Shown one piece after another: positions 1-64,000 of a stretch of 64,000 nucleotides of DNA. The DNA lies in contig JBHGBI010000002.1 in assembly GCA_041946925.1 (NCBI GenBank), forward strand, positions 3,299-67,298. The letters run 5' to 3'. A program made the position numbers and the translations under genes. The notes beneath the pieces are model-generated. The model worked only from the letters and a program-made list of their open reading frames with translations, had not been told where the DNA came from and did not search any database. The DNA is from Syntrophales bacterium (GTDB lineage Bacteria > Desulfobacterota > Syntrophia > Syntrophales > UBA4778). The first letter of the stretch is position 1. The number at the start of each line of letters is the position of its first letter.

Positions 1-1347
1 CATTGATTCGGTCCGGTATCCAACCGCCGCAGTTCCAAGCGTTATATTCTCGATCAGCCGCAAAATTCGGCAGCGATGTTCCGTGGGCACCGATGCCACA
101 CCCTTGAAATATTTTTCCACCACCTTGCCGATTTCCGGATGTCGCAAATCCTGTTCCGATGCCATCGTGACCATCAATCCCCCGGCTATATCTTCCGCCA
201 GTCTCGCGATCTCATAGGGGAGCCTGGTGACATTCTGTTTGCAGACATTTGCCAGCAGCAGATCGATAAGGTAATTTCCGGATGCAGTCGGGTGTCCTTC
301 CGCTGAGCAGGCTATTCCGCAGGCGTATAGCGTTTCGTTAAGATGCATCATTTCGATCAGCTTGTCCCTGATGTGGGATGCCTTGGAAACTCCGTTGTAA
401 TCGGCGGCCAGCGCAGCCGCTCCGATGAGGACGTCGCCGACGCCGACCTTGCAGCCGCCGTAACTCTGGCGGTGATAGCCCGCAAATCGTTCCACCAGGG
501 CGCCGCTGAATTCGTACTCGCCGCACATGAATACGTTTTCCCAGGGGACGAACAGGTTGTCAAAGACCATGAGGGCCTCATGGCCGCCGAATTCTTTATT
601 TCCCACGTCTATCTGGCCGGCTTCGAGCTTGCGCGTGTCGCAGGACTGGCGACCGTAGATATAGAATATGCCTTCTGCATCGGCAGGCGCCACAAAGGAC
701 AAGGCGTAATCAGCGTCCTCCTTTGTCATGGTGCTCGTGGGCATGACAAGGATCCAGTGGGAATTTATGGCTCCAGTCTGGTGGGCCTTGGCTCCCCGGA
801 CGATAATTCCGTCCTTCTTTTTTTCCACTACGCGCGTATAGAGGTCCGGATCGGCCTGCTTGCTGGGAGGCAGGCTCCGGTCACCCTTAGGATCGGTCAT
901 GGCACCGTCCACGGTCAAATCCTCTTCCTGCATCATCCGCAGGAACTTGAGGAATCTTTCGCGATATCGAGTGCCGAGTTTTTTGTCCATCTCGAAGGTG
1001 ACGCTGTCCACAGCGTTGATTGCATCCATTCCCACACAGCGCTGAAAACACGCCCCTGTTTTCTGCCCCATCAGTCTTTGCATCTTCACCTTCTTGACCA
1101 GATCCTCCGTATTCTGGTGGATATGGCAGAAACGATTTATCTTTTTCCCCGTCAGGTGGGAAGTCGCCGTCATCAGGTCCTCATGCCGAGGATCTTGAGC
1201 CAGGGCGTAAGTCATTTTCACGGAATTCATAGACGGCCTGATAATGGGGTGATCTACGGGGTTTTCCACCCGTTCGCCCATCAGATAAACCTTGAATGCC
1301 AGTTTACGCAGGCTTTCTTCATATTGTTCAGGTGTTTTCAGTGCCAT
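1..1347 (-). CDS. abfD: 4-hydroxybutyryl-CoA dehydratase / vinylacetyl-CoA delta-isomerase (C-terminus lies beyond the left edge)
   Basis: Absent from the ORF track because it is open at the window edge. Reverse-strand translation from ATG 1347 (GGAG about 8 nt upstream) gives MALKTPEQYEESLRKLAFKVYLMGERVENPVDHPIIRPSMNSV...FQRCVGMDA...FAGYHRQSYGGCKVGVGDVLIGAAALAADYNG...AVGYRTESM. It stays open for 449 codons to position 1. It is near-colinear with AbfD of Clostridium aminobutyricum as I remember it. The listed + ORF 343..1362 is its antisense shadow. Confidence 0.9.
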   Translation of the reverse strand, partial: MALKTPEQYEESLRKLAFKVYLMGERVENPVDHPIIRPSMNSVKMTYALAQDPRHEDLMTATSHLTGKKINRFCHIHQNTEDLVKKVKMQRLMGQKTGACFQRCVGMDAINAVDSVTFEMDKKLGTRYRERFLKFLRMMQEEDLTVDGAMTDPKGDRSLPPSKQADPDLYTRVVEKKKDGIIVRGAKAHQTGAINSHWILVMPTSTMTKEDADYALSFVAPADAEGIFYIYGRQSCDTRKLEAGQIDVGNKEFGGHEALMVFDNLFVPWENVFMCGEYEFSGALVERFAGYHRQSYGGCKVGVGDVLIGAAALAADYNGVSKASHIRDKLIEMMHLNETLYACGIACSAEGHPTASGNYLIDLLLANVCKQNVTRLPYEIARLAEDIAGGLMVTMASEQDLRHPEIGKVVEKYFKGVASVPTEHRCRILRLIENITLGTAAVGYRTESM

Positions 1348-1422
1348 ATTAAACTCCTATAATGCTTGTTTACTCTTTTCAGAAGACCGGATTGCGCTTC
1401 CGCGGAAATGACCGGGCGAATG

Positions 1423-2643
1423 CTATCTGCCTCCGTTGACATACGGATAATAGCTCTGGACCACGTCCAGTTTGCCCAGTTGTCCGCCTCCCAGCCAGAT
1501 CTGGATTATCTTGCTGTCCCTGAGGTATTTTTCAATATGGTATTCACGGGCGTAGCCGTAGGAGCCCATGAGTTCCATGGCCCTGTTGCAGACCTTTTCG
1601 GTGACATCGCATGCATGTACCTTGGCGGCGCTGGCGCGTGCGAGCAGGAAATCCTCGCCGGGGTTCCCGTACTTCTTACGATTATTGAACATGGCCGCCA
1701 CCGAGAGATAAAAAGCGCGTGCAGACTCGACGCCGATAGCCATATCTGCGATCATGGCCGCCTGGAGGGAATGGTTTCGGACGGGCTTCCCCCCATATAC
1801 CCGTGTCTTGGTAAACTCTATGACGATTTCCAGAACGGCCTGGGCGTTTCCAAGCGATATGGGCGCGCTCGTAAGCCGTCCCCAGCCTATGTTGGCCCGG
1901 AAGAGCTGCCAGTCGATGCCAGGTCCTCCCGCTCGGTATTCTTTGGGGACCCTTACGTTATCAAAATAGATGGCGGTATTCACGTCCGTCACCTTCATGC
2001 CCATCTTCTCTTCCGCTTTGCCGAAGGAAAGTCCGGGGGTATTCTTTGGAACATAGATGAGCGCCAACCCTTCTTCTTTCAAGTTCGGATCGGTCGTGCA
2101 TACGACGCAGTAAAGATCAGCGATGCTGGCGCCGCTGGGCCACATCTTTTCGCCGTTAATGACCCATTCACTGCCCTCCAGCCTGGCCCTGGTCCTGAGC
2201 GTGCCTGCATGTTCCCCCGCATCCTCTATATTGCAGCCTCCGGCCGGTTCCGTGATGGCCATACAGCCGCAGCGAGGGGTGTCCTGGCAGAACATGGGGA
2301 TGAATTTATCCATCAGGAGTTTATTGCGAGCCCCCATGGCCGCTGCCAGGCACCAGGGAATGATCAGGGTATGAAGGGACAGGCCGCTGTCTCCCCTGGA
2401 TATCTCTTCAGACAGGGCGCACACGGTGGGTCCCGATCGGATTCCGAGACCTCCATACTCGGGAGAAAAACCGCGCTTCTGAATGCCGAGCTTCACCAGA
2501 CCCTCATAGACCTTCTCAAAAACGGCATAATCTTCATCCAGTTGCATGCGGACCGGCATGACCTCTTTTTCGACATACCTGCGAATCATCGCCAGAAAGG
2601 CCAGTTCTTCCTCGGATGTGATAAAATCTCCGTATCTTTTCAT
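1423..2643 (-). CDS. acyl-CoA dehydrogenase family protein
   Basis: ORF 1423..2703. The preferred start is ATG 2643 (GGGGAGGAA just upstream), which avoids overlap with the upstream stop at 2691. ACAD-like layout: CMAITEPAGG, WVINGEKMW, and C-terminal ELMGSYGYAREYHIEKYLRDSKI. Confidence 0.9.
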   Translation of the reverse strand: MKRYGDFITSEEELAFLAMIRRYVEKEVMPVRMQLDEDYAVFEKVYEGLVKLGIQKRGFSPEYGGLGIRSGPTVCALSEEISRGDSGLSLHTLIIPWCLAAAMGARNKLLMDKFIPMFCQDTPRCGCMAITEPAGGCNIEDAGEHAGTLRTRARLEGSEWVINGEKMWPSGASIADLYCVVCTTDPNLKEEGLALIYVPKNTPGLSFGKAEEKMGMKVTDVNTAIYFDNVRVPKEYRAGGPGIDWQLFRANIGWGRLTSAPISLGNAQAVLEIVIEFTKTRVYGGKPVRNHSLQAAMIADMAIGVESARAFYLSVAAMFNNRKKYGNPGEDFLLARASAAKVHACDVTEKVCNRAMELMGSYGYAREYHIEKYLRDSKIIQIWLGGGQLGKLDVVQSYYPYVNGGR

Positions 2644-2690
2644 AAATTCCTCCCCTGAGCTGGAAATAATTCCCTCATTAGTACACCTGA

Positions 2691-3863
2691 TCACGCCGTG
2701 CACAGGCGCAGGATGTCAGAAATAACTTCCCTTGTATAGGCTTTCATCCCCCACAGTACGGCGGTTCCGCAAGCGTTTTCCGCTATTTTCTCTATGCCGT
2801 CTTCGGGTATATTAGCTTCTTTCAGGGATACGGGACTACCTATGGATGCAAACCAGCGCTTCAAGAGATATATCCCTTCCACTGCCGCTTTCAGGTCGTG
2901 GGTTTCTTTCACACCAAAAATTTCTCTTGCCAGCCGGGCGAATTTCGCCGGATTCGCGGGTGCTGCATAACTCATCCAGCCGGGCAGTGTTATGCTGAGC
3001 CCGGCGCCGTGCGCAATATCATAGAGCGCGCTGAGCGAGTGTTCGATCATATGGGCGGGAAAGCTGACAAATCCCATCCCGGCCGTCGTCAATCCATTGA
3101 ATGCCAGTGTCGCCGACCACATCACATTGGCCCTGGCATTATAATTTAGCGGGTCCTTCAGGATGATTTCCGTGCTTTCCATAACCGTTTTCATAATTCC
3201 TTCGACAAGCCGGTCCTGAAGAGGACTTTCAGGCTCTCTGTTATTGAAGTACCCCTCAAGCATATGAGTTATAATGTCGACGGCGCTATAAGCGCTGGAA
3301 TCAGCAGTCAACGAATAAAGCACGGTAGGATCAAGGATTGACACTCTGGGCTGAATAAATGGAGAGCTGATCGTGAATTTCTGAGCTGTTTCCTCTTTGG
3401 TTATAACCGCCGTCGGATTCATTTCCGAGGCGCTGGCGGAAACAGTAAGCACAGTCAGAACGGGGAGAGCGTCCCGTATTTTTTTCTTGAACGTAAAGAA
3501 CTCCCATATATCGTCGCCTGGATCAGCCTTTACGCCTACGGCGATAGTTTTCGCGGTATCAATCACACTTCCTCCTCCCACGGCCAGCACGACATCAATC
3601 TTTTCGTTGCGGGCAAGTTCTATTCCCTTCAGAGCATGGGAGAGGACCGGATTCGATTTGACACCGGGAAACTCCACAATGGACAGACCGGATTCTTCAA
3701 GAGAAGAGATGACCTGGTCATAAATTCCGTATTTTCTGATGCTCCCACGGCCCTGGACGAACAGCACTCTATTGCCGAATCGTTTGATTTCATTGCCTAT
3801 ACGGGCAATCGTTCCCTTTCCGAAGATGATCCTGGTGGGATTTTCGAATATAAAATTCTGCAT
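2691..3863 (-). CDS. iron-containing (group III) alcohol dehydrogenase, butanol/4-hydroxybutyrate dehydrogenase-like
   Basis: 390 aa. Contains the GGGSVIDTAK dinucleotide motif and a His-rich metal site (HMIEHSLSALYDIAHGAGL). First gene of the adh-acd-abfD string. Confidence 0.9.
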   Translation of the reverse strand: MQNFIFENPTRIIFGKGTIARIGNEIKRFGNRVLFVQGRGSIRKYGIYDQVISSLEESGLSIVEFPGVKSNPVLSHALKGIELARNEKIDVVLAVGGGSVIDTAKTIAVGVKADPGDDIWEFFTFKKKIRDALPVLTVLTVSASASEMNPTAVITKEETAQKFTISSPFIQPRVSILDPTVLYSLTADSSAYSAVDIITHMLEGYFNNREPESPLQDRLVEGIMKTVMESTEIILKDPLNYNARANVMWSATLAFNGLTTAGMGFVSFPAHMIEHSLSALYDIAHGAGLSITLPGWMSYAAPANPAKFARLAREIFGVKETHDLKAAVEGIYLLKRWFASIGSPVSLKEANIPEDGIEKIAENACGTAVLWGMKAYTREVISDILRLCTA

Positions 3864-3979
3864 GGCACAGCTCCTTGGAAAGAAAAGATACTCTCAGGTT
3901 GTTGAAAAACGCTCATCTATGCAGCTTCGCTGCTGGCGAAAAAACTGAATCGTCGTGACAGGAACTTGCTTTGACGGCG

Positions 3980-4008
3980 AGTATAGGAGAATAATCACGG
4001 CGTGTCAA
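3980..4008 (-). promoter_or_regulatory. sigma70-type promoter for the adh-acd-abfD operon
   Basis: The minus strand reads TTGACA (4008-4003), a 17-nt spacer, then TATACT (3985-3980). This sits about 115 nt upstream of the ADH ATG. Confidence 0.45.
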
Positions 4009-4110
4009 CACCCGTTCCTATTTTATCATTCCATATTGACTTCGACTGGGTAATCAAGTACAAAATGCAAAATATCAAGGAGTTATTTCAAGGGGAAGCA
4101 GGTATTTTTT

Positions 4111-4851
4111 ATGCTTCGTTCTGCATTTCTTGTCGCCATCGGGATCCTTGTGACCGGGTTTATATCCATCTTTATTGTTGTGATGTACCCGGCATTCCCG
4201 AGAGGGGAATATACTGTCCACAGGCTGGGAATCATGTGGGCGAGGTTTCTTTTATTCATTGCCAACGTGAAAGTCGACGTCATTGGGAAAGAAAACGCCT
4301 TGATAGGAAAGCCGCAGATCTTTATGGCGAATCATCAGAGCTGGTTCGATATCTTTATCGTCTTTGCTCACATACCCGCTCAATTCAGTTGGATAGCCAA
4401 AAAAGAACTCTTCAGTATACCTTTTTTCGGCACTGCGTTGCGAAGGCTGGGCACGATCGAAATCGACAGGAAGCACCATGCCAGCGCCCTCAAGAGCATC
4501 GATGCAGCGGCGCAGAAAATCAGAGATGGAAAATCCGTGGTGACCTTTCCGGAAGGGACAAGGAGCATGGATGGTGAGATACAGCCCTTCAAGAAAGGAG
4601 TATTCCATCTGGCTTTGAAATCGGGCGTCCCGATTGTTCCCATCTCCATAGTCGGAAGTCGCGAAATTATGCCGAAGAAATCGCTCAAGATTCATCCGGG
4701 CAAAATCGTCATGGTTATCGGCGAGCCGATTGAAATAGATGGGTATTCGGTGGAAACGATAGAGGAGCTGATCACAAGGGTAAGGACTGCCATAGCCGGG
4801 AATTATTATGAGAGGAGAGCGGAGCGGATCCGATCATCAGGAGTCATATGA
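4111..4851 (+). CDS. plsC: 1-acyl-sn-glycerol-3-phosphate acyltransferase
   Basis: Has the acyltransferase HX4D motif (NHQSWFDI) and FPEGTRS. N-terminal TM segment. Its stop overlaps the ftsK start (ATGA). Confidence 0.9.
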   Translation: MLRSAFLVAIGILVTGFISIFIVVMYPAFPRGEYTVHRLGIMWARFLLFIANVKVDVIGKENALIGKPQIFMANHQSWFDIFIVFAHIPAQFSWIAKKELFSIPFFGTALRRLGTIEIDRKHHASALKSIDAAAQKIRDGKSVVTFPEGTRSMDGEIQPFKKGVFHLALKSGVPIVPISIVGSREIMPKKSLKIHPGKIVMVIGEPIEIDGYSVETIEELITRVRTAIAGNYYERRAERIRSSGVI

Positions 4852-7127
4852 AAGGAAAGGGATCAAATTTCAAGAGGTCGCGGGAAATCGGGGCGATCGT
4901 GATTTTCGCGCTGGCTGTTTTTCTCTTTTTATGCTTCGTTTCCTATAGTCCCCGGGACCCCTCTTTTTCCAACGAGGCCGTCGGGCTGATTCATATCAAC
5001 AACTTCGGCGGTATTGTCGGTTCTTATGTAGCCGATGCGTTCATTCGGATCCTGGGAATCAGTGCGGCATGGCTTCCGCTCGTCCTTTTCATGGTAGCTT
5101 TTAAATTGTTTATGAGGGAGGATTTCAAGATCGGTCTGGTTGCCGGCGCCGGATTCGCCGGGCTTATCCTTTCCACTTCAGGCTTTCTGGATCTCGCATG
5201 CTCCAATTTCAGGCTGATTGGGACGGATTATCCGCCAGGAGGAATTCTCGGGGCATTTCTGGCGAACTTTCTGACGGCTTATCTCAATTCCGTGGGCACG
5301 GGGATTTTTCTTGTAACTGTTTTCCTGATATCGCTCATGATCACCGTCGATCTGTCTTTTGCTTCCTTTATAGTGAAAGTCCTGAATGCGACGGATCGTG
5401 TCGTACAGCTGGTGAAATCATTCATTGCTGAAAGGGTTGAGGATTTCAGGATGAAAAGGCAGAAACTCCGTGAAAGAAAGCTGAAAGCGGCAAGCCCTCC
5501 GCCGGTGATCGTCGAAGGAACCGCTCCTTCCGTGCCGGACAGGAGGCCTCGAAGAAAGAAAGCGGAGCAGGTGACATTGTTTGATGAATTTGACCGGACA
5601 AAGACCTCGTTCAATCTTCCGCCCATATCCTTGCTCGACGATTCCAGGCGCAAAGACACCAGAATCAAAAAAGAAAGCCTTCTCATGAATGCCAAGCTCC
5701 TGGAAAAAAAACTGGCGGATTTTGCCGTAGACGGGAAAGTCGTGGAAGTGAAGCCCGGTCCCCTGATCACCATGTATGAGTTGGAACCGGCCCCCGGTGT
5801 TAAAATCAACAGAATCACAAACCTCGCCGATGACCTTGCAATGGCCCTCAAGGCGCCGAGTGTCAGGATTGCCCCTATTCCGGGCAAATCGGTCGTGGGA
5901 ATCGAAATCCCCAATTATGAGCGTGATCCGGTCCACCTCAAAAATGTTCTGGACAGTGAGATGTTTCGCGATTCCAAGCTCAGATTACCTATCGCCCTCG
6001 GGGAAGATACTGTCGGCTCCCCTGTCATCGCGGATCTAGCCAGAATGCCTCACCTGTTGATTGCGGGCACAACGGGTTCAGGAAAGAGCGTTTCACTCAA
6101 TGCCATGATCTGCAGCATTCTTTTCAAAGCTACACCGGAGGAAGTCAAATTTCTCATGATCGATCCGAAGCGACTGGAAATGTCCGCTTACGAAGGCATA
6201 CCTCATCTGCTCCATCCGGTTGTCATCAACCCCAAGGACGCGTCCCAGGTGCTCAAGTGGGCCGTCTGTGAAATGGAGCGAAGATACCGGATCATCGGGG
6301 AGGTCGGCGTTAAGAGTATTGAAAAATTCAACAGGCTGGCCGGTCGGGGCGGCGTTAAAGAAAAGACGCCTTCCGCCGAAGCGGTGGAATCAGATCCGGA
6401 AATGGACGAAGACGACAACGATCTTTTGTCGGGAGATTTTTCCGGTTCAGCGAAAGGCGGCGTGGCACATCCCGCTCCTTTTGATAAACTTCCTTATATT
6501 ATTATCGTAATCGATGAATTGGCTGACCTGATGATGGTGGCGCAGAGAAATGTGGAAGAATCCCTGACCCGTCTGGCGCAGATGGCGAGAGCGGCAGGCA
6601 TTCATCTTATACTTGCGACGCAAAGGCCGTCCGTAGACGTCATCACGGGAATTATTAAAGCAAACTTTCCGACCCGGATATCCTTCCAGGTTTCATCGAA
6701 AGTGGATTCAAGGACAATTCTTGACCAGCTCGGCGCCGAACAGCTCCTTGGAATGGGGGACATGCTTTTTTTACCGCCGGGTTCGTCCCGGCTGGTCCGG
6801 ATACACGGCGCGTATGTTTCAGACAGGGAAATCGAGAGGGTGGTCGATTTTATCAAGAAGCAGGGCAGGCCCAGATACGATGAAACTATATTACAGGAGC
6901 AGCCGGCCGCGGGGGGAGATAAACCTGGCGAAGACTACGATGAGAAATACGACGAAGCCGTCGAGCTGGTGACGGACCTGGGACAGGCGTCCATATCGCT
7001 GGTGCAGAGATACATGAAGATAGGCTACAACAGGGCGGCCCGGATTATCGAGAAAATGGAAGCAGAAGGTATTGTGGGTCCGTCTGACGGAATTAAGCCG
7101 AGAAAGGTTCTGGTCAAGAAACTGTAG
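4848..7127 (+). CDS. ftsK: DNA translocase FtsK
   Basis: N-terminal TM helices and a Pro/Arg/Lys-rich linker. Motor domain has Walker A GTTGSGKS and Walker B IIVIDELADL. C-terminal gamma wHTH domain (SISLVQRYMKIGYNRAARIIE). Confidence 0.95.
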   Translation: MKGKGSNFKRSREIGAIVIFALAVFLFLCFVSYSPRDPSFSNEAVGLIHINNFGGIVGSYVADAFIRILGISAAWLPLVLFMVAFKLFMREDFKIGLVAGAGFAGLILSTSGFLDLACSNFRLIGTDYPPGGILGAFLANFLTAYLNSVGTGIFLVTVFLISLMITVDLSFASFIVKVLNATDRVVQLVKSFIAERVEDFRMKRQKLRERKLKAASPPPVIVEGTAPSVPDRRPRRKKAEQVTLFDEFDRTKTSFNLPPISLLDDSRRKDTRIKKESLLMNAKLLEKKLADFAVDGKVVEVKPGPLITMYELEPAPGVKINRITNLADDLAMALKAPSVRIAPIPGKSVVGIEIPNYERDPVHLKNVLDSEMFRDSKLRLPIALGEDTVGSPVIADLARMPHLLIAGTTGSGKSVSLNAMICSILFKATPEEVKFLMIDPKRLEMSAYEGIPHLLHPVVINPKDASQVLKWAVCEMERRYRIIGEVGVKSIEKFNRLAGRGGVKEKTPSAEAVESDPEMDEDDNDLLSGDFSGSAKGGVAHPAPFDKLPYIIIVIDELADLMMVAQRNVEESLTRLAQMARAAGIHLILATQRPSVDVITGIIKANFPTRISFQVSSKVDSRTILDQLGAEQLLGMGDMLFLPPGSSRLVRIHGAYVSDREIERVVDFIKKQGRPRYDETILQEQPAAGGDKPGEDYDEKYDEAVELVTDLGQASISLVQRYMKIGYNRAARIIEKMEAEGIVGPSDGIKPRKVLVKKL

Positions 7128-7131
7128 GGAG

Positions 7132-8484
7132 TTGGGAAACAGAAAAATACATATAGTCAACCTCGGCTGTCCCAAGAATCTGGTCGATTCCGAGGTCATG
7201 GCCGCTGCTCTGAGCGGGGGCGGATTTGAAATAAGCTCCCGTGAAGAAACCGCACATATCATATTGGTTAATACCTGTGCCTTCATCCTGCCCGCCAAGA
7301 AAGAGTCAATCGAAGAAATCCTGCGTCTCGCCGAGTGGAAAAAAAGGGGCCGCTGCAGGTATCTTATTGTAACCGGCTGTCTTGCGCAGCGTTACGGAAA
7401 AATGTTAAGAAAACAACTGCCGGAAGTCGATCTTTTCCTCGGGACCGGAGAGGTCGGCGGGATTCTCGGACATGTTAACCGTCTTCTGAAAGACGGGCCG
7501 GAAGAGCAGCCGTTCTTTGACAGTAACCCTTCCTTTCTGATGAACTCCGCACATCGACGGCTGCTTTCGACGCATTACAGTGCTTACTTGAAAATTGCGG
7601 AGGGCTGTTCGAATCACTGCTCCTATTGCATCATACCCTCTGTACGGGGCGAATTCAGAAGCAGGCAGCTTGAGGATATAATCAGGGAGACCGAGAGCCT
7701 GGCATTCGAAGGCGTCAGAGAGGTTATCCTGATTGCGCAGGATACGGCGTCTTATGGACGGGACCTCGCCGGAGAACAAAGCCTGGGACGCCTGCTCAGA
7801 GAGATTGCCGCCGTAGACGGGATCCGGTGGATACGGGTACTCTACGCGCATCCGGCGAGCGTGAGCGCGGAGATTTTGGAGGCGATCGCCGGGGAAGAGA
7901 AAGTCTGCAAGTACATTGATATGCCGGTACAACACATCGACGATGATATACTGAGCGCTATGAGGCGAAGAGGAGGGAGCAATCTCATAAAAGACAGGAT
8001 ACTGCAGGCGAGGTCTCTTATTCCGGGGCTTGTTTTGAGGACCTCGATCATGGTGGGATTTCCCGGAGAAACTACCGCAAGGTTTAACCGGCTTCTCGCG
8101 TTTATCAAGGAGACCCGTTTTCAGAATCTCGGCGTATTCGTCTATTCCAGAGAGGAAGGAACTGCGGCCGCCGAGATGTCAGGGCATGTCCCTGAAAGGG
8201 AAAAAGAAAAAAGAAGGGACATCCTGATGGAAGAACAGGCGGCCATCTCCTGTGCCTGTAACCGATCCCTGGTCGGTTCCGTAATGGAAGTCATCATTGA
8301 AGGGAAGAGCGATCTTCCGGGGTACCTTGTGGCGAGACACAGGGGTCAATCTCCGGAAATCGATGGTGTGACTTACGTAAAAGCCGCGAATGCCGCCGCG
8401 GGCGATATCATTAACTGCGTCATCCGATCGGCTGATGAATACGATCTTTTCGCCGAGGCTGTGGATGAACCCAGACGGCAATGA
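7132..8484 (+). CDS. rimO: ribosomal protein S12 methylthiotransferase RimO
   Basis: MTTase N-domain (IVNLGCPKNLVDSE), radical-SAM CSNHCSYC, and a C-terminal TRAM domain. The start is ambiguous. The track start 7072 is a TTG lying 56 nt inside ftsK. I prefer TTG 7132 because it gives a typical N-terminal length. The stop is firm. Confidence 0.88.
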   Translation: MGNRKIHIVNLGCPKNLVDSEVMAAALSGGGFEISSREETAHIILVNTCAFILPAKKESIEEILRLAEWKKRGRCRYLIVTGCLAQRYGKMLRKQLPEVDLFLGTGEVGGILGHVNRLLKDGPEEQPFFDSNPSFLMNSAHRRLLSTHYSAYLKIAEGCSNHCSYCIIPSVRGEFRSRQLEDIIRETESLAFEGVREVILIAQDTASYGRDLAGEQSLGRLLREIAAVDGIRWIRVLYAHPASVSAEILEAIAGEEKVCKYIDMPVQHIDDDILSAMRRRGGSNLIKDRILQARSLIPGLVLRTSIMVGFPGETTARFNRLLAFIKETRFQNLGVFVYSREEGTAAAEMSGHVPEREKEKRRDILMEEQAAISCACNRSLVGSVMEVIIEGKSDLPGYLVARHRGQSPEIDGVTYVKAANAAAGDIINCVIRSADEYDLFAEAVDEPRRQ

Positions 8485-8558
8485 GTGATGGATAACAGGA
8501 TTTGCGTTGCGCTTCCAGGAGCGGCATAAGAGGTGAGGAGTGACTGAACAATAAGGTT

Positions 8559-8587
8559 TTGACATCCTTGCGGTGTTTAAGTATATA
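8559..8587 (+). promoter_or_regulatory. sigma70-type promoter upstream of ispB
   Basis: TTGACA (8559-8564), a 17-nt spacer, then TATATA (8582-8587). The track's GTG start at 8573 lies inside the spacer, which argues for the downstream ATG 8666. Confidence 0.4.
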
Positions 8588-8665
8588 AACTCTGTTTCTA
8601 TTGCCTGCGGCCGTGGTGCTACAGCGGGCCGTGGTGATACACAAATCTCGGGCACGGGTAATCCA

Positions 8666-9640
8666 ATGCAAATTCAGGACGTTCTGTCGAGGTATGAAGC
8701 GGATCTGAAGAATGTAGAAGAGCATATGAGGAGGCATTTCCACTCTGATGTCCCTCTTATCCCCGAGATATCGAATCATCTCATCAGCAGTGGAGGAAAG
8801 CGATTCAGGCCGCTCCTGCTCCTGATATCTTCGGATTTGTGCGGTTACAGGGGAGAAAGGCGGTATTATCTTTCGGCCGTCCTCGAGTTTATCCATACGG
8901 CCAGCCTCCTTCATGACGATGTGATTGACCATGCCTCGACAAGGCGCGGCAGGGCATCCGCCAACAGCGTCTGGGGAAATTCCGCAAGCGTCCTGGTTGG
9001 AGATTTTCTCTATTCCAAATCGTTCAAGATGATGACCGACGACGGAGACCCCTCAATCATCAATCTTCTGTCGACGATTACCAATACCATGGCTGAGGGC
9101 GAAGTATTTCAGCTTATAAAATGCGGCGACATGGATATCACTGAAAAAGAATATTTCTCTCTCATAGAAAAGAAAACAGCCATTTTGATCTCCGCCGCAT
9201 GCGCGCTGGGAGCTATTCTCTCGAAAGCATCGGACAAAAAAATCAGCGCGCTCATGAAATTCGGGATGAGGCTCGGAACAGCGTTTCAACTGACGGACGA
9301 CACCCTTGATTATTCCGGAACAGAGCAGGAATTCGGAAAGGCGATCGGCACGGATCTGCGAGAGGGCAAAATAACACTGCCTCTGATCAACACGCTTGTC
9401 AAGTGTTCCCCGGCGGAGCGGACACTGATCAAGAAGATTGTGAAAAAGAAGGATTCCGGAGAAAAAGACATACAGCGGATTGTTGCGATAATAAACAAAC
9501 ACAATGGAATCGAATATGCCCTGGACAGAGCGAAGGCGTGCATCCAGGAAGGGAAAAAATTTCTCGATCTTTTCGCCGATTCCGAACCGAAAAGGGCATT
9601 GTTCACAATATCTGATTTTATCCTTGGTAGAAAACTATAG
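8666..9640 (+). CDS. ispB: polyprenyl (octaprenyl-type) diphosphate synthase
   Basis: Two Asp-rich motifs, LLHDDVID and FQLTDDTLDY. With ATG 8666 the GGKRFRP motif sits at residues 43-49, as in E. coli IspB. Confidence 0.9.
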   Translation: MQIQDVLSRYEADLKNVEEHMRRHFHSDVPLIPEISNHLISSGGKRFRPLLLLISSDLCGYRGERRYYLSAVLEFIHTASLLHDDVIDHASTRRGRASANSVWGNSASVLVGDFLYSKSFKMMTDDGDPSIINLLSTITNTMAEGEVFQLIKCGDMDITEKEYFSLIEKKTAILISAACALGAILSKASDKKISALMKFGMRLGTAFQLTDDTLDYSGTEQEFGKAIGTDLREGKITLPLINTLVKCSPAERTLIKKIVKKKDSGEKDIQRIVAIINKHNGIEYALDRAKACIQEGKKFLDLFADSEPKRALFTISDFILGRKL

Positions 9641-9730
9641 CAGGGCGAAGGGCGGCTAAACAAGAGGAGAAGATAGGAGATGTTTTCCCAAAACCTTCTA
9701 ATCTTCCTAACAAAGACATTGGGCATTAGG

Positions 9731-9765
9731 TGTCAGGTTTATTCTACAACCTGACATTTGTTTTC
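9731..9765 (+). terminator. rho-independent terminator after ispB
   Basis: Perfect 9-bp stem TGTCAGGTT / AACCTGACA with an 8-nt loop, followed by TTTGTTTTC. Confidence 0.6.
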
Positions 9766-9800
9766 AAAAAACTCCGGACTGGTTTTTCAGGGACCGACTG

Positions 9801-11375
9801 CTAGATTACCGTTCCCCCTTCGTACATTGTCATCAGATACTCGGGAATGCCCTCTCTGTCTGATCTCACGGCTTCGGAAAGATAATCCAGAATATCCTGT
9901 GCTGATATTCCGTCTTCGCCTTTTTCCTTCGCCGCAAGGTCTCCGGCCAGTCCATGGATGAATACTCCCTTTCTAACCGCTTCCGCAAAAGGCAGCCCCA
10001 TTCCGAACATGGCGGCTATTACCCCGTTCAACACATCCCCGCTGCCTGCTTTGGCCATCCCGGGATTTCCTGTCATATTGATGAAGACTCTTTTGTCCGG
10101 ATAACCGATAAGAGAATGTGCGCCTTTTAGAACAATGATCGTGTTCAGCGAGGCGGCGGTACTCTGTAGAATATCCATTTTGTTTCTGTTCAGATCGGGA
10201 ATGTTCATTTTTACGATCCGGGACATCTCACCGAGATGCGGTGTCATGACCGTCTGCGCCTTCCTCGCTTTCAAAATACCGGGATCTGATGAAATCGCCG
10301 TAATGCCGTCGCCGTCTATCAGGAGCGGTCGGGAAATTTCCGCCACCAGTATCTTGATCAGCTTCTGGGTTTCTTCATGGAGGGACATTCCAGGGCCGAC
10401 CACTACCATGTCCATTTTATCGGCGAGCGCAAGCAGGCTCTCCCGGTTTTCCATGGAGATGCTGCCTGCAGCAGTCTCCTTTTGGGGAACCATCACGAGT
10501 TCGCTCCCCCTCATTGCTATAAAGGAGGAAATGGAAGACGGCGCGGCCAGGCGTGAATAGCCTCCGCCCGCTTTCAGAAACGCATAAGCGGAGAAAAAAG
10601 GGGCCCCCAGATAATTCGCCGCTCCGGCGATAAAAAGCACCTCGCCGAAATACCCTTTATGGCCTGCCCTGCTCCTCGGCGGCAGGCATGCGGTCCTGTT
10701 TACGGCTGCTTTGATGGAATCACGATCGTAGTGTTCCGGGGGGAATGAGATATGAGAGATATACAGTTTACCGCACTGTTCATAGCCGGGGTACAGGATA
10801 TTGCCACGCTTCGGGAGGCCGTAGGTTATGGTGCAATCTGCTTTTACCGCCGCACCCAGAATTTCTCCCGTGTCTCCGTGGACGCCGGAGGGGATGTCGA
10901 GACTGAATACTCTTTTACCACAGTTGTTGATCAGCTCAATGGCGGATCTGTACAATCCTTCCACGGGGCGCGCCAGTCCTGTACCGAAAATCGCGTCCAC
11001 TACGGCATCCGAGTGGGCGACGTCGCCGGCGATATCCGCGGTCGATGTGATTCGTTGAACCTCCACCGGCATCCGGGAGATGATCTCGAAGTTCTTTCTT
11101 GCTGCTCCCTTGTATTGTCCGGGATCCCCCAGCAGACATACTTTAACCAGACCTCCAGTGGAAAGAATTTTCCTGGCGACGACAAACCCGTCCCCGCCGT
11201 TATTGCCCGTGCCGCAGAAGATCACGAATTTCCTGCCGGCAATGCCGAATTCCTCCCGGATGGCGAAACAGGAAGCCTGGCCTGCATTTTCCATCAGGAT
11301 GTCTTCTGTCAATCCGAATTGCTCCATCGCCTCGCGATCCAGCATCCTCATTTCGTCCACACTGCTGACTTTCAT
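9801..11375 (-). CDS. nnr: bifunctional NAD(P)H-hydrate epimerase / ADP-dependent dehydratase
   Basis: 524 aa. N-terminal YjeF_N domain (CGTGNNGGDG) plus a C-terminal carbohydrate-kinase-like domain (GNPGMAKAGSGDVLNG). Confidence 0.92.
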   Translation of the reverse strand: MKVSSVDEMRMLDREAMEQFGLTEDILMENAGQASCFAIREEFGIAGRKFVIFCGTGNNGGDGFVVARKILSTGGLVKVCLLGDPGQYKGAARKNFEIISRMPVEVQRITSTADIAGDVAHSDAVVDAIFGTGLARPVEGLYRSAIELINNCGKRVFSLDIPSGVHGDTGEILGAAVKADCTITYGLPKRGNILYPGYEQCGKLYISHISFPPEHYDRDSIKAAVNRTACLPPRSRAGHKGYFGEVLFIAGAANYLGAPFFSAYAFLKAGGGYSRLAAPSSISSFIAMRGSELVMVPQKETAAGSISMENRESLLALADKMDMVVVGPGMSLHEETQKLIKILVAEISRPLLIDGDGITAISSDPGILKARKAQTVMTPHLGEMSRIVKMNIPDLNRNKMDILQSTAASLNTIIVLKGAHSLIGYPDKRVFINMTGNPGMAKAGSGDVLNGVIAAMFGMGLPFAEAVRKGVFIHGLAGDLAAKEKGEDGISAQDILDYLSEAVRSDREGIPEYLMTMYEGGTVI

Positions 11376-11432
11376 TTCATCTCCCGCCGAGTCTTCTTGT
11401 CAATCCGATTGCTTCCGTAGCCGCAATCCACC

Positions 11433-11966
11433 TTAGCCCGCTGGAAGCCGGTATTTTGCCATAAAATAATCAAACGAGTGGTTTTTTGATCGTGCCACAA
11501 CCGGGGAGAAATATTTAAGGATTTCCATCATGAAATCGATTCTCGAATCGAATTTTTCAGGTACGAGCTCAATGAATTTTTCTTTGGTGATATCGTCTGT
11601 CGCCTTTAGAAAAGGAAGGCCCATTTCTTTTTGACTCGAATCATCCAGTCCTGCAAGATACCAGCTTTCGATTTCTTTTATTACTACCTGGACTTTATCC
11701 GTTTCAATATCCTGCAGCTTCATCCGGACATACTGTTTTTTGGCGGTCACGCACGGTTCCGTATCGATATCGGCTGCAATAATGTAATCGGCTCGGATCA
11801 CCCGGAGGCTTTCCAAAATTTTTATGAATTTCTCCCGCTTGAGATTTGCATAAGTGCGTACTTCCACCCTGTGGTAGAACTTTTCGAACATCGGCCTGAT
11901 AATAGAGTCAAAAAAGCGGGCATCACTGCCCCCTTCAACCCAGATAAATAGAAGGGAATCCTTCAT
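11433..11966 (-). CDS. small TOPRIM-like protein (DUF4435/DUF4276-like), partner of the upstream ABC ATPase
   Basis: 177 aa. An N-terminal strand plus acidic motif LLFIWVEGGSD (E11) is followed by IIAADIDTE (D66-x-D68) and EIESWYLAG. This is the Glu...DxD layout of a TOPRIM fold. It starts 5 nt after the ATPase stop. The family assignment comes from motif recognition only. Confidence 0.6.
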   Translation of the reverse strand: MKDSLLFIWVEGGSDARFFDSIIRPMFEKFYHRVEVRTYANLKREKFIKILESLRVIRADYIIAADIDTEPCVTAKKQYVRMKLQDIETDKVQVVIKEIESWYLAGLDDSSQKEMGLPFLKATDDITKEKFIELVPEKFDSRIDFMMEILKYFSPVVARSKNHSFDYFMAKYRLPAG

Positions 11967-11971
11967 CGCGC

Positions 11972-13216
11972 TTACAAGCCCAGCAAATCCTGTCTGAAGA
12001 GGTCCTCCATCCCAAGATCGTGCCGGAGAAACGTCTTTACTTCTTCTTTCTCGGCGGGTCTTATGATTGTGGAAAAACCTTCCTTGTCACGGGATGAGAA
12101 AAAAACGTTTTCCAGTTCCGCGTACTTGACGATTTCAGGGTGATGAGTGGTCAAAAGAATCTGTTTTCTTTCCGAGGCGTCTTTCATCATGCCTATCACC
12201 TTTGAGATGAGCAGAGGATGAATGCTTCGTTCAGGCTCTTCCATAATAACAAAGTCCTTATCTTCGAAATAAAGGACGATCACCAACGCAATGATGTTAA
12301 AAGTCCCGTCGGAAATAAAGGGAGCAGGAATACGGGCGCCTCCGGAATAGATCTCCCTGAGTTTGACCAGAAGAGTCTGGTCCGTAACCTTTTCCACCTC
12401 GATGTCCTTTATAAAGGGGAGAATATCTTTTACAAGATTAGAGAACTTTCTTTTCCTATCCCTGTCGCCCATTAATTTTTCCAGACATATCGCCAGATTA
12501 CGCCCGTCTTCCTCAAGTTCCGCCTTCCCCGCGATCGCGGCCGAACCCTTCGGGAGTTTCGGGTCAAAATTGTAAAAAGCGATCCTGTCAGAAAAGCGAT
12601 CGAGGCGGTGCGCGAACCCGAACAAGGATTTTTCCAGAAGCAGTGTGTCTGTCCCTATGCGCTCACTTTTCAAAAGAGCGGGGAAGATATCTCCGTTCTG
12701 AAGAGGGATGCCCTCGGGCACACTCAAGCGGTAATCGATTTTTTCTCCCCTGTGCTCCAGAATGCTGATCCCGTCTCCTATCCTGGTTCCCTTATCCTTT
12801 CCGGCAATACTGTAAAATTCGAGTCTACTTGAAAGTCGGTCCCTGGTTACTGCGAAGCGCTTTCCTTTACGAAAGCGGATCATGAACTCATACGTAACCG
12901 AAGGAACCCGGATCACCATGGTCCTGTCTTTATCGGGTGGAAGCAGGGAAAGATCGGGGTTGTAACTGATACTTATGGAAAGCGGCTCCGAAGAGGGCAG
13001 GTTCGCATTTCTGATGTACTCCGGCCCTCCCTGCATGGAGACGGCGTTGCCGAGTCCATGATCGGCGACATCCCTCAAAAACCTGAAGACTTGAATGAAG
13101 TTCGATTTTCCGGATGCATTGGTTCCGATCAGGACATTGAGCGCGCCCAAATGATCTATTTTAAGTTTCCTGAAACTCTTGAAATTCGAGAGTTCCAGTG
13201 AGCTGATGAATATCAT
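11972..13216 (-). CDS. ABC-type (AAA_15/AAA_21, OLD/SMC-like) ATPase
   Basis: 414 aa. Walker A GTNASGKS (31-38), signature-like SDG (302-304), Walker B FVIMEEPE (322-329), H-loop TTHH (356-359). A roughly 250-aa insert lies between the Walker motifs. Confidence 0.8.
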   Translation of the reverse strand: MIFISSLELSNFKSFRKLKIDHLGALNVLIGTNASGKSNFIQVFRFLRDVADHGLGNAVSMQGGPEYIRNANLPSSEPLSISISYNPDLSLLPPDKDRTMVIRVPSVTYEFMIRFRKGKRFAVTRDRLSSRLEFYSIAGKDKGTRIGDGISILEHRGEKIDYRLSVPEGIPLQNGDIFPALLKSERIGTDTLLLEKSLFGFAHRLDRFSDRIAFYNFDPKLPKGSAAIAGKAELEEDGRNLAICLEKLMGDRDRKRKFSNLVKDILPFIKDIEVEKVTDQTLLVKLREIYSGGARIPAPFISDGTFNIIALVIVLYFEDKDFVIMEEPERSIHPLLISKVIGMMKDASERKQILLTTHHPEIVKYAELENVFFSSRDKEGFSTIIRPAEKEEVKTFLRHDLGMEDLFRQDLLGL

Positions 13217-13227
13217 ACCCGTACCCG

Positions 13228-13548
13228 CTATCCGTGCAGTTGTTCATCCAGCCATGAGAGATAGTCCGTGTTCCCCTCCGTTATCGGAATGGCGACGATT
13301 TCCGGGACTTCATAGGGATGCACTTCGCGAATGGCATGTTCAAGGTCGGCGAAGATATCTTGTCTGCTTTTTATTATGCAGAGCCATTCCTCCGCCCGTT
13401 CGACCTTATTCTTCCAGCGGTAAATACTAGTTATTGGTCCTGTGATCTGAATGCATCCGGCCAGGTTCTTTTCGATGAGGGTCTGTGCGATACGTTCGGC
13501 GTCTTCTTTTCTTTCTGTAGTGGTGAATACTTGAATGAATTTCCTCAC
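13228..13548 (-). CDS. cutA: divalent-cation tolerance protein CutA
   Basis: 106 aa. CutA1-like sequence (AGCIQITGPITSIYRWKNKVE...HPYEVPEI). Confidence 0.9.
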   Translation of the reverse strand: MRKFIQVFTTTERKEDAERIAQTLIEKNLAGCIQITGPITSIYRWKNKVERAEEWLCIIKSRQDIFADLEHAIREVHPYEVPEIVAIPITEGNTDYLSWLDEQLHG

Positions 13549-13556
13549 TGCCGGCT

Positions 13557-14039
13557 TTACCCCTTCAATTTTTTCACAAGAATCGCGACTCTCCTGCCGA
13601 GCTTGGCAGCGTCTTCAGCCGTCTGTTGATCGGGTGCCCCGGTGCATGATATCCCGTAGTGGCCGCTCGCATCCAGCGGGTCGCCGACAACAATCATTCC
13701 GTATATCAGCAGGGCCTCGATGATCGACATCATGGTGGTTTCCTTTCCGCCGGAAGGATCTGCGGAGGTCGCAAAGGCCGCTCCGACCTTATTTTCCATT
13801 TTCTTCCGGAGCCCGACGAATTTTTCGAAAACGTCTTTTAAACCAGCGGCCATTGTACCGAAATAGACCGGGGATCCGGCGATGATTCCATCCGATTGGA
13901 CCAGATCATCTTTCATGATGTCCGATGCCTGCTTGACAATGCACCGTACTCCTTCCACCTCGCGAACTCCCCGTGCGATAGCTTCCGCCAGTTTTCGCGT
14001 GTTTCCCGTTCGTGAATAGTACATGATCAAGACCTGCAT
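13557..14039 (-). CDS. flavodoxin-like / NAD(P)H-dependent FMN oxidoreductase (WrbA-like)
   Basis: 160 aa. FMN-phosphate loop MYYSRTGNT and GSPVYFG. Confidence 0.8.
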   Translation of the reverse strand: MQVLIMYYSRTGNTRKLAEAIARGVREVEGVRCIVKQASDIMKDDLVQSDGIIAGSPVYFGTMAAGLKDVFEKFVGLRKKMENKVGAAFATSADPSGGKETTMMSIIEALLIYGMIVVGDPLDASGHYGISCTGAPDQQTAEDAAKLGRRVAILVKKLKG

Positions 14040-14250
14040 TACCGGTTCCCTCCTATAGAATTGTCCAGCGGATGAAAAGTTTATACCTTATTTCCTGAAA
14101 AATTAAAAATAAATTTGTCTTATCGGCAGGTTGCTGAAAAGGTTCTGCTTCGCAAGTTGTTCAATGGATTAGGCATCGGACTCAGGTGAGGCTGTCTATC
14201 CGGAAAGAGATCCCGGAAGGAATCATTGTTTTTCCTGCTCTTGAAGAAAT

Positions 14251-14916
14251 TCACTTCTTGTGGACTGCGATCATAGCAAGGTTGCCGCCCGCATAACTGT
14301 ATTGCCTGAAGATATTTCCGCTGTGTTCCCGGACCCAGGACACGATACCTCCGTTCTGCATGAGATGCATGTAATTGTTGTAGTGGGGTGGGTGAATCCG
14401 GTTCATCTGATATTCAATATTCCTGATCAGGAGTCGTCCCGCCCTGCCGTAAATGCCGGCATTTTCCGGAAGAGAGAAATCAATAAAGATCAGGAGCCCT
14501 GCCGGCAGAAGTATTCTGTGGATTTCCTCCCAGACCGCTTCCCGCAGGGTGGGATCCATTTCATGAAAAACAAACCGCATGACAGCCGCATCGAACGACG
14601 GCTTGAAAGGAAGATGCCCGCCGTCCGCCCTCACGAGAGAGTATCCGGGCCGCATGCCAGCTTTTGCGGACGCCTGCGCGAGCATCGCGGCGGACAGGTC
14701 AAGACATACGGAATTGCATCCGGCGTTCGCCAGGAAACGAGCAAGTTCGCCTGTTCCGCAGCCCAGGTCCAAAACCCGTGAGAGGTCCTTTTCTCTGAGG
14801 ACATACAGCAGGTCTGTCTGCATCTGCCGAAGGAACCAGTTCAGGACTGCATTCATCCACGGGAAATAACGAGCTATTGTGCGGTAAGGATCGGATTTCT
14901 CTGCGGGCTTGTTCAT
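14251..14916 (-). CDS. class I SAM-dependent methyltransferase
   Basis: Motif I VLDLGCGTGE. Methyltransf_11-like layout. Confidence 0.85.
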   Translation of the reverse strand: MNKPAEKSDPYRTIARYFPWMNAVLNWFLRQMQTDLLYVLREKDLSRVLDLGCGTGELARFLANAGCNSVCLDLSAAMLAQASAKAGMRPGYSLVRADGGHLPFKPSFDAAVMRFVFHEMDPTLREAVWEEIHRILLPAGLLIFIDFSLPENAGIYGRAGRLLIRNIEYQMNRIHPPHYNNYMHLMQNGGIVSWVREHSGNIFRQYSYAGGNLAMIAVHKK

Positions 14917-14978
14917 CGCGTTTCCCTTTTCCTTTTGGAAATATTTTAATTATTTTTGCCATCCCGCTCAAGAAATTT

Positions 14979-14994
14979 CACTTCATATGAAGTG
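14979..14994. promoter_or_regulatory. 16-bp perfect palindrome (candidate operator) in a divergent intergenic region
   Basis: CACTTCATATGAAGTG equals its own reverse complement. It lies between the divergent methyltransferase (start 14916) and the APC permease (start 15128). Confidence 0.35.
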
Positions 14995-15127
14995 GTTTCG
15001 GATTCCATCTTAACGCTGATTTGTTTTTAAGGTATTTCGCCGGAAAAAATCAGGAATGCCGTTATGGCCTGATTGAGCAAACTCCGTTAAGTTCAAACAA
15101 GGTTGCATAAATGATCCTCAAGGACCC

Positions 15128-16492
15128 ATGGACTCTCTATCCGTTCAGGAGAAGCCGCTTTCGGCGATCGATGCTGTTGCCATCATCGTCGGCATTGTCA
15201 TCGGCGCGGGCATATTCCGGACGCCATCTCTCGTGGCAGCCAATTCGGGAAACGAAGTCTGTGTGCTTCTGGTCTGGCTCATCGGCGGAGCCGTTTCATT
15301 AATAGGCGCGCTTTGCTACGCGGAGTTGACGTCCGCCTATCCTCATAAGGGAGGGGACTATCACTACCTGGACCGCGCTTTCGGAAAAGCCCCTGCATTC
15401 TTGTTTGCATGGGCTCGGATGACGGTCATACAGACCGGGTCCATTGCCATGCTGGCATTCCTGATAGGCGATTATGCAACCGCCGTCCATAGAGTAGGAG
15501 GACACAATTCAAGCTCCCTTTACGCGGCTCTTACGATCCTTACTCTGACCGGGTTCAATATAGCCGGCATCCGCCATGGGAAACGGTTGCAGCACGTGCT
15601 GACAACAGCGATTGTCGCCGGCCTCCTTTCCGTCATTTTTTTGTGTCTTGCGGATTTTCCCCGGGCCATTGCCCTGCATAACAGGCCGTTTCCCGATGGA
15701 GCCGCTCTGGGAAAGGCGATGATATTTGTTCTGCTCACCTATGGAGGCTGGAACGAAGCCGCCTACCTTTCATCGGAAATACACGATTCGAACCGCAACA
15801 TGATTCGGGTGCTTATTTGCAGTATCGGCGTAATAACGGCCATTTATTTGCTGTTCAATTTTGCGCTTCTGCAGGGACTTGGTCTTGCTGCCATGTCGAG
15901 CTCTGACGTGGTTGCGGCGGACCTGATGAGGGAGATCCTCGGATCAGACGGGGCGTTTTACATAAGCCTTCTGATTGTTGTCGCGACCCTTAGTACCATG
16001 AACGGAATCATCATCACGGGGGCCAGGACTAATTACGCCCTGGGGCTGGATTTCAGAATGTTTGGATTTCTCGGAAAATGGAGGGTTCGAGGAAGCACGC
16101 CGGTCAATGCCCTTCTGCTGCAGGGTACGATAGCTCTGATCCTTGTCTTTCTGGGCACATTAACGCGCAGCGGATTCGAAATGATGGTGGAATTCACCGC
16201 GCCGGTTTTCTGGTTTTTCTTTCTTCTTGTCGGTGTTTCAGTGTTTGTGCTGCGCCGGAAAGAGCCTCATGCCGCCCGGCCTTTCCGTATTCCGCTTTAT
16301 CCATTCACGCCGATTCTCTTCTGCGTGATCTGTCTCTATATGCTGCAGGCGAGTCTGATCTATACGGGGCGCGGTGCGCTGGCCGGCGTGGGCGTCCTCC
16401 TGGCGGGAGTCCCTCTTTTTCTTATAAAAAAGCCCCGCGAAAGAGTCGGAGGAAAAGAGGTGCAAAAAACAGTCTGGAGTCCAGAGCCCTGA
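15128..16492 (+). CDS. APC-family amino acid/polyamine permease
   Basis: 454 aa, about 12 hydrophobic segments. N-terminal IVGIVIGAGIF motif typical of APC transporters. Confidence 0.9.
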   Translation: MDSLSVQEKPLSAIDAVAIIVGIVIGAGIFRTPSLVAANSGNEVCVLLVWLIGGAVSLIGALCYAELTSAYPHKGGDYHYLDRAFGKAPAFLFAWARMTVIQTGSIAMLAFLIGDYATAVHRVGGHNSSSLYAALTILTLTGFNIAGIRHGKRLQHVLTTAIVAGLLSVIFLCLADFPRAIALHNRPFPDGAALGKAMIFVLLTYGGWNEAAYLSSEIHDSNRNMIRVLICSIGVITAIYLLFNFALLQGLGLAAMSSSDVVAADLMREILGSDGAFYISLLIVVATLSTMNGIIITGARTNYALGLDFRMFGFLGKWRVRGSTPVNALLLQGTIALILVFLGTLTRSGFEMMVEFTAPVFWFFFLLVGVSVFVLRRKEPHAARPFRIPLYPFTPILFCVICLYMLQASLIYTGRGALAGVGVLLAGVPLFLIKKPRERVGGKEVQKTVWSPEP

Positions 16493-16555
16493 AAACTCCA
16501 AGACAGGAGAACGGTTGGCCCGGATGAGCGGGAGAAATCTGAAAAGGAGGGAATC

Positions 16556-17476
16556 ATGAAAAGATTTCAGGCGATCACATTTTTTCTGGTGTTTTTCTTT
16601 CTGGCTGCGGGGATATCCGCGCATATCCATTTTCAAACCGTTCCGGCGGCTGAGGGGATGAGCGGGTTTACAAGCGAATTGCCTGAAACTCCAAGGTTGG
16701 ATGTTCCGTTTGTGCCGACCAGCGAGGATGTAGTTGCCGAGATGATCAGAATGGCGGATGTACGCCGGGATGACATCGTTTATGATCTCGGCTGCGGGGA
16801 CGGCCGGATACTCATCGCGGCGGCGCGAATCACCGGGGCTTCCGGCGTCGGCGTTGATATAGATCCGCAGAGAATCAAGGAGAGCAGGGAAAATGCTGCT
16901 CGGGCAAGAGTTCAGGACAGGGTCAGATTCTATGAGCAGAATCTTTTCGATACCGATATCCGGGAGGCCTCTGTTGTCATGCTGTATCTTCTTCCTGACG
17001 TTAATATCCGATTGCGTCCCAAATTGCTGGGCGAATTGAAACCCGGCACAAGAATCATATCGCATAATTATCACATGGAGCCGTGGAGTGCGGACCGGGT
17101 ATCCCGAGTCGGAATGCATACCATCTATTTCTGGATAGTTCCCGCCGATATTTCGGGAATCTGGAAAGCCGAAGTGCGGATACCGACGGCTTCGGTATCC
17201 TGTATTATCCGGTTCGATCAGGAATTCCAGAAAATAAAGGGGACTCTGAGTCAGGGTAAGGTTGTCATGCCGATGAAGAAAGCTGATCTGGCCGGAGACA
17301 GTCTCTCATTTAATATAGAGCGGAAATGGGAAAGAGAAGTCATCCCCGTGCATTTCGAGGGCAGGGTAAGAGGCAATTCGATCCAGGGATTTCTCACCAG
17401 TCCGGCAGGGCCGTGGAAGGGAAAGCATGCGTGGATAGCCGTGCGCAACCCGGGTTCAAGGGCGTCGCTTCCTTAA
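16556..17476 (+). CDS. signal/anchor-bearing class I SAM-dependent methyltransferase with an uncharacterised C-terminal domain
   Basis: GGAGGG RBS. The N-terminus MKRFQAITFFLVFFFLAAGISAH is hydrophobic. Motif I is VYDLGCGDGRILIAAA. The last ~110 aa have no motif I recognise. Confidence 0.7.
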   Translation: MKRFQAITFFLVFFFLAAGISAHIHFQTVPAAEGMSGFTSELPETPRLDVPFVPTSEDVVAEMIRMADVRRDDIVYDLGCGDGRILIAAARITGASGVGVDIDPQRIKESRENAARARVQDRVRFYEQNLFDTDIREASVVMLYLLPDVNIRLRPKLLGELKPGTRIISHNYHMEPWSADRVSRVGMHTIYFWIVPADISGIWKAEVRIPTASVSCIIRFDQEFQKIKGTLSQGKVVMPMKKADLAGDSLSFNIERKWEREVIPVHFEGRVRGNSIQGFLTSPAGPWKGKHAWIAVRNPGSRASLP

Positions 17477-17480
17477 GCGG

Positions 17481-18374
17481 TTATGCTCTCTTCGCGTTTT
17501 TTTGTGCGGTCTTCCGAGCAGGTCCGGTAAATGGCCCGGAGGAGAGTTTGTGTTTTCTGTAGACCAGAAGAATAATGCCGCAGAGGATCATGGCCAGGCA
17601 AAGGACCTGGCCCATGCTCAGAAACCCCAGCACAAAACCGAGCTGCGTGTCAGGCTCCCGGACAAACTCGATAAAAAAGCGAACCAGGCCGTATCCTATA
17701 ATGTACAGGCCCAGAAAGGCTCCTTCGAAGATTTTTCTTTTTCTCAGCAACCAGAGGAGGACAAAAAGGACGATTCCCTCGAAAAAAGCTTCGTAGAGCT
17801 GGGAGGGATGCCGCAGCGCGTGCGTGGGATCCAGCGGAAAATACATGCCCCAGGGGACGGTTGTCGCTCTGCCGTACAACTCTCCGTTCATGAAATTGCC
17901 GATCCGGCCGAAAGTATAGCCGAGGGGAATGACCGGGCAGACGAGGTCGGCGAAATACCAGAAATTGATATTGTGATTCCGGCAATAAAAGATGGAAGCC
18001 GCGAGGACGCCGATGGCACCGCCGTGATATGACATTCCGCTGATTCCCACGAAGCGAAATCCATTCGTGTAATCGAAAGGCGAGATGATCTCCAGGGGAT
18101 GTCTTATATAATAGGAAAGATTGTAAAAAAATACATATCCCAGTCTGGCGCCGATGATCAGACCGATAATAGCCCAGAACAGGAAATTCTGGACGGTTTC
18201 TTTTGTGTAGGGATGGTGCTCTGTCTTGATCCTGTAAGATACGAGAATATAGGTCAGGATAAAAGCGACAATGTACATCAGGCTGTAATATCTGATCTGG
18301 AAGGCGCCGATTTGGACAAGTACGGGACTGATGTGCTCGGGTATATGCTGCCAGAAGCAAAGGAAAGAACCCAT
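17481..18374 (-). CDS. lgt: prolipoprotein diacylglyceryl transferase
   Basis: Contains GRIGNF and HPSQLYE motifs and is polytopic. The preferred ATG 18374 overlaps the trxB stop by 1 nt (TGATG). Confidence 0.92.
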   Translation of the reverse strand: MGSFLCFWQHIPEHISPVLVQIGAFQIRYYSLMYIVAFILTYILVSYRIKTEHHPYTKETVQNFLFWAIIGLIIGARLGYVFFYNLSYYIRHPLEIISPFDYTNGFRFVGISGMSYHGGAIGVLAASIFYCRNHNINFWYFADLVCPVIPLGYTFGRIGNFMNGELYGRATTVPWGMYFPLDPTHALRHPSQLYEAFFEGIVLFVLLWLLRKRKIFEGAFLGLYIIGYGLVRFFIEFVREPDTQLGFVLGFLSMGQVLCLAMILCGIILLVYRKHKLSSGPFTGPARKTAQKNAKRA

Positions 18375-19342
18375 CAGTAGGCGACCCCTTTCAGTTCTTC
18401 TAAATAAAGATGGGCGCAATAGGCAGCCGTCGCGCCGTCACTGCAAGCTGTTACTACCTGACGCAGAACCTTGTGTATGCAGTCGCCGCAGGCAAAAATT
18501 CCTTTTGCCGAGGAATTCATATGCGAGTCAACAAGAATATAGCCATTTTCGTCCAGGTCGACGAGACCCCGTACAAATTGGGTGCTTGGTTGCATACCTA
18601 TAAAGATGAATACTCCATCAGTCGGAATTATTTTCGGTTCCTCGGAGTTTTTAATATCTCTGATCCGGATGGCCGAAACAGAGTCGTCCCCCAAAATTTC
18701 TTCCACCTTGGAGTTCCAGATGAACTCGATTCTGCCGCTTTCAAAGGCCCTTTTCTGCAGGATTCCCGAAGCCCTCAGGCGGTCCCTCCGATGCACTACC
18801 GTGATTTTCCGGGCGAATTTCGTCAAATAAATAGCCTCTCCTATAGCCGCATCGCCCCCTCCGATCACAACGATATCCTTGTCTTTGTAAAAAGGCGCAT
18901 CGCATGTGGCGCAATATGAAATGCCTTTACCGAGATACCGGTCCTCACCGGGTATCTCGAGCTTCTTCCACGTAGTACCCGCGGCAATAATGCAGGAGAG
19001 AGATTCGTGAGAGGAATCACCAGTACGGATTTCCCATCCCTGGATTCTTCCCCACGTTCTGGGGATAACACGGGATACATCCCCCGTGACTATCTTAAGG
19101 CCGAATCGCAATGCCTGCTTTTTGAACCTCTCGTTCAGATCGAAACCACTTATTCCTTCCGGAAATCCCGGATAGTTTTCCACGTGGTCAGTATATACGA
19201 TCTGGCTCAGAGAAGCCGTCCCCTCGATTAGAATAGTTTTCATATGGGCGCGGGAAGCATAAAGGCCGGCCGTCAGTCCTGCGGGTCCGGCTCCGATTAT
19301 GACGGTATCGTAAACGTGATCGGGTAGAGCGGTCTTTTCCAT
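18374..19342 (-). CDS. trxB: thioredoxin-disulfide reductase
   Basis: FAD motif GAGPAG, redox-active CATCD, and NADPH motif GGGDAA. Confidence 0.93.
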   Translation of the reverse strand: MEKTALPDHVYDTVIIGAGPAGLTAGLYASRAHMKTILIEGTASLSQIVYTDHVENYPGFPEGISGFDLNERFKKQALRFGLKIVTGDVSRVIPRTWGRIQGWEIRTGDSSHESLSCIIAAGTTWKKLEIPGEDRYLGKGISYCATCDAPFYKDKDIVVIGGGDAAIGEAIYLTKFARKITVVHRRDRLRASGILQKRAFESGRIEFIWNSKVEEILGDDSVSAIRIRDIKNSEEPKIIPTDGVFIFIGMQPSTQFVRGLVDLDENGYILVDSHMNSSAKGIFACGDCIHKVLRQVVTACSDGATAAYCAHLYLEELKGVAY

Positions 19343-19569
19343 ACAATGCCTCCATGGCTGGAAATTTGTGTAGTTTATTCAAATATCGAACCAAGTTCAA
19401 GATAAATTGAAAATTCAAAATCCACCACCTGGTAAACCATATTCATCTGGACAGGAGTTTCTCAACGTCGTGCTGAAGAGGATTTCGTTATCAGATTCTG
19501 TTTTCCTTGGACAATCTATCTTTAATGTTCTAAATTTCTTTTTTATAATAATTTCCAGGAGGAGAAAAG

Positions 19570-20349
19570 ATGACGAACGAGCAACTGAATTCGAAAATCG
19601 AGCAGTATATCCGACCCCTGACTTTTCCGGTAGCAGTTAAGATATCAAAAGAAGTGGAGATACCTGATTCATACCGGCGCCCCGTGAACCTTTTCGGCCA
19701 CCGCATCAATATTTGCCAGGGAGTGAATATGGCGCGGCGTTACGGATGGAACCTGGGGTTTGGCCATGAGGACATGGCCTGCCCGCTTTCCATTCCCATT
19801 TTCGGGTTTTGCGAGGAGCCGGATTTCGTCACCCGCGGAGAGATCATCTATCCTGATTTCACAGTCAGCATAGAAGCCGGTTCCAGAACTCAATCTATGC
19901 AGCCGAAGGCCCCGACGGGTTCCATCGGGAGTATCTGGGTCGGTCCGCTCAGCAGGGTGGATTTCGATCCCGACTTGATTCTGGTTTATGGCAGCCCGGC
20001 TCAGATCGTCAGAATGGTTCAGGGTGCCCTGTACCATGAAGGCGGGGCGATAGAATCCCGATTCTCGGGGCGATGCGCCTGTGCTCAGGAATTCATTTAT
20101 CCCTATCTCAGCGGGAAATGCAATGTCATTATTCCTGCCCAGGGAGAAAGGTTGTTTGCGATGACAACCGATGATGAACTGGTGTTCTCTATTCCGGGAG
20201 CAAAAGCGGCATCCGTTCTGGAAGGAGTGGAAATTACCCATAAGAGAGGCGTCTCGAGAATACCCACACCGTATTTCGGACTCCGAATGAAACCGGAATT
20301 TCCGAAACGGTACGATGAGCTTGCCGCATTCTGCGGCCTGAAAGAATAG
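19570..20349 (+). CDS. DUF169-like protein (uncharacterised)
   Basis: 259 aa with a GGAGG RBS. The sequence resembles the DUF169/COG2043 family as I recall it. No catalytic motif identified. Confidence 0.7.
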   Translation: MTNEQLNSKIEQYIRPLTFPVAVKISKEVEIPDSYRRPVNLFGHRINICQGVNMARRYGWNLGFGHEDMACPLSIPIFGFCEEPDFVTRGEIIYPDFTVSIEAGSRTQSMQPKAPTGSIGSIWVGPLSRVDFDPDLILVYGSPAQIVRMVQGALYHEGGAIESRFSGRCACAQEFIYPYLSGKCNVIIPAQGERLFAMTTDDELVFSIPGAKAASVLEGVEITHKRGVSRIPTPYFGLRMKPEFPKRYDELAAFCGLKE

Positions 20350-20356
20350 AAAAATC

Positions 20357-21748
20357 ATGATTATGTCCGGCGATGTCCTGAAGCGCAGGCAGGATGTACA
20401 AAGGGCCGGGGCGGTCTCAATGGAACTCAAAGCCAGGGAAAAGTGGACCCGGGAGGAACTCCTTCACTTTCAGGCCCGGCAGCTGAAATCCCTTGTCGGT
20501 CACGCCGCCCGGCACTCCTTGTTTTACAAAGAGCTGTACCGCCATCTCCGGAGTGATGGGCCGGTTCGCCTTGAAGACTTACCTGTGCTGGATAAAAGGA
20601 CGATGATGGAACATTTCGACCGGCTGGTCACTGATCCGCGTCTCAAGATTTCCGACATCCACCGGCATATCGAAAGAGTGGAGGACGATGCTTATTATCT
20701 TGACGAATACCGGATTCTTACCACGGCCGGAAGTATGGGACCGAAGGGCGTCTTTGTGTATAGTCGCGGTGCATGGGCCGTGATCCTGGCTGCCGTGGAG
20801 CGCGCATCTTCGTTTATGGGTTTCACGTCCCCTTCACCGGTAAGGAGCACCTCGATCGGCTCGGACAGTCCTCTGCATCTTAGCTATCGCCGTGCGGCAA
20901 GCGCCATGGCGGATATAGACGGCGGAAAAACGCAGATGCTCAAGGCCACTTCTCCGATTGAGGAGCTGGTGGAAGAGTTGAACGCGTACCAGCCGGACTA
21001 CATCCATACTTACCCGTCCATTGCCGGGCTCCTTGCCGGAGAGCAGCTCGAAGGACATTTGCATATAAGTCCGAAAGTCATTGTAACAGGCGCCGAGACG
21101 CTCATGGAAGATGTCGTGCGGAACATACGGCGGGCATGGGGAAATATCCTTTTCAATTCGTACAGCGCCACAGAGGGCGTGCTCGGTGTGGAATGCGCCC
21201 ATCACCGGGGTATTCACCTGTTTGAGGACCTCTGTATCGTGGAAGTAGTTGATGAGAAGAACCGGCCTGTTGCGGATGGGATGCCGGGACATAAAATACT
21301 GATCACAAATCTCTACCAGTATACACAGCCCCTGATCCGCTATCAGATTTCCGATATGATCACCGTATCTCCCGAGCGCTGCGCCTGCGGAAGGCCGTTC
21401 CGCCTAATCTCGGAAATCAAGGGCAGGAGCGATGATATCATATATCTCGAAGGCGAGAAGGGACAACCCATTGCGGTCGTTCCCATCCATTTCCATGCTC
21501 CGATCGTGTCAATCGGGAATATCAGGGAATATCAAATTACCTTCAAGAAAAACGAACTCCATATCTGCCTCATGCTGCAGAGGGGATCGTCAAAGGAAAT
21601 ATCCGCGCAGAGGGTACGCCGGGTGCTCGAGGAGGAAATCCGGCGGCTGGGCGCAAAACTTCCTTCCATTCATGTCCGTTTCACGGACCGGTTTATCCGC
21701 GATCCGAAATTAATGGGTAAAATGAGGATGATTGTCGTCGAGCGTTGA
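20357..21748 (+). CDS. PaaK/coenzyme-F390-synthetase-like adenylate-forming ligase
   Basis: Has SYSATEG and the hinge IKGRSDDIIY typical of the phenylacetate-CoA ligase family. The start is ambiguous (20357 or ATG 20420). Confidence 0.8.
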   Translation: MIMSGDVLKRRQDVQRAGAVSMELKAREKWTREELLHFQARQLKSLVGHAARHSLFYKELYRHLRSDGPVRLEDLPVLDKRTMMEHFDRLVTDPRLKISDIHRHIERVEDDAYYLDEYRILTTAGSMGPKGVFVYSRGAWAVILAAVERASSFMGFTSPSPVRSTSIGSDSPLHLSYRRAASAMADIDGGKTQMLKATSPIEELVEELNAYQPDYIHTYPSIAGLLAGEQLEGHLHISPKVIVTGAETLMEDVVRNIRRAWGNILFNSYSATEGVLGVECAHHRGIHLFEDLCIVEVVDEKNRPVADGMPGHKILITNLYQYTQPLIRYQISDMITVSPERCACGRPFRLISEIKGRSDDIIYLEGEKGQPIAVVPIHFHAPIVSIGNIREYQITFKKNELHICLMLQRGSSKEISAQRVRRVLEEEIRRLGAKLPSIHVRFTDRFIRDPKLMGKMRMIVVER

Positions 21749-21757
21749 GGGAGGCTG

Positions 21758-22297
21758 TTATTTGCCATCCCTTACCGAAAGAGGGCGTTTCTGTTTTCCG
21801 ACTTTTAACAGCCTCGCTTCGATTAGATCCGCCAGACCTGCCGCATCCTTGATGCTGAACTGCGGCACTTCGGAAATATCCCGCCTATCCCCCACGACAG
21901 CGATAAGGTTGTCTACTTTTGTACAGAGCGGTGCCTGATTGAGCTCCGGGCGGAATATTTCAATCTTCGGGTACGGATTTCCCTTGAAACCTTCGACCAG
22001 AACAATATCTACATCGCGGATATACCTGTCCCTGATCTCCGCAATTTCGTAATCTCTCTCGGTATCTTCAATTACGGCAATCTTGTCCGGAGACGCAATG
22101 ACTGCTGTGCGGGCCCCTGCTTTTTTATGACGCCAGCTGTCCTTTCCCTCATGATCTATATCAAAGCCGTGGGTATTGTGCTTGATAGTGGCGACCTTAT
22201 AACCGCGCTTCCGGAATTCCGGGATCAATCTCTCGATCAGAGTCGTTTTCCCGCTGTTGGACCGGCCGACAATGGATAGTACGGGAATTTTTCTCAT
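21758..22297 (-). CDS. mobB: molybdopterin-guanine dinucleotide biosynthesis adaptor protein MobB
   Basis: Walker A GRSNSGKTT, followed by KHNTHGFDIDHEGKDSWRH. Confidence 0.9.
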   Translation of the reverse strand: MRKIPVLSIVGRSNSGKTTLIERLIPEFRKRGYKVATIKHNTHGFDIDHEGKDSWRHKKAGARTAVIASPDKIAVIEDTERDYEIAEIRDRYIRDVDIVLVEGFKGNPYPKIEIFRPELNQAPLCTKVDNLIAVVGDRRDISEVPQFSIKDAAGLADLIEARLLKVGKQKRPLSVRDGK

Positions 22298-22419
22298 TTT
22301 TTTCCAGAGGCTTTCCTGAAAATTTCGATGAAAAATCTCGATTTCAGTTGGTTATATCACTTTATGCGTTATAAGAAAGTGAAAATTGCGTATATCCGGT
22401 CATGCATGTAATTTTAATC

Positions 22420-22449
22420 TTGACGCAATTCCATTGGTTTTCCTACACT
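22420..22449 (+). promoter_or_regulatory. candidate sigma70-type promoter
   Basis: TTGACG (22420-22425), an 18-nt spacer, then TACACT (22444-22449). This is 32 nt upstream of ATG 22481. Confidence 0.35.
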
Positions 22450-22480
22450 GTATTTGAAAAAAATAAAAACGGAGGCAAGC

Positions 22481-23047
22481 ATGAAGAGAATTATGTGGCT
22501 CGTATTTCTGGCGGCATTGCTTCCGGGACTGATTGCATACACTGCTGTGAGGCCTCCCGAGCCGGGGGAGAAACCGCCTGAGATTGTCCTTCCAGCACCA
22601 TCAGACAGATCCGACAGAATTTACCTGGGTGCCCCGCGTACAGGATTCTTCTATATTTCCGATTTGAAGATACCGGTTGTCCTGATCGAAATTTTGAGTA
22701 TTTATTGCCCTTACTGCCAGAAAGAGGCCCCTAATGTCAACAAACTTCATGAAATGATAGAAAAAGATCCGGGACTGAGAGGAAAAATCAAAATCATCGG
22801 GATCGGGGCCGGCAACTCTTCTTTTGAAACAGCCATCTTCAGGAAAAAATACGGAATTCCTTTTCCCATCTTTCCCGACCCGGATTTTGTCATTCACCAG
22901 CAAGTCGGGGAAGTCAGGACACCCTACTTTATCGGCGTCAGAAATCGTCCCGACGGATCTTCCAGGATTTTCTATTCGAACGTGGGCGGATTTGGAGATC
23001 CCGGAGCGTTTCTTGACAGGATAAAACAATTATCGGATTTGAAATAG
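22481..23047 (+). CDS. membrane-anchored/exported thioredoxin-fold protein (TlpA/redoxin-like), CPYC active site
   Basis: The track start 22454 is a TTG. ATG 22481 follows ACGGAGG. Hydrophobic N-terminus MKRIMWLVFLAALLPGLIA. Redox motif CPYC. Confidence 0.8.
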   Translation: MKRIMWLVFLAALLPGLIAYTAVRPPEPGEKPPEIVLPAPSDRSDRIYLGAPRTGFFYISDLKIPVVLIEILSIYCPYCQKEAPNVNKLHEMIEKDPGLRGKIKIIGIGAGNSSFETAIFRKKYGIPFPIFPDPDFVIHQQVGEVRTPYFIGVRNRPDGSSRIFYSNVGGFGDPGAFLDRIKQLSDLK

Positions 23048-23059
23048 GAGGATAACCCT

Positions 23060-23662
23060 GTGATGGGAAGAGTCGCTTATTGCATGGTGCTGGTGCTTGC
23101 GGCCCTCAGCCTGGAGGGCGCGGCCGCCCTTGCCGCCTCCGAAGCTTTTAAGGGAAACATTTACAACCCGGGCGTCCTCAAAGCTGTGGACAGTGTCTTG
23201 AAAGTCAAAACAGGAGACCGGGCGCCCGATTTTACTCTTCCGGCGGTCGCCGGCGGGACGGTTTCACTTTCCCGGTTTCTGGGCAAAAAAAACGTCGTCC
23301 TTTCCTTTGTACCCGCGGCATGGACTCCGGTTTGCTCGGACCAGTGGCCGGGATATAATTTAGTCAAGGATATTTTTGACGAGCACGATACCGTTCTCCT
23401 GGGAATATCCGTGGATAATATTCCAACACTGTTCGCCTGGACGAATCAGATGGGGACTCTATGGTTTCCCGTTCTTTCCGATTTCTGGCCGCACGGCCGC
23501 ACAGCCGACCGCTACGGCGTGCTCCGCTCAGACGGGACTTCGGAAAGGGCGCTATTTGTAATCGATAAGAAGGGCATTATCCGCTATATCGATGTCCACG
23601 ACATCAATAAAAGACCAAAGCTCGAAGAACTGGTAAAGGCGCTGGAAAATCTGCCGAAGTGA
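23060..23662 (+). CDS. exported peroxiredoxin (AhpC/TSA family)
   Basis: Signal-like N-terminus (VLVLAALSLEGAAALAASEA). Peroxidatic-Cys motif FVPAAWTPVCS. AGGAGG RBS. Start is GTG 23060 or ATG 23063. Confidence 0.88.
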   Translation: MMGRVAYCMVLVLAALSLEGAAALAASEAFKGNIYNPGVLKAVDSVLKVKTGDRAPDFTLPAVAGGTVSLSRFLGKKNVVLSFVPAAWTPVCSDQWPGYNLVKDIFDEHDTVLLGISVDNIPTLFAWTNQMGTLWFPVLSDFWPHGRTADRYGVLRSDGTSERALFVIDKKGIIRYIDVHDINKRPKLEELVKALENLPK

Positions 23663-23683
23663 ACCTACCTGCAAGCGGCCTCC

Positions 23684-24433
23684 TCAAGCCGACATATCAT
23701 ATTGTTCGAGGAGTTCACGATTATCAAGAATAGCTTGGGCGCTCCCCTGAGCGGCAATTTTTCCCCTGTACATCAGGGCGACGGCGGAACAGGTCTCTCT
23801 GACAAGGTTCAGATCGTGGGTGGCGATAATTTTCGTCTGCGTCAGATTATTCAGCAAGCCGATAAGATCTCTTCTGTGCTTTGGATCCAGATTGCTGCTC
23901 GGTTCATCCAGGATCAGTATTCGGGGATCCATGGAAAGCACTGTCGCAATGGCGGCCCTCTTTTTTTCACCTATACTCAAGTGGTGGGGTGATCTGTGCG
24001 TGAACGAGAGGAGGTCAACCTGCTTCAATGCTCTGTTGACGGACGCCTCGACATCGGATTTATTCAACCCCATATTAATCGGCCCGAAACTGACGTCATC
24101 GAATATAGTCGGCATGAAGAGCTGATTTTCGGGATCCTGGAAAACAAGACCCACTTTGCTTCTGATAATTGAAAGGTTTTTATCGGTCATGTCCAAACCG
24201 AGAATTTTTATGAACCCGTCTCCTTTCAATATTCCGATGAGATGGAGTAACAGGGTGGACTTGCCTGCTCCGTTTGATCCTATGATCCCCAGTGAAATTC
24301 CTTCGAAAACATCGAGAGTTATGCCGGACAGCGCACTTGTGCCGTCCGGATACGAATACCGCAGGTTATTGATTTCTATTATTCTTTCCTGATGATTAGA
24401 CATCTGGATAAAAAATCCCATATTTCGATCCAA
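23684..24433 (-). CDS. cbiO: ECF transporter ATPase (CbiO/NikO type)
   Basis: Walker A GSNGAGKST, signature LSIGEKKR, Walker B ILILDEP. The start is ambiguous (TTG 24433, ATG 24421 or ATG 24403). Confidence 0.9.
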   Translation of the reverse strand: MDRNMGFFIQMSNHQERIIEINNLRYSYPDGTSALSGITLDVFEGISLGIIGSNGAGKSTLLLHLIGILKGDGFIKILGLDMTDKNLSIIRSKVGLVFQDPENQLFMPTIFDDVSFGPINMGLNKSDVEASVNRALKQVDLLSFTHRSPHHLSIGEKKRAAIATVLSMDPRILILDEPSSNLDPKHRRDLIGLLNNLTQTKIIATHDLNLVRETCSAVALMYRGKIAAQGSAQAILDNRELLEQYDMSA

Positions 24434-24512
24434 GGCGTTCCTTCAACAAACTCAGAACAGGTGTCGTGGTGAGCCGAACCATGACAACTATACAGAGCTT
24501 TTGAAAACTCTG

Positions 24513-25286
24513 CTAAAAACCGAAGAGATTGATGCCGATAAGCGCTGCCGCCAAAATCAAGATGAAGAGCATATCCTGAAATCTGATTTGAAAATTATAC
24601 AATGTGCGGATTTGGCCATTAAAGCCGCGTGAACACATGGCCAGGTGCACCGATTCCGCCCTTTCAAAGGATCTGATAAACAGCACGCCCGTCATATTCG
24701 CAACGGCCTTAAGACGAAACCGCCACGTACTACCGCTTATCATCCGCGCCTCGCGTGCCTGTTTCATTTTAAGGATTTCATCGTGGATGATGAAAATATA
24801 CCGGTACATGAATGATAAAAGCATGATCATTAGAGAAGGGAATTTTAATTTTTCAAGAGCCTTCAAGAGATCCGCAAAGGGGGTGGCGGCTGTAAGCAGG
24901 GTCAGGCATACTATGGACAGGAACCCTTTAAGCAGAATGCTCCGGAACATGACGAACCCTTCCCGGGTAGCGGTGGCCTGGAACGGACCATAAGCAAGGA
25001 CCAAGCAGGGCTCTCCCGCCTTAAGGAAGGGAATAAAAATCGCGGTTAAAAGAACGAACGGAAGGATCAATGCTGCACGCTTTATAAAGAAAAGCGGTGG
25101 TATTCTCGAAACGAGAACGAGAATAAAAATAACGAGAGCAAATAGCCCGTAACTCAGTAATGCACCAGGCCCGGCCAGGATAATGGAAACGATGAGCGCT
25201 GAAAAAGCGGCGATCTTTATTCTGGGATCAAGCCTTTTCAGAGGGCTTTCAATGTGGCTGTATCCATCTATGAACGAGTGTTTCAT
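24513..25286 (-). CDS. cbiQ: ECF transporter transmembrane T component (CbiQ/NikQ type)
   Basis: 257 aa, polytopic, with CbiQ-like sequence. 4-nt overlap with the upstream gene. Confidence 0.88.
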   Translation of the reverse strand: MKHSFIDGYSHIESPLKRLDPRIKIAAFSALIVSIILAGPGALLSYGLFALVIFILVLVSRIPPLFFIKRAALILPFVLLTAIFIPFLKAGEPCLVLAYGPFQATATREGFVMFRSILLKGFLSIVCLTLLTAATPFADLLKALEKLKFPSLMIMLLSFMYRYIFIIHDEILKMKQAREARMISGSTWRFRLKAVANMTGVLFIRSFERAESVHLAMCSRGFNGQIRTLYNFQIRFQDMLFILILAAALIGINLFGF

Positions 25287-25573
25287 TTCCTTTGTCTTGC
25301 AAGAAGGGCCGCTATTGCGCAGCCGATGCCGAACATAGTCAATACGCCGATAAAACCGGCAGCAATGTTACCCAGCAGTTCATTTTCTGATCCCGGAATA
25401 CGGTAATCCGGCAGGGGCGAATGTAGAGTTGGGACAACTTCTCCCTTTTTCGCAAAGGAGAGTTTTTTTGCCACCCACTCCAGACCATCGGGACTGGAAG
25501 AAGAAAAAGGTGCAATAAAGACCGCAAGACACAATACAATGCCGAGGGCCAACAGAATTTCTCTTCTTTTCAT
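25283..25573 (-). CDS. PDGLE-domain small membrane protein (NikN/CbiN-position component)
   Basis: 96 aa with two TM segments flanking SSSPDGLEWVA. Overlaps cbiM and cbiQ by 4 nt each. Confidence 0.75.
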   Translation of the reverse strand: MKRREILLALGIVLCLAVFIAPFSSSSPDGLEWVAKKLSFAKKGEVVPTLHSPLPDYRIPGSENELLGNIAAGFIGVLTMFGIGCAIAALLARQRK

Positions 25574-26214
25574 TTTATCCCAATCCGGTTTTTATAAATC
25601 AGGTCCGGCCTTGTCTTGAGAATGAAACCTGCGACGGCAACTGTGATCACAGCCTCGCCGATTCCTATGATCATGTGCACTCCGACCATTGCAGGGATGA
25701 CGATACCGACAGGAGAAGTGCCTGAGATGGCAAGCTCGAGGGCACAGAAAAACGCGGCAATGATCACGGAGCACCATGAGGCGATCGCACAGGCCGCAAG
25801 AAAGCCCTTCTCCGAGCCCAGCACCGACATGAAAAGCCTGTAAATCGCATAGCCGCCTAAGGTTCCGGCCAGTGCCATATTCAATATATTGGCCCCGAGG
25901 GCCAGCAATCCGCCGTCCTGGAATACCAGGCATTGAAATATCAGAACGGACGCAAGGACTGTAGCCCCCGCATACGGCCCCAACAGGACGGATGCCATAA
26001 CGCCGCCGAAAAGATGGCCGGATGTCCCTCCCATTATCGGAAAGTTTATCATCTGAGCGACAAAGATAAAGGCCGACATGACGCCCATCAAGGGAATCGC
26101 TCTTTCCTTCAAATCGGAAGACGCCTTTTTCAGGCAGAATCCGATTCCCGAGGCGGAGATCACCCAGGCGGGAGTCCATGTTTGTACCGATAAAAAACCG
26201 TCAGGTATGTGCAT
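25570..26214 (-). CDS. cbiM: ECF substrate-capture component CbiM/NikM
   Basis: Has the MHIPDG N-terminus characteristic of CbiM/NikM. Polytopic. Confidence 0.9.
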   Translation of the reverse strand: MHIPDGFLSVQTWTPAWVISASGIGFCLKKASSDLKERAIPLMGVMSAFIFVAQMINFPIMGGTSGHLFGGVMASVLLGPYAGATVLASVLIFQCLVFQDGGLLALGANILNMALAGTLGGYAIYRLFMSVLGSEKGFLAACAIASWCSVIIAAFFCALELAISGTSPVGIVIPAMVGVHMIIGIGEAVITVAVAGFILKTRPDLIYKNRIGIK

Positions 26215-26293
26215 CTCATGTCCTGGCTGCGCAAAAAAGCCGCCTGTTTAATATCACATAAATAAAATACGTGCTACCAAAACATAAAAAAAA

Positions 26294-26710
26294 TCAAGAC
26301 AGATTTTCTCCCAGCGTAGCCATTGAAAAACCGGCGTGTTTGATTCCTTTCGTGGACTTCAGTTTTCGGAAGAGTTTTTCCACTTCTGATGACTTCCCCC
26401 GGGCCACTATAATCTCGAGACAATGGTCATGGCTGAGATGGATGTGCTGAGTTGAAATAATGTAATCGTGAAAATCATGCTGGAGATCAAGTATCCGGTT
26501 CACCAGTTCTCTGGTGTGGTGATCGTATACGAGGGTTATGGCCCCGGTGACTTCCCTGTTTTCCGCCCATTCCCTTTTGACCAGGTCATCCCGGATCAGA
26601 TCGCGGACGGCTTCCGAGCGGTTCGTGTATCGTTTTTTCTTTATATGATCGTCGAATCTGCGCAGCAGATCCAAATCCAGCGAGACGCCGAACCTGACTA
26701 TGCCCGACAT
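26294..26710 (-). CDS. nikR: nickel-responsive transcriptional regulator NikR
   Basis: N-terminal ribbon-helix-helix (RFGVSLDLDLLRRFD). C-terminal His/Cys-rich metal domain (HHTRELV...HDFHDYI...HLSHDHCLE). Confidence 0.9.
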   Translation of the reverse strand: MSGIVRFGVSLDLDLLRRFDDHIKKKRYTNRSEAVRDLIRDDLVKREWAENREVTGAITLVYDHHTRELVNRILDLQHDFHDYIISTQHIHLSHDHCLEIIVARGKSSEVEKLFRKLKSTKGIKHAGFSMATLGENLS

Positions 26711-26741
26711 GATGTTATCCTATCCTCAAAAAGGTATTATG

Positions 26742-26769
26742 AGTATAAAAAAATAACACCCCGTGTCAA
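26742..26769 (-). promoter_or_regulatory. candidate sigma70-type promoter for nikR and the Ni transporter
   Basis: The minus strand reads TTGACA (26769-26764), a 16-nt spacer, then TATACT (26747-26742). This is 32 nt upstream of the nikR ATG and just downstream of the hypE stop. Confidence 0.4.
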
Positions 26770-26779
26770 TGTAAAAATA

Positions 26780-27790
26780 TTAGCATATTCTTGGAACCAA
26801 TTCGCCAGTTGGGAGGTCGATAATCCTTTCGCCGCCGATGACGGTTGTCATTTCCACCCGTCCGGTCTTCCTTTGCAGGACCCTGCCTATCGCGGCCGCA
26901 TCCCTGCCGAGCGGGTTTTTTTTCATTACGGTGAGGACCTTCTTTGCATCCTCCTCAGGGCAGAATACAACCATTTTCCCCTCGTTTGCAAGATAGAGGG
27001 GCTCGATGCCCAGTATTTCGCAGATTCCCCTTACATCACTGCGGACGGGGATATCGATTTCTGAAACGCGTATCAGATACCCGGTCTTTTTCGCGATCTC
27101 CGCGAGGATAGCGCCAAGTCCTCCCCGTGTTGCATCACGCATGCAGTGGATATTCGGCGTTGCGGCCAGGATATCCTCGACCAGTCCGTTCAGAGGCGCC
27201 GAATCGGAATAAATATCGGAACCGAAAGAGAGCCCTTCCCTCTGATTCATTATTGCGGCGCCGTGGTCGCCTATGGTCCCGTTCAGTATTACGACATCTC
27301 CCGGGCGGATGCTTTCCGGAGAAATCATGTTAGGATAATCGATACTACCTACGCCGGAGGTGTTTATAAAAATGCGGTCCGCGGCGCCGCGAGGGACGAC
27401 TTTTGTGTCTCCTGTAACGACTTTCACTCCGGCGCGTGCGGCGGCCCGGGACATCGACTCGACAATCCTTTCCAGAAAATCCATCTCGAAACCTTCTTCC
27501 AGAATGAAACCGGCGCTTAGATAAAGGGGCTTTCCTCCGCACATGGCCAGATCATTCACAGTCCCGTTTATCGCAAGAGAACCTATGTCCCCCCCGGGGA
27601 AAAAAATCGGATTAACAACAAACGAGTCGGTCGTAAAGCAGACTCTGGCGCCGCCCACAGGGAAAACCGCCCCGTCTTCCAGGCGTTCAAGGAGGTCATT
27701 TCTGAAAGCAGGAAGGAATATCCTGCTTATCAATTCATTCGACATCAAACCGCCGCTTCCATGTTCCAGTAGAATCCGTTCTGTGTTCAT
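26780..27790 (-). CDS. hypE: hydrogenase maturation protein HypE
   Basis: PurM-like fold sequence with the diagnostic C-terminal ...VPRIC. Preferred ATG 27790 (the track start is 27817). Confidence 0.93.
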   Translation of the reverse strand: MNTERILLEHGSGGLMSNELISRIFLPAFRNDLLERLEDGAVFPVGGARVCFTTDSFVVNPIFFPGGDIGSLAINGTVNDLAMCGGKPLYLSAGFILEEGFEMDFLERIVESMSRAAARAGVKVVTGDTKVVPRGAADRIFINTSGVGSIDYPNMISPESIRPGDVVILNGTIGDHGAAIMNQREGLSFGSDIYSDSAPLNGLVEDILAATPNIHCMRDATRGGLGAILAEIAKKTGYLIRVSEIDIPVRSDVRGICEILGIEPLYLANEGKMVVFCPEEDAKKVLTVMKKNPLGRDAAAIGRVLQRKTGRVEMTTVIGGERIIDLPTGELVPRIC

Positions 27791-27904
27791 TTTTATCCTT
27801 TTTTCACATCCTGACATCTTTAAAAAATAAAGGCAGGCTTCAGGCTAAATAGCTTTTTACTCCCCGGAAACACAATCTGCCGCGGCGGACGGACGAACGC
27901 TTTC

Positions 27905-30181
27905 TCAGCAGACTGCTGTGCGCGCCGCAGCGGAGACCGCCTGCCCCAGCGAGATGCCGCCGTCATTTGCCGGCACGATCCGGTGCCGGAACACCTCGAA
28001 ACCGTTTTCCTTCATCACCCGTATGCAGCTTTCGAGTAGAGTCCTGTTCTGAAAGCATCCGCCGCTCAGAACCGCCCGATTCAGGCCGGTCTTCTTCCTG
28101 ATGCGGTTTGCGATGGCGAAGATTGCAATCGAAAGAGTGAAATGAAAGGATGCGGCTATTTCGTGCCGGCTCACGTTGCGCAAGGCATCCATGGTGATTT
28201 CTCTGATGGCGGGGGAAAAATCTATAACCAGCACGTCTTTTTCACATCCGACCTCGAAGGGGTAGCTGCGGACCGCCCCGTTTCGCCCCATAGCCTCGAG
28301 TTCCATGGCCGCCTGTCCCTCGAAGCTTACCCTCCGACGAAGTCCGAGAATGGAGGCCACGCCGTCAAAGATTCTGCCGAGCCCGCATGCTTGGGGAGTG
28401 TTGATTTTCAGCTCGATGATCCTGTCCATCAGATCGTAATCAGTCCCTTCCGGGCCGAGTCGAAGCCCGGCCGCGTACTCCTGCCAGCCGTTTCCGAACG
28501 CTCTCTTCAGGAGGCTCACCGCCGTTCTCCAGGGCTCGCGTATCGCCTTTTCCCCCCCGGGCAGGGGAAAATAACCGAAATGGCCGGCCCTGATGAATTC
28601 CGCTTCATCAGCGATGAGAAATTCGCTTCCCCATGCCTTGCCGTCGGGGCCGTATCCTGTGCCGTCCATTGCCAGACCGATAACCTGGCCGGAAATCCGG
28701 TTTTCAGCCATGCAGCTTACCACGTGCGCGTGATGATGCTGGACACGGACGGCATTGCCGCCGCTCAGATCGGAAGCTGCCTTCGATGAGTAATATTCCG
28801 GATGACTGTCGCATGCGAACAGTTCGGGGCGGCATTGCGCTATTCTTTGCATAAGCGAAATATTTTCATGGAAAAAGTCCCGGGCCTGGGGTGTTTCCAT
28901 GTCTCCGATATGAGGGCTCAGGAAGGCGTAAGAGCCTTTCGTGCAGCATATGGTGTTTTTCATATGCGAACCGAGCGCGAGTACGTCAGGCAATCTCTTA
29001 TTCAGCAGAATCGGTTTGGGCGCATATCCTCTCGACCTGCGGATCATGCCCTGTCTTCCTTCTGATACGAAGGACACGGAGTCGTCGCATCGCACGAGTA
29101 TATCGCGGTCATGCACCAGGAAAAAATCGGCGATGCCTCTCAGCCTCTCTACCGCTTCGCGATTTCCGATACAGATAGGTTCGTCCACTTTGTTGGCGCT
29201 CGTCATCACCAGGGCTCGGAATGCTCCTTCGAGCAGGAGATAATGCAGGGGAGTGTAAGGGAGCATAATGCCGAGGTCGGGCACGCCGGGAGCGATATGG
29301 CGCGATATCAAATCTCCTTTTTTCTTGCGCAGCAGGACGATGGGCCTCTGTGCTGAGAGAAGGAGCCGCTCTTCTTCGCCGTCGACCTCCGCAAGATATG
29401 CCGCCTGTCGGATATCTTTCACCATTACAGCGAGCGGCTTTTCTTCCCTGAATTTGCGCGACCGCAGCCCCTCGATTGCACTGTCATTCGATGCATCGGC
29501 ACTCAGGTGAAATCCGCCCAGCCCTTTAATGGCGAGAATGCGTCCTTTCAGGAGCAGATTGATTGCTTCCCTAATGGGGTCGACGCCGGATATGTCGTTG
29601 CCGTCTCTGTCGAGCAGGCGCAGGGAAGGGCCGCATGCAGGGCAGGCAATTGGCTCTGCGTGAAAGCGGCGGTCATCCGGATTGTTGTATTCCCTGCGGC
29701 AATCCGGGCACATTGCGAAGCATGACATGGAGGTACTGATCCGGTCGTAGGGTATATCTTTTATGATCGTCAGGCGGGGACCGCAGTTGGTGCAGTTGAT
29801 GAAGGGATATCTGTACCTCCTGTTCTGCGGATCGAAAAGCTCTTTGAGGCATTCGTCACAAATGCAGATATCGGGCGCGATATGCACATCAGTCCTGGAG
29901 GAGGATCCGCTCGAGGCTACGCGGAACTCCCTTTCTCCGCAGAGAGGCACCTCTGAAGAATTCATGGAAACGATTTCCGCAAGAGGGGGGAGGCTTCGGA
30001 TGATATCAGCACTGAACCGGCGGATGGATTCGGAATCGCCTTCGACTTCCGCAATAACACCGTCCGGCCTGTTCTGAACAAAGCCGGCCAATCTGTTTTT
30101 CACTGCCATCCGGTATATGAAAGGGCGAAATCCTACACCCTGAACGATACCGGAGAAGGAGTAGCGTACTCTCTTAACCAC
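27905..30181 (-). CDS. hypF: carbamoyltransferase HypF
   Basis: Acylphosphatase domain (GIVQGVGFRPF), two CxxC-X18-CxxC zinc fingers, and YrdC-like and Kae1-like domains. Confidence 0.95.
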   Translation of the reverse strand: MVKRVRYSFSGIVQGVGFRPFIYRMAVKNRLAGFVQNRPDGVIAEVEGDSESIRRFSADIIRSLPPLAEIVSMNSSEVPLCGEREFRVASSGSSSRTDVHIAPDICICDECLKELFDPQNRRYRYPFINCTNCGPRLTIIKDIPYDRISTSMSCFAMCPDCRREYNNPDDRRFHAEPIACPACGPSLRLLDRDGNDISGVDPIREAINLLLKGRILAIKGLGGFHLSADASNDSAIEGLRSRKFREEKPLAVMVKDIRQAAYLAEVDGEEERLLLSAQRPIVLLRKKKGDLISRHIAPGVPDLGIMLPYTPLHYLLLEGAFRALVMTSANKVDEPICIGNREAVERLRGIADFFLVHDRDILVRCDDSVSFVSEGRQGMIRRSRGYAPKPILLNKRLPDVLALGSHMKNTICCTKGSYAFLSPHIGDMETPQARDFFHENISLMQRIAQCRPELFACDSHPEYYSSKAASDLSGGNAVRVQHHHAHVVSCMAENRISGQVIGLAMDGTGYGPDGKAWGSEFLIADEAEFIRAGHFGYFPLPGGEKAIREPWRTAVSLLKRAFGNGWQEYAAGLRLGPEGTDYDLMDRIIELKINTPQACGLGRIFDGVASILGLRRRVSFEGQAAMELEAMGRNGAVRSYPFEVGCEKDVLVIDFSPAIREITMDALRNVSRHEIAASFHFTLSIAIFAIANRIRKKTGLNRAVLSGGCFQNRTLLESCIRVMKENGFEVFRHRIVPANDGGISLGQAVSAAARTAVC

Positions 30182-30842
30182 TGTTTTCTTTTCTGAAATA
30201 ATCTATCCGGCCTGCAAGCCATTCATACCATTCCACCAGACCTTCGGAATTCTTGCAGGATATCTCGAATATACGGATATTTCTATTGATTGCGAGGGCA
30301 TCTTTCCTGGCCTTCGAGACATCGAAATCGACATAGGGGAGAAGATCGGTCTTGTTGATTATCATGACCGCCGATTCCTGAAAAATCAGCGGGTACTTGG
30401 AAGGTTTATCCGCCCCCTCGGGTACGCTCAAGATCATTACTTTTACGTTTTCTCCGATATTGAATTCCGCCGGACAGACCAGATTGCCCACGTTTTCGAT
30501 GATGATAAAGTCCAGTTTGTCCATATCCAGGGCGGGGAGGGCTTCCCGGACCATATTGCCGTCTATATGACAGGCCCCGCCTGTATTGATCTGAACGACC
30601 GGTATGCCGAGGTTTGCAATCCGTTCGGCGTCGTACGTGTTCTGGATATCCCCCTCAATCACTCCGATACGATATTTCTCTCTGAGACCCTGGATCGTCC
30701 TTTCGACGAGAGATGTCTTGCCCGCTCCCGGCGAGCTCATGAGATTTACCACAAAAATCTTTTTCTTATCGAACAGAGCCCGGTTGTCCGCTGCGATCCT
30801 GTCATTGGCATCCAGAATGTTTTTTACCACTTCTATTTTCAT
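30174..30842 (-). CDS. hypB: hydrogenase nickel-insertion GTPase HypB
   Basis: G1 motif SSPGAGKTS and metal site GGACH...NLVCP. Preferred ATG 30842 (CAGGAGAA RBS). The track start 30989 would overlap hypD. Confidence 0.92.
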   Translation of the reverse strand: MKIEVVKNILDANDRIAADNRALFDKKKIFVVNLMSSPGAGKTSLVERTIQGLREKYRIGVIEGDIQNTYDAERIANLGIPVVQINTGGACHIDGNMVREALPALDMDKLDFIIIENVGNLVCPAEFNIGENVKVMILSVPEGADKPSKYPLIFQESAVMIINKTDLLPYVDFDVSKARKDALAINRNIRIFEISCKNSEGLVEWYEWLAGRIDYFRKENSG

Positions 30843-30846
30843 TATT

Positions 30847-31947
30847 TCATTCTCCTGAACGATGATAGTTATAATAGGCGGCGCATGTCCCCTCAGATGA
30901 CACCATGCACGGTCCCACCGGATTGGCGGGGGAGCATAATTTGCCGAACAGCCGGCAGTCCTGCGGTATTTTTTTGCCTCGCAAAACATCCCCGCAACTG
31001 CACCCCTTCACTTCTTCAGAATGGATCTCAGGCACACAGAATTTTTCCACGGCATCGAAGGAGGAATATGCGGCGCGAAAGCGCAGGCCGCTGTCAGCAA
31101 TCCGCCCCAGGCCCCTCCATTGCGATTGCGTTCTGAAAAAGACGGTTTCGAGAAGATCCATGGCCTTGCGGTTTCCCGCGGGATTCACCCCTCTGCCGTA
31201 CTGGATCGACACTTCCTTTCTCCCATCCGCAATCTGGCGCAGGATCATCAGGATTCCTTCCAGTATGTCGACAGGCTCAAATCCCGTGATCACGGCGGCT
31301 CTGCCGGACTGTGGTATGATTTTGTACGCATCGGAACCGATGATCGTGCTGACATGTCCGGGGCATATGAAGCCGTCTATTTTCAGATCCGGGTCTTCCA
31401 TCAACGCGAGGATGGCGGGAGGGATTACTTTGTGGACGGAAAAGACTGAAAAATTGGTGATGCCTTTTCTCCGGCATGACTCCACCGCGGCGGCGACAGT
31501 CGGCGATGTTGTCTCGAAACCGATGCCCATCATGACCACTTCTCTTGTGCCGTTGGATTGCGCCAGCCTGATACAATCTCCTGCGGATGATATGATCCTG
31601 ATATCCGAGCCCGAAGCCCTGATTTTCTGGAGGGTCGCTCCATTGCTCCCCGGCACCCTGAACATATCTCCGAACGTGGCGAAGATAATGTTTTTCTGTC
31701 CTGCGAGGAAAAGGGCCTTATCGATATCCTCAGCGGATGTTACGCAAACCGGACAGCCCGGTCCGGAAATGAGGCGGATGCCGGGTGGAAGCATTTCTCT
31801 TATCCCGAAGCGTCCTATGGCGTAAGTATGACTGCCGCAAATCTCCATGATTGTAACCGGTTCTGCAATCCGCTTCGAGAGAGCCGTGATGGCTGACAAT
31901 ATCCGGTCTGCGAGCATGGGGTTGCGGTATTCGTCAATAAATCTCAT
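30847..31947 (-). CDS. hypD: hydrogenase maturation protein HypD
   Basis: Contains GPGCPVCV and a C-terminal Cys cluster. 366 aa. Confidence 0.95.
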   Translation of the reverse strand: MRFIDEYRNPMLADRILSAITALSKRIAEPVTIMEICGSHTYAIGRFGIREMLPPGIRLISGPGCPVCVTSAEDIDKALFLAGQKNIIFATFGDMFRVPGSNGATLQKIRASGSDIRIISSAGDCIRLAQSNGTREVVMMGIGFETTSPTVAAAVESCRRKGITNFSVFSVHKVIPPAILALMEDPDLKIDGFICPGHVSTIIGSDAYKIIPQSGRAAVITGFEPVDILEGILMILRQIADGRKEVSIQYGRGVNPAGNRKAMDLLETVFFRTQSQWRGLGRIADSGLRFRAAYSSFDAVEKFCVPEIHSEEVKGCSCGDVLRGKKIPQDCRLFGKLCSPANPVGPCMVSSEGTCAAYYNYHRSGE

Positions 31948-32167
31948 TTTCGATCAATTCTTTTAAGAAGTTCAGCTTCTCCATGGCAAGCGATTCATCT
32001 ATCCGGTGGATTGCATAACCTGCATGGCTTATCACATAATCGCCGACGGCCACGGGCTCATCTATGATATCCAGGCAGACCTCGCGCCTGCCACCGCTGA
32101 TATCTATAACTGCATAATTATCTTCTTCGTTGATGGAGATAATTTTCCCCGGGAATCCGATACACAT
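31934..32167 (-). CDS. hypC: hydrogenase assembly chaperone HypC
   Basis: Must begin MCIGFPG because the N-terminal Cys is essential. ATG 32167 lies 9 nt after AGGAG. The track start 32173 is a TTG. Confidence 0.9.
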   Translation of the reverse strand: MCIGFPGKIISINEEDNYAVIDISGGRREVCLDIIDEPVAVGDYVISHAGYAIHRIDESLAMEKLNFLKELIENEIY

Positions 32168-32183
32168 ATTCAAATACTCCTAT

Positions 32184-32528
32184 TTATTCGACATCCATTT
32201 CCACCAGCCGCAGATCTTCTTTTCCGTCCTTCAGCATTATCTCGGTGCCGCCGCACCGAGGGCATTTTTCCGGCAGTGAATCGGCGTCGGTTTCTTCGCT
32301 GCAGGAAAGACAAAGCACCCGGGCGGGGGTGATTTCAAATTCGAGCGATGCTCCCTCGGCCCTCGTATTTCTGGACTGCACAGAGAAGGCGAACTCCAGC
32401 GACTGAGTGTTGATACAGGAGAGACTTCCAAACGACAACTTTATGGAACGCACCCGGCGGAAACCGTGCTTGAGGGCATAATCATCGATGATGTCGATAA
32501 TTGATTCGGCCAGATAAAGCTCATGCAT
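32184..32528 (-). CDS. hypA: hydrogenase nickel incorporation protein HypA
   Basis: MHE N-terminus and zinc site CLSC...CPRCG. Confidence 0.9.
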   Translation of the reverse strand: MHELYLAESIIDIIDDYALKHGFRRVRSIKLSFGSLSCINTQSLEFAFSVQSRNTRAEGASLEFEITPARVLCLSCSEETDADSLPEKCPRCGGTEIMLKDGKEDLRLVEMDVE

Positions 32529-33021
32529 CTCGAGATGATCCGTTCATTTTTATATTCAACTTTGCAAATTCGGCCAAAAGCAGCTTTTCCATTTCAGGGA
32601 AGCGCTCTTTCATGGCGCCTGTCAATTCGAGCCCCATTTCATCAAAATGGGCAGGCACTATGCAAAGAAATACTGTTTCAGGCACTTCATCGATCAGTTC
32701 GGCCTTGTAAAGAACATCCATGAATGTCACCTCATGCGCTGATGTCGGAGGCGGCATGTGCGTTTCCATCTCTTCCCTGGTGAAGCGGTAGATTGTGCCG
32801 GGGTTGTCCCTGGCTTTTATTACATCTATTACTATCAGGAAACGGGACCTGCATATGAGATCCAGGAGCGCATAGCCCAGGGTGCCTCCGTCCACGACTC
32901 TGACACCGGCAGGCAATATATGGCGCCCGGCAAACCAGCGCACAAAATGTACCCCGAAGCCTTCATCCTTAAGAAGTATATTACCGATTCCAAGAACGGT
33001 AATGGACTTGTTTTCAGCCAT
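32521..33021 (-). CDS. [NiFe] hydrogenase maturation endopeptidase (HyaD/HybD family)
   Basis: Contains VLGIGNILLKDEGFG plus downstream Asp/His ligands. The start is uncertain (GTG 33042 or ATG 33021). Confidence 0.88.
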   Translation of the reverse strand: MAENKSITVLGIGNILLKDEGFGVHFVRWFAGRHILPAGVRVVDGGTLGYALLDLICRSRFLIVIDVIKARDNPGTIYRFTREEMETHMPPPTSAHEVTFMDVLYKAELIDEVPETVFLCIVPAHFDEMGLELTGAMKERFPEMEKLLLAEFAKLNIKMNGSSRDA

Positions 33022-33111
33022 GTGCCTGCAACTTTTTAACACATGCAGTCAAAAAAGGGGAGATGATTCTCCCCCTTTCGAATGCCTTTCGTCTTTTTCA
33101 AACGAAATATC

Positions 33112-33780
33112 TTATTCCTTAGCTGTCTCGAACAGCTTTCCGCTGACCATAGAGGAAATAGTCCCTTTTTTCAAAACGGCATCGTACCAGAAAGCCATAT
33201 AAACGTGGACAACTATAAACAGGATGAAACACCACGTCAGCAAATGATGTATATAGCGTATCATCGCCAGCCCTCCTACTGTATTTGCGACGGGCCTGAG
33301 GAACCTGTACGATATAGCCGTAAAACCTTCGTAATATCCGGCGCCCATGAGAATCAGGCCGGTGATCACGATCAGCAGCACCATGCCGAGCAGCCCCAGA
33401 TAGGCAAGGGATTGCATGGGACCGTAAAGACATTTGTGCTCCGGAGGATCCTTTTTGATCAGAAGATAAAACTTGATCTGATCCACAGTGTTCTTCACAT
33501 CGGTGAACGCGAGAAAGTCCTTCCAGTCAGCATGGAACGTGGAGAAGAATGCGAGGTATATCCTCCAGATGAAAACGAACAGGAGAACGATCCCAAAGAA
33601 AATGTGCACAAAACGTATATTTCCCATCAGGAACTTGTTGACGGTTTCGCCGGAACCCACCACAAACGGATCAGCGATATAGAAACCGGTGACTATCAAT
33701 ATGAAAATGGAAAGAGCCATTGTCCAGTGATTGATACGCATGGACACGCTCCATTCATTAACGGGCAATATCTTTTCCAA
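33112..33780 (-). CDS. Ni/Fe-hydrogenase b-type cytochrome subunit
   Basis: 222 aa with four TM helices carrying conserved His residues. Located immediately downstream of the large subunit. Confidence 0.88.
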   Translation of the reverse strand: MEKILPVNEWSVSMRINHWTMALSIFILIVTGFYIADPFVVGSGETVNKFLMGNIRFVHIFFGIVLLFVFIWRIYLAFFSTFHADWKDFLAFTDVKNTVDQIKFYLLIKKDPPEHKCLYGPMQSLAYLGLLGMVLLIVITGLILMGAGYYEGFTAISYRFLRPVANTVGGLAMIRYIHHLLTWCFILFIVVHVYMAFWYDAVLKKGTISSMVSGKLFETAKE

Positions 33781-33799
33781 TGTAATATCCTCCTTTCCC

Positions 33800-35476
33800 T
33801 CAGCACACCCTGTATTTCCTGATCTCGTTCGACTTGGGGTCTATAATGTGAACTGCACAAGCCATGCACGGGTCGAAGGAATGAATCGTCCTTATGATTT
33901 CAAGAGGCTGGTCGACTTTCGCGAGTTTGATCCCGATAAGGGATTCCTCATAGGGCCCGCGCTGACCCGCCTTGTCCCTGGGCGAGCAGTTCCAGGTGGA
34001 AGGGACAACGGCCTGATAATTGGAAATCACTTTATTTTCTATTCGTATCCAGTGTCCAAGCGCGCCTCTGGGAGGTTCGGTAAGACCGCGTCCCTGTACC
34101 GGCTTGCTCGGTACGTCGCATCTCGTCCAGGTTCGGGTATCTCCCTTCTTTATATTCGCCACGAGCTCGTTCACCCAGCCTTCCGTGCGGTCGGCGACGA
34201 GTTTTGTCTCGAGTGCCCGTGCCGCCGTTCTTCCGAGAGTCGAAAAGAGCGCCGTTACGGGAAGCCCGGTTTGTTTCAGAGCAGAATCCACCAGGCCCTT
34301 GATTGCTTTGTCCCCCTGGGCGTAGCCGACGACAAAGCGGGCGAGCGGACCGACTTCATAAGGCTTCCCATTATAGCGGGGGGCCTTGCACCAGGAATAC
34401 TTTTCGTCCCCTTTCACGTGCCCATCCTTGTCGTAGCCGGTGTATTCGGGCTCGGTCGTTCCCTTGTAGGGATGCTGCGGCTCCGATCCCTTGTACCATG
34501 AATGCGTCGCCTCTTCCGTTATCTTGTCCTCGTCGAGCTTCAGCGGCCTGGCTATATTTCTGCCTTCCACCACCCCTCGCGGGAAGAGGAGGTTGTTCCA
34601 GTCGTCGTCGAGAGGGAATCCCCCATAGGAGAGGTAATTCTTTACGCCTGCGCCGGTTCCGGCGCTGCCTTCTCCTTTATAATAGGCCGCGGCCATGAGA
34701 ACGTCCGGCAGATAAGCGTTCTCGATTATTTTTTTCATCTCTTTCAGACGGAACAGGTACTGACCCAGGCGTTCGGCATCCAGGGCATCCATTACAGATG
34801 TGACCCCGCCCACCACGAGGTTTTGGGGATGAGGGTTCTTGCCTCCGAAAATCGCCATCATCTGGGCCCCGATTTTCGAAACGGCAAGGGCGTCCAGGTA
34901 ATGGGATACTATGACAAGGTTCGCTTCCGGGGGCAGTTTATATGAGGGATTCCCCCAGTAGGCGTTTGCAAAAGGTCCCAGCCTGCCCGATTTGACGAAT
35001 TTCGTCAGGCGCTGCTGCACTGCCTTATAATGCGTTTCGGAGCAGTTGTACGGCTCGGAACAGTAACTTTTCGCGAGTTCAACCGCTTTCTTCGGATCGG
35101 CGGAGAGTGCGCTTACTATATCCACCCAGTCAAGTCCGTGCAGATGGTAAAAATGCATGATGTGATCCGTAAGGAAAAGAGATGCGTTTACAAGATTCCG
35201 GATGATCCTTGCATTGGGGGGAGGTTTCACGCCGAAGGCGTCCTCGCAGGCAAGTATGCTGGCTTCATAATGTACGAAAGTGCATACTCCGCAGAAACGC
35301 TGGACTATCAACCCTGCGTCCCGGGGGTCGCGTCCCTTCAAGATGGTTTCTATCCCCCTCCATAATGTAATACTGCTCCATGCGTCGCGGATAACATTGC
35401 TGCTGTCGACTTCCACTTCTATTCTTAAATGACCCTCGATCCTGGTGATCGGGTCTACAATGATTCTCTTAGCCAT
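33800..35476 (-). CDS. [NiFe] hydrogenase large subunit (group 1, membrane-bound uptake type)
   Basis: Contains RIEGH and the N-terminal ligand pair RFCGVCTFVH. The C-terminal DPCMACAVH is followed by a 15-aa cleavable extension. All metal ligands are Cys and there is no in-frame TGA. Confidence 0.95.
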   Translation of the reverse strand: MAKRIIVDPITRIEGHLRIEVEVDSSNVIRDAWSSITLWRGIETILKGRDPRDAGLIVQRFCGVCTFVHYEASILACEDAFGVKPPPNARIIRNLVNASLFLTDHIMHFYHLHGLDWVDIVSALSADPKKAVELAKSYCSEPYNCSETHYKAVQQRLTKFVKSGRLGPFANAYWGNPSYKLPPEANLVIVSHYLDALAVSKIGAQMMAIFGGKNPHPQNLVVGGVTSVMDALDAERLGQYLFRLKEMKKIIENAYLPDVLMAAAYYKGEGSAGTGAGVKNYLSYGGFPLDDDWNNLLFPRGVVEGRNIARPLKLDEDKITEEATHSWYKGSEPQHPYKGTTEPEYTGYDKDGHVKGDEKYSWCKAPRYNGKPYEVGPLARFVVGYAQGDKAIKGLVDSALKQTGLPVTALFSTLGRTAARALETKLVADRTEGWVNELVANIKKGDTRTWTRCDVPSKPVQGRGLTEPPRGALGHWIRIENKVISNYQAVVPSTWNCSPRDKAGQRGPYEESLIGIKLAKVDQPLEIIRTIHSFDPCMACAVHIIDPKSNEIRKYRVC

Positions 35477-35503
35477 TCTGTTCCTCCCGGAAATTCGGAT
35501 TAT

Positions 35504-36709
35504 TTATTCTTTATGATCTGCATCTGAGGAGGTGCCCGCTTTCTTCTTGCCGGAATGGCGCATCGCGCTGAATGCGGCGTGGGCGGCTACTCCTGCGGTC
35601 GTAAGCGCGGTCAGGGCAATGCCGATGTCGTCAACCGTGCGTTCCCCGCCTCCGATACTGGCTTCGTGAATCGGTTTTTCCAGGGAGGCCATCGTATCCC
35701 AGAAACCCGGCTCAGTGCAGCCGATACAGCCGTGGCCGGCCATTACCGGCCATGATATACCGTCGTTGAACCGCACTTTCGAACAATTAGAATAAGCATA
35801 GGGTCCCCTGCAGCCCATTTTATACAGGCACCAGCCCTTCTTTGCCCCCTCATCACCCCATTCTTCGACGAATTCCGCGGCATCGTAATGAGGTCTCCTC
35901 TCGCAAAAATCGTGTACCCTTTTGCCGTACGCCCATACAGGACGCCCTAGCGAATCAAGAGGGGGCAATCCGCCGAACATGATGTAGTGGAGGATGGTTC
36001 CGGTAAAATTAACGGCGTTGGGGGGACACCCTGCGATATTTACGGTTGTTATTCCCAGGGCCTTTCCTATGCCCACGGAATCGGTTGGATTCGGTTTGGC
36101 TGAAGGAATGTTGCCGAACGAGGAGCATGAGCCCATGCAGATCACCGCGGCCGCCTTGGAAGTCACTTCCTTTGCCACTTCAATTCCTGTCTTGCCTTTG
36201 GAACCGAGTGTCAGGTACTTGCCGTTCAGTCCTCTCGGCAGGCTCCCTTCGATGACGCAGATGAATTTGCCCGCGAAATCATGCACCGCTTTTTCAAGAT
36301 TCTGCTCCGCCTGGATTCCTGAAGCAGCCATCAGGGTCTCGTGATACTCGAGGGAGATAGTCTCAAGCAGGATATCATCCACATTGGGATAGGACGATCT
36401 CAGAAAGGCCTCGCTACAGCCTGTGCATTCGGCAAATTGAAGCCAGACTACGGGAATCCTGCTGAAATTTTCAGCGGCCTTTGCCACCATCGGCCGGAAT
36501 ATAGGCGGTAGCATCAACGCAGCTGTCATGAAAGAGGTCCATTTCAGAAAATCTCTCCTGCTGATCCCCCGTTCTTTTAAAGAGGAATAAAAATCCTCCC
36601 TGGCCGGAGGCAACTCTCTTTCCGTCTTGTCGAGTTGGATACGGCAATGCTCCATCAACTCCCTGTACTGTTTTTTTATAAGACTATGATATTCTGTATT
36701 TTTATCCAT
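35504..36709 (-). CDS. [NiFe] hydrogenase small subunit, Tat-exported
   Basis: Twin-arginine motif GISRRDFLKW, FeS ligands ECTGCSE, and a C-terminal TM anchor. Preferred ATG 36709 (GGAGG upstream). The track start is 36781. Confidence 0.93.
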   Translation of the reverse strand: MDKNTEYHSLIKKQYRELMEHCRIQLDKTERELPPAREDFYSSLKERGISRRDFLKWTSFMTAALMLPPIFRPMVAKAAENFSRIPVVWLQFAECTGCSEAFLRSSYPNVDDILLETISLEYHETLMAASGIQAEQNLEKAVHDFAGKFICVIEGSLPRGLNGKYLTLGSKGKTGIEVAKEVTSKAAAVICMGSCSSFGNIPSAKPNPTDSVGIGKALGITTVNIAGCPPNAVNFTGTILHYIMFGGLPPLDSLGRPVWAYGKRVHDFCERRPHYDAAEFVEEWGDEGAKKGWCLYKMGCRGPYAYSNCSKVRFNDGISWPVMAGHGCIGCTEPGFWDTMASLEKPIHEASIGGGERTVDDIGIALTALTTAGVAAHAAFSAMRHSGKKKAGTSSDADHKE

Positions 36710-36934
36710 ACAACCTCCATGGGTTTCAAATTGAGTGAAATCGCGGCATGAATCTGAAGTCACATATGTCAAAATTGGCATATTGTCAATAGATTATTAC
36801 GGAAAGGTTACAAAACAACATTCTTTTCCGCAGGCCGGATGCCGTTCTCGGATACAGGCTCCAGGCGACGGGCTAATGGCTAAAGGTGAAGGTTTGAGCA
36901 GTCTTTTAAAGGATGATAAAGTCGGACGGAGGTT

Positions 36935-37285
36935 TTATGTTGATTGCACAGAGTTTTTTTGTTTCTTCAGAGAGGGTATTTTACGGTCTACATTCTCAAG
37001 CAGAGTCTCGATACACGTTTCAATCGCCTCGAACTGTTCAAGCAGTTGTTTTGCTTCTGCGGTAATGTGCATGGATTTTCCCCGGTCGCATTCAACGAGC
37101 TTAAATCCCAGGCGTTCTTCGGAGGCCCTTATTCTGCCCCAGGCCGCTCTGTAAGACATCTTCAATTTCCTGGCTGCTGCGTGAAGACTTCGATACTTCT
37201 CAATTGCCCGAAGCAGTTCATCTCTTCCATGACCGAAAAGAATCTGGCCGTTCCGTTCAATCCATATTTTGTATTTTATTTTCAT
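36935..37285 (-). CDS. ModE N-terminal-domain-only winged-helix regulator (COG2005-like)
   Basis: 116 aa. LLRAIEKYRSLHAAARKLKMSYRAAWGRIRASEERLGFKLV matches the ModE/LysR-type HTH pattern (GS..AA..L.(M/I)SY..AW). There is no Mop (molybdate-binding) domain. Confidence 0.75.
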   Translation of the reverse strand: MKIKYKIWIERNGQILFGHGRDELLRAIEKYRSLHAAARKLKMSYRAAWGRIRASEERLGFKLVECDRGKSMHITAEAKQLLEQFEAIETCIETLLENVDRKIPSLKKQKNSVQST

Positions 37286-37388
37286 TCCTAAAGATCCAAT
37301 TGAAGATTTGTCTACGCCAATTTTGTGGGAATTGCAAGCTTTGCTTGAAAAATGTGTATGCAGGACATTCGGCCGCAGTGGAGAGACC

Positions 37389-37406
37389 TATGTCACAATT
37401 GACATA
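37389..37406. promoter_or_regulatory. inverted repeat TATGTCA-N4-TGACATA (candidate operator)
   Basis: 7-bp perfect arms. Lies 38 bp upstream of the fdnG -35 element and about 105 bp upstream of the divergent ModE-like gene. Confidence 0.3.
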
Positions 37407-37443
37407 AGAACAAGGAATTATTGTTCTTTTCAGAAAATAAACC

Positions 37444-37473
37444 TTGACATTAAACAGCCGGGAAATATATAAA
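37444..37473 (+). promoter_or_regulatory. sigma70-type promoter for fdnGHI
   Basis: Consensus TTGACA (37444-37449) followed by a 16-18-nt spacer to the TATATAAA block (37466-37473). This implies a ~215-nt leader. Confidence 0.45.
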
Positions 37474-37693
37474 ATAACGCCTGTTTGCAGGGCTCCGGTG
37501 CTTCCGGATCCGCCTTGGCGTTTAGAGATTCAGGGTGTTCTCCTGCCATGAATTTTTCTTTCGATCCGCTTTGATTAGATCATTCCGGGGAGGGGCCAGT
37601 CGACGGAATGAATCCGGTTTTTGCATCGGATGCCAAATAAAAAAGGAAGACGTTGGAATTCCTGGAATTTTTTAGAAAGGAGTGCGCCGAGAA

Positions 37694-40600
37694 ATGGATG
37701 TCAGCAGAAGAGGTTTTTTAAAGATCTCCGGTGCGGCGTTGATGGCGAGCGGGATCGGGATTAATCTCAAGCCGGTCTCCGCCCATGCGCAGCCCCTGAA
37801 GATCAAGTATACCAAAGAGACCACGACAGTCTGCCCATACTGCTCTGTTGGATGCGGCATCATTGTTTCGACAAGGGATGGCAAGGTCATCAACACGGAA
37901 GGCGATCCCGATCATCCCATCAGCCGCGGTTCTTTGTGCTCGAAGGGCGGATCCTTGTATCAGATGGCTGTCAATTCAAACCGGCTGACCAAACCCCTTT
38001 ACAGGGCTCCCTACGCTGCTGAGTGGCAGGAAGTCTCGTGGGAATGGGCGGTCGAAAAAATAGCGCGCAATATCAAATCAAGCCGCGACAAGAGCTTCAA
38101 GTTCAAAAACGCCAAGGGTGAGACTGTGAACCGGACGGAGGGGATTGCTTCCGTTGGCAGCGCCGCCATGGATAATGAGGAATGTTTCATTTATCAAAAA
38201 TTCTTGAGGGGGTTGGGTCTGGTCTATATTGAACACCAGGCCCGTATCTGACACAGCGCTACTGTAGCGGCTCTGGCAGAGTCGTTCGGACGCGGCGCGA
38301 TGACGAATCATTATATTGATTTTCAGAACAGCGACGTGATTTTGATTATGGGGTGCAACCCCGCTTCCAACCATCCGATTTCTTTCAAATGGATAACGAA
38401 ATCCATGGAAAAAGGTGGAAAATTGATATGCGTGGATCCTCGATACACACAATCAGCCGCCAAAGCGCATATCTACGCCCCGCTCAGGTCCGGAACGGAT
38501 ATTGCCTTCCTGGGCGGAATGATCAAGTACATTCTCGATAACAATCTTTATGAAAATGAATATGTATTGAACTATACGAATGCCTCTTTTCTCGTGAACC
38601 CGGCTCTGAAGCTGCCCGGTGACAACAACGGCGTCTTTTCCGGCCTCGAGGGGGGCAAGTACGACAAGTCCACCTGGTCTTACCAGACGGGTGGAGGCGG
38701 CGTGATAAGGAAAGATCCGACACTGAAAGACCCCCATTGTGTTTTCCAGCTTCTGAAGAAACAATACTCCCGTTACAACCTCGATATCGTTTCCAGGATT
38801 ACCGGAACACCCAAAGAAAAACTGGTTGAAGTCTATAAAGAATATGCGAAGACGGGTGTACCCGGGAAATCGGGGAATATTCTGTATGCAATGGGCTGGA
38901 CCCAGCATACTGTTGGGGTTCAGAATATCCGGGCAATGTGTATCGTACAGCTCCTTCTGGGCAATATGGGGATCGCCGGAGGTGGCGTGCAGGCTCTGAG
39001 GGGCGAATCCAATGTTCAGGGCTCGACCGATCACGGGCTTCTCTATCATATTTGGCCCGGCTATCTGGGGACCCCTGCGGCTTCCATGCCGACCTTGAAA
39101 GCCTATAATGAAAAGAGGACGCCGACCACCAAGGAAAAGAACAGCCTTAACTGGTGGAAAAACTTCCCGAAATATTCGGCCAGCTTCCTGCGCTCGATGT
39201 ACGGGATGAATGCGACACTTGACGAAGCGTACAATCTTTTGCCCAAGGTGGATGACGGCGAGAATTATTCCTGGCTCGTCCTCTTCGACCGCATGTATAA
39301 GAATCAGTTTACAGGTTTTTTTGCCTGGGGAATGAACCCTGCGGCGAGCGGTGCACATTCCAATAAAGTAAGACAAGCCCTGGCAAAACTCGATTGGATG
39401 GTCAATGTCAACCTGTTCGATAATGAGACAGGCTCGTTCTGGAGAGGACCCGGCATGGACCCCGCTAAGGTCAAGACCGAGGTTTTCATGCTTCCCTGCG
39501 CCGCATCGCTGGAGAAAGAAGGGAGCATTTCCAACAGCGGCCGCTGGATGCAGTGGCGTTACAAGGCCGTCAATCCCCCTGGTGAAGCTCAGGCCGATGC
39601 GGAAATCATATCCGAGCTTTTCTATAAAGTGAAAGATCTTTATGAAAAGGAAGGAGGTCCCCTGAAGGAGGCTGTAACGAAGCTCACCTGGAATTACGGG
39701 CCAAAAGATCTTTCCGGGCGCGTAAAGACGATTGACCCCAATTATATCGCCAAGGAGATCAACGGTTATTTCTTGGCGGATAAGAAGATCGAGAATCCGA
39801 CCAAGAAAGGCGAGTTCAAGGAATTCAAGAAAGGTGATCTCGTCCCCTCGTTTGCATGGCTTCAGGATGACGGATCGACATCATCGGGCTGTTGGATTTA
39901 TTGTAATTCCTATACGGACGCCGGCAATATGGCCGCAAGGCGCGGCACTAAAGACCGCTCCGGAATCGGTTTGTATTCAGAGTGGGCGTGGTCCTGGCCG
40001 GTAAATCGCAGGATCATATACAACGGCGCATCCGTTGACTTGAAGGGAATCCCCTGGGATAAGAAGCGTCCGGTTATTATCTGGGACGGCGCCAAGTGGA
40101 CGGGGGATGTCCCGGACGGTGCAGGCGATCCCGGCTCCGGAAGGCCGCCCTTCATCATGAAGCCCGACGGTGTGGCGAGCATCTACGGTCCGGGGCTTGC
40201 GGACGGACCTTTCCCGGAACACTATGAACCTCTCGAGTGTCCCGTGGAAAAGAATCTGCTGTCGCCGCAGAAAGTAAATCCCATTATACGCAGATTCGAC
40301 AAGCCGGGTGTCGGCACGGAGCTGGATGTAATTGCGAGCTGTGATCCGAGATTTCCGTTCATCTGCAGTACGTACCGGGTAAGCGAGCATTGGCAGACGG
40401 GCGTACTTACCCGGTGGTTGCCGTGGCTTGTCGAGATGCAACCGAGCATGTTTGTCGAGATCGGTTCCGATCTTGCGAAGGAAAAAGGAATCAAGAACGG
40501 TGAGATCGTGACTGTCAAGTCGGCCCGTGGCGAGGTGGAAGCCGTGGCGATCATCACGCCCAGACTGAAACCTTTCAACATCGATGGAAATTTGATTCAC

Positions 40601-40795
40601 ATGGTCGGCGTTCCTTGGCATTTCGGATGGGCGACAACTGCCACGCGTAAATACAACAAGAACGATAAGAAACCGGAAATCTTCACGTTCGGCGATTCCG
40701 CGAATCTTCTGACGCCGAGCGCGGGAGATCCCAATACGCATATACCGGAGAGCAAGGCCTTTATGGTCAATGTCGTAAAGAAGGGGGTGAAATAA
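37694..40795 (+). CDS. fdnG: formate dehydrogenase major subunit, selenocysteine-containing, Tat-exported (UGA 38249-38251 recoded)
   Basis: Track ORFs 37682..38251 and 38300..40795 are in the same frame (618 nt apart). Reading through the TGA gives EHQARI-U-HSATVAALAESFGRGAMTNHY, the canonical Sec/Cys active-site context of FdnG/FdhA. The N-terminus MDVSRRGFLK... matches the E. coli FdnG Tat signal. Total 1033 aa. Confidence 0.92.
38249..38295 (+). other. selenocysteine UGA codon plus candidate SECIS stem-loops
   Basis: TGA at 38249-38251. Downstream CGCUA-CUG-UAGCG (38257-38269) and GGCUC-UGGCA-GAGUC (38269-38283) can form hairpins at roughly the spacing where bacterial SECIS elements sit. 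The fold has not been computed. Confidence 0.55.
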
Positions 40796-41599
40796 ATGCC
40801 GGAAAAAATCAAACTCTACGACGATTCGAAATGCACGGCATGCAGGGGCTGCCAGTTGGCCTGTAAGCAGTGGAACGGCCTGAAAGCGAAGCAGACGGTT
40901 AACAGCGGGTCTTATCAGAATCCGCCCGGGCTTCAGCCGAATACATATATGCTTATACGTTTCCAGGACGTGGCTGATGATAAAGGCGCCGTTAAGTGGC
41001 TGTTCAGGAAAGAGGCCTGTATGCACTGCACGGAAGCTGCATGTGTTATGGCCTGTCCTACCGGGGCGCTGTATTATAACAACGACTTCAAAATTGTCGG
41101 CCTGAACCGCGAAAAGTGTATAGGATGCAAGAATTGCGTCGCATCCTGCCCGTTTGAAGTACCCAAATATGATCATGAAACGGACAAGGTGTATAAATGC
41201 GATATGTGTGAGAGCAGAATCATGAACGGTCTGGAGCCTGCCTGTGTAAAAGCCTGTCCGACCGGTGCCCTCAAATGGGGGGATAAAGCCGACATGATGA
41301 AGATCGCCGCCGCAAGGGTAAAGGAACTCGGCGAATCCGCTTCGGTTTACGGAGACAAGTTCGTCGGCGGCACACATCTGATGTATGTCCTGCAGGAGAA
41401 GCCGTCGGTGTATGCGGAATTGAAGCAGGATCCTCATGTTCCGTATTCCGTGCTTGCCTGGAAGAGCTGGCTGAAACCTCTCAGTCTGCTTGCAGCCGGG
41501 GGCGTCATCGGCGGGTCGTTCCTGCATTATATTATCCACGGGCCCAAAACCCCTGATGAAGACGACAACCAGGTCAATAAGGCGGAAGGGGGTAAGTAA
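40796..41599 (+). CDS. fdnH: formate dehydrogenase iron-sulfur (beta) subunit
   Basis: Four ferredoxin-type Cys clusters (CTACRGCQLAC, CMHCTEAAC, CIGCKNCVASC, CDMCESR...C). C-terminal TM anchor. The ATG abuts the fdnG stop. Confidence 0.92.
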   Translation: MPEKIKLYDDSKCTACRGCQLACKQWNGLKAKQTVNSGSYQNPPGLQPNTYMLIRFQDVADDKGAVKWLFRKEACMHCTEAACVMACPTGALYYNNDFKIVGLNREKCIGCKNCVASCPFEVPKYDHETDKVYKCDMCESRIMNGLEPACVKACPTGALKWGDKADMMKIAAARVKELGESASVYGDKFVGGTHLMYVLQEKPSVYAELKQDPHVPYSVLAWKSWLKPLSLLAAGGVIGGSFLHYIIHGPKTPDEDDNQVNKAEGGK

Positions 41600-41601
41600 A
41601 A

Positions 41602-42252
41602 ATGAAGAAAGGATTGATTAAAGCGACGGATGCATTTGAAAGGGTCGTGCACTGGGCTCTGGCGATTTCCTGTATGATCCTGTTTATCACCGGTCTTGGC
41701 ATGATGTTCCACTCTTTCAACTTTATCGGCACGGTCATGGGTGGCATGAGGATTCTCAAGTACGTACATAACTTTACGGGTATCTTCTTTGCTGTATCGC
41801 TTGCCGTAGCTGTACGCATGTGGTGGAAAGAGGCAGGCAAATTTGAAATGCCGGAAGATATCGATTGGATGAAAGCGGCAGGGGGGTACCTTTGGCATGT
41901 AGAAAAAGTTCCCGAAGTGGGTAAGTACAATCCGGGACAGAAGGCATTCTTCCTGGCTGTCGCGGTTTTTGGTGCCATTATGTTCGTTACAGGCATATTA
42001 ATGTGGTTCCAGCCGTTTTCACCGGGTCTTATTGTCTTATCCTATCCCCTGCATGCTCTCGGTTTCGTGATCCTGTTTGCTTTCTTCTTTGTGCATCTCT
42101 ATCTGGGGACCGTCGGTTCGCCGGGTTCAGCGCCTGCCATGTTCAGTGGATGGGTGACCCGGGCCTGGGCGAAGAAGCAGCATCCCCGATGGTTGCGGGA
42201 GATGGAGGAATCAGGCCGTCTGGAGGTATACGGCGAGGAGAAAAAAGGTTGA
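41602..42252 (+). CDS. fdnI: formate dehydrogenase cytochrome b (gamma) subunit
   Basis: 216 aa with four TM helices carrying His ligands (RVVHWAL..., YVHNF...). Starts 2 nt after fdnH. Confidence 0.88.
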   Translation: MKKGLIKATDAFERVVHWALAISCMILFITGLGMMFHSFNFIGTVMGGMRILKYVHNFTGIFFAVSLAVAVRMWWKEAGKFEMPEDIDWMKAAGGYLWHVEKVPEVGKYNPGQKAFFLAVAVFGAIMFVTGILMWFQPFSPGLIVLSYPLHALGFVILFAFFFVHLYLGTVGSPGSAPAMFSGWVTRAWAKKQHPRWLREMEESGRLEVYGEEKKG

Positions 42253-42393
42253 TGCTCATTCAACCCGTTAATAAGGCTAAGGGTACAAGACCGATGGCAA
42301 AAGGAAGAAAGAGACTCTCAATTTGTTTACTTCGCCCTGAGTCTTTAGCCCTTTGCTTGTAGTAGTGCTTTTTGCAAAGCCTTCGCTTTTTCC

Positions 42394-42421
42394 GGCCTGC
42401 CCTCATGGGCAGGCCTTTTTT
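42394..42421 (+). terminator. rho-independent terminator of fdnGHI
   Basis: Perfect 9-bp GC-rich stem GGCCTGCCC / GGGCAGGCC with loop TCAT, followed by TTTTTT. Confidence 0.8.
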
Positions 42422-42611
42422 AATCCTTTCCTTCCTATTGCTTATTTTTTATAATCATTCAATCTCACGTCTTTCGTGTCCAGGAATACTTTTTTCCCCG
42501 GTTTTGCCCAAATTGAGAATCAGCCATGAACCACGGTTTCACGGAAGCGGGAATTTTTTAGGGCGATACTTTTAAGATACAGAAAATATTATTATAATAG
42601 GTAATCGCATA

Positions 42612-43784
42612 ATGAAGAAGATAGTTATTTCCAGGACTGCCGACCGGAAAATCGAAACCTTTTTCCCCTGGATCTATGAAAATGAGATCAGAAAGCGGCC
42701 GGGGGAAGTCCGCAGAGGAGAGCTTGTCGAAATTTATTCGCTGTCCAATGAGTTTCTGGGTACAGGCTATTTCAACCCCCAGAGTGTAATCTGCGTCAGA
42801 ATGCTGTCTTTCGATAGGGAACCGGTCAATAAAGATCTGTTCAGGAAGAGGATATTGAAAGCCGCCGTGTTCCGACAGAAAATCATCAAGAATACAAATG
42901 CATACCGGATTATTCACTCGGAAGCGGACGAATTGCCCGGATTGATTGTAGATTATTACGACGGCTATCTTGCCTTGCAGATAAATACGGCAGGCATGGA
43001 AAACTGGAGAGAGGCCATTATTGAATCACTTGTGGAGGTCCTTCATCCGAAGGGGATTTATGAAAAATCGGATGAGCGGTCGAGGATGCTGGAAGGCATT
43101 GAAACTTCGGAAAAGGTGATTCACGGCACTCTTCCCGAGAAGATATTGATTACGGAAAATGGAGTTAGGTTCTCCGTTCGACTGAAAGACAGCCAGAAGA
43201 CGGGATTCTATCTGGACCAGAGGAAAAACAGGGCCGCTGTTTCCAGGTATGTGGAGAAAGGATTTTCTGTTCTGGATGTATTCTCCAATACAGGCGGATT
43301 CGGAATCTATGCCGCCATCAGGGGTGCGGACAGGGTTCGGCTTGTGGATATCTCACAGTCCGCCCTGGAGCAGGCGAGGGAGAACGCCGCCTTGAACGGG
43401 TTGGAAAAAATAGAGACGATCAGGGCAGACGCATTTGATTTTCTGACAGAGTTGCCCGGTTCGGCAGATCGATTCGACATGATTGTACTGGACCCCCCAT
43501 CATTCACAAAAACAAAGCAGGGGAAAATAGGCGCCCTGAAAGGATTCAGGCATCTTGTCCTGAACAGTCTGAGAATTTTGAAGCCGGGCGGCTATCTTGC
43601 CGTATTTTCCTGTTCCCACCATGTTTCCATGGAGGACCTGAAAAATGCCTTGCTGGAAGTATCAGGACAAAGTCGTGTGCGGCTGGATATTCAGGAGCAC
43701 CTTTTTCAGGACCTCGATCATCCTGTCATTCTCAATGTCCCCCAATCCCTGTATCTGAAAGGATTGCTTCTGAAAGCGTGTTGA
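42612..43784 (+). CDS. rlmI: 23S rRNA (cytosine-C5) methyltransferase RlmI-like (PUA + class I MTase)
   Basis: 390 aa. N-terminal PUA-like region, SAM motif VLDVFSNTGGFG, and catalytic DPPSF. Confidence 0.88.
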   Translation: MKKIVISRTADRKIETFFPWIYENEIRKRPGEVRRGELVEIYSLSNEFLGTGYFNPQSVICVRMLSFDREPVNKDLFRKRILKAAVFRQKIIKNTNAYRIIHSEADELPGLIVDYYDGYLALQINTAGMENWREAIIESLVEVLHPKGIYEKSDERSRMLEGIETSEKVIHGTLPEKILITENGVRFSVRLKDSQKTGFYLDQRKNRAAVSRYVEKGFSVLDVFSNTGGFGIYAAIRGADRVRLVDISQSALEQARENAALNGLEKIETIRADAFDFLTELPGSADRFDMIVLDPPSFTKTKQGKIGALKGFRHLVLNSLRILKPGGYLAVFSCSHHVSMEDLKNALLEVSGQSRVRLDIQEHLFQDLDHPVILNVPQSLYLKGLLLKAC

Positions 43785-43911
43785 TGTATAAGATTCCGGG
43801 TATCAATGCATCGGGCATTACATTTGCACTGCGATGCCTTTGATAAGCGCTTCCGATGGGAATGCGCCCCAGCGCAACAACTGCCAGCAGAGCTATGTCA
43901 GGAGGTCAAAT

Positions 43912-45405
43912 ATGGAAGGTGTAAATAAAAGTAAAAAGACTTTTTTTATTTTCTGGTTCGTTTTTCTGATCGGATTCTTTTTTGTTTCCATTGCAGGCGT
44001 GTTGCACTTCTCGTTTGCGGCTGCCAAGCCTTCAGCGAAACCGTCTGTGACCATGCTGTCGAAAGAGAATCCGGGCACACCGCTTTCCTTTGCCGACCTT
44101 GCGGATAAAGTCAAGCCGGCGGTTGTCAATATCAGCACGACAAAAATCATCAAAACAGGCGGCAGGCAGCAATACGGCTCGCCGTTTGGCGATGAATTCT
44201 TTGACAGGTTTTTTGGAGGCGAGGATTTTTTCCGGAGATTCTTCGGGGATATTCCCCAGAGGGAATTCAAACAACGGAGTCTCGGTTCCGGCTTCATTAT
44301 TACAAAGGACGGCTACATATTCACAAACAATCACGTTATTGAAAAGGCCGATAAGATCAAAGTCAAGCTTTCCAACGGGAAGGAATTCGATGCCAAGGTC
44401 ATAGGTAGAGATGCAAAGACAGATATAGCTCTTATCAAGATCCAGCCAGCAGGCAGTCTTCCTGTAGTCGAATTGGGCGATTCCGACAGGCTTCGGGTAG
44501 GGGATTGGGTTGTGGCGATAGGCAATCCCTTCGGCCTCGAACAGACGGTAACTGCCGGCATTGTGAGTGCTAAGGGACGGGTGATCGGCTCCGGTCCATA
44601 CGATAATTTTATCCAGACGGACGCTTCCATCAACCCGGGCAACAGCGGCGGTCCTCTCTTTAATCTCGAGGGGAAGGTTATCGGGATCAACACGGCCATT
44701 GTCGCTCACGGCCAGGGGATCGGTTTTGCAATCCCGATCAATATGGCAAAGGATATTCTCGGCGATCTCAAATCAAAGGGCAAAGTCACCCGGGGGTGGC
44801 TGGGAGTATCCGTCCAGGATATCACTGACGATATAGCAAGCAGCCTGAAACTGCGCGACAAAGAAGGGGCGCTGATCGGAGATGTCGTAAAGGGAGACCC
44901 GGCGGATAAAGCGGGATTGAAAACAGGCGATATTATTGTTGAGATCGACGGGAAGAAAATTCATGACACCCATGAGTTATTGAGGATTGTCGCGGCCCTT
45001 CCGGTGGGCAAGAAGGTTGATGTAAAGGCGATAAGAGACGGGAAAATCCTGACCTTTCCACTGGTTATAGCGGAGCGCAGCGACCAGAAGGAAGTGGCCG
45101 GGTTAAGGACGAGGAACGGGGAGTACTTCGGCATGTCTGTTCAGGAGATTACGCCCCAGATGGCGGAGTACCTCGGCTTGTCCGAAAAATCGGGCGTCAT
45201 CGTCACCAGCGTGAGGGAGGGGAGCCCTGCGGATGAAGCCGGCGTGAAGCCGCAGGATATTATTATGCAGGTCAACAAGGTGCGGATATCCTCCTTGAAA
45301 GATTATAATAGAGAAATGTCCAAGAAGGGGGCGGCTGATACGGCGCTTCTGCTGATCAAGAGAGGAAGATCTACTTACTATATTGTTTTGCGAAAAGATC
45401 AATAG
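43912..45405 (+). CDS. degP: Do/HtrA-family periplasmic serine endoprotease
   Basis: ATG 43912 lies 6 nt after GGAGG. Has an N-terminal anchor, catalytic TNNHV...D...GNSGGPL, and two PDZ domains. Confidence 0.93.
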   Translation: MEGVNKSKKTFFIFWFVFLIGFFFVSIAGVLHFSFAAAKPSAKPSVTMLSKENPGTPLSFADLADKVKPAVVNISTTKIIKTGGRQQYGSPFGDEFFDRFFGGEDFFRRFFGDIPQREFKQRSLGSGFIITKDGYIFTNNHVIEKADKIKVKLSNGKEFDAKVIGRDAKTDIALIKIQPAGSLPVVELGDSDRLRVGDWVVAIGNPFGLEQTVTAGIVSAKGRVIGSGPYDNFIQTDASINPGNSGGPLFNLEGKVIGINTAIVAHGQGIGFAIPINMAKDILGDLKSKGKVTRGWLGVSVQDITDDIASSLKLRDKEGALIGDVVKGDPADKAGLKTGDIIVEIDGKKIHDTHELLRIVAALPVGKKVDVKAIRDGKILTFPLVIAERSDQKEVAGLRTRNGEYFGMSVQEITPQMAEYLGLSEKSGVIVTSVREGSPADEAGVKPQDIIMQVNKVRISSLKDYNREMSKKGAADTALLLIKRGRSTYYIVLRKDQ

Positions 45406-45460
45406 GGGAGAGTTACTCCCGAAACAGTTCTGAATTCAGCGTTCTTAAAGCCCGGGTGCA

Positions 45461-45493
45461 GCAGGGCAGCTTTTTCAGTGCCCTGCTTTTTTT
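45461..45493 (+). terminator. rho-independent terminator after degP
   Basis: 8-bp stem GCAGGGCA / TGCCCTGC with a 10-nt loop, followed by TTTTTTT. Confidence 0.75.
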
Positions 45494-45511
45494 ATATGGT
45501 AAAGAATTTAG

Positions 45512-46189
45512 ATGAAAATTGACCGGAAGCTTCTGGAAATCTATAATCTATTACATGCTCATTTCGGAGATCAGGGCTGGTGGCCAGCCGATTCGCCTTT
45601 CGAAGTTATCGTGGGTGCCATTCTGACTCAGAATACAAGCTGGGCGAATGTGGAAAAGGCGATCTGGAATCTGAAATCCGCAGGGCTGCTCACACCCGGC
45701 GCTCTGCGGCGGATCGAAGTCCGGAGGCTCGCGGAGCTCATCCGGCCCAGCGGGTATTACAACATCAAAACGGTGCGTCTTAAGAATTTTTTGAATTTCC
45801 TCGAGGAAGAGTACTGTTCCGACCTGGAGCGGATGTTTGCGGAGGATGGCCATATCCTGAGAAGAAAACTACTGGCTGTCAAGGGGATCGGTCCTGAGAC
45901 GGCGGACAGCATTCTCCTTTATGCGGGGAACAAGCCGGTTTTCGTTGTCGATGTATACACGCGAAGAATTCTTGAACGGCACCGGGTGATCAGAGAGGGG
46001 CTCGGTTATGAGGAGATTCAGAGCCTGTTCATGGACAATCTGCCTGCATCCGCCGAACTTTTCAATCAGTACCATGCCCTGATCGTAAATGCGGGGAAAA
46101 GTTTCTGCAGAAAGAGACCGCGGTGCGGGTCGTGTCCTTTGGGAGACGCCTTGAAAAAAGATTGCTGGACACGGGACGTATCCTCATGA
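45512..46189 (+). CDS. endonuclease III-related HhH-GPD protein
   Basis: HhH motif LLAVKGIGPETADSILLY and a C-terminal Cys cluster CRKRPRCGSCPL. Confidence 0.85.
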   Translation: MKIDRKLLEIYNLLHAHFGDQGWWPADSPFEVIVGAILTQNTSWANVEKAIWNLKSAGLLTPGALRRIEVRRLAELIRPSGYYNIKTVRLKNFLNFLEEEYCSDLERMFAEDGHILRRKLLAVKGIGPETADSILLYAGNKPVFVVDVYTRRILERHRVIREGLGYEEIQSLFMDNLPASAELFNQYHALIVNAGKSFCRKRPRCGSCPLGDALKKDCWTRDVSS

Positions 46190-47247
46190 TGGGACTATAT
46201 GATTATTCAGGCGTTATTCACTTCCATTCCGAATATTCCCATGACGGGCGTGTGTCGATACCGGATATCCTGAAAGCGGCCCGGAAGAACGGGGTCGACT
46301 TCCTGATGCTGACTGACCACGAGCATCTCCGGGCGAAGAAAGCCGGAGAAGAGGGCTGGCACGGAAAGACTCTCTTGATTGTCGGCGAGGAAATCAGTCC
46401 GCAGCAGTTCAACCACTACCTCGTATTCGGCCTTTCCGAACCCCTCGGTGAAACAGTGAGCGGAGACCATTATCATCAGGACCTCATCAATCGCGTCCGA
46501 GACAGCGGCGGGATCGGTTTCATAGCCCACCCGGACCACGAGGGCACAAAAATGTTTCACGTGAAACAATATGCATGGATGAATTGGGCGGTCTCGGGCT
46601 ACTGCGGGATGAGTATCTGGGATTTTATGACTGACTGGCAGTCTTCCCTGAAGGGGTACTGGAGCGGCTTTCTGGGCTATCTGTTTCCCGCTCTAGTCCT
46701 GAAAGGGCCGAAGCGGGTGACTCTTGAGAGATGGGATCGGCTTAATCGGACGGAGAAAGTCGTGGGGATCGGGGAGCTGGACAATCATGATACGCCGCAT
46801 AATATCCTGGGTATCACTTTCAGCGTATTTCCTTTTCGCAGGGCCTTCCGTTTCGTCAGGACACATATCCTGACGGAGATACCGATGACCGGGAATAAAG
46901 ATGCTGATATTAAAACCGTCTACGATTCTCTACGGGCGGGGCGTGCTTATGCCACCCTGGCCTATTGGGGAAGTTCCAAGGGCTTCGGCTTTTTTGTTTC
47001 CGACGGCGAGAAATCGGCGACGACGGGCGGAGAATTCGTGCTCCGGGACCAGGCAACCATCAAGGTAATGGTGCCGGACCATGCCCGGATACGCGTTTTC
47101 AGGAACGGCGGTCTTTATCTGGAGGGGACAGGCCGGACCCTGGAGGGGCGGATAGTAGAAGAGGGCGTATACAGGACGGAATGCTTTATCCGCCGCTTCG
47201 GAAAAGAGCGCCCCTGGATATTTTCCAATCCGATATATGTTAAATAA
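46186..47247 (+). CDS. PHP-domain (CehA/McbA-like) metallohydrolase
   Basis: The N-terminal IHFHSEYSHDG is the PHP metal-binding motif, with further His/Asp motifs (LTDHEH, AHPDHEG). ATG 46186 overlaps the upstream stop (ATGA). Confidence 0.75.
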   Translation: MMGLYDYSGVIHFHSEYSHDGRVSIPDILKAARKNGVDFLMLTDHEHLRAKKAGEEGWHGKTLLIVGEEISPQQFNHYLVFGLSEPLGETVSGDHYHQDLINRVRDSGGIGFIAHPDHEGTKMFHVKQYAWMNWAVSGYCGMSIWDFMTDWQSSLKGYWSGFLGYLFPALVLKGPKRVTLERWDRLNRTEKVVGIGELDNHDTPHNILGITFSVFPFRRAFRFVRTHILTEIPMTGNKDADIKTVYDSLRAGRAYATLAYWGSSKGFGFFVSDGEKSATTGGEFVLRDQATIKVMVPDHARIRVFRNGGLYLEGTGRTLEGRIVEEGVYRTECFIRRFGKERPWIFSNPIYVK

Positions 47248-47350
47248 AGCCGACTTCGTACTGAACTCCCGCCGCCATCTTCGCGTTCTTCCACAAACAT
47301 TGAAGAAGGTTGAAAGCAAGTTGAACATTGCTGTGCGCACTAATTGCGGC

Positions 47351-48142
47351 TCACTTCCTGATGAAACGGATCTCGAACACCTTGGGCCAGTATTTTCCCG
47401 TCACGAATATGCGATCATGCTTGCTGTCGTAAGCGATTCCATTCAGGACTTCTGCGTGCGGCGAACTCCTGATGCTGCCGCGCAGCCCGCTTAGATCGAT
47501 CCAGGCCGCCACCTGCCCTGTTTTCGGCGAGATCTTTGCAATCCGGTCGCTTCCCCAGATATTGGCATAGATGAATCCTTTTATATATTCGAGCTCATTT
47601 AATTGAGAAACGGCTTGCGGTCCTTCCCTGACTTCGATCGTCCTGACGATCTCAAAAGAGCGAGGATCGAGAAACCGCAGCATAGATGTCCCGTCGCTCA
47701 TGATCAGGTGCTTCCCATTATTCGTTATGCCCCAGCCTTCGGTTCCATATTGAAAAACACCGGTTTGCTTCAAGCTCTTCTTGTCATAAATGAAACCGGT
47801 TCCCGATCGCCAGGTTAATTGAATCAGCCGGTTACCCATAATTGTTATGCCCTCGCCGAAATGCCGGTCCGGAAGGCATTGATGCAAAAGGACCCTTCCC
47901 GTTTCCAGTTCAACCTTCCTGACGGTCGATTCTCCGTACTGGCCCGTTCCCTCGTAAAGAAAGCCGTTATCGAAAACAAGGCCCTGAGTAAATGCAGCCG
48001 GGTCATGTGGATAAACATTAACGATCCGGCAACCGTAGGTAGATATTTTTTGTCCGGCTCCGGAGTAACCTGTACTCTGGGTGATGAGAATGGCTGCACC
48101 CGCCAGGGCGGCGAGAATGAATTTCCGGGGAAAGAGTCCCAT
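47351..48142 (-). CDS. glutaminyl-peptide cyclotransferase (beta-propeller type), secreted
   Basis: Signal peptide, then YPHDPAAFTQGLVFDNGFLYEGTGQYGES, which is typical of plant/bacterial glutamine cyclotransferases. Confidence 0.85.
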   Translation of the reverse strand: MGLFPRKFILAALAGAAILITQSTGYSGAGQKISTYGCRIVNVYPHDPAAFTQGLVFDNGFLYEGTGQYGESTVRKVELETGRVLLHQCLPDRHFGEGITIMGNRLIQLTWRSGTGFIYDKKSLKQTGVFQYGTEGWGITNNGKHLIMSDGTSMLRFLDPRSFEIVRTIEVREGPQAVSQLNELEYIKGFIYANIWGSDRIAKISPKTGQVAAWIDLSGLRGSIRSSPHAEVLNGIAYDSKHDRIFVTGKYWPKVFEIRFIRK

Positions 48143-48157
48143 TTGAGTGAGATGCCG

Positions 48158-49504
48158 CTAAGGATTCAATACTTCACTGAGCGTCGGATGGGCGATTATC
48201 CAGTTCCTGAAATCAGTGTACCCCATCCCGCGGGAGACGGCGAGCGACATCGGGGCTATCAGTTCGCACGCCCCCTCTCCGGCAACGGCGGCTCCGACAA
48301 GCCGGCCTTTACAAAAGAGGAGTTTTGCGAAACCGCCTCCTGCAAGTTCCGCACGCGCCATAATGTTTGCTCCAAACCCGGAGCGCTTCACTTCATAATC
48401 CAGTCTTCTTTCGACGGCCTGCTTTTCAGTAAGTCCGACCCGCGCCAGGCCTGGATGGGTATATAACACGCAGGGGACGGCATCTTCGTTATATAAGACG
48501 GAACCGTCTCCGAAAAGCAGGCTGGCAAGGGTCTTCCCCTGCATGGCCGCGCGATGCGCCAGCAGAATGCCGCCGGTGACATCGCCCAGGGCGAAAATGT
48601 TCTCGATATTGGTCATCTGGCTGCCATTCACCCATATTCCACGGTTGCTATAATTTATTCCGAGCCTGTCCAGTTCTTCTGCACGCAATGCCGGTTTTCT
48701 TCCTGTGCAGATGGCGGCGCAATCCGCCGTAAGTTCGATGTCCTTATCACCCCGGGACACCCGCATGCGTATACCGTGGTTTTCTTCCGACAGCGACATC
48801 ATACGCGCGGACGTAAATATTTCTATCCCGGATTTTTCCAATTCTTTTGCAATGAAATCGGCGGATTCCCTGTCTTCGCAGGGAAGGATCTGATCCATGA
48901 GCTCGATTACGAAAACCTTAGAACCCAGATCCGCTAAAAAGGTCGCAAATTCGAGGCCGATGGCCCCGCCTCCGACAATAACCGTGCTGCCTGGCGGGTT
49001 TTCCATCGCCAGCAGTCCATCGGAGGACATTATCCGGCCCGATAGGGTTATGCCTGTGGGCGTGTCAGGTCTTGAGCCCCAGGCAATAACAATGCGTCTG
49101 GTATTTAAAATCTTTTTCCCGTCGTTCGAGAGCACCTCCACTTCACCCGGTGATAGAATGCGCCCTTCGCCCTGCACGCAGAGTACGCCTGCATCCGCGA
49201 GAGATTTCCGCACGCCGAGGGAGGATGTCCTGACTACCTGCATTTGATGGCGCCGCATAGCGATAAAATCGAAGCGGAAATCGGCTGCGTAAACGCCCAG
49301 GCGCCTCATCTTTTTCAAGGAGGCGTATGTGCGGCTGCAGGCGAGCAAGGCCTTTGTGGGGACACACCCCGTGTTTGTACAGGTTCCCCCCCAGTCTTTC
49401 TTCTCGATGATTGCCGTTCTGGCGCCCAGTCCGGCCGAGGCCTGGGCGGCTGCATGGCCACCCGGTCCCGATCCGATGACGATAATATCGAAAGTCTCCG
49501 GCAT
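48158..49504 (-). CDS. dihydrolipoyl dehydrogenase-like class I pyridine nucleotide-disulfide oxidoreductase
   Basis: FAD motif GSGPGG, redox disulfide GGTCTNTGCVPTK, and C-terminal HPTLSE. Preferred ATG 49504 (GGGGAG 6 nt upstream). The track start is 49525. Confidence 0.88.
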   Translation of the reverse strand: MPETFDIIVIGSGPGGHAAAQASAGLGARTAIIEKKDWGGTCTNTGCVPTKALLACSRTYASLKKMRRLGVYAADFRFDFIAMRRHQMQVVRTSSLGVRKSLADAGVLCVQGEGRILSPGEVEVLSNDGKKILNTRRIVIAWGSRPDTPTGITLSGRIMSSDGLLAMENPPGSTVIVGGGAIGLEFATFLADLGSKVFVIELMDQILPCEDRESADFIAKELEKSGIEIFTSARMMSLSEENHGIRMRVSRGDKDIELTADCAAICTGRKPALRAEELDRLGINYSNRGIWVNGSQMTNIENIFALGDVTGGILLAHRAAMQGKTLASLLFGDGSVLYNEDAVPCVLYTHPGLARVGLTEKQAVERRLDYEVKRSGFGANIMARAELAGGGFAKLLFCKGRLVGAAVAGEGACELIAPMSLAVSRGMGYTDFRNWIIAHPTLSEVLNP

Positions 49505-49720
49505 TTGCATCTCCCCTTTTTTCATCTTAGTAGCATAAACGGCTTTGTGTTTCTATTCGGAATTGATGACTTCGCATGGGCGAATCATGTCTGGGGGCTG
49601 TTGAAAAACGCCTACCGAGCCGTCGCGGCGGGGTGCGTTGCCAGGAGCCTGTCGTTAAGACGGCATCGGTTTCGGACATCAGGGAAAAAGACAGGATAGA
49701 CTAAGGGCGAAAGGAAGAGA

Positions 49721-50317
49721 CTATGTATGCGCCATTTTTTTTTGTGCGTCCGGAGAATCCGACACGAATAATTTTCTGAAAAAATCCCGTTTCTCCCTGG
49801 GAATGAAAAAAGTGCCGTCATGGTCAATGATCAGCTTACCATCGAGGTGATCGAGCTCATGCTGAACTATTCTGGCCAGGAAATCAGTGTAGCGTTTGTT
49901 GATTCTGTTTCCCTTCATATCATGGGCCCTCACTTTTATTTCCCTGGGCCGGGTTACCTCAACATTGATATCGGGACATGAAAGGCAGCCTTCGGACATT
50001 TTTTCCTCTTCACCCCGCTTCTGAGTTATTCTCGGATTTATCAGGACCTCGTAATCATTTTCACTTCTAACCGGGGCCTTTTCGTTCAGGCCCCTGATTT
50101 TAAAAACAACGATCTTCTTACATATTCCGATCTGCGGAGCCGCCAGACCCAGGGCGTCGTCCCTTTCCAGAAAGGCATCCAGCAGTTTTTTTATATCCCG
50201 TCTGGCTTCGTCGTCATAGGGGACCGGGATTTCTCTTGCATGACTCCTGAGAATTTTGCTTTCTTCCTCATTGATTCCTTTTTCCGACCACAGAGTCCAG
50301 ATTCTTGTTTTCGACAT
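49721..50317 (-). CDS. def: peptide deformylase
   Basis: Three signature motifs: GLAAPQIG, EGCLSCP and QHELDHLDG. Confidence 0.88.
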   Translation of the reverse strand: MSKTRIWTLWSEKGINEEESKILRSHAREIPVPYDDEARRDIKKLLDAFLERDDALGLAAPQIGICKKIVVFKIRGLNEKAPVRSENDYEVLINPRITQKRGEEEKMSEGCLSCPDINVEVTRPREIKVRAHDMKGNRINKRYTDFLARIVQHELDHLDGKLIIDHDGTFFIPREKRDFFRKLFVSDSPDAQKKMAHT

Positions 50318-50683
50318 TGACTATTCCTCAACCTTGAACTTTTTTAATTCATAGCATCGTTGGAAGTATTTTTCAAGTTGCCCCCCTCGCCTGAAATCAC
50401 CACTTGAAGAACGGGAAACCCGTTTGACCGAAAGGATTTTTCCTGAGCACGGCGCAATACAATGGCCGAATACCAGGTGAATATGATACTTATCTGACGG
50501 GGATTTTTGGTTCGCAATTGCCGTTTGCCTCCGTCTCCCTTTTTATTCAGTAAATGGTTGATAATTCAAGCGATGTCTGTTATTAGACAGATAAACTGAA
50601 TGGTCCGCTGTCATACGGTGGATTTTCGACAACCATTGGAGAGAGATCCATTTTCCCGAATTTTCATTGGATTTTAAACAGAT

Positions 50684-50710
50684 TTGCCCGGCTTGGGATA
50701 AGCCGGGCAA
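50684..50710 (+). other. perfect 11-bp stem hairpin abutting the start codon of the radical-SAM gene
   Basis: TTGCCCGGCTT - GGGAT - AAGCCGGGCAA. The last A of the stem is the A of ATG 50710. No T-tract follows. Confidence 0.4.
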
Positions 50711-51897
50711 TGCATTTCAACGAGGATCGGAAGGCATCACTGCCCGTTTGTACGGGGGGCAATCAGCGGCTCCTCTATATCCATGTGCCTTTCTGCGAGA
50801 AGCTCTGTCCCTATTGTTCCTTCAGCAGGGTCGTTTTCGATGAGACTCTGTGCCGGACCTACTTTGCGGCGCTGAAGAGGGAACTCCTCCTATACAGGAA
50901 AGCGGGGTACGATTTCACCGGGATCTATGTGGGCGGAGGCACTCCTACAATCCTGATAGACGAACTCGAAGAAACGCTGGCGCTGGCGGAAAGCACTTTT
51001 TCCATCCGAGAAATATCCGTGGAAACCAATCCCAACCACCTTGGGTGCAAGTACGTGGACGCATTGAAACGCGTCGGTGTAAAGAGGCTATCCGTGGGTA
51101 TTCAGAGTTTTAATAATGACCTTCTAAGGGCCATGGATCGTTATGAAAAATACGGAAGCGGGGATCAGATCATCCGGGCCGTGCAAGATATTATCGGCGA
51201 GTTCGAGACCTTGAATGCGGACATGATTTTCAATTTTGCCGTCCAGACTCCCTCTATGCTGGACAGGGACCTGGATATCCTGGTTGAAACGGGTGTGGAC
51301 CAGGTTACATATTATCCTCTCATGGTTTCCGATTCAACCCGTAATCTGATTCAAAAAACTCTGGGACGTGTGGATTACAGCAGGGAAAGGGCTTTTTATC
51401 GACGGATAATAAAGCGGCTGCTTCCCGATTATACATCTTCCTCGGTTTGGTGCTTTTCCAGGAAAAAATCGATGATAGATGAATACATTGTAAAGTATGA
51501 TGAATACGCAGGAGTGGGAAGCGGTTCGTTCGGTTACTTGAACGGAATCTGTTATGCCAATACTTTTCACATAGGTGAATACATTGAACGGATAAACCGG
51601 GGAGAAATTCCGCTGGCAGCTTCGCGTATTTTTAATAAGCGCGATCGTATTTATTACGATTTATTGATGAAATTGTTCGGCATGGAGCTGGATCTTGCGG
51701 CCATGCGCGGTAAATACGGGAAGGGCGCTGAAGGGCTTCTGTTGATCCCAGTCCTGTTCCTCTATGCGGCAGGGGGGCTGCGCTACAGCAACGGCCGGTT
51801 CTATTTGACGGACCGGGGACGGTATTACATTTTGATCATGATGCGTGAATTTTTTATTGCCGTGAACAACTTCCGTGATTTTTGCAGAGCCGGGTGA
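50710..51897 (+). CDS. HemN/HemW-like radical SAM protein (coproporphyrinogen III oxidase family)
   Basis: Contains LYIHVPFCEKLCPYCSF (CX3CX2C) and GGGTP. Confidence 0.85.
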   Translation: MHFNEDRKASLPVCTGGNQRLLYIHVPFCEKLCPYCSFSRVVFDETLCRTYFAALKRELLLYRKAGYDFTGIYVGGGTPTILIDELEETLALAESTFSIREISVETNPNHLGCKYVDALKRVGVKRLSVGIQSFNNDLLRAMDRYEKYGSGDQIIRAVQDIIGEFETLNADMIFNFAVQTPSMLDRDLDILVETGVDQVTYYPLMVSDSTRNLIQKTLGRVDYSRERAFYRRIIKRLLPDYTSSSVWCFSRKKSMIDEYIVKYDEYAGVGSGSFGYLNGICYANTFHIGEYIERINRGEIPLAASRIFNKRDRIYYDLLMKLFGMELDLAAMRGKYGKGAEGLLLIPVLFLYAAGGLRYSNGRFYLTDRGRYYILIMMREFFIAVNNFRDFCRAG

Positions 51898-51930
51898 AAA
51901 CAGCGGTCTCATGCAGAAGGAGGGTGTCCC

Positions 51931-53334
51931 ATGGACGAGAAGCAAAAAGAACTGCTGAGAAAAATTCCCAAAATCGACGAATTGACGGCTGCTCTCAAGA
52001 AAAGAGGTGTTTTTGAGGAAATATCAGCTGACGTGATCAAATCGGCATGCCGTCACGTGGCCGGGCAAATAAGACAATCCATTCTGGAGGGAAGAAGCGA
52101 TAACAGGGTGCCTTCTGTTGACAGGGCAGCGGAGCTGGTTCAGGAGGAACTTGGAAGAGTGCGCGAATTTCATCTCCGCCCGGTGATAAATGCGACAGGC
52201 ATCATTCTCCATACCAATCTCGGGAGGGCTCCCCTGTGCAAAGAAGCCCTGGACCAATTGGCCGTGGTCGGTGGCGGCTATTCAAATCTTGAATTCGACC
52301 TTGTTCAGGGAAAACGCGGGAGCCGTTACGAGCACGTCTGTAAAATTCTTCGTGAGCTGACGGGAGCTGAGGATGCGCTGGTCGTTAATAACAACGCCGC
52401 GGCTGTTTTGGTTACTCTCAACAGCCTTGCAGAAAAGAAAGAGGCCGTTGTATCCCGGGGCGAGTTGATCGAGATAGGAGGAGAATTCCGGCTTCCGGAG
52501 ATCATGGAAAAGAGCGGCGCCATCCTTCACGAAGTGGGTACAACCAACAAGACGCATTTTTCGGACTACGAAGCCGCCATCAACGAAAACACCGGACTTC
52601 TGCTCAAGGTACACACAAGCAATTACCGAATCGTGGGTTTTACAGGGGAAGTGTCGCTTTCCGAACTTGTCAGTCTCGGCAGAAATCGCGGTATTCCGGT
52701 AGTCAATGACCTGGGGAGCGGCTGTTTCGCCGAACTGGACAGATTCGGCTTGAAAAGAGAACCCACTGTAAGGGACGTTCTGGCAACAGGCGTTGATATC
52801 GTGACATTCAGTGGCGATAAGCTTCTGGGGGGTCCACAGGCCGGCATCATCGTGGGCAGAAGAGACCTGCTGCAGAAAATCAAGAGAAATCCTTTCAACC
52901 GCGCCTTGAGAATCGACAAGTTGACTATTGCCGCGCTGGAGGCGACCCTGAAATTGTATCTCAACCCGGAAAAAGCGGTAAAAAGGATCAGGGCATTGAG
53001 AGCGCTGACAGAACCCGCCAATCTTGTTGAAAAAAGAGCAAAAAAGCTCCTCCGAATCCTGAAAAAGGCCGGCAATGACAGCATTTCCATTTTTCTGAAA
53101 AAGGGGTATTCCATGGCGGGCGGCGGCTCTCTGCCCGCCCAGAAGATTCCCACGGTTCTCATTGCCGTCAGATCGTCCCTGCTTTCGGTCAATCAGATCG
53201 AAGCCTGTTGGAGACGGCTGGATATCCCCGTCATCGCCAGGATATATGAAGATGAGCTTCTCCTTGATTTGAGGACGATCGAAGAGGAGGACTTTGACGC
53301 GATCCGGAAAGGACTGCTAGAGATATGCAGATAG
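51931..53334 (+). CDS. selA: L-seryl-tRNA(Sec) selenium transferase
   Basis: GGAGGG RBS. 467 aa. PLP-lysine context FSGDKLLGGPQAG. The N-terminal domain is typical of SelA. Confidence 0.93.
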   Translation: MDEKQKELLRKIPKIDELTAALKKRGVFEEISADVIKSACRHVAGQIRQSILEGRSDNRVPSVDRAAELVQEELGRVREFHLRPVINATGIILHTNLGRAPLCKEALDQLAVVGGGYSNLEFDLVQGKRGSRYEHVCKILRELTGAEDALVVNNNAAAVLVTLNSLAEKKEAVVSRGELIEIGGEFRLPEIMEKSGAILHEVGTTNKTHFSDYEAAINENTGLLLKVHTSNYRIVGFTGEVSLSELVSLGRNRGIPVVNDLGSGCFAELDRFGLKREPTVRDVLATGVDIVTFSGDKLLGGPQAGIIVGRRDLLQKIKRNPFNRALRIDKLTIAALEATLKLYLNPEKAVKRIRALRALTEPANLVEKRAKKLLRILKKAGNDSISIFLKKGYSMAGGGSLPAQKIPTVLIAVRSSLLSVNQIEACWRRLDIPVIARIYEDELLLDLRTIEEEDFDAIRKGLLEICR

Positions 53335-53422
53335 TCGTTCCGGAATGAGGGGATGCCGGACAGAAAAGATGAAGAAGGGGAATTCTCGTTTCACGGAATT
53401 TCCGGCAAGACACTGAGAATAA

Positions 53423-54403
53423 ATGATGCCTGCCGATAAATCGAAAATATATGACTTTACTGTCTCCGAGCAGGAAAGCGGTACCCGGCTGGATGTTTTC
53501 CTGGCCTCCCGAAATGTTTCTGTTTCCCGCTCGCAGGTGAAGAGGATCATCGATGAAGGGCTGGTAACGGTCAATGGAGCGGAAGCGAAAGCCGGATACA
53601 AATTACGGCAGGGCGATGTCATCAGTTTCAGGCAGGAGGAAGCCGCCGGGTATGACATTATGCCGGAAGCGATACCGTTGAAAATCCTCTACGAGGATTC
53701 TTCTATTCTGGTCGTTGATAAACCGGCCGGGATGGTCACCCATCCGTCGCCCGGTCATTACAGCGGTACGCTTGTCAATGCCCTGCTCCATCACTGCAAG
53801 GATCTCGCGGGGATTGGAGGCGTCCTGAGGCCGGGGATTGTACATCGGCTGGATAAAGACACTTCCGGTCTCTTGGTGGCGGTCAAGACGGAAGAGGCGC
53901 TGAACGGCCTGGCAAGACAGTTCAAGGGGCGCACGATAAGAAAAGTCTATGAGACCCTGGTCCATGGAGACATGGAAGGAGACGAAGGGGTGATTGATCT
54001 TCCCATAGGCAGGCATCCGGTTCATCGAAAAAAGATGTCCACGTCAAGCAGGAGGGGGAAAAATGCCGTGACCCGCTGGAAGGTTCTGGAGCGCTACGGG
54101 ATAATCAGTTATTTGCAGGTGGAGATAGAAACAGGGAGAACCCATCAGATCCGCGTGCATCTTAATTCCTCCGGGCATCCGGTACTGGGAGACAATGTCT
54201 ACGGCACGTCGGCAAGGAGGATCAACAATATCTCCGATAATGCGGTAAGAAGCCGGCTTAAAATGATGAAAAGGCAGGCCCTGCACGCAAGCCGGATCGG
54301 GTTTGATCACCCGGGCGACGGCCGGCATCTTGAATTTTCATCTCCGCTTCCGGAAGACATGGCGTCCATCCGTGATTATTTGAGAACTTTGGCAGGGTGT
54401 TGA
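53423..54403 (+). CDS. rluD: RluA-family 23S rRNA pseudouridine synthase (RluD-like)
   Basis: N-terminal S4 domain (RLDVFLA...SRSQVKRII) and catalytic HRLDKDTSG. Confidence 0.9.
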   Translation: MMPADKSKIYDFTVSEQESGTRLDVFLASRNVSVSRSQVKRIIDEGLVTVNGAEAKAGYKLRQGDVISFRQEEAAGYDIMPEAIPLKILYEDSSILVVDKPAGMVTHPSPGHYSGTLVNALLHHCKDLAGIGGVLRPGIVHRLDKDTSGLLVAVKTEEALNGLARQFKGRTIRKVYETLVHGDMEGDEGVIDLPIGRHPVHRKKMSTSSRRGKNAVTRWKVLERYGIISYLQVEIETGRTHQIRVHLNSSGHPVLGDNVYGTSARRINNISDNAVRSRLKMMKRQALHASRIGFDHPGDGRHLEFSSPLPEDMASIRDYLRTLAGC

Positions 54404-54559
54404 AAACCACCTCTGTTTTGCCGGCTGTTCAAAAGCTCAGATGCAGGCGACAATTCAGGCTAAAAGGTACAGGGCTAACGGCTAAAAGAAAAAAATGCGG
54501 ACATCTTACTCACTTTTCGCCAAGAACTCTTTTTGCCCGCAGCACGGTTCAGGATCGGT

Positions 54560-55378
54560 ATGTTCACATTTGCAGAAAAAGGTCCGGTAAAATATCTGGA
54601 ATCGAATGTGCTTCGCGAGAAGTGCGGTTTTCTCGTCCATGCTTTTCTGACGCGGGGGGAAGGTGTGAGCGCAGGCAAATTCAGGAGCCTGAATTTCAGC
54701 ACCCTGGAAGGAGATACTGAAAAAAATGTTTCCCGGAACTGGCGCATTCTGGCAGCGGCCTTCCAGATGCCGCCGGAGCGGTTCTTCACGGTCCGGCAGG
54801 TGCATGGAGACCGGATACTCATTTTGAAAGAGGATGTGAAACGGGTTCCATCCCGGTCTCTTCAATATGACGCGATTATTACCCCGCTGCGGAATCTCGC
54901 CATCGGGATCAAAACGGCGGATTGTGTTCCCATATTTCTGGTCGATCCTGGAAGGGGTCTCATCGGCGCCGTGCATGCCGGCTGGCGGGGAACTTTATTG
55001 AACATAGCCGGGAAAGCGGTGGATTGTTTTTTCAAGGAATTTTCCTCGAGACCTTCCGATCTGCTGGCGGTGATCGGTCCGGCTATCGGACAATGTTGCT
55101 ACGAGGTCGACAATGCCGTCCGGGGGCCCTTGAGCGGCGCTATGCACAACCCCGCTCTTTTCTTTCGTCCGGGCCGAACAAAGGAGAAATGGATGCTGGA
55201 TCTGCCGGGAGTGAACAGGTATCAGCTCTTTCGTTCAGGACTGCTGCCCGAGAACATTACCTCGGCAGGAATATGCACCTCCTGCAACAGGGAGGTTTTC
55301 TTTTCCCATAGGGGCGAAGGCGGGGGAACGGGAAGACAGTTGAATTTTATTATGTTAAAGGGCCCAAAATCTTCTTGA
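54560..55378 (+). CDS. pgeF: peptidoglycan editing factor PgeF (YfiH/laccase-domain family)
   Basis: Contains TADCVPI, HAGWRG, and C-terminal CTSC...FFSHRG. ATG 54560 is preferred over the track's TTG 54533. Confidence 0.85.
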   Translation: MFTFAEKGPVKYLESNVLREKCGFLVHAFLTRGEGVSAGKFRSLNFSTLEGDTEKNVSRNWRILAAAFQMPPERFFTVRQVHGDRILILKEDVKRVPSRSLQYDAIITPLRNLAIGIKTADCVPIFLVDPGRGLIGAVHAGWRGTLLNIAGKAVDCFFKEFSSRPSDLLAVIGPAIGQCCYEVDNAVRGPLSGAMHNPALFFRPGRTKEKWMLDLPGVNRYQLFRSGLLPENITSAGICTSCNREVFFSHRGEGGGTGRQLNFIMLKGPKSS

Positions 55379-55402
55379 CAGTTTGACTCAATCTATTATA
55401 AT
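55375..55402 (+). promoter_or_regulatory. near-consensus sigma70 promoter for rho
   Basis: TTGACA (55375-55380, overlapping the pgeF stop), a 16-nt spacer, then TATAAT (55397-55402). This leaves a ~200-nt leader. Confidence 0.55.
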
Positions 55403-55610
55403 AAAAACGCAAATCCCAAAAAGGCTAAAATTCAAAACCCTCCCTTTTTGAGAGTTTAATTTCAAATTACTGCAATTAGCTGTCCATTGTTTAATTCCAC
55501 AGGTATTCATTTGTCGATGACCATAAAGTTAACCAGATAATCGGCATGAATCCAGGCGGTTCCATATTTTTATATGGGATAATGGGGGAAAGTGTATATA
55601 GAGGATGATT

Positions 55611-56858
55611 ATGAATGTTGTAGAAATGAAGAAAAAGCCCATCAGTGAGTTGACGGTCCTGGCGAAGGAATTGAATGTTACCGGTGCCAGCGCAATGAGA
55701 AAACAGGATCTCATTTTTGCGATCCTCCAGGCCCAGACCGAGAAAAACGGCGTGATCTCCGGAGAAGGCGTCCTGGAAATCTTGCCCGACGGTTTTGGTT
55801 TTCTCCGGGCGGTGGATTATAATTATCTGCCGGGTCCGGATGATATCTATGTTTCGCCGTCTCAGATTCGGAGATTTAACCTCCGGACAGGTGATACTAT
55901 ATCCGGCGAGGTGAGGCCTCCCAAAGAGGGAGAAAAATATTTTGCACTGCTGAAAGTCGATTCCGTCAATTTCGAAAATCCCGAAATAGCCAAGGATAAA
56001 ATCATCTTCGATAACCTCACGCCTCTTTATCCGGAGGAGAAATTAAAGCTCGAATACGATCCCGAGAATTATTCAACACGGGTCATGGATCTGTTTACTC
56101 CCATCGGCAAAGGGCAACGCGGTCTTATTGTGTCGCCTCCCCGGGCTGGTAAAACGGTGCTGCTTAAGGACATCGCCCACAGCATTGCGGCCAACCACAA
56201 AGAAGTGATCCTTATGGTCCTGTTGATTGATGAAAGGCCGGAAGAAGTGACCGATATGGAGAGAAATGTGAAAGGCGAAGTCATTTCCTCCACATTCGAC
56301 GAACCGGCCACGAGACATGTGCAGGTGGCGGAAATGGTCATCGAAAAAGCCAAGCGGTTGGTCGAGCACAAGAAGGATGTGGTCATTCTTCTTGATAGTA
56401 TTACGAGACTGGCCAGGGCATATAACTCTGTGGTGCCGCCCAGCGGCAAAGTGCTTTCCGGGGGCGTCGACTCCAACGCCCTTCACAAACCGAAGAGATT
56501 CTTCGGCGCAGCCCGCAACATTGAGACGGGTGGCAGCTTGACGATCATTGCCACGGCGCTTGTTGATACCGGAAGCCGGATGGACGAGGTTATTTTTGAA
56601 GAGTTCAAAGGCACCGGCAATATGGAACTCCATCTGGACAGGCGGATTTCCGACAGGAGGATATTCCCTGCGTTTGACCTGATTCGCTCGGCAACGAGAA
56701 AGGAAGAGCTCTTGATTCCCAAGGAAAACCTGAACCGTATATGGATTCTGAGGAGACTGCTGCAGGAAATGAACCCGATCGATGCTATGGAGTTTATTAT
56801 TGACAAAATTCGAAAAACAGAAACAAATAAAGAGTTTCTGGATTCAATGAATCAATAG
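55611..56858 (+). CDS. rho: transcription termination factor Rho
   Basis: N-terminal domain ([13 protein letters not shown]), Walker A PPRAGKT, and Q/R loops. ATG 55611 lies 6 nt after GAGG. The track start 55605 abuts the SD. Confidence 0.95.
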
Positions 56859-56883
56859 GTTTTTCCCGCCCGCGTAATTTTTC

Positions 56884-56911
56884 TTGAATTTCTCTGCAAA
56901 ATGAATAAAAT
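56884..56911 (+). promoter_or_regulatory. candidate promoter for rpmE
   Basis: TTGAAT, a 16-nt spacer, then TAAAAT. This is 38 nt upstream of ATG 56949. Confidence 0.35.
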
Positions 56912-56948
56912 AGCTCTTTTAACGTTAGCGTGAGGAGAAAAAAGCGAC

Positions 56949-57161
56949 ATGAAGAAAGACATCCATCCTGAATATAACGAAACGACTATTACATGCGTGT
57001 GCGGGAACGTGATTAAGACCAGGTCGACAAAGAAAGACATCAAAGTGGAGATATGCTCCAGTTGCCATCCTTTCATGACCGGCAAGCAAAAGATCATCGA
57101 TACGGCCGGCCGCGTAGAGAGATTTGAAAAGAAGTATGAACGCGCAAGAAAGAAGTCATAG
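56949..57161 (+). CDS. rpmE: 50S ribosomal protein L31 (Zn-ribbon type A)
   Basis: [20 protein letters not shown]...[13 protein letters not shown]. Confidence 0.93.
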
Positions 57162-57274
57162 GAAGTCCGACATGGAAGAAAGAACGTTGTTTCAGGGGAA
57201 AAGGGAAAACTCCGGATGAAGTCTGATTTTTTTGCCTTTTCTTAAGGCGCTGATTTTATATATCCGGCCCGCCT

Positions 57275-57312
57275 GCCCCGAATATTCGCATCTTTCGGGG
57301 CTTTATTTATTT
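57275..57312 (+). terminator. rho-independent terminator after rpmE
   Basis: 8-bp stem GCCCCGAA / TTCGGGGC with an 11-nt loop, followed by TTTATTTATTT. Confidence 0.6.
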
Positions 57313-57323
57313 ACCATACCGAA

Positions 57324-58400
57324 ATGATTATGTTCAAAAAACTCAAAGATATCGAGAGAAGATACGAAGAACTCGAAAAAAAATTGAGTGATCCTGATGT
57401 TGTCGGAAATCGCGGGGAATATCAGAAGGCGGCCAAGGAGCATGCGGATCTGCGGGATATTGTGAATACGTTCAGGCAGTATGAAAATGTCTTGAAGCAG
57501 ATCGAAGAGGATCAGAAACTCCTTCAGGAGAACGATGAGGAGATAAAGGAAATTCTGAAGGAAGAGATTCCGGAGCTCAAAGCCAGACGCGATGAGCTTG
57601 AGGGCCGGTTGAAAATTCTGCTTCTGCCCAAAGATCCCAATGACGAAAGAAATGTATTTCTGGAAATCAGGGCGGGGACAGGTGGTGATGAGGCGGCGCT
57701 TTTCGCCGCGGACCTCTTCCGAATGTACGCAAGATATGCCGAGCGTTCCGGCTGGAAAGTGGACGTGATGAGCAGCAGCTCCTCCGGCGGAATGGGTGGT
57801 TTCAAAGAAATCATAGCTCTTGTCGAAGGAAAAGGCGCTTTCAGAAGTCTCAAATACGAAAGCGGAGTACACCGGGTCCAGAGAGTTCCCGTAACAGAGT
57901 CCCAGGGGAGAATTCATACATCAGCCGTTACGGTGGCCGTTCTTCCGGAAGCTGAGGATGTGGAAGTCAATATCGATCCCGGTGATATACGGGTCGATGT
58001 ATATCGTTCCAGCGGCCATGGAGGGCAGAGCGTCAATACCACGGATTCAGCCGTCCGGATAACTCATTTGCCCACAGGAATGATTGTAACCTGCCAGGAC
58101 GAGAAATCCCAGCACAAGAATAAAGCGAAAGCTTTAAAAGTTCTGAAAGCGAGGCTCCTTGATCAAATGATCTCGGAACGGGATTCAAAAATATCGGAAA
58201 CGAGGAAAAATCAAGTCGGCAGCGGTGACAGAAGTGAGCGGATCAGGACTTACAATTTCCCCCAGGGGAGAGTGACCGATCACAGGATCGGCCTCACACT
58301 TTACAACCTGGAGAGCATTCTGGACGGAGACATTCAATTCATTATAGATTCACTGACCACCCATTTCCAGGCGGAGGCATTAAAGCGCTCGGCGGCATGA
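57324..58400 (+). CDS. prfA: peptide chain release factor 1
   Basis: RF1-specific PVT tripeptide ([13 protein letters not shown]) and the GGQ motif ([10 protein letters not shown]). Start is ATG 57324 or 57330. Confidence 0.95.
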
Positions 58401-58443
58401 GACGGCTTCGCGCTGCCGACGAACGGCTACGGGTTCGATTTTA

Positions 58444-59373
58444 GTGAAAAGCCAGACAGAAATTTTTAAACCGTCTTCTATTAAGGATGTATTGATTGAG
58501 GCGGTTGATGCGTTCAGGGATAGTGGGATACTGTCTGCGCGTCTTGATGCGGAGGTTTTACTGTCGCATTGCCTGGGAGTAAGCAGGCCTGAACTCTACA
58601 GGGATTTGAAAGAGCCCATGCCTTCCGACAAAATGGAAATGTTCCGGCTCCTGGTGGACAGACGCAGAAAAGGGGAACCTGTTGCTTACATCAGAGGCTG
58701 TAAGGAGTTCTGGTCGATGCAGTTCCGGGTTACTCCGGAAGTCCTGATACCGAGACCGGATACTGAAATTCTGGTCGAAGAGGTCATTGATTTCTGCAGG
58801 CGGGATGCGGGCAGGATCTTCAGGATTCTCGAGATCGGCACGGGCAGCGGGGCTGTCAGTATTGCAATTGCCTCTGAATTGAATAATGCCCGGATCACGG
58901 CGACTGACATATCGGAGAAAGCCCTTTCAATCGCCAGGGAAAACGCCGTTGCAAACGGGGTCGGCGATCGGATCATATTTCTGCACGGCAGTCTGTTTGA
59001 ACCGGTCAGGGGACTTTTCGATATTGTAGTAAGCAATCCCCCATATGTCTCCAGGCCGCAGTGGGATCGGCTGTGTTCGGAAATCCGCTTCTTTGAGCCG
59101 GAAGAGGCCCTGCTTGCGGGACCAGAGGGGACGGAATTCCACTGTCAGATTGCAAACGATATCCGGGATTATCTTGAATCCGGCGGGTGGCTCCTCATGG
59201 AGATGGGAAACGGCCAGTGGGAGCGCCTCAGGGAATTACTTGAGGAGGCGGCCGTTTTTGACGAGATCGGTTTCCGGGAGGATTATGCCGGAATACCGCG
59301 GGTCCTGAAAGCGAGAAAAAAACAGCCTTGCACTGACCGGGGAAAAGGCAGCACCGCAGATGGTTTCTTTTAA
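58444..59373 (+). CDS. prmC: release factor glutamine N5-methyltransferase
   Basis: GTG start. SAM motif ILEIGTGSGA and catalytic VSNPPY. Confidence 0.9.
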   Translation: MKSQTEIFKPSSIKDVLIEAVDAFRDSGILSARLDAEVLLSHCLGVSRPELYRDLKEPMPSDKMEMFRLLVDRRRKGEPVAYIRGCKEFWSMQFRVTPEVLIPRPDTEILVEEVIDFCRRDAGRIFRILEIGTGSGAVSIAIASELNNARITATDISEKALSIARENAVANGVGDRIIFLHGSLFEPVRGLFDIVVSNPPYVSRPQWDRLCSEIRFFEPEEALLAGPEGTEFHCQIANDIRDYLESGGWLLMEMGNGQWERLRELLEEAAVFDEIGFREDYAGIPRVLKARKKQPCTDRGKGSTADGFF

Positions 59374-59394
59374 TAACATGTCAGGGAGAATCCG

Positions 59395-60645
59395 GTGGAC
59401 AAGATTGTCATTAAGGGTGGAGCAAAGCTTCAGGGTGAAGTTTTCGTAAGCGGGTCCAAGAATGCGGCACTTCCCGTCATTGTTTCATCGCTCCTTACTG
59501 AGGGCTGGAATACATTTCACAACATTCCCAGGCTGGTTGACATAAGAACCATCAAAAGATTATTGAATAATCTCGGCGTTGAGATCGATGGCGCGGAAAC
59601 CCTCAGGATCAATGCCGCGAATATTACGAGTTGTGAAGCCCCTTATGATCTGGTCAAGACGATGAGGGCTTCCATCCTCGTACTCGGGCCGCTGGTCGCC
59701 CGCATGGGACGGGCCAGGGTCTCTCTGCCCGGCGGATGTGCCATAGGCGCCAGACCCGTGAACCTTCATGTCAAAGCTCTCGAGGATCTCGGTGCGACCA
59801 TCGAATTGAGAGACGGGTACCTTGAGGCCAGGGCGTCAAGGCTCAAGGGAGCGAAGGTTTATTTCGATATATCGACAGTAACAGGAACAGAAAACATCAT
59901 GATGGCAGCCGCCCTTGCCAGAGGGACGACTGTCATTGAAAATGCCGCAAAGGAACCGGAGATTACCAACCTTGCGGATGTACTGAACGGAATGGGGGCG
60001 AGAATTTACGGTGCCGGCACTGACGTCATTGAAATAGAAGGGGTGGATCAGATGTACCCTGTCGAGGCATCCGTGATTCCTGACAGGATAGAGGCGGGTA
60101 CATATATGATAGCGGCCGGGATCACCGGCGGCGATGTGAGAATCATGGGCTGCGAGCCATCTCATGTTGAGGCTCTCATCCTAAAGCTCAGGGATACCGG
60201 GATGGAAATCATTCCCCTTGAAGGCGGCATCCGGGTCATCGGCACGGGAAGAACGAAAAGCGTCGACATCAAGACGCTTCCTTACCCCGGGTTTCCAACC
60301 GACCTCCAGGCGCAGATGATGTCGCTTATGGCGCTCGGAAAGGGGCTCAGCGTCATCACGGAAACTGTATTTGAAAATCGTTTCATGCATGTCAGCGAGT
60401 TGATCAGAATGGGAGCGGATATTGTCGTTCAGGGCAACAGCGCCATTGTCAAAGGAGTGCCGGTGCTGAAGGGAGCACCTGTCATGGCAACCGACTTAAG
60501 GGCATCCGCATCCCTTGTTCTAGCCGGCCTGGCGGCGCAGGGCGTAACGGAGGTCTCCCGCGTCTATCACCTTGATCGGGGATATCAGGAAATCGAAAAG
60601 AAGCTCTCATCACTGGGAGCCGATATCAGGAGGGTCAGTGAATAG
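59395..60645 (+). CDS. murA: UDP-N-acetylglucosamine 1-carboxyvinyltransferase
   Basis: GTG start after [14 protein letters not shown]... with the active-site loop [12 protein letters not shown]. Confidence 0.95.
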
Positions 60646-61941
60646 ATGAGAGTCATCCGCACCGGCAGCGAAGCCTTCGATCTTGAGTTCCGGAGGATCA
60701 GGCATCGGGGGGATCTGGTAGAGGAATTCGAAAATGTGGTACGGCCGATCCTGAAGGATGTCGCCGCCAGGGGAGATGAGGCTGTTTTTGAATACACAAG
60801 AAAATACGATGCCTCCATTCTGGATTCCCGAACCGTGGAAGTGACGCCGCAGGAGATGGAGCAGGCCGTATCCTCCCTGGCCTCAAGAGACCTCGAGATT
60901 CTGGAACTGGCGGCCGCCCGCATCGAGCACTACCACCGCAAGCAATTGATGGAATCCCGGGTGGATGCCGATGAAGACGGCATTGAACTGGGATACATTA
61001 TACGGCCGCTTGAGCGCGTGGGTATCTACGCGCCTGGCGGGCTTGCCGTCTATCCTTCGACAGTCCTGATGGCTGCTATTCCGGCGAGAATCGCGGGCGT
61101 GAGCGAGATCATACTTGTCACCCCCGCCAAGGGTGGGAGGATGAACCCCTTTATCCTGGCCGCCGCTCGCCTGGCCGGTGTGCATCGTGTGTTCAAAGTA
61201 GGCGGAGCCCAGGCGATTGCCGCTCTTGCGTATGGAACGGCTTCGATTCCCCCGGTAGACAAGATCGTAGGACCGGGAAATGCCTATGTGACAGCCGCCA
61301 AGAAGATCGTCTTCGGGACGGTGGGCATCGACATGACGGCCGGTCCCAGTGAGGTTTTGATCATATCGGATGGTACGGCTGATCCCGTCGTTGCAGCCGC
61401 GGATCTCCTTTCCCAGGCCGAACATGACTGCATGGCATGTTCCATACTCCTCACGCCTCACCAGAAGTTTGCGAACAAAGTAGCCTCCGAAGTCGAGTCT
61501 CAAATCAAGAAACTTTCAAAAGGGTCTATTGTCGAAAGGGCGATTGCGGATTTCGGCGCCGTCATTATAACAAGGGATATGGACGAGGCCATCGAGGTCG
61601 CAAACAGATTTGCTCCGGAACATCTGCAATTGATGGTGGCGAATCCGGGGGAAATGCTGGGTCGGATAAGGAATGCGGGGGCTGTATTTCTGGGGTACAC
61701 GACACCGGAAGTAATCGGCGATTATCTGGCGGGTCCCAGTCATATTCTTCCTACCGGCGGCGCCGCGAGATTTGCTTCTCCCCTCGGGGTGTATGATTTT
61801 CTGAAAAGAACCAGTGTTATCTCCTTCTCCCGCGAGGCCCTGGGTAGATACGCAGAGGCGGCTCGGAGATTTGCCGAAATGGAAAAACTCGACGCCCACG
61901 GAAATTCCATCACGGTGAGATTGAATCCAAAAAAATCTTGA
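60646..61941 (+). CDS. hisD: histidinol dehydrogenase
   Basis: 431 aa. Contains HisD-type motifs (GGAQAIAALAYGT, QAEHD, APEH). The ATG abuts the murA stop. Confidence 0.95.
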   Translation: MRVIRTGSEAFDLEFRRIRHRGDLVEEFENVVRPILKDVAARGDEAVFEYTRKYDASILDSRTVEVTPQEMEQAVSSLASRDLEILELAAARIEHYHRKQLMESRVDADEDGIELGYIIRPLERVGIYAPGGLAVYPSTVLMAAIPARIAGVSEIILVTPAKGGRMNPFILAAARLAGVHRVFKVGGAQAIAALAYGTASIPPVDKIVGPGNAYVTAAKKIVFGTVGIDMTAGPSEVLIISDGTADPVVAAADLLSQAEHDCMACSILLTPHQKFANKVASEVESQIKKLSKGSIVERAIADFGAVIITRDMDEAIEVANRFAPEHLQLMVANPGEMLGRIRNAGAVFLGYTTPEVIGDYLAGPSHILPTGGAARFASPLGVYDFLKRTSVISFSREALGRYAEAARRFAEMEKLDAHGNSITVRLNPKKS

Positions 61942-62031
61942 CAATTATCGGGATAGACATTAGGTGAAAGACAGGCATCGGCAATCGGGTTGATTCTGAA
62001 TATCTGATGCCCGATGCCTATAAAAAACCGG

Positions 62032-62106
62032 GCGGGCGTAATTCAGCGGTAGAATGTCAGCTTCCCAAGCTGAACGTCGTGGGTTCGATTCCCATCGCCC
62101 GCTCCA
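62032..62106 (+). tRNA. tRNA-Gly (anticodon CCC), CCA encoded
   Basis: Manual cloverleaf: acceptor GCGGGCG/CGCCCGC, D arm ATTC-AGCGGTA-GAAT, anticodon arm TCAGC-TTCCCAA-GCTGA, variable ACGTC, T arm GTGGG-TTCGATT-CCCAT, discriminator T, then CCA. 75 nt. Confidence 0.9.
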
Positions 62107-62195
62107 ATATTCTCATCTTTGCCTCATTTTTTGCTTGCATTGCAGATCCTCTTGTGCTATTAAAAATAACGAATTCATTCTGTGTTTTACTGATG

Positions 62196-62220
62196 AGTGG
62201 GCCAGTGCCCACTTTTTTAT
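62196..62220 (+). terminator. rho-independent terminator/attenuator between the tRNA-Gly and rimP
   Basis: 7-bp stem AGTGGGC / GCCCACT with loop CAGT, followed by TTTTTTATTT. Confidence 0.6.
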
Positions 62221-62242
62221 TTAGTGCGATCGGGCATCTCAA

Positions 62243-62710
62243 TTGAAGACGTACAGGGACAAGATATGGGCTTTGATCGAGCATGTTGTCGCATCCAGAG
62301 GGATGGAGCTCATTGAAGTCGAATGCCGGAGGATGAAAACACGCTTTCTGGTAAGGATATTTCTTGACAAGGAGGGTGGAGTAACCCTTGATGATTGTCA
62401 GGAGATCAGTCATCTGGCGGGGGATATTCTCGATGTTCATGATATACCCCCCGGGCCTTACACGCTGGAAGTTTCCTCGCCCGGTCTTGATCGTCCCCTG
62501 ACGAGAAGCAAGGATTTTCTGAAATACAGGGGACGGATGGTCACGATAAGAACAGCCGAGAAACTGGAAGGAATCAGAAACTTCCACGGCAGGCTGGTTG
62601 ATTATATCGAGGAAGACGCAAGGGATGTTGTGACCATCGAAGTGGAAGGGAAGATATACAGGATACCGAGAGACATGATCGTGAAGGCTAATATAGAGTA
62701 TGAATTTTAA
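62243..62710 (+). CDS. rimP: ribosome maturation factor RimP
   Basis: 155 aa. Typical RimP N-terminal pattern (GMELIEVEC...) and position upstream of nusA. TTG start with a weak RBS. Confidence 0.82.
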   Translation: MKTYRDKIWALIEHVVASRGMELIEVECRRMKTRFLVRIFLDKEGGVTLDDCQEISHLAGDILDVHDIPPGPYTLEVSSPGLDRPLTRSKDFLKYRGRMVTIRTAEKLEGIRNFHGRLVDYIEEDARDVVTIEVEGKIYRIPRDMIVKANIEYEF

Positions 62711-62910
62711 ATTCCAAATTCCAAGCACCAAATAAAATTCGGGATTCAAAATCCATGGTTCTGAACGGGTTTGAACATCGGGGATTTGGTATTGGAAGTT
62801 GTTTGGGATTTGGTACTTTATCCTGTTCGGGATTTTTTTGAACAGCACGCACTTGGAGCAGAGTAATTAGACAATCTGATATATCTATGGCCCTCCCTTG
62901 GGATTGGGTC
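62711..62910. repeat. cluster of short GGGATT-type direct and inverted repeats in the rimP-nusA spacer
   Basis: GGGATTTGGTA occurs twice (62781, 62805). TTCGGGATT occurs twice (62738, 62826). GGGATTGGG occurs at 62900. The inverse CCAAAT occurs twice (62714, 62728). The left CCAAAT-rich arm can pair imperfectly with the GGGATTTGG-rich arm. Confidence 0.4.
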
Positions 62911-62927
62911 CATAACGGAGGTTTTAG

Positions 62928-64000
62928 ATGCTGCCGGAACTTAAACGTCTGATCGAACAGATGGGTAAGGAAAAAGGAATAGATAAGCAAATCATCATCG
63001 AGGCGCTGGAAACGGCGATGGTTACCGCTGCAAGGAAAAAACTGGGTCCAAAGGCCGAGATAGAGGCGCATTATAACGAGGAAGCCGGGGAGATAGAAGT
63101 CTTCCAGTTCAAGACCGTCGTTGAAAAGCCGGTGGATTATGACACCCAGATTTCAAAAAGTGAAGCTCGAAAATACTTTGATGAAGAGGCCGAGCCGGGT
63201 GACAGCCTCGGTATAAAAATCGAGACAACGACTTTCGGTAGAATCGCCGCGCAGACAGCGAAGCAGATTATCATACAAAAGGTAAAAGATGCTGAACGGG
63301 ATAACATCTATGAGGAATACAAGGACAAAAAGGGTCAACTGGTCAGCGGCTTCGTTCAGAGATTCGATTCCGGCAGTATTATTGTAAATCTGGGCCGCAC
63401 TGAAGGTATTATACCTGTGTCCGAACAGATCCATAGAGAGGCCTTTAAAAGGGGGGAAAGGATAAGGGCTTACGTATACGACGTGAAACGGATTTCCAAA
63501 GGACCTCAGATCATTCTTTCCCGGACCCACCCCGGATTCCTGAGGGCCTTGTTCGAAATGGAAGTGCCGGAGATCGCCGAGGGTCTGATAGAGATCGTCA
63601 GCGTTTCAAGAGAACCCGGCAACCGGTCGAAGATTTCAGTGAAGACAAAAGACAAGGATATAGATCCTGTGGGCGCGTGTGTCGGTATGCGTGGATCCAG
63701 GGTCCAGAGTGTAGTTCAGGAACTGAGAGGAGAGAAGATAGATATTGTCCCGTACGCGGATGACCCGGTTAAATATGTATGCAGCGCATTGTCGCCCGCC
63801 AAGGTGGACAAGGTCCTGCTGTATGAGGACGTCCGTTCCATGGAGGTAATAGTTCCGGATGATCAACTGTCCTTGGCCATCGGCAAGAACGGCCAGAACG
63901 TCAGGCTGGCGGCGAGGCTTACAGGGTGGAAAATAGACGTGAAGAGTGAATCCATGGTTGCTTCAGCGGCAAACGAAGGCTACAGGGTGCTCACGCACAT
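62928..64000 (+). CDS. nusA: transcription termination/antitermination factor NusA (C-terminus beyond the right edge)
   Basis: Absent from the ORF track because it is open at the window edge. ATG 62928 follows ACGGAGG. The translation MLPELKRLIEQMGKEKGIDKQIIIEALETAM...S1 domain (GQLVSGFVQRF...)...KH domains (DPVGACVGMRGSRVQSVVQEL, LAIGKNGQNVRLAARLTGWKIDV) stays open to position 64000. Confidence 0.93.
   Translation, partial: MLPELKRLIEQMGKEKGIDKQIIIEALETAMVTAARKKLGPKAEIEAHYNEEAGEIEVFQFKTVVEKPVDYDTQISKSEARKYFDEEAEPGDSLGIKIETTTFGRIAAQTAKQIIIQKVKDAERDNIYEEYKDKKGQLVSGFVQRFDSGSIIVNLGRTEGIIPVSEQIHREAFKRGERIRAYVYDVKRISKGPQIILSRTHPGFLRALFEMEVPEIAEGLIEIVSVSREPGNRSKISVKTKDKDIDPVGACVGMRGSRVQSVVQELRGEKIDIVPYADDPVKYVCSALSPAKVDKVLLYEDVRSMEVIVPDDQLSLAIGKNGQNVRLAARLTGWKIDVKSESMVASAANEGYRVLTH

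Follow-up and report, generated by a model that had tools for sequence, protein, structure and literature searches.

The locus considered here raises the question of what a predicted ATPase and a small nuclease-like protein do in the midst of housekeeping genes, and whether they landed there recently or have long resided in the operon. In the window, i.e., the whole 64-kb stretch of DNA analysed, the two ORFs, hereafter A and B, are both present on the minus strand, each opening with ATG, and are wedged between cutA (upstream) and nnr (downstream), also on the minus strand. The initial annotation proposed an uncharacterised defence or conflict system jammed as an insertion into this gene string. 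Its description of the layout, namely two co-directional ORFs 5 nt apart, gaps of 11 and 57 nt to the neighbours, and a flavodoxin–cutA–pair–nnr order, agrees with the sequence and with the Pfam matches of the flanking genes. The features are as follows, from nnr to the region upstream of the flavodoxin gene.

9801..11375, minus strand: nnr, bifunctional NAD(P)H-hydrate repair enzyme, YjeF_N plus Carb_kinase (Pfam, 9.1e-48 and 2.9e-48)
11376..11432, minus strand: B–nnr spacer, 57 nt before the nnr ATG (sequence)
11433..11966, minus strand: gene B, predicted standalone TOPRIM-fold protein, 177 aa (ORF, Pfam, PADLOC HEC-01B, AF2, Foldseek)
11967..11971, minus strand: A–B spacer, 5 nt, TAA-GCGCG-ATG (sequence)
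11972..13216, minus strand: gene A, predicted SMC/OLD-type ABC ATPase, 414 aa (ORF, Pfam, PADLOC HEC-01A, AF2, Foldseek)
13217..13227, minus strand: cutA–A spacer, 11 nt after the cutA stop (sequence)
13228..13548, minus strand: cutA, CutA1 family (Pfam CutA1, 9.6e-37)
13557..14039, minus strand: flavodoxin-like FMN reductase gene (Pfam FMN_red, 1.8e-13, and Flavodoxin models)
14079..14093, minus strand: promoter-like element AAATAAGGTATAAAC, with TATAAA at 14080-14085 (conservation among relatives)

The numbers of homologues, more than 3,141 for A at E <= 1e-10 and 711 for B at E <= 1e-3 in a word-indexed search, show that both are real genes and not chance ORFs. With regard to A, Pfam reports AAA_21 (9.5e-28), AAA_15 (1.9e-18) and SMC_N (3.1e-10), and the protein carries a Walker A motif (G31-S38, with K37), a Q-loop (Q62), a signature (S302-D303-G304), a Walker B motif (322-327, with E326/E327) and an H-loop (H358), of which K37, Q62, S302/G304, E326/E327 and H358 are invariant across the family alignment. 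As in SMC/Rad50-type proteins, this series of motifs is split by an insertion, and the fold is that of an ABC head: the AF2 model (pLDDT 82.8) matches PtuA, the SMC head, GajA and RecN in Foldseek with probability 1.0 and TM 0.4-0.53. Motif invariance, Pfam and fold matches concur in predicting a catalytically intact SMC-type ABC ATPase; an AAA_15/AAA_21 (OLD/SMC-like) ABC ATPase had been proposed from GTNASGKS (31-38), SDG (302-304), FVIMEEPE (322-329) and TTHH (356-359), all exactly placed. The sole fast-evolving part of A is Insert-1, a variable, all-beta region at about residues 76-170, with a regional conservation of 0.50 versus 0.72-0.79 for the ATPase lobes. A further loop, residues 221-240, is conserved and modelled with low confidence.

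The model of B (pLDDT 92.5) displays the beta-alpha order of a TOPRIM domain. In this model, beta-1 (residues 5-10) is followed by E11, and beta-3 (60-66) ends in D66-x-D68, which corresponds to the TOPRIM disposition of a Glu after beta-1 and a DxD/N after beta-3. E11, G12, D15, R17 and D66 are invariant in the family alignment, and the E98-I-E100-S-W-Y segment is nearly so. The Glu...DxD pattern initially read from VEGGSD (10-15), AADIDTE (64-70) and EIESWYLAG (98-106), again at exact positions, holds for the fold and for E11 and D66, but residue 68 varies as D or N. The best five Foldseek matches are all C-terminal TOPRIM regions of OLD (6njv/6nk8, probability 0.90-0.99), and the significant PDB fold matches are confined to TOPRIM regions of class 2 OLD proteins. 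At the level of sequence profiles, B scores 19.2 bits with Pfam DUF4276 (PF14103, E 0.0016), below the 30.2-bit gathering threshold. Among 55 family members, DUF4276 is matched in 38 (counted at E <= 0.01, best 7.5e-7), OLD-like_TOPRIM in 11, and DUF4435 in 9, the latter faintly; a few B homologues have a precomputed PF14103 match. By these scores, B would be a divergent relative of DUF4276, a family assigned to Toprim and regarded as homologous to Mad4 (PMC12065111), and not a clear member of it. B is predicted to be a metal-dependent nuclease effector.

The proposal of an uncharacterised type does not stand, as the pair corresponds to a candidate that has already been catalogued. The best PADLOC matches are HEC-01A for A (PDLC04176, 04178 and 04182, E 3.5e-46 to 2.7e-45, near full length) and HEC-01B for B (PDLC04191, 7.8e-8, residues 28-106), the latter match being weaker, with seven more HEC-01B models matched at 2.4e-4 to 1.3e-2. 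HEC-01, for Hma-embedded candidate 01, is an entry of PADLOC-DB v2 published as an ABC ATPase plus TOPRIM candidate that shares a conserved metal site with Bp OLD (Payne et al., bioRxiv 10.1101/2024.01.29.577857). Like HEC-01, our locus has an ABC ATPase gene and, next to it on the same strand with an overlap or almost one, a gene for a small DUF4276/TOPRIM protein with a predicted OLD-like metal site; the genes are adjacent with a 5-nt gap here, and this order is family-wide. On profile matches, used without PADLOC's own thresholds and system rules, we assign the pair to the HEC-01 candidate type. It differs from the published candidate in lying outside Hma or any other defence system, and in belonging to a clade that is anaerobe-specific (Syntrophales, Methanoregulaceae, others) and vertically fixed in housekeeping operons.

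As for activity, the HEC-01 tested by Payne et al. gave no protection (10.1101/2024.01.29.577857), while a representative drawn from cold-seep MAGs gave E. coli protection from one or more of T4, T5 and T7, an effect unquantified in the text (PMC12881386); the same study ranks HEC-01-type pairs among the most abundant candidate defence types of anaerobic sediment microbes (PMC12881386). A shares 20% identity with the A protein of the tested P. agarici HEC-01, and B aligns with its counterpart at the DxD..ExE core only, a relatedness too distant for these phage assays to be carried over to the present pair.

The initial annotation placed the pair within the logic of OLD, Gabija and PARIS, and this comparison is apt. 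A and B are related, in split form, to OLD and Gabija, and have PARIS AriA/AriB, AbiL and MADS Mad3/Mad4 as cousins; MADS3-4 and AbiL have themselves been grouped with ABC ATPase plus TOPRIM systems (PMC11464382). Membership in PARIS, MADS and OLD/Gabija was nevertheless rejected, since the pair lacks a defining feature of each. PARIS, which likewise splits an AAA_15/21 ABC ATPase from its TOPRIM effector and combines conserved catalytic cores with variable sensor regions, offers the best mechanistic analogy. However, B, with 177 aa, is indeed shorter than the 35-kDa AriB (PMC11464382), as had been suspected, and it is DUF4276-like whereas AriB is of the DUF4435 type; B has no DUF4435 match in Pfam and no AriB match in PADLOC. 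Insert-1 of A is all-beta, whereas AriA insertions are helical or coiled-coil, and PARIS is typically found on phages or satellites, unlike the present clade. The alignment of A with a solved AriA (6.1e-5) covers residues 258-380 only, and its PADLOC 'AriA' match (4.4e-27) has coordinates identical to those of the generic AAA_21 model.

The MADS components Mad3 (AAA_15/21 ATPase) and Mad4 (DUF4276 TOPRIM) are matched by A (mad3, 1.1e-24) and B (mad4, 1.1e-3). Yet A scores 132.6 bits on NCBIfam MAD3, for a cutoff of 420, and none of the MADS partner genes (mad1/2/5-8, DNA methyltransferase) lies near the pair; a methyltransferase gene adjoining the locus codes for a small-molecule UbiE/Methyltransf_11-type enzyme. 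OLD and GajA share with the pair the association of an ABC ATPase with a TOPRIM carrying Glu and DxD, and the N-terminus of A matches GajA at 8.6e-6. In those proteins, however, both parts are fused in one polypeptide, the structural similarity is modest (TM ~0.4), and no GajB/UvrD helicase partner is present near the pair. The closest solved folds to A are the PtuA proteins of Septu and retrons (Foldseek E ~4e-14), but their partner is the HNH nuclease PtuB and not a TOPRIM protein, with TM 0.4-0.46 and a marginal sequence similarity (7.5e-5).

How the pair is expressed can be approached from the operon layout. The A–B spacer shows no evident Shine-Dalgarno sequence, and the spacing suggests translational coupling; of 93 homologous loci, about 80 have a gap of -4 to +9 nt, which makes the short distance a family trait. 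Upstream, the 11-nt cutA–A spacer is too short to hold a promoter. In every syntenic relative, cutA (58-63% identical across syntenic loci, and a conserved neighbour in the Syntrophales clade) is directly 5' of A with a gap of 10-13 nt. The flavodoxin gene also precedes cutA in four relatives (L013, L017, L018 and L019; 72-77% identity) and probably opens the operon. The AAATAAGGTATAAAC element lies about 45 nt 5' of its ATG, and a GG/GATATAAA element is found at equal distance in the window and in L013, L017 and L018. This element is a likely promoter of flavodoxin–cutA–A–B–nnr, judging from its conserved TATAAA only; a generic promoter/terminator scan (sigma-70) passed it over and gave no enrichment over shuffles. 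Given the co-orientation and tight packing with flavodoxin–cutA and nnr, the pair must, on this layout, be expressed from the host operon in the source genome.

Downstream, nnr is a conserved neighbour as well (59-66% identical across syntenic loci), and the B stop and nnr start codons overlap by 4 nt in L005, L014 and L017. The 57-nt spacer of the source genome holds a degenerate copy, of about 41 nt, of nnr nucleotides 34-75, with a local alignment score of 39 versus a shuffle mean of 15.6 and a maximum of 30 (0/2000). The copy was not found in relatives; it is a scar of local rearrangement, specific to the source lineage.

A recent insertion, by which a mobile islet landed between cutA and nnr, would fit the composition of the pair at first sight. 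The AT-richness noted by eye is real: A–B has 46.6% GC versus 50.9% for the 64-kb window, i.e., 4-5 points below its surroundings and in the 1st percentile of equal-sized windows, with 42.9% for B alone, and the family is horizontally mobile elsewhere. However, GC3 of the pair tracks each host in Syntrophales-type loci, and a residual deficit of about -3% recurs in all 10 syntenic loci and in 30 of the 33 loci of Methanoregulaceae, compared with -10% in a mixed, recently moved group; the residual deficit is therefore mostly a trait of protein composition. The locus is devoid of integrase, transposase and meaningful flanking direct or inverted repeats, as initially reported, and no tRNA was found nearby. 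Furthermore, every pair-bearing Syntrophales-type lineage examined has the cutA–A–B–nnr slot, where protein identity is about 60% and the neighbours are only 57-71% identical. Whether the tree is built from A, B or A+B, the Syntrophales-type copies group to the exclusion of all others, and they co-diverge with Nnr (r = 0.91, Mantel p ~6e-4). The shared slot, the exclusive clade, the co-divergence and the host-like GC3 identify an ancient operon-embedded resident and not a recent island. A late arrival is thereby effectively refuted, and we regard it as barely credible; the timing implied by a jammed-in insertion was wrong, the codon composition being ameliorated. These sequence comparisons indicate that a Syntrophales subclade acquired the arrangement anciently and has handed it down vertically.

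The distribution beyond this subclade is less uniform. Sister lineages with an equally similar Nnr are without the pair, and also without cutA beside nnr; the Nnr tree is equally compatible with one gain followed by one loss and with a sister lineage from which the pair was absent all along. Across the family, nearly every one of about 90 loci has A next to B, A lying directly 5' in about 77 of the 80 genome loci, and the family is patchy, being horizontally spread across many phyla of anaerobic bacteria and archaea. The initial annotation had held that universal conservation at this locus across the lineage would speak against its proposal; conservation is found as regards the slot shared by pair-bearing lineages, but not in the sister lineages without the pair nor in the patchy family as a whole. 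In Methanoregulaceae, A–B lies between TspO and flavodiiron protein–desulfoferrodoxin in more than 20 species, a fixation independent of the Syntrophales one. The gaps around the pair are about 70 and 260 nt there, which suggests transcription separate from the redox genes. In Planctomycetota, a flavodiiron protein gene is found two genes away from the pair.

Neighbours within two genes of A–B loci are mainly metabolic or translation genes, and most loci are outside defence islands. Some mixed-group loci adjoin a transposase, a type IIG RM gene, mad2, DpdJ or BrxH, but such neighbours concern a minority of loci of this group, and an association with defence islands was discarded. A redox or oxidative-stress neighbourhood, present in Syntrophales, Methanoregulaceae and Planctomycetota, was likewise rejected as a family-wide property, being unseen among 113 neighbours of 37 mixed-group loci. 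The family is almost absent from phage, plasmid and IMG/VR viral-contig collections.

Such a setting invites the idea that an anciently acquired module has taken on a host function, in addition to or in place of an antiviral one, for instance stress-linked DNA or RNA surveillance or repair, in the manner of RecF, an ABC ATPase, working with RecR, a TOPRIM protein. In strict anaerobes, it would be expressed together with redox and metabolite-repair genes. The core-operon partners are flavodoxin, CutA, nitroreductase and Nnr in the Syntrophales subclade, and TspO, flavodiiron protein and superoxide reductase in Methanoregulaceae. The fixed position and operon-tight packing, with the cutA–A gap and the B/nnr overlap kept as described (the latter in three lineages), the exclusive clade co-diverging with host genes, the independent Methanoregulaceae slot, the flavodiiron protein in Planctomycetota, A–B evolutionary rates within the range of neighbour genes, the near-absence from mobile-element collections and the rarity of defence neighbours all accord with co-option. 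However, part of the order lacks the pair, the family spreads horizontally across phyla and both domains, the redox theme amounts to two or three independent insertions that do not recur in the mixed group, and the Methanoregulaceae gaps point to separate transcription. In addition, the variable, sensor-like insert of A fits an arms-race protein, and the named relatives are all defence components. We therefore consider co-option unlikely, if worth keeping in mind, and its more specific form, a RecF/RecR-like, OLD-type machine for housekeeping nucleic-acid surveillance or repair under stress in anaerobe core operons, distinctly unlikely.

Long retention outside a defence-island context could also reflect addiction, whereby a toxic nuclease B is restrained by A and the cassette persists since loss of A is lethal. 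In PARIS, AriA sequesters AriB, and the PDB depositors name AriA 'antitoxin'; the Pfam description of AAA_21 cites a type IV TA system, and the pair has an obligate gene order, with overlap and translational coupling likewise obligate. Nevertheless, several genomes harbour an intact B beside a frameshifted A: two UBA MAGs (L035 and L080) and four MFD MAGs (L019, L054, L058 and L075). A toxin left without its restraint ought not to be tolerated. These frameshifts may be sequencing errors, the MFD MAGs being long-read assemblies prone to indel errors; since most frameshifts fall in MFD MAGs and only L035 and L080 do not, pseudogenisation of A was set aside as a sign of dispensability. Moreover, A, whose ATPase machinery is conserved throughout, far exceeds a simple antitoxin in size and elaboration, and the roughly 40% protein divergence accompanied by co-divergence is explained no better by addiction than by benefit to the host. 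A selfish cassette is, in our opinion, very improbable.

A defence role is the favoured reading. The patchy, horizontally spread distribution across phyla and domains gives the family the pattern of accessory genes. The HEC-01 assignment, the conserved active sites, the fold matches, the obligate pairing, the sensor-like variability of Insert-1, the cold-seep result, inter-domain transfer, the -10% GC deficit of the mixed group and the occasional defence or mobile neighbours were counted in favour of a defence module. The distant relatedness to the HEC-01 of Payne et al., which gave no protection, the location of most loci outside defence islands, the virtual absence from phages, plasmids and IMG/VR, and the long vertical stay in a single chromosomal slot, seen in two lineages and accompanied by ordinary evolutionary rates, were counted against it. 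Defence genes usually turn over quickly, and a retention as long as this is atypical of them. On comparative grounds, a defence function for the clade is plausible. The best explanation, to which we give a probability of about 0.58, is a HEC-01-type defence module that has settled in the core chromosome, where it is now fixed and constitutively co-expressed.

By analogy with related systems, we lean slightly towards A–B acting in defence as a putative ATP-driven sensor coupled to a metal-dependent nuclease effector. A would homo-oligomerise through ATP-dependent head engagement, as in PARIS, OLD and Gabija, and its variable Insert-1 would serve as the surface that senses a cue, be it a foreign protein or a nucleic acid. 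A may hold B inactive until triggered, or load it onto its substrate. B, with Mg2+/Mn2+ bound by E11, D66, D/N68 and E98/E100, would then cleave nucleic acid, either DNA or, as in PARIS, tRNA/RNA, and this cleavage would stop the invader or the infected cell. For experiments, K37 and E327 of A and E11 and D66 of B are the residues to offer, with Insert-1 as a candidate sensor surface and loop 221-240 of A as a candidate partner-binding loop.

What is new here is an evolutionary result, namely the long vertical inheritance of a HEC-01-type pair inside a housekeeping operon, which is unusual for such genes. A large HEC-01-type clade thus behaves unlike typical defence-island genes, as it is almost never carried by mobile elements and was twice fixed in ordinary chromosomal gene strings and then vertically inherited for a long time. 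It may represent a case study of a defence system entering the core genome of a lineage, with a bearing on the retention and regulation of immune genes. Alternatively, some 'defence candidates' flagged by homology may serve cellular functions, and, if the RecF/RecR-like reading were true, the pair would be an immune module captured for cell physiology.

The two co-directional ORFs that the initial annotation had placed 5 nt apart between cutA and nnr are both real, and the motif coordinates that it quoted proved exact when checked on the sequence:

11972..13216, minus strand, ORF of A, the 414-aa ABC ATPase
11433..11966, minus strand, ORF of B, the 177-aa TOPRIM-fold partner

The spacers are likewise as described (A-B, 5 nt; cutA-A, 11 nt; B-nnr, 57 nt), and Pfam identifies the neighbours as a flavodoxin-like FMN reductase, CutA1 and Nnr (YjeF_N + Carb_kinase). 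The proposed AAA_15/AAA_21-type nature of A agrees with its Pfam matches (AAA_21, 9.5e-28; AAA_15, 1.9e-18; also SMC_N), and residues of the Walker A (G31, G36, K37), Q-loop (Q62), signature (S302, G304), Walker B (E326, E327) and H-loop (H358) are invariant across 48 aligned family sequences. The AlphaFold model of A (pLDDT 82.8) resembles the ABC heads of PtuA, SMC, GajA and RecN with a probability of 1.0 and a TM of only 0.4-0.53, and sequence matches to solved proteins are all distant (GajA N-terminus, 8.6e-6; AriA, 6.1e-5). The ABC ATPase A is intact, and its insert, the all-beta Insert-1 (about residues 76-170), is variable, displaying the lowest conservation in the protein (majority frequency 0.50 versus 0.72-0.79 in the lobes). 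Loop 221-240 (window 12497-12556, minus strand) has a pLDDT of about 40, yet its conservation (0.78) is one of the highest of any segment in the A family (consensus PKLPKKxxPITGKxELEEDGSNLA), and it is a candidate partner- or substrate-binding motif, which would fold on binding.

With regard to B, the predicted structure is confident (pLDDT 92.5, pTM 0.87) and places E11 directly behind strand 1 and D66-x-D68 where strand 3 ends, the canonical TOPRIM arrangement (PMC12065111). The Glu...DxD pattern first read from the sequence is thus matched by the fold model, and E11 and D66 are invariant in the family, as are G12, D15 and R17, whereas D68 varies (D or N); the EIESWY segment is almost invariant, and the TOPRIM metal site is intact. 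Pfam recognises the family poorly, B scoring 19.2 bits against DUF4276 (cutoff 30.2), and among 55 members DUF4276 is matched by 38, DUF3226 by 19, OLD-like_TOPRIM by 11 and DUF4435 by 9, all weakly. The window corresponds to a Syntrophales MAG, among whose records is a protein 100% identical to A over its full length. The public annotation of this MAG starts B at M26 (152 aa; protein P0001, 100% identical over 86% of the ORF), which would drop the invariant E11, G12, D15 and R17, catalytic Glu included; judging from the homologues, the longer 177-aa ORF is the correct one, because they span residues 1-177.

The description of the system as uncharacterised has to be abandoned, since the best PADLOC-DB matches of both proteins (A, HEC-01A, 3.5e-46; B, HEC-01B, 7.8e-8) are to HEC-01, an already published ABC ATPase + TOPRIM candidate; weaker matches are to mad3/mad4, AbiLi and generic AriA/GajA models. 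Payne et al. found HEC-01 embedded in Hma systems and saw no protection by it when they assayed it in E. coli (bioRxiv 10.1101/2024.01.29.577857). A later cold-seep MAG study counts it with the twelve most abundant candidate types and reports that E. coli B was protected by one representative from T4, T5 or T7, or more than one of them (PMC12881386). Compared with the reference pair of Payne et al. (P. agarici WP_060782633.1 and WP_060782632.1, listed in Table S2 of that paper), window A is colinear over its full length with the ATPase at 20% identity (E 6e-16), and the alignment of the B family with the partner is limited to the DxD..ExE core (hhalign probability 48%). By architecture and best profile matches the locus is of the HEC-01 type, but its distance from the P. 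agarici pair places it in a distant subfamily, to which the published assays do not transfer directly. PARIS was rejected, as the pair has no DUF4435 match and AriB is twice as large as B, in line with the shortness first remarked upon. MADS was rejected as A scores 132.6 bits against NCBIfam MAD3, far under the 420-bit equivalog cutoff, and the MADS companion genes are absent at the locus, and OLD/Gabija as the window ATPase and TOPRIM are split, not fused, and no helicase is present at the locus.

A word-indexed search returned 711 B homologues, and an exhaustive profile search among 1.84 billion representatives returned 1,339 clusters (50% identity level; 630 of them at E <= 1e-30), almost all consisting of standalone proteins 165-200 aa long. 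When species-representative genomes were scanned, 202 relatives were found, and 80 loci were kept. Their bacterial hosts belong to Syntrophales/Syntrophaceae, Bacteroidales, Planctomycetota, Dehalococcoidia, Nitrospirota, Atribacteria, WOR-3, KSB1, Latescibacterota, Chlorobiales and Aminicenantes, and the archaeal ones to Methanoregula/Methanoregulaceae (about 40), Methanoperedens, Methanosarcinales, Thermococci and Archaeoglobaceae. In about 77 of the 80 loci, A directly precedes B in the same orientation; the gap between the two is -4 to +9 nt in about 80 of 93 loci, and this coupled pairing is obligate. Mobile-element collections are practically devoid of the clade: 50,697 phage genomes held no match, a plasmid collection nothing beyond remote ATPase matches (<=31% identity), and the 2.9 million IMG/VR contigs only two distant A+B pairs (A 34-35%, B 27-35% identical). 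The latter lie on putative viral contigs of 30-40 kb (L100, 6713-8468; L101, 6769-8504).

Two loci show exceptional A-B gaps (L064, 1148 nt; L086, 5068 nt), with inserted DNA that may correspond to mobile elements or cargo. Elsewhere (L019, L035, L054, L058, L075, L080), A is broken by one or two frameshifts and B is intact; most of these are MFD MAGs, which come from long-read assembly and are liable to indel errors, L035 and L080 being UBA MAGs. If real pseudogenes, they would bear on the toxicity of B without A; that the pair is a selfish toxin-antitoxin-like cassette appears improbable to us.

The AT-richness perceived by eye was borne out by windowed GC (46.6% for the pair versus 50.9% for the window, 1st percentile of equal-sized windows), and no integrase, transposase or flanking repeat of note was found in the window, as reported earlier, nor any tRNA near the pair. 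Room for a promoter of its own is indeed lacking, as promoters do not fit in gaps of 11 and 5 nt. The flavodoxin ATG is preceded at a distance of about 45 nt by a promoter-like element, GG/GATATAAA, of the AAATAAGGTATAAAC type (window 14079-14093, minus strand; -10-like TATAAA at 14080-14085), which is conserved in four lineages (window, L013, L017, L018) and is probably the operon promoter. Its conservation suggests a single flavodoxin-cutA-A-B-nnr transcript, which a generic promoter scan, having missed the element, neither supported nor contradicted. The stop of B overlaps the start of nnr by 4 nt in L005, L014 and L017; the window spacer (11376-11432) is an approximately 41-nt degenerate duplicate of nnr nucleotides 34-75 (alignment score 39 versus a shuffle maximum of 30; 0/2000 shuffles). 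This copy was not found in relatives, and the 57-nt spacer looks like a lineage-specific scar of local duplication or rearrangement.

Syntrophales-type loci were obtained by exact-protein look-ups (L001, L004, L005, L011) and the genome scan (L013-L019). In every pair-bearing one, cutA is immediately upstream of A, and nnr follows the pair wherever the contig continues, with a nitroreductase gene in between in L001, L011 and L016; more distant flanking genes vary from locus to locus. The pair and its neighbours are similar in identity to the window copies (A, 49-59%; B, 52-61%; CutA, 58-63%; Nnr, 59-66%; polyprenyl synthase, 63-71%; RimO, 53-61%). NJ trees built from A, from B and from A+B (66 pairs) unite the eight syntenic pairs in a single exclusive clade, the inner groupings (L001+L011, then the window copy; L004+L005) agree with the Nnr tree, and A+B and Nnr pairwise distances are correlated (r = 0.91, Mantel p ~6e-4, n = 7). 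GC3 of A and B tracks each host (0.49 to 0.82), and the GC deficit of the pair versus its flanks is about -3% in 10/10 syntenic loci and -10% in the mixed group of remaining loci. The small deficit and host-like GC3 fit long residence with amelioration, and the recurrence of the former in all ten means that the proteins themselves account for some of the AT bias. A recent insertion is very improbable in view of the fixed slot, the exclusive clade, the co-divergence with Nnr and the ameliorated GC3: the pair is anciently fixed, vertically inherited and embedded in an operon.

Conservation at the locus across the lineage, considered initially, holds for all pair-bearing Syntrophales-type loci but not for seven metagenomic relatives (Nnr 61-64% identical) in which both the pair and cutA are missing upstream of nnr; the cutA-nnr adjacency asked about initially was not seen in these. 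Several of the seven retain the nnr-polyprenyl synthase-RimO order. Upstream of nnr they carry PfkB, AbiEii-like nucleotidyltransferase, ERCC4 and AAA_14 genes, or SurA-like genes; L093 (1220-6004) has a PfkB kinase, an AbiEii/DUF6036-type nucleotidyltransferase, an ERCC4-domain protein and an AAA_14/DUF4143 ATPase. With such accessory content in place of cutA and the pair, the stretch preceding nnr seems to be a variable site where accessory genes gather.

About 30 Methanoregula(ceae) pairs form a second exclusive clade in the NJ trees, within a same-strand string of TspO, A, B, flavodiiron protein, desulfoferrodoxin and TrkH genes (TspO at -1 in 23 loci; flavodiiron protein at +1 in 25/28 of its loci). 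A+B distances correlate with those of the flavodiiron protein (r = 0.66) and TspO (r = 0.74; Mantel p <= 2e-4), and this fixation is independent of the Syntrophales one, with vertical inheritance in both lineages. Gaps are wider here (about 70 nt upstream and 260 nt downstream), so separate transcription of the pair is likely. In L027-L092 (pair at about 8.7-10.5 kb in locus coordinates), PFOR-beta and DUF5698/DUF2179 genes precede TspO, and about 13 Methanoregula/Methanoregulaceae loci have a CutA homologue 7-10 kb upstream. Redox/oxidative-stress neighbours recur, being found also in Planctomycetota L006, and this recurrence may be due to chance.

Outside these two lineages, the pair has spread horizontally. 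Neighbours within two genes are mostly ordinary (def-fmt, IMPDH, glutamate synthase, amino-acid kinase), and a minority of loci have defence-type ones (mad2, DpdJ, type IIG RM, BrxH, PD-T4-6). L008 (1-14531 of a JGI 185-kb contig) carries Transposase_31 directly upstream of the pair, an MmeI-type N6_Mtase/Eco57I gene, a Schlafen AlbA_2 + HATPase_c_4 protein and a UPF0175 antitoxin-like gene, a mobile and defence-like neighbourhood that contrasts with the Syntrophales housekeeping context.

By analogy with PARIS, OLD and Gabija, A would sense a trigger through Insert-1 and, using ATP, free or load B, which would then cut DNA or RNA. The pair may have a defence/conflict function and have become a fixed chromosomal resident, a reading to which we give a probability of slightly under 0.6; a domesticated cellular role is considerably less likely. 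The candidate type being already known, what is new is not the architecture of the pair but its evolutionary behaviour, and herein lies the interest of the locus: old vertical inheritance in two lineages and horizontal spread elsewhere.
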